From IMG/VR virus record IMGVR_UViG_3300028901_000183: a stretch of DNA of 7,146 nucleotides; one strand, written 5' to 3'. The position numbers and the translations under genes were made by a program. Below the pieces are notes generated by a model. That model was not told where the DNA came from. It was given only the letters and a program-made list of their open reading frames with translations, and searched no databases. The stretch comes from a virus. This document shows, piece after piece, positions 1 through 7,146 of this stretch; positions within the stretch are counted from its first letter, which is position 1, and each line of letters starts with the position of its first letter.

Positions 1-141
1 CATTATGCGCGACGCCGCTTGGAACGTTCCGGCATGAGGAAGGCCGGGAAAGCGGCCCTTGCGGCCTGTCCGGCCCGCGACCGGCGCGGCCAGCCGGAGG
101 CGCGAGACCGGCGCGGCCCGTGCGCCGTAACGCTTCTGTGA
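1..141. repeat. Terminal redundancy, copy 1 (identical to 7006-7146)
   Basis: Base-by-base comparison: cattatgcgcgacgccgcttggaacg...gtgcgccgtaacgcttctgtga occurs at both ends of the window with no mismatch. Confidence 0.97.
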
Positions 142-284
142 CCGGCCCGAGGACTCTCACTGCCACACGCCGCCCGCCGCACAAGATATCCGCCGCCTGT
201 CGCGTCGCACACCGTGGCCCGATCACAGGCAGTCGGTTGGTTAGGGGGATGGGTCGGCTGGGCCGGGGGGAAGGCCGGGCTTGG

Positions 285-366
285 GCCGGACGGCGGAGGC
301 CTCCAGCTCGCAATCCCCCGAAGCCGTGCGCGGCGCGGGCTTGGGCCTTGGCGGCTGGAAGGCCTC
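285..366. repeat. 82-bp GC-rich hairpin-forming repeat, copy A
   Basis: gccggacggcggaggcctccagctcgcaatcccccgaagccgtgcgcggcgcgggcttgggccttggcggctggaaggcctc matches 662-743 with 5 mismatches in 82. The ends gaggcctccagc / gctggaaggcctc are inverted complements, so each unit can fold into a ~70-nt imperfect hairpin. Confidence 0.9.
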
Positions 367-430
367 GGCCCGCCGGGGCCGGGCCATGGCGGAAGGCGTT
401 TTTGCAAAACAACGCTGTTTTTTGTTGAGT

Positions 431-455
431 TTGGCATGTTCATTGAACATGCCAA
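431..455. promoter_or_regulatory. Perfect 25-nt palindrome TTGGCATGTTCA-T-TGAACATGCCAA. Candidate dimeric protein-binding site or origin/packaging element.
   Basis: The 12-bp arms are exact reverse complements around a single central T (443). It sits in the only AT-rich island of the GC-rich non-coding region. Confidence 0.6.
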
Positions 456-491
456 TCCCTAATCTAGTGCGTTTTTGTTGTCTTGACTGAG

Positions 492-516
492 TTGGCACGT
501 TTAATAAACATGCCAT
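492..516. promoter_or_regulatory. Second, imperfect copy of the palindrome (TTGGCACGTTTA-A-TAAACATGCCAT)
   Basis: 10/12 arm positions pair. The half-site consensus TTGGCA(T/C)GTT(C/T)A is shared with 431-455, centre-to-centre spacing 61 bp. The flanks also repeat: gctgttttttgttgag at 414-429 versus gcgtttttgttgtcttgac at 469-487. Confidence 0.55.
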
Positions 517-661
517 GCCGTATAGTGGTGCAGTTCCGAATTTTTTAGGAGGAAAACAGGGGCGGATGGGCGGAAGGCTTGGAGGGCGCGGGTTCGGACG
601 GTTTTACGGGATCGGCGCGGCCGGGGACAAGATACCCCCGGCCAGGCGCACCAGGGCGGGA

Positions 662-743
662 GCCGGACGGCAGAGGCCCCCAGCTCGCAATCCTCCAAAG
701 CCGTGCGCGGCGCGGGTTTGGGCCTTGGCGGCTGGAAGGCCTC
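662..743. repeat. 82-bp GC-rich hairpin-forming repeat, copy B
   Basis: Direct repeat of 285-366, offset 377 bp, 77/82 identical by hand alignment. It has the same internal inverted termini. Confidence 0.9.
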
Positions 744-758
744 CCTTCACACCCACCG

Positions 759-819
759 AAAAAAACCCGGCAAACCCGCGGGCCCCCCCGCTGCGCGGTG
801 CCCCCCGCGGGTTTGCCGG
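759..819 (-). terminator. Rho-independent terminator of the structural/assembly operon
   Basis: Read on the minus strand: a 16-bp GC-rich stem (819-804 pairs with 767-782), a 21-nt loop, then G + TTTTTTT (plus-strand A-run 759-765). It starts 9 nt after the pI stop codon at 829-831. Confidence 0.85.
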
Positions 820-828
820 ATTTAAGGC

Positions 829-1935
829 TCAAGGAGAAGAAAAGGCCTCAGCAACCGAAGCAGCATCGGAATCTGAAGACTTGGCAAGGCCAGAGCGGGG
901 GGGCGGCTCATGGTGGGGAGTAAGCACGAGGTCGTCCACCGCCCAAATCATCCTAGCAATGCGCCTGACAGAATGCCCGGCGTAGGCAAGCTCCGTGGTG
1001 TTGAGCTTGTGGCCGTCATCCGCAGAAACATAGGCGACACAAGAATAACGGCCATCGTCCGAAAACACGCAAAGCTCACCCGACAAGCGGCCCGGATAGT
1101 CAGGCATAACCGTTGCCTTGGGAGGGTCGGGCTGGCGGGCTGGCTGCGGCTTTGCCACAAGATCGGAAGGAAGAGCCTTTTCAGGAACCGGACTGGCTTT
1201 CACTTGAGAAACGACCGGCTGCACATCAGGCTTGCGGGTAAATGCGCGGTAGATATGAACAAAGGACAGCGTAACAATCAAGATAAACAGAGGAGCCAGA
1301 TACTTGCCAGAAAAGACCAGAAACCGAGTAAAGAAGGAAACTTCAACCTTAGCCATTTCCTGCAATCCAAGGCCCTCAGCAGTATACGACCTGTAGAACT
1401 TAAAAAGGACGGGATCATATTCGCCATCCACCGTATTGGTAGGACGACCGCGGGAAGACTTCCCGGCATAGGTCTTAAGAGTGTAACCAGTACCACCAAT
1501 AACGCGGCGCTTGACTAGGTAATGGCATATCTCAACAGTACTCCTAAGCTTTTTCGAGATTAACAAAGGATTTTGAGTAACCAAGGTTATATCGCAATAA
1601 TATTTCCTATGGCGGGAGAAATACTTAGATACTTCGGTATCGTCAAATTGGTCAGCCGTGAAATGTTCTTGGCACTCGTCAATAATATAATGATACCCGA
1701 CAAGGAATTCACCCGAGTTATTCTGATAAGAAGCCACGTCGTCAAACGATAAATCAGCGAAAAACAGAGTTTGATCCACCACATCACCATAAACTTCACG
1801 CAACAATTCCAAATCCAGAGGAATATTGGTAATAATTTTACGGCCCGATTTTTTCGACAACTCGGGGACAATGTAACGCTCCACACAAAAAATAGTCTTG
1901 CCAGCACCGGCAGTTCCTTCAACCAAGGTGAGCAT
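829..1935 (-). CDS. Zot / pI-family phage assembly ATPase (368 aa from the ATG at 1935)
   Basis: - Walker A GTAGAGKT lies 7 residues after the proposed Met (MLTLVEGTAGAGKT).
- Walker-B-like motif HYIIDECQ.
- One central TM segment (FLVFSGKYLAPLFILIVTLSFVHIY), then a Pro-rich linker and a ~90-aa C-terminal domain.
- It is the last gene of the morphogenesis block.
- The ORF-track start at 1998 is a TTG. The ATG at 1935 lies 1 nt after the upstream stop (TGAtATG). Confidence 0.9.
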   Translation of the reverse strand: MLTLVEGTAGAGKTIFCVERYIVPELSKKSGRKIITNIPLDLELLREVYGDVVDQTLFFADLSFDDVASYQNNSGEFLVGYHYIIDECQEHFTADQFDDTEVSKYFSRHRKYYCDITLVTQNPLLISKKLRSTVEICHYLVKRRVIGGTGYTLKTYAGKSSRGRPTNTVDGEYDPVLFKFYRSYTAEGLGLQEMAKVEVSFFTRFLVFSGKYLAPLFILIVTLSFVHIYRAFTRKPDVQPVVSQVKASPVPEKALPSDLVAKPQPARQPDPPKATVMPDYPGRLSGELCVFSDDGRYSCVAYVSADDGHKLNTTELAYAGHSVRRIARMIWAVDDLVLTPHHEPPPRSGLAKSSDSDAASVAEAFSSP

Positions 1936-1936
1936 A

Positions 1937-2359
1937 TCAGAACGCCAGCTTGCCAATGATGCGCATGACAATATCCTTGCCGTAACGCCAAGTGGCAACC
2001 GTGCCGATAATAGAAAGACCCTCGACGACGCGCAAGGCCGTCAACCACTCGACGAAAGCAGGATCGGACTCGCCAAGTTGCTCCGCAAGAGTCTTGATAG
2101 TCGGGAAGGGTATGTTGGGAGCATTCTGGACATGCTGGGTAAGTGAATCAAAATAATCGGTAATCATGTCATACAAAGCCTCGCCTATCCTATCAATGAA
2201 AAAGTAGAAGATGGCAGGCAAGGCCGCGATAATCTTGGGCCAATATGCCTTAATCAAGGAAATGATTGAAAGCAACAAACCCCGAGTAAGGGTAAAAAAC
2301 CTTATCAACAAAGACCCGAGGGAAACCAGCAAATCAACAAGCAATAACAAATAAGGCAT
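1937..2359 (-). CDS. pVI-like minor coat / membrane protein (140 aa from the ATG at 2359)
   Basis: Strongly hydrophobic N-terminal half (MPYLLLLVDLLVSLGSLLIRFF..., IIAALPAIFYFFI). Its position between the adsorption protein and pI is canonical for gene VI/ace. The ORF-track start at 2380 is a TTG overlapping pIII. The ATG at 2359 follows the pIII stop (TAG 2367-2369) and an AGGTG motif. Confidence 0.75.
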   Translation of the reverse strand: MPYLLLLVDLLVSLGSLLIRFFTLTRGLLLSIISLIKAYWPKIIAALPAIFYFFIDRIGEALYDMITDYFDSLTQHVQNAPNIPFPTIKTLAEQLGESDPAFVEWLTALRVVEGLSIIGTVATWRYGKDIVMRIIGKLAF

Positions 2360-2366
2360 AAGGCAC

Positions 2367-3890
2367 CTAAGTCCTGGCAATCCTAAAAGAAACGGCTATG
2401 GCGAACAACATAATCGCATCGCCGAAAATACGCACATAAGGACACACGTCAATTTCAACAGTGCCTTTAATCGGAACAGCAACAACAAAAGGCGCAGGAC
2501 ATCCCGAAGAGGAGCCGGACGTGGGGAAAAAACCACGCAGGTAATCAACGAACCCGCTGGCATCAACAGAATCCTCGACAGCTTTCAAGAACCTGTCAAA
2601 CGCATCATGCGAACGCTGACGAGCCGGAGGCATCCTTTTATCAGAGGGCAACTGGGAACTACCGTTACCGTTACCGTTACCATTGCCGTTGCCATTGCCG
2701 TTACCATTGCCGTCAGAATCCAAATCACCCGTACCTTGGGGATTGTCACCAACACCAGAACCGTTATCGACGCCCTTACCATCAGCAGAACCCGTCAACG
2801 CATCCTTCACGCGCTGTAAGGTGCTTTCCTTGGCGCAATCGGGACAATCACCCTTTCCATCGGAACCCGTAACGCCCGATCCTGTACCGGGAACCGCGCC
2901 TGTTCCCGTGCCTGTTCCCGTGCCCGTGCCCGTGCCCGTGCCCGTGCCCGTGCCCGTGCCGGTGCCTGTTCCCGTACCGGTGCCGGTGCCTGTTCCCGTT
3001 CCGGTGCCGGTGCCGGTGCCGGTGCCTGTTCCCGTGCCGGTGCCTGTTCCCGTGCCGGTGCCGGTGCCGGTACCTGTACCCGTGCCAGTGCCTGCTCCCG
3101 TGCCAGTGCCTGTTCCCGTGCCGGTACTACCCGAACCAGAGGTGCCAGTACCCGTGCCAGTTCCCTTATCGCCCGAACCATTGCTAGTAGAATCACCGCC
3201 TGATCCAGAAGTAGGCACGGTATCACCACCGCCGTTTGTTCCTCCTGAACCCGGACTAGGCAAAGGATCGCTATAACTGTAATTGGAACCGGGAGGCAGA
3301 ACACAAGGGGAACCGAAGGGAATACAAGTATTGGAAACAGGGCAGTAATAACCATTACCGCACACGTTATCCCTAGGCAGAGTGCCTTTGGTATCAGGCA
3401 CCGGATTTAAGGGCGGATAATGACACGAATTGTCGTCAACACTCCAAAACCCCGGCAAAGAACAATCAGACTGGGAGCTACACGCCGCCGATTGAGAAGA
3501 AATGGGAGGGCATTCCCTTGGGGGATTACAGGAACCATCACGCGCTTGATATTTACCGGAAGGACAGGCCGGAACATTGGTACACATAGAACCCGACAAA
3601 ACACCGCCATTAGGGCAGGAATAGGCGGCATATAACCTTTGGCCCGTAGAACAATTTTGAGGATTGCCGAATGTAATCAAACCGGGATTGCCCGGCGTGG
3701 CCGTCGCATTGGCAGAACCGCATTTTAAAGACGCACACCATGAGCCGCAGTATGCGGACAAGGCATCAAAAGCAGATAAGTAATTTTGCCCGCCATTGAC
3801 GTTATAGGTAAGAAGAGGAGAATAATCCGAAGCACTGGCTACAACAGGATTAAATATGAGAAGGAAGCAGAGGGATATGAAAAATTTCAT
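2367..3890 (-). CDS. pIII-like adsorption / minor coat protein with repeat linkers (507 aa from the ATG at 3890; alternative GTG at 3917)
   Basis: - Signal peptide [20 protein letters not shown]|SDY.
- N-terminal ~180 aa carries 16 Cys.
- A Gly/Ser/Thr low-complexity region includes an uninterrupted (GT)32.
- A short CPDC-containing segment is followed by (GN)8.
- C-terminal hydrophobic anchor ([20 protein letters not shown]).
- This domain / Gly-rich linker / domain / membrane anchor layout is that of filamentous-phage pIII. Confidence 0.85.
2898..3164 (-). repeat. In-frame Gly-Thr dipeptide repeat within the pIII-like gene
   Basis: Hexanucleotide units GGN-ACN read on the minus strand. Residues 252-340 of the 516-aa ORF are GT-rich, and residues 276-340 are a pure (GT)32G. 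The DNA is mostly synonymous-variant, but there are perfect tracts (CCCGTG)x7 at 2917-2958 and (CCGGTG)x4 at 3001-3024 on the plus strand. Confidence 0.95.
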
Positions 3891-3964
3891 AAGGTGCCAA
3901 TACCGATACAGAAACACAATCCCGATATGGCACCCAGAATCAAGAAAGCTACATGCGCATCCAT
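3887..3964 (-). CDS. Possible 25-aa hydrophobic mini-protein ([25 protein letters not shown])
   Basis: Hand translation; the ORF is below the ORF-track length cutoff. Its TGA overlaps the pIII ATG at 3890 as ATGA, which suggests translational coupling. It consists of a single TM-like segment. There is no convincing Shine-Dalgarno motif. Confidence 0.3.
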
Positions 3965-3970
3965 AGTATT

Positions 3971-4008
3971 AAAAACCTAATCATGATATGGGGCATAACA
4001 CCCCATAT
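3971..4008 (-). terminator. Hairpin after the major coat gene; possible partial terminator or attenuator
   Basis: Minus strand: GATATGGGG-tgttatg-CCCCATATC (4008-3984), followed 10 nt later by TTTTT (3975-3971). It lies 18 nt downstream of the pVIII stop. The position is analogous to the post-gene-VIII terminator of Ff phages. The U-tract is displaced, so it is weak at best. Confidence 0.35.
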
Positions 4009-4025
4009 CGTCTAACACAAAAAGA

Positions 4026-4250
4026 TCAAAGCGCCCGGATCAGACGCTTGCCCACACGCGCCGCCGCGATCAACGCGGCCAAGCCTATGGCCGATCCGGC
4101 AATGGCCGAGCCCGTTGACGAAATGGAACCCACATCCACGTTATCGTTGATAAGCTGGCCCATGGAAGTCGCAGTGGCAGAAGCCATGCCGGAGGCGGCG
4201 GAAGCAGCCAAAGCAAAGGCCGCAGTCAAATAGCGTTTCAGGTTTTTCAT
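4026..4250 (-). CDS. Major coat protein, pVIII-like (74-aa precursor)
   Basis: - GGAG lies 5 nt upstream of the ATG at 4250. The ORF-track start at 4256 is a GTG.
- Signal peptide MKNLKRYLTAAFALAASAASGMASA|TAT.
- The ~49-aa mature peptide has an acidic N-terminus (NDNVD), a Gly/Ala-rich hydrophobic core (AIAGSAIGLAALIAAA) and a basic C-terminus (RVGKRLIRAL).
- This is the textbook inovirus coat design. Confidence 0.9.
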   Translation of the reverse strand: MKNLKRYLTAAFALAASAASGMASATATSMGQLINDNVDVGSISSTGSAIAGSAIGLAALIAAARVGKRLIRAL

Positions 4251-4302
4251 GGTCACTCCAAAATTAAAAAGTTTGTTTTGTTTCGTGTTTCGCGGAAATC
4301 AG

Positions 4303-4443
4303 TCACAACATATTGAAGAATTTCACCCCCTGCCGAATGGCCCAACCAATCAACCAACTAGCAACAGGCAAAGACCAACCGGCCAAAAACAAGTCGGTCG
4401 CATCTTCGCCCGTCATTCCAAAGGTATATTGAAAATCATACAT
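4303..4443 (-). CDS. 46-aa hydrophobic mini-protein, a candidate pVII/pIX/Psh-type minor virion protein
   Basis: Hand translation; below the ORF-track cutoff: MYDFQYTFGMTGEDATDLFLAGWSLPVASWLIGWAIRQGVKFFNML. It has an acidic head, one Trp-rich TM segment and a basic tail. It starts 8 nt after the stop of the upstream 144-aa gene and sits directly upstream of the coat gene, as genes VII/IX (Ff) and psh (CTXphi) do. Confidence 0.6.
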   Translation of the reverse strand: MYDFQYTFGMTGEDATDLFLAGWSLPVASWLIGWAIRQGVKFFNML

Positions 4444-4451
4444 AACCCAAC

Positions 4452-4886
4452 CTAACCGTGTTTCTTAAAAGACGGCACATTAGATGAAGAATTAACCGAA
4501 GCTTCGGACTTGTCATGCAGGACTTCACCAGTAGACGAATCGACAGAGACACCATCAATACCCGGATCAACCACAAAGCCGGACAAGACAACCTCAGTAC
4601 CCCGGCCCCGTTGCTGGACGAAAGTATCAAAATCCCATTCAAGGACGCCGCCCTTGACATGGTGCCGGAAACAAGCCAAAAGACGGGGATAAAAGTCTTC
4701 GGACACGGGAAGCTCCACAGTGGAAAACCCCGCCCCCTCCCGGTTAAACCAACCCTTCTCACCTGCCTTGCCCTGATGGACGGGAACAAACGGCGACAAC
4801 GCCAAAACCCGGTGCATGGAATACGCATTGCCGCTCTCGCGGGAATTGCCGTAGGTATGGACAACAGACAAAATCTTGAACTTCAC
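4452..4886 (-). CDS. Candidate ssDNA-binding protein (pV-like), 144 aa
   Basis: GTG start with GAGG 7 nt upstream. It lies between the replication module and the coat genes. The N-terminus MKFKILSV..TYGNSRESGNAYSMH resembles, from memory, the f1 gene V strand-plus-DNA-binding-wing segment MIKVEIK..TTRSGVSRQGKPYSLN. It has a Ser-rich, probably disordered C-terminal tail. The functional call is positional plus weak motif resemblance. Confidence 0.6.
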   Translation of the reverse strand: MKFKILSVVHTYGNSRESGNAYSMHRVLALSPFVPVHQGKAGEKGWFNREGAGFSTVELPVSEDFYPRLLACFRHHVKGGVLEWDFDTFVQQRGRGTEVVLSGFVVDPGIDGVSVDSSTGEVLHDKSEASVNSSSNVPSFKKHG

Positions 4887-4962
4887 AAAGACACCTCACA
4901 GGGAAAAAGACGGCCCTTTCAAAAACCCGGAACGGCAAGGCCGCGTGTGCCGCGCCGGGGCT

Positions 4963-5349
4963 TCAAGACTTGGAACGGGCAGCAAGGACAAGACCGCGCA
5001 CCCGGCGGGCATACGCGAGGTACTCCCCTTCGTTGCGGAAATGCAAAGGCTTCGAGACACGGCCAGAAGAAGAACACGCCAAAGGAAACGGCAAGAGAGA
5101 CTCGGAACAATCAAGGGAAGGCCCGGACGGAACCGACCGGACGGAGGCACCCTCCCGGCAAAGCGAGGAAAACGGACGCAAGACGTAATTCTCGGCAGCA
5201 GTCCAATAGCCATGCTGGAGACGGCGCAAGGCGCACGACCTGTGGGCAGGGCGGGCCAGCCAGTCATGAGCCGGACAGCCTTGGCAATCCTCACGCGGGC
5301 CGGACGGCGCCTTGCCAGTAAAAGTATGCGGGCCAGAATACCCAGCCAT
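4963..5349 (-). CDS. Hypothetical 128-aa Cys-rich protein (in the position of CTXphi rstB)
   Basis: The ATG at 5349 lies 10 nt after the rep stop and is preceded by AGGGGG (TAGGGGGTTCGCCATG). It is the only frame in the 4887-5359 gap with a protein-like composition (D/E/Y/W/H/F/N all present; 6 Cys including CQGC). The other long frames here are R/P/G-rich with almost no acidic residues. I recognise no family. Confidence 0.45.
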   Translation of the reverse strand: MAGYSGPHTFTGKAPSGPREDCQGCPAHDWLARPAHRSCALRRLQHGYWTAAENYVLRPFSSLCREGASVRSVPSGPSLDCSESLLPFPLACSSSGRVSKPLHFRNEGEYLAYARRVRGLVLAARSKS

Positions 5350-5359
5350 GGCGAACCCC

Positions 5360-7146: not shown

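Follow-up and report, generated by a model that had tools for sequence, protein, structure and literature searches.

Integration of CTX-type IMEX needs the host proteins XerC and XerD, uses single-stranded DNA as its substrate and is irreversible. In the Ff phages the packaging hairpin directly follows the last morphogenesis gene, while phage morons are independent units of deviant composition that are inserted between genes. The CTX element has the layout zot, ctxAB, attP1/attP2 and rstR, and CTX-type IMEX also include RS1, YpfPhi and CUS-1Phi (PMC4246890).

The window analysed here, a stretch of 7,146 nt of viral DNA (IMG/VR record IMGVR_UViG_3300028901_000183), carries a locus arranged as in CTXphi, in which the last morphogenesis gene is followed by accessory DNA, by two inverted dif-like sites predicted to fold into a hairpin on the (+) single-stranded DNA and by a repressor (Table 1). 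The first 141 nt equal nt 7006-7146, a circular-contig overlap of 141 nt that makes the phage a circle of 7,005 nt; because of this duplication, the non-coding region really comprises 6794-7005 plus 1-828. An identical prophage, L001, matches the window over positions 1..7010 (its 7298..289; 100% identity) with host DNA beyond, and its junctions rebuild a host dif of ATTTCGTGTAA-TGGGGG-TTATGTAAAAT (full reconstructed dif ATTTCGTGTAATGGGGGTTATGTAAAAT). As read from these junctions, the phage integrates at the host dif site. The crossover in L001 is at the border between the XerC arm and the central region of the dif-like site with the 11-nt centre, at about nt 1-5 of the window, and coordinate 1 marks this crossover in a double-dif attP of the CTXphi type. 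Since L001 places coordinate 1 at this crossover, the block at nt 1-828 fills the slot between zot and attP. The comparison with the position of ctxAB in CTXphi, made in the original prediction, is therefore borne out; the inverted dif-like pair adjoins the block, and the repressor gene follows.

The two dif-like sites are the only inverted pair of this kind in the genome, one of them with an over-long centre. As in CTX-type IMEX, one centre measures 6 nt and the other 11 nt, the prophage junction is found at the XerC side of the host dif, and no integrase gene is seen in the phage. The 11-nt-centre site, in which the L001 junction sits, should be inactive as double-stranded DNA. Unlike in CTXphi, the spacer between the sites is 21 nt (about 90 bp in CTXphi), the replication protein is pII/PF05144, and the phage infects an uncultured bacterium that probably belongs to the Methylococcales, a judgement based solely on the hosts of pII relatives. 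The cargo differs as well, since it is non-coding, 67% GC and without homologues where CTXphi has a toxin operon. The replication module groups with a family of Methylococcales phages, and the structural module is of different ancestry. No second dif-like site, which would mark a co-integrated IMEX, was found at the zot side of the block, and FtsK-orienting GGGNAGGG motifs were not found in the block. GenBank phages gave no match to the complete window in megablast, a zot query for close relatives in IMG/VR and GTDB genomes returned nothing, and searches for tRNA, tmRNA and tandem repeats found none.

Table 1. Features of the non-coding region and its neighbours, in window coordinates (z, fold stability against shuffles)
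Feature	Position (nt)	Strand	Remarks
Left GC-rich arm	17-394		74% GC; without ORF support, period-3 signal or folding excess
Two 16-nt repeats	76-91 and 103-118	+	CG(C/A)GACCGGCGCGGCC
Direct repeat, copy 1	277-366	+	90 nt; imperfect hairpin predicted, not above shuffles
AT-rich island	395-565		Between the GC arms; 43% GC
Palindrome P1	431-455		TTGGCATGTTCA-T-TGAACATGCCAA; perfect 12+1+12 dyad, 25 bp
Palindrome P2	492-516		TTGGCACGTTTA-A-TAAACATGCCAT; 25 bp
AGGAGG - 13 nt - ATG	547-568	+	Opens ORF 566-985
Right GC-rich arm	566-762		71% GC, measured over 566-828
Direct repeat, copy 2	654-743	+	82/90 (91%) identical to copy 1
Intrinsic terminator of zot/pI operon	763-823	-	Stem of ~20 bp, then T7 run; z -4.8
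zot/pI assembly ATPase	829-1935	-	368 aa; PF05707
HTH repressor-like gene	6461-6793	+	Follows the dif-like pair
Family-conserved hairpin pair	6826-6868	-	Loop GTAAGTAGTAC near-invariant; second stem covaries
Second terminator hairpin	6893-6921	-	T7 run; just past attP
attP(+) hairpin	6922-7021	-	Two inverted dif-like sites; predicted -49.4 kcal/mol, z -9.9
dif-like site a	6925-6952		GCCGCGCATAA-TGCGCC-TTATGCATAAA; 6-nt centre
dif-like site b	Reverse complement of 6974-7021	-	GTCGCGCATAA-TGCAAGCGGCC-TTATGTAGAAA; 11-nt centre

The deviant composition of the block stands as described: it has 66.9% GC against 52.6% in 829-6793 and 54% in the genome, no other 828-nt stretch of the circle is as GC-rich, and the earlier hand counts (53 of 60 G+C at nt 61-120 and 21 of 60 at nt 6481-6540) are reproduced. 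Its extent needs correction, because nt 1-16 are identical to nt 7006-7021 and belong to the attP hairpin; the zot terminator forms the right boundary of the cargo slot. The left arm (1-394) reaches 74.4% GC and the right arm (566-828) 71.5%, compared with 57.5% in the host flank, and the island between them (395-565) has 42.7%. A 200-nt stretch of the Gly-Thr repeat in g3 likewise has 74% GC. A G-quadruplex motif is present at 244-285.

The 82-bp unit reported to occur twice (77/82 identical) is indeed found and extends to 90 nt, the two copies being spaced 377 nt from start to start. They do not flank the island symmetrically, as had been proposed, the gaps being 28 nt and 88 nt. Of the 13-bp direct repeat GACCGGCGCGGCC, the copy at 79 is present as described, but the second one starts at 106 and not at 105; a third, looser copy of the enclosing 16-mer was observed at 607-622. 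A gapped alignment of the arms outside the 90-nt core gives no indication of a longer, diverged duplication above shuffles (25/300 reach the score), and the short iteron-like motifs GGAAGGC and CGGCGCGG occur in numbers within Markov-shuffle expectation.

No ORF of the block shows a period-3 signal, a protein family or a homologue, in agreement with its original description as non-coding. Period-3 power is non-significant in the two arms (p = 0.30 and 0.63), compared with p < 0.002 in zot and pII, and the GC content is 0.67-0.77 at all three codon positions, compared with 0.42-0.48 at position 2 of host genes. The block ORFs have no match among 5.8 billion protein clusters and 1.84 billion representatives, nor in Pfam, PHROGs or PADLOC.

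Fold stability was judged as z against shuffles, with dinucleotide shuffles for the repeat unit. The hairpin of about 70 nt suggested for this unit is predicted, yet it does not exceed the shuffles (z -1.4, +0.06, -1.0 and -1.4), and a stem pair is lost through the change T302 to C, one of those that separate the copies. The arm 17-276 shows no excess stability either (z = +0.9), and RNA folds of both arms give z of -0.7 to +0.1. The only elements that stand out in folding are the zot terminator, the two 25-bp palindromes of the island and the attP hairpin. The view of the block as "structured" is thus unsupported, because its repeat units and GC arms fold no better than shuffles (z +0.9 to -1.4), and a structured non-coding RNA locus finds neither a folding excess nor an Rfam match in its favour. 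In the block, Rfam gives no match at E<=1 and, at E<=5, only chance miRNA-type matches on the palindromes. A sub-threshold Rfam match to Spot 42 at 6891-6995 corresponds to the attP and terminator hairpins and was discarded as an sRNA. Integron attC sites are imperfect hairpins ending in R'' RYYYAAC and R' GTTRRRY cores; read directly, the repeat units have no AAC...GTT cores. High GC alone yields long ORFs and impressive-looking hairpins, and most of the structure apparent in this block disappears once shuffle controls are applied.

Two non-coding elements are conserved along with pII (20-34 relatives), and only these: the hairpin pair at 6826-6868, a probable pII (+) origin outside the block, and the attP hairpin, whose architecture, including a distal stem that covaries, is kept in 25 relatives. 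An oversized origin, as the original prediction had considered, is unsupported: these elements lie outside the block, and in BLASTN nt 10-828 find no match in the 42 loci sharing pII (52-74% identity). The block is absent from 44 relatives, and their slots carry unrelated small genes or other DNA of normal GC. For instance, in 15 of the 42 pII-sharing loci the 800 nt before attP have genome-like GC (0.40-0.52 against 0.41-0.51) and contain unrelated ORFs, including one HicB-like antitoxin, while two zot relatives possess RepA_C or integrase downstream of zot. The zot-to-attP slot, home of the cholera toxin genes in CTXphi, also varies in its cargo within an environmental, methanotroph-associated family of dif-integrating inoviruses, and in this phage it carries 0.8 kb of homologue-less non-coding DNA instead of genes.

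Within the AT-rich island, the centres of the two palindromes are 61 bp apart, and P2 differs from P1 by a symmetry-preserving paired change from TTCA/TGAA to TTTA/TAAA. The region containing them (425-520) folds with z -5.4. Their four dyad half-sites are confined to the island, with no equally good match elsewhere in the genome, and they do not match the repeats or promoter between pII and the repressor gene. A sigma-70 scan of nt 1-1000 on both strands revealed no promoter at threshold, the best candidate (TTGACT-17 nt-AAACAT) scoring just 8/12. The palindrome pattern has no match in IMG/VR; a single match among metagenome contigs was set aside as chance, as it is on an otherwise dissimilar contig of 28% GC. 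The palindrome island is probably functional, either as an operator or as a single-stranded DNA hairpin. If it acts as a control element or as a single-strand origin, it would represent a small, tractable non-protein cargo in a filamentous phage.

We suggest, with a probability of roughly 45%, that nt 17-762 are a lineage-specific, non-coding accessory insert in the cargo slot between zot/pI and the XerCD hairpin. To judge by composition, the block would have been gained, moron-like, by illegitimate recombination into an insertion-tolerant slot; as no donor sequence was found, composition is the sole basis for proposing a foreign acquisition. The 90-nt internal duplication may have arisen afterwards or have come with the insert. 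As in morons, the composition of the block deviates from that of phage and host, terminators are found at both bounds, an AT-rich, control-like island lies inside, and the block, which relatives lack, is located where two modules meet; unlike morons, it has no credible ORF and no promoter at consensus threshold. Activity seems likely for the island only. There, the two 25-bp dyads, phased by about six helical turns, could bind a putative dimeric DNA-binding protein on the double-stranded form and so regulate weak transcription outwards into the flanking GC arms. A + strand transcript would extend towards the hairpin of zot, and a - strand transcript would cross attP and reach the terminator at 6921-6893. 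Such transcription is conjecture, because no promoter reaches the sigma-70 threshold. The GC arms are probably spacer or passenger sequence. An accessory insert does not explain the 91% identity of the repeat beside non-significant similarity in its flanks, and the repeat itself could be under selection. The eight contigs with this phage do not differ from one another and thus offer no population variation or conservation for testing constraint.

It is rather unlikely that the block is neutral filler, i.e. functionless GC-rich DNA captured by illegitimate recombination, with the repeat and the palindromes as historical accidents. This would agree with the arms, which have no homologue, coding signal or structural excess, with the unenriched short motifs and with the variability of the slot in every relative; moreover, filamentous virions tolerate extra length. 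However, a perfect 25-bp palindrome and a second copy that keeps its symmetry are hard to maintain without selection, and at least 3 JGI and 7 SRA samples contain the element without any sequence difference, in circular and integrated forms.

Unlikely, too, is a set of cis-acting functions on single-stranded DNA, in which the island hairpins, perhaps together with those of the repeat units, would serve in the packaged strand (- in the window) as the complementary (-) origin, and the hairpin after zot as a packaging signal of the Ff type. The genome has no other large non-coding region, and the block comes right after the final morphogenesis gene, in the position of the packaging hairpin in Ff. 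Like the intergenic region of Ff (M13/f1/fd), it starts with a long hairpin that doubles as a transcription terminator and has more hairpins after it. Both P1/P2 and the zot hairpin are far above shuffles, and base pairing is preserved in the change from P1 to P2. A packaging signal specific to the structural module would be invisible in pII relatives because of the different ancestry of that module. In contrast to Ff, the pII-conserved origin-like element is found beyond attP at a distance of about 1 kb, neither the GC arms nor the repeat units have a structural excess, and no part of the block is shared by any relative. In L029 and L038 the cis functions are contained within a few hundred nt around the attP and origin hairpins, and the zot relative L005 has just 14 nt of non-coding DNA after zot. 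The composition also suggests a recent foreign origin, and essential elements are therefore unlikely in the block.

A self-contained non-coding cassette of a kind undescribed in inoviruses appears quite improbable. It could be a dyad-controlled regulatory-RNA locus or a new complementary-strand origin/packaging module that arrived with a foreign structural module, and either way the functional unit would be the 90-nt repeat.

There is very little likelihood of a coding block, in which the + strand ORFs 249-428 and 566-985 would specify one or two small, unusual proteins rich in Arg, Gly and Pro and the 90-nt repeat would be a paralogous coding segment. An AGGAGG does precede the ATG at 566, right after the island, gene callers predict a 156-aa ORF, and both repeat copies are open in the same frame, which has the fewest amino-acid changes (3/7 differing codons). 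However, this ratio is equalled by a - strand frame and is non-significant, the GC content at position 2 is 0.75 with no period-3 signal, and the homology searches described above were empty. ORF 566-985, with 62% Gly/Arg/Ala/Pro (hand count), runs through the zot terminator and then for 157 nt antisense into zot, and we judge it to be spurious.

Least probable of all, and only barely credible, is the uptake of host REP/BIME-like or MITE-like repeats: the unit resembles REP/BIME in being a GC-rich imperfect palindrome in more than one copy, but it is 82-90 nt long instead of 20-40 nt, its two copies are direct and without terminal inverted repeats or target duplications, and no further copy was found in the prophage flanks (9.2 kb, plus 288 nt on the left, with host intergenic DNA at 42-57% GC), by BLASTN against plasmids and phages, or with exact and gapped patterns in IMG/VR and in JGI metagenome contigs, the last being a weak negative because that collection evidently does not hold the phage's own samples. 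The host-flank proteins of the prophage fall in singleton protein clusters.

The first 141 nt of the window are identical to nt 7006-7146; the contig is circularly permuted, and the circular genome accordingly measures 7,005 nt. The genes from pII through zot/pI all lie on the minus strand, and therefore the packaged (+) strand is the window's minus strand. The genome has a single large non-coding region of ~1.04 kb (6794-7005 plus 1-828), of which the GC-rich block forms the larger part. We suggest, at a probability of about 0.45, that this block is a non-coding accessory insert, specific to its lineage and foreign in composition, which occupies the cargo slot between zot and attP, with the dyad-bearing island as its sole likely active part and the GC-rich arms as passengers. 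The location and boundaries of the insert, its accessory status and its non-coding status are demonstrated.

Features of the phage genome; z compares predicted folding with dinucleotide-preserving shuffles
Feature	Coordinates	Strand	GC (%)	Folding z	Remark
Whole genome			54.4
Coding part	829-6793		52.6
Block	1-828		66.9
Left arm	1-394		74.4
Island	395-565		42.7
Right arm	566-828		71.5
Arm, ssDNA	17-276			+0.9
Both arms, RNA				-0.7 to +0.1
Repeat units, ssDNA				-1.4, +0.06, -1.0, -1.4	96-nt windows
Palindrome pair	425-520			-5.4
zot terminator	755-830			-4.8
attP hairpin	6915-7030			-9.9
dif-like site a	6925-6952				6-nt centre
dif-like site b	6974-7021 (reverse complement)				11-nt centre
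zot/pI	829-1935	-			PF05707
g6-like gene	1937-2380	-
g3-like gene	2367-3917	-			long Gly-Thr repeat
Coat-like gene	4026-4256	-
Possible ssDNA-binding protein	4452-4886	-
Replication protein pII	5360-6391	-			PF05144/PF05155
HTH repressor-like gene	6461-6793	+

The GC anomaly of the block is real, and the hand counts of G+C in the original prediction (53/60 for nt 61-120 and 21/60 for nt 6481-6540) were both reproduced. The 82-bp units are indeed 77/82 identical, and the direct repeat extends further to 90 nt (277-366 and 654-743, 82/90 identical), but the copies do not flank the island symmetrically as proposed, the gaps being 28 nt and 88 nt. The shorter repeat GACCGGCGCGGCC is present at 79, with its second copy at 106 rather than 105 and a looser third copy, a 16-mer, at 607-622. 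Neither short-motif enrichment in the block nor a longer diverged duplication around the repeat copies was significant, and no tandem array was found in the block. Just upstream of the first repeat copy, G-quadruplex motifs (GGGGGATGGGTCGGCTGGGCCGGGGGG...) form a cluster at 244-285 (+); in shuffled blocks the mean number of such clusters is 0.6. In the g3-like gene, a 12-nt unit repeated 18 times in tandem (2833-3173, a Gly-Thr linker) reaches 74% GC, equalling the block, yet is clearly coding; a second, Asn-Gly type repeat is found at 2662-2721.

Identical zot protein is encoded on eight contigs, among them L001 (19.4 kb), in which the phage is present as an integrated prophage: L001 7298..289 and window 1..7010 are 100% identical, and the L001 sequence beyond the match is unrelated on both sides. 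The right junction reads GTCGCGCATAA/TGGGGG TTATGTAAAAT and the left AATTTCGTGTAA/TGCAAGCGGCC TTATGTAGAAA (slash at the junction), and from both (L001 270-300 and 7280-7325) the host dif site was rebuilt as ATTTCGTGTAA-TGGGGG-TTATGTAAAAT. The two dif-like sites of the phage are in inverted relative orientation, with none elsewhere in the genome, and are predicted to pair into a 100-nt hairpin on the packaged strand. These junctions and sites place the Xer crossover at coordinate 1, and nt 1-16 (= 7006-7021) form part of attP, whose hairpin spans 6922-7021. The same double inverted arrangement is described for CTXphi, in which two attP sites between ctxB and rstR (centres of 12 bp and 5-7 bp) fold on (+) ssDNA and undergo XerC-mediated recombination at dif (PMC4246890). 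Crossover occurs at the border of XerC arm and centre in the long-centre site b, as the route through folded ssDNA predicts. The hairpin architecture is present in 25 relatives, Methylococcales-associated inoviruses, and its distal stem covaries. The block proper (17-762) takes up the space from attP to the zot terminator (763-823), and the predicted analogy with the position of ctxAB is hence correct. The slot and the mode of integration belong to a known class, the CTX-type IMEX, here extended to relatives found in methanotroph genomes; what stands out is only the slot content, which is non-coding, has no homologues and exceeds phage and host in GC by ~20 points.

Several minor observations concern this junction. 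The XerC crossover is the exact starting point of the window and of two shorter contigs of other samples (ends of L003 and L004), as would be expected from an assembly-graph branch between circular and integrated forms within samples. A fragment at L001 1-270, which encodes a transposase-like HTH, has repeated GACATT(T/A)CTACTTAGCC ends and terminates ~10 nt short of the host XerC arm, looks like an IS adjoining dif, and is the probable reason why the contig stops at this point. A perfect 10-bp palindrome, GGAACGTTCC inside TTGGAACGTTCCGG, directly adjoins the attP arm at 17-32 (= 7022-7037). A sub-threshold Rfam match to Spot 42 at 6891-6995 (-) (35 bits, gathering score 80) was rejected as an sRNA, because the terminator and attP hairpins account for it.

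Homologues of the replication protein pII number in the hundreds; those with an organism name are Methylococcales. When the whole non-coding region was compared by BLASTN with 42 pII loci (pII identity 52-74%), only 6822-6868 and the attP hairpin were conserved, and nt 10-828 had no match in any of them; the block is neither conserved nor core. The slot in relatives holds 0.4-1 kb of unrelated sequences and small ORFs, one a HicB-like antitoxin, and in 15 of them the 800 nt before attP have the same GC as the genome. The phage genome is a mosaic (829-3917 versus 5360-7021): the module of pII, attP and origin shares 52-74% identity with phages from Methylococcales genomes, while g6 and zot match only the short contigs L005 (zot 54%) and L006 (48%), the structural module being of another ancestry. 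Zot is followed in both by a RepA_C gene or integrase, with the block absent. The two modules meet at the block, whose mode of acquisition we infer. That it is neutral filler we consider rather unlikely; assigning it a function would take experiments or a diverged relative.

Single-strand cis functions, a (-) origin plus packaging signal, would suit the position of the block and its stable hairpins, but are unlikely given the total lack of conservation and the unstructured arms. The block had been called structured; arms and repeat units fail the shuffle controls (z -1.4 to +0.9), and T302 to C, one difference between the copies, removes a stem pair of the unit. What looks like structure is for the most part a consequence of base composition. 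No Rfam family matched in the block, and no tRNA was found there. The conserved hairpin pair at 6826-6868 (minus-strand sense) falls outside it and is probably the (+) origin or nick site of the pII family: it is 82-95% identical in 34 relatives, even beside an unrelated repressor gene, its first hairpin with loop GTAAGTAGTAC is near-invariant (20 relatives aligned), and its second stem covaries (GTACCA/TGGTAC, GTCTCA/TGAGAC, GTCCCA/TGGGAC).

There is no evidence of coding in the block, which bears out the original reading, and small Arg/Gly/Pro-rich proteins are very improbable. Period-3 power is not significant in the arms (p = 0.30 and 0.63; zot and pII p < 0.002), and GC is 0.67-0.77 at all codon positions, against 0.42-0.48 at position 2 of host genes. 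ORF 515-985 matched only itself among 5.8 billion clusters, ORF 3-455 (-) had no match among 1.84 billion representatives, and block ORFs had none in Pfam, PHROGs or PADLOC. Between the repeat copies, 7 codons differ in the shared plus-strand frame and 3 of them change the amino acid; one minus-strand frame is equal in this. AGGAGG-N13-ATG at 547-568 opens an ORF of 62% Gly/Arg/Ala/Pro (hand count of the translation), which passes through the zot terminator and then antisense into zot and which we regard as spurious. An origin from host REP-like repeats is the least probable: the repeat unit has no copy within the host flank of the prophage (57.5% GC; intergenic DNA 42-57%), BLASTN against GenBank phages and PLSDB plasmids gave no match, and pattern scans gave one chance match and otherwise nothing.

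The island carries P1, a perfect 12+1+12 palindrome (431-455), and P2 (492-516), their centres 61 bp apart. They differ partly by a paired, symmetry-preserving change (TTCA/TGAA to TTTA/TAAA) and their half-site is limited to the island, a pattern characteristic of a site recognised as a dyad, either a dsDNA operator or an ssDNA hairpin; we infer the operator function. No site reached threshold in a promoter scan, the best candidate (TTGACT-17 nt-AAACAT, below threshold) overlapping P2, and minus-strand terminators bracket the region (823-763 and 6921-6893). Between pII and the divergently oriented repressor gene, positions 6409-6459 carry two 24-nt direct repeats, TA(C/T)ATGTCA...GTTACAT, which do not resemble the palindromes of the island and probably serve as operators for the repressor.
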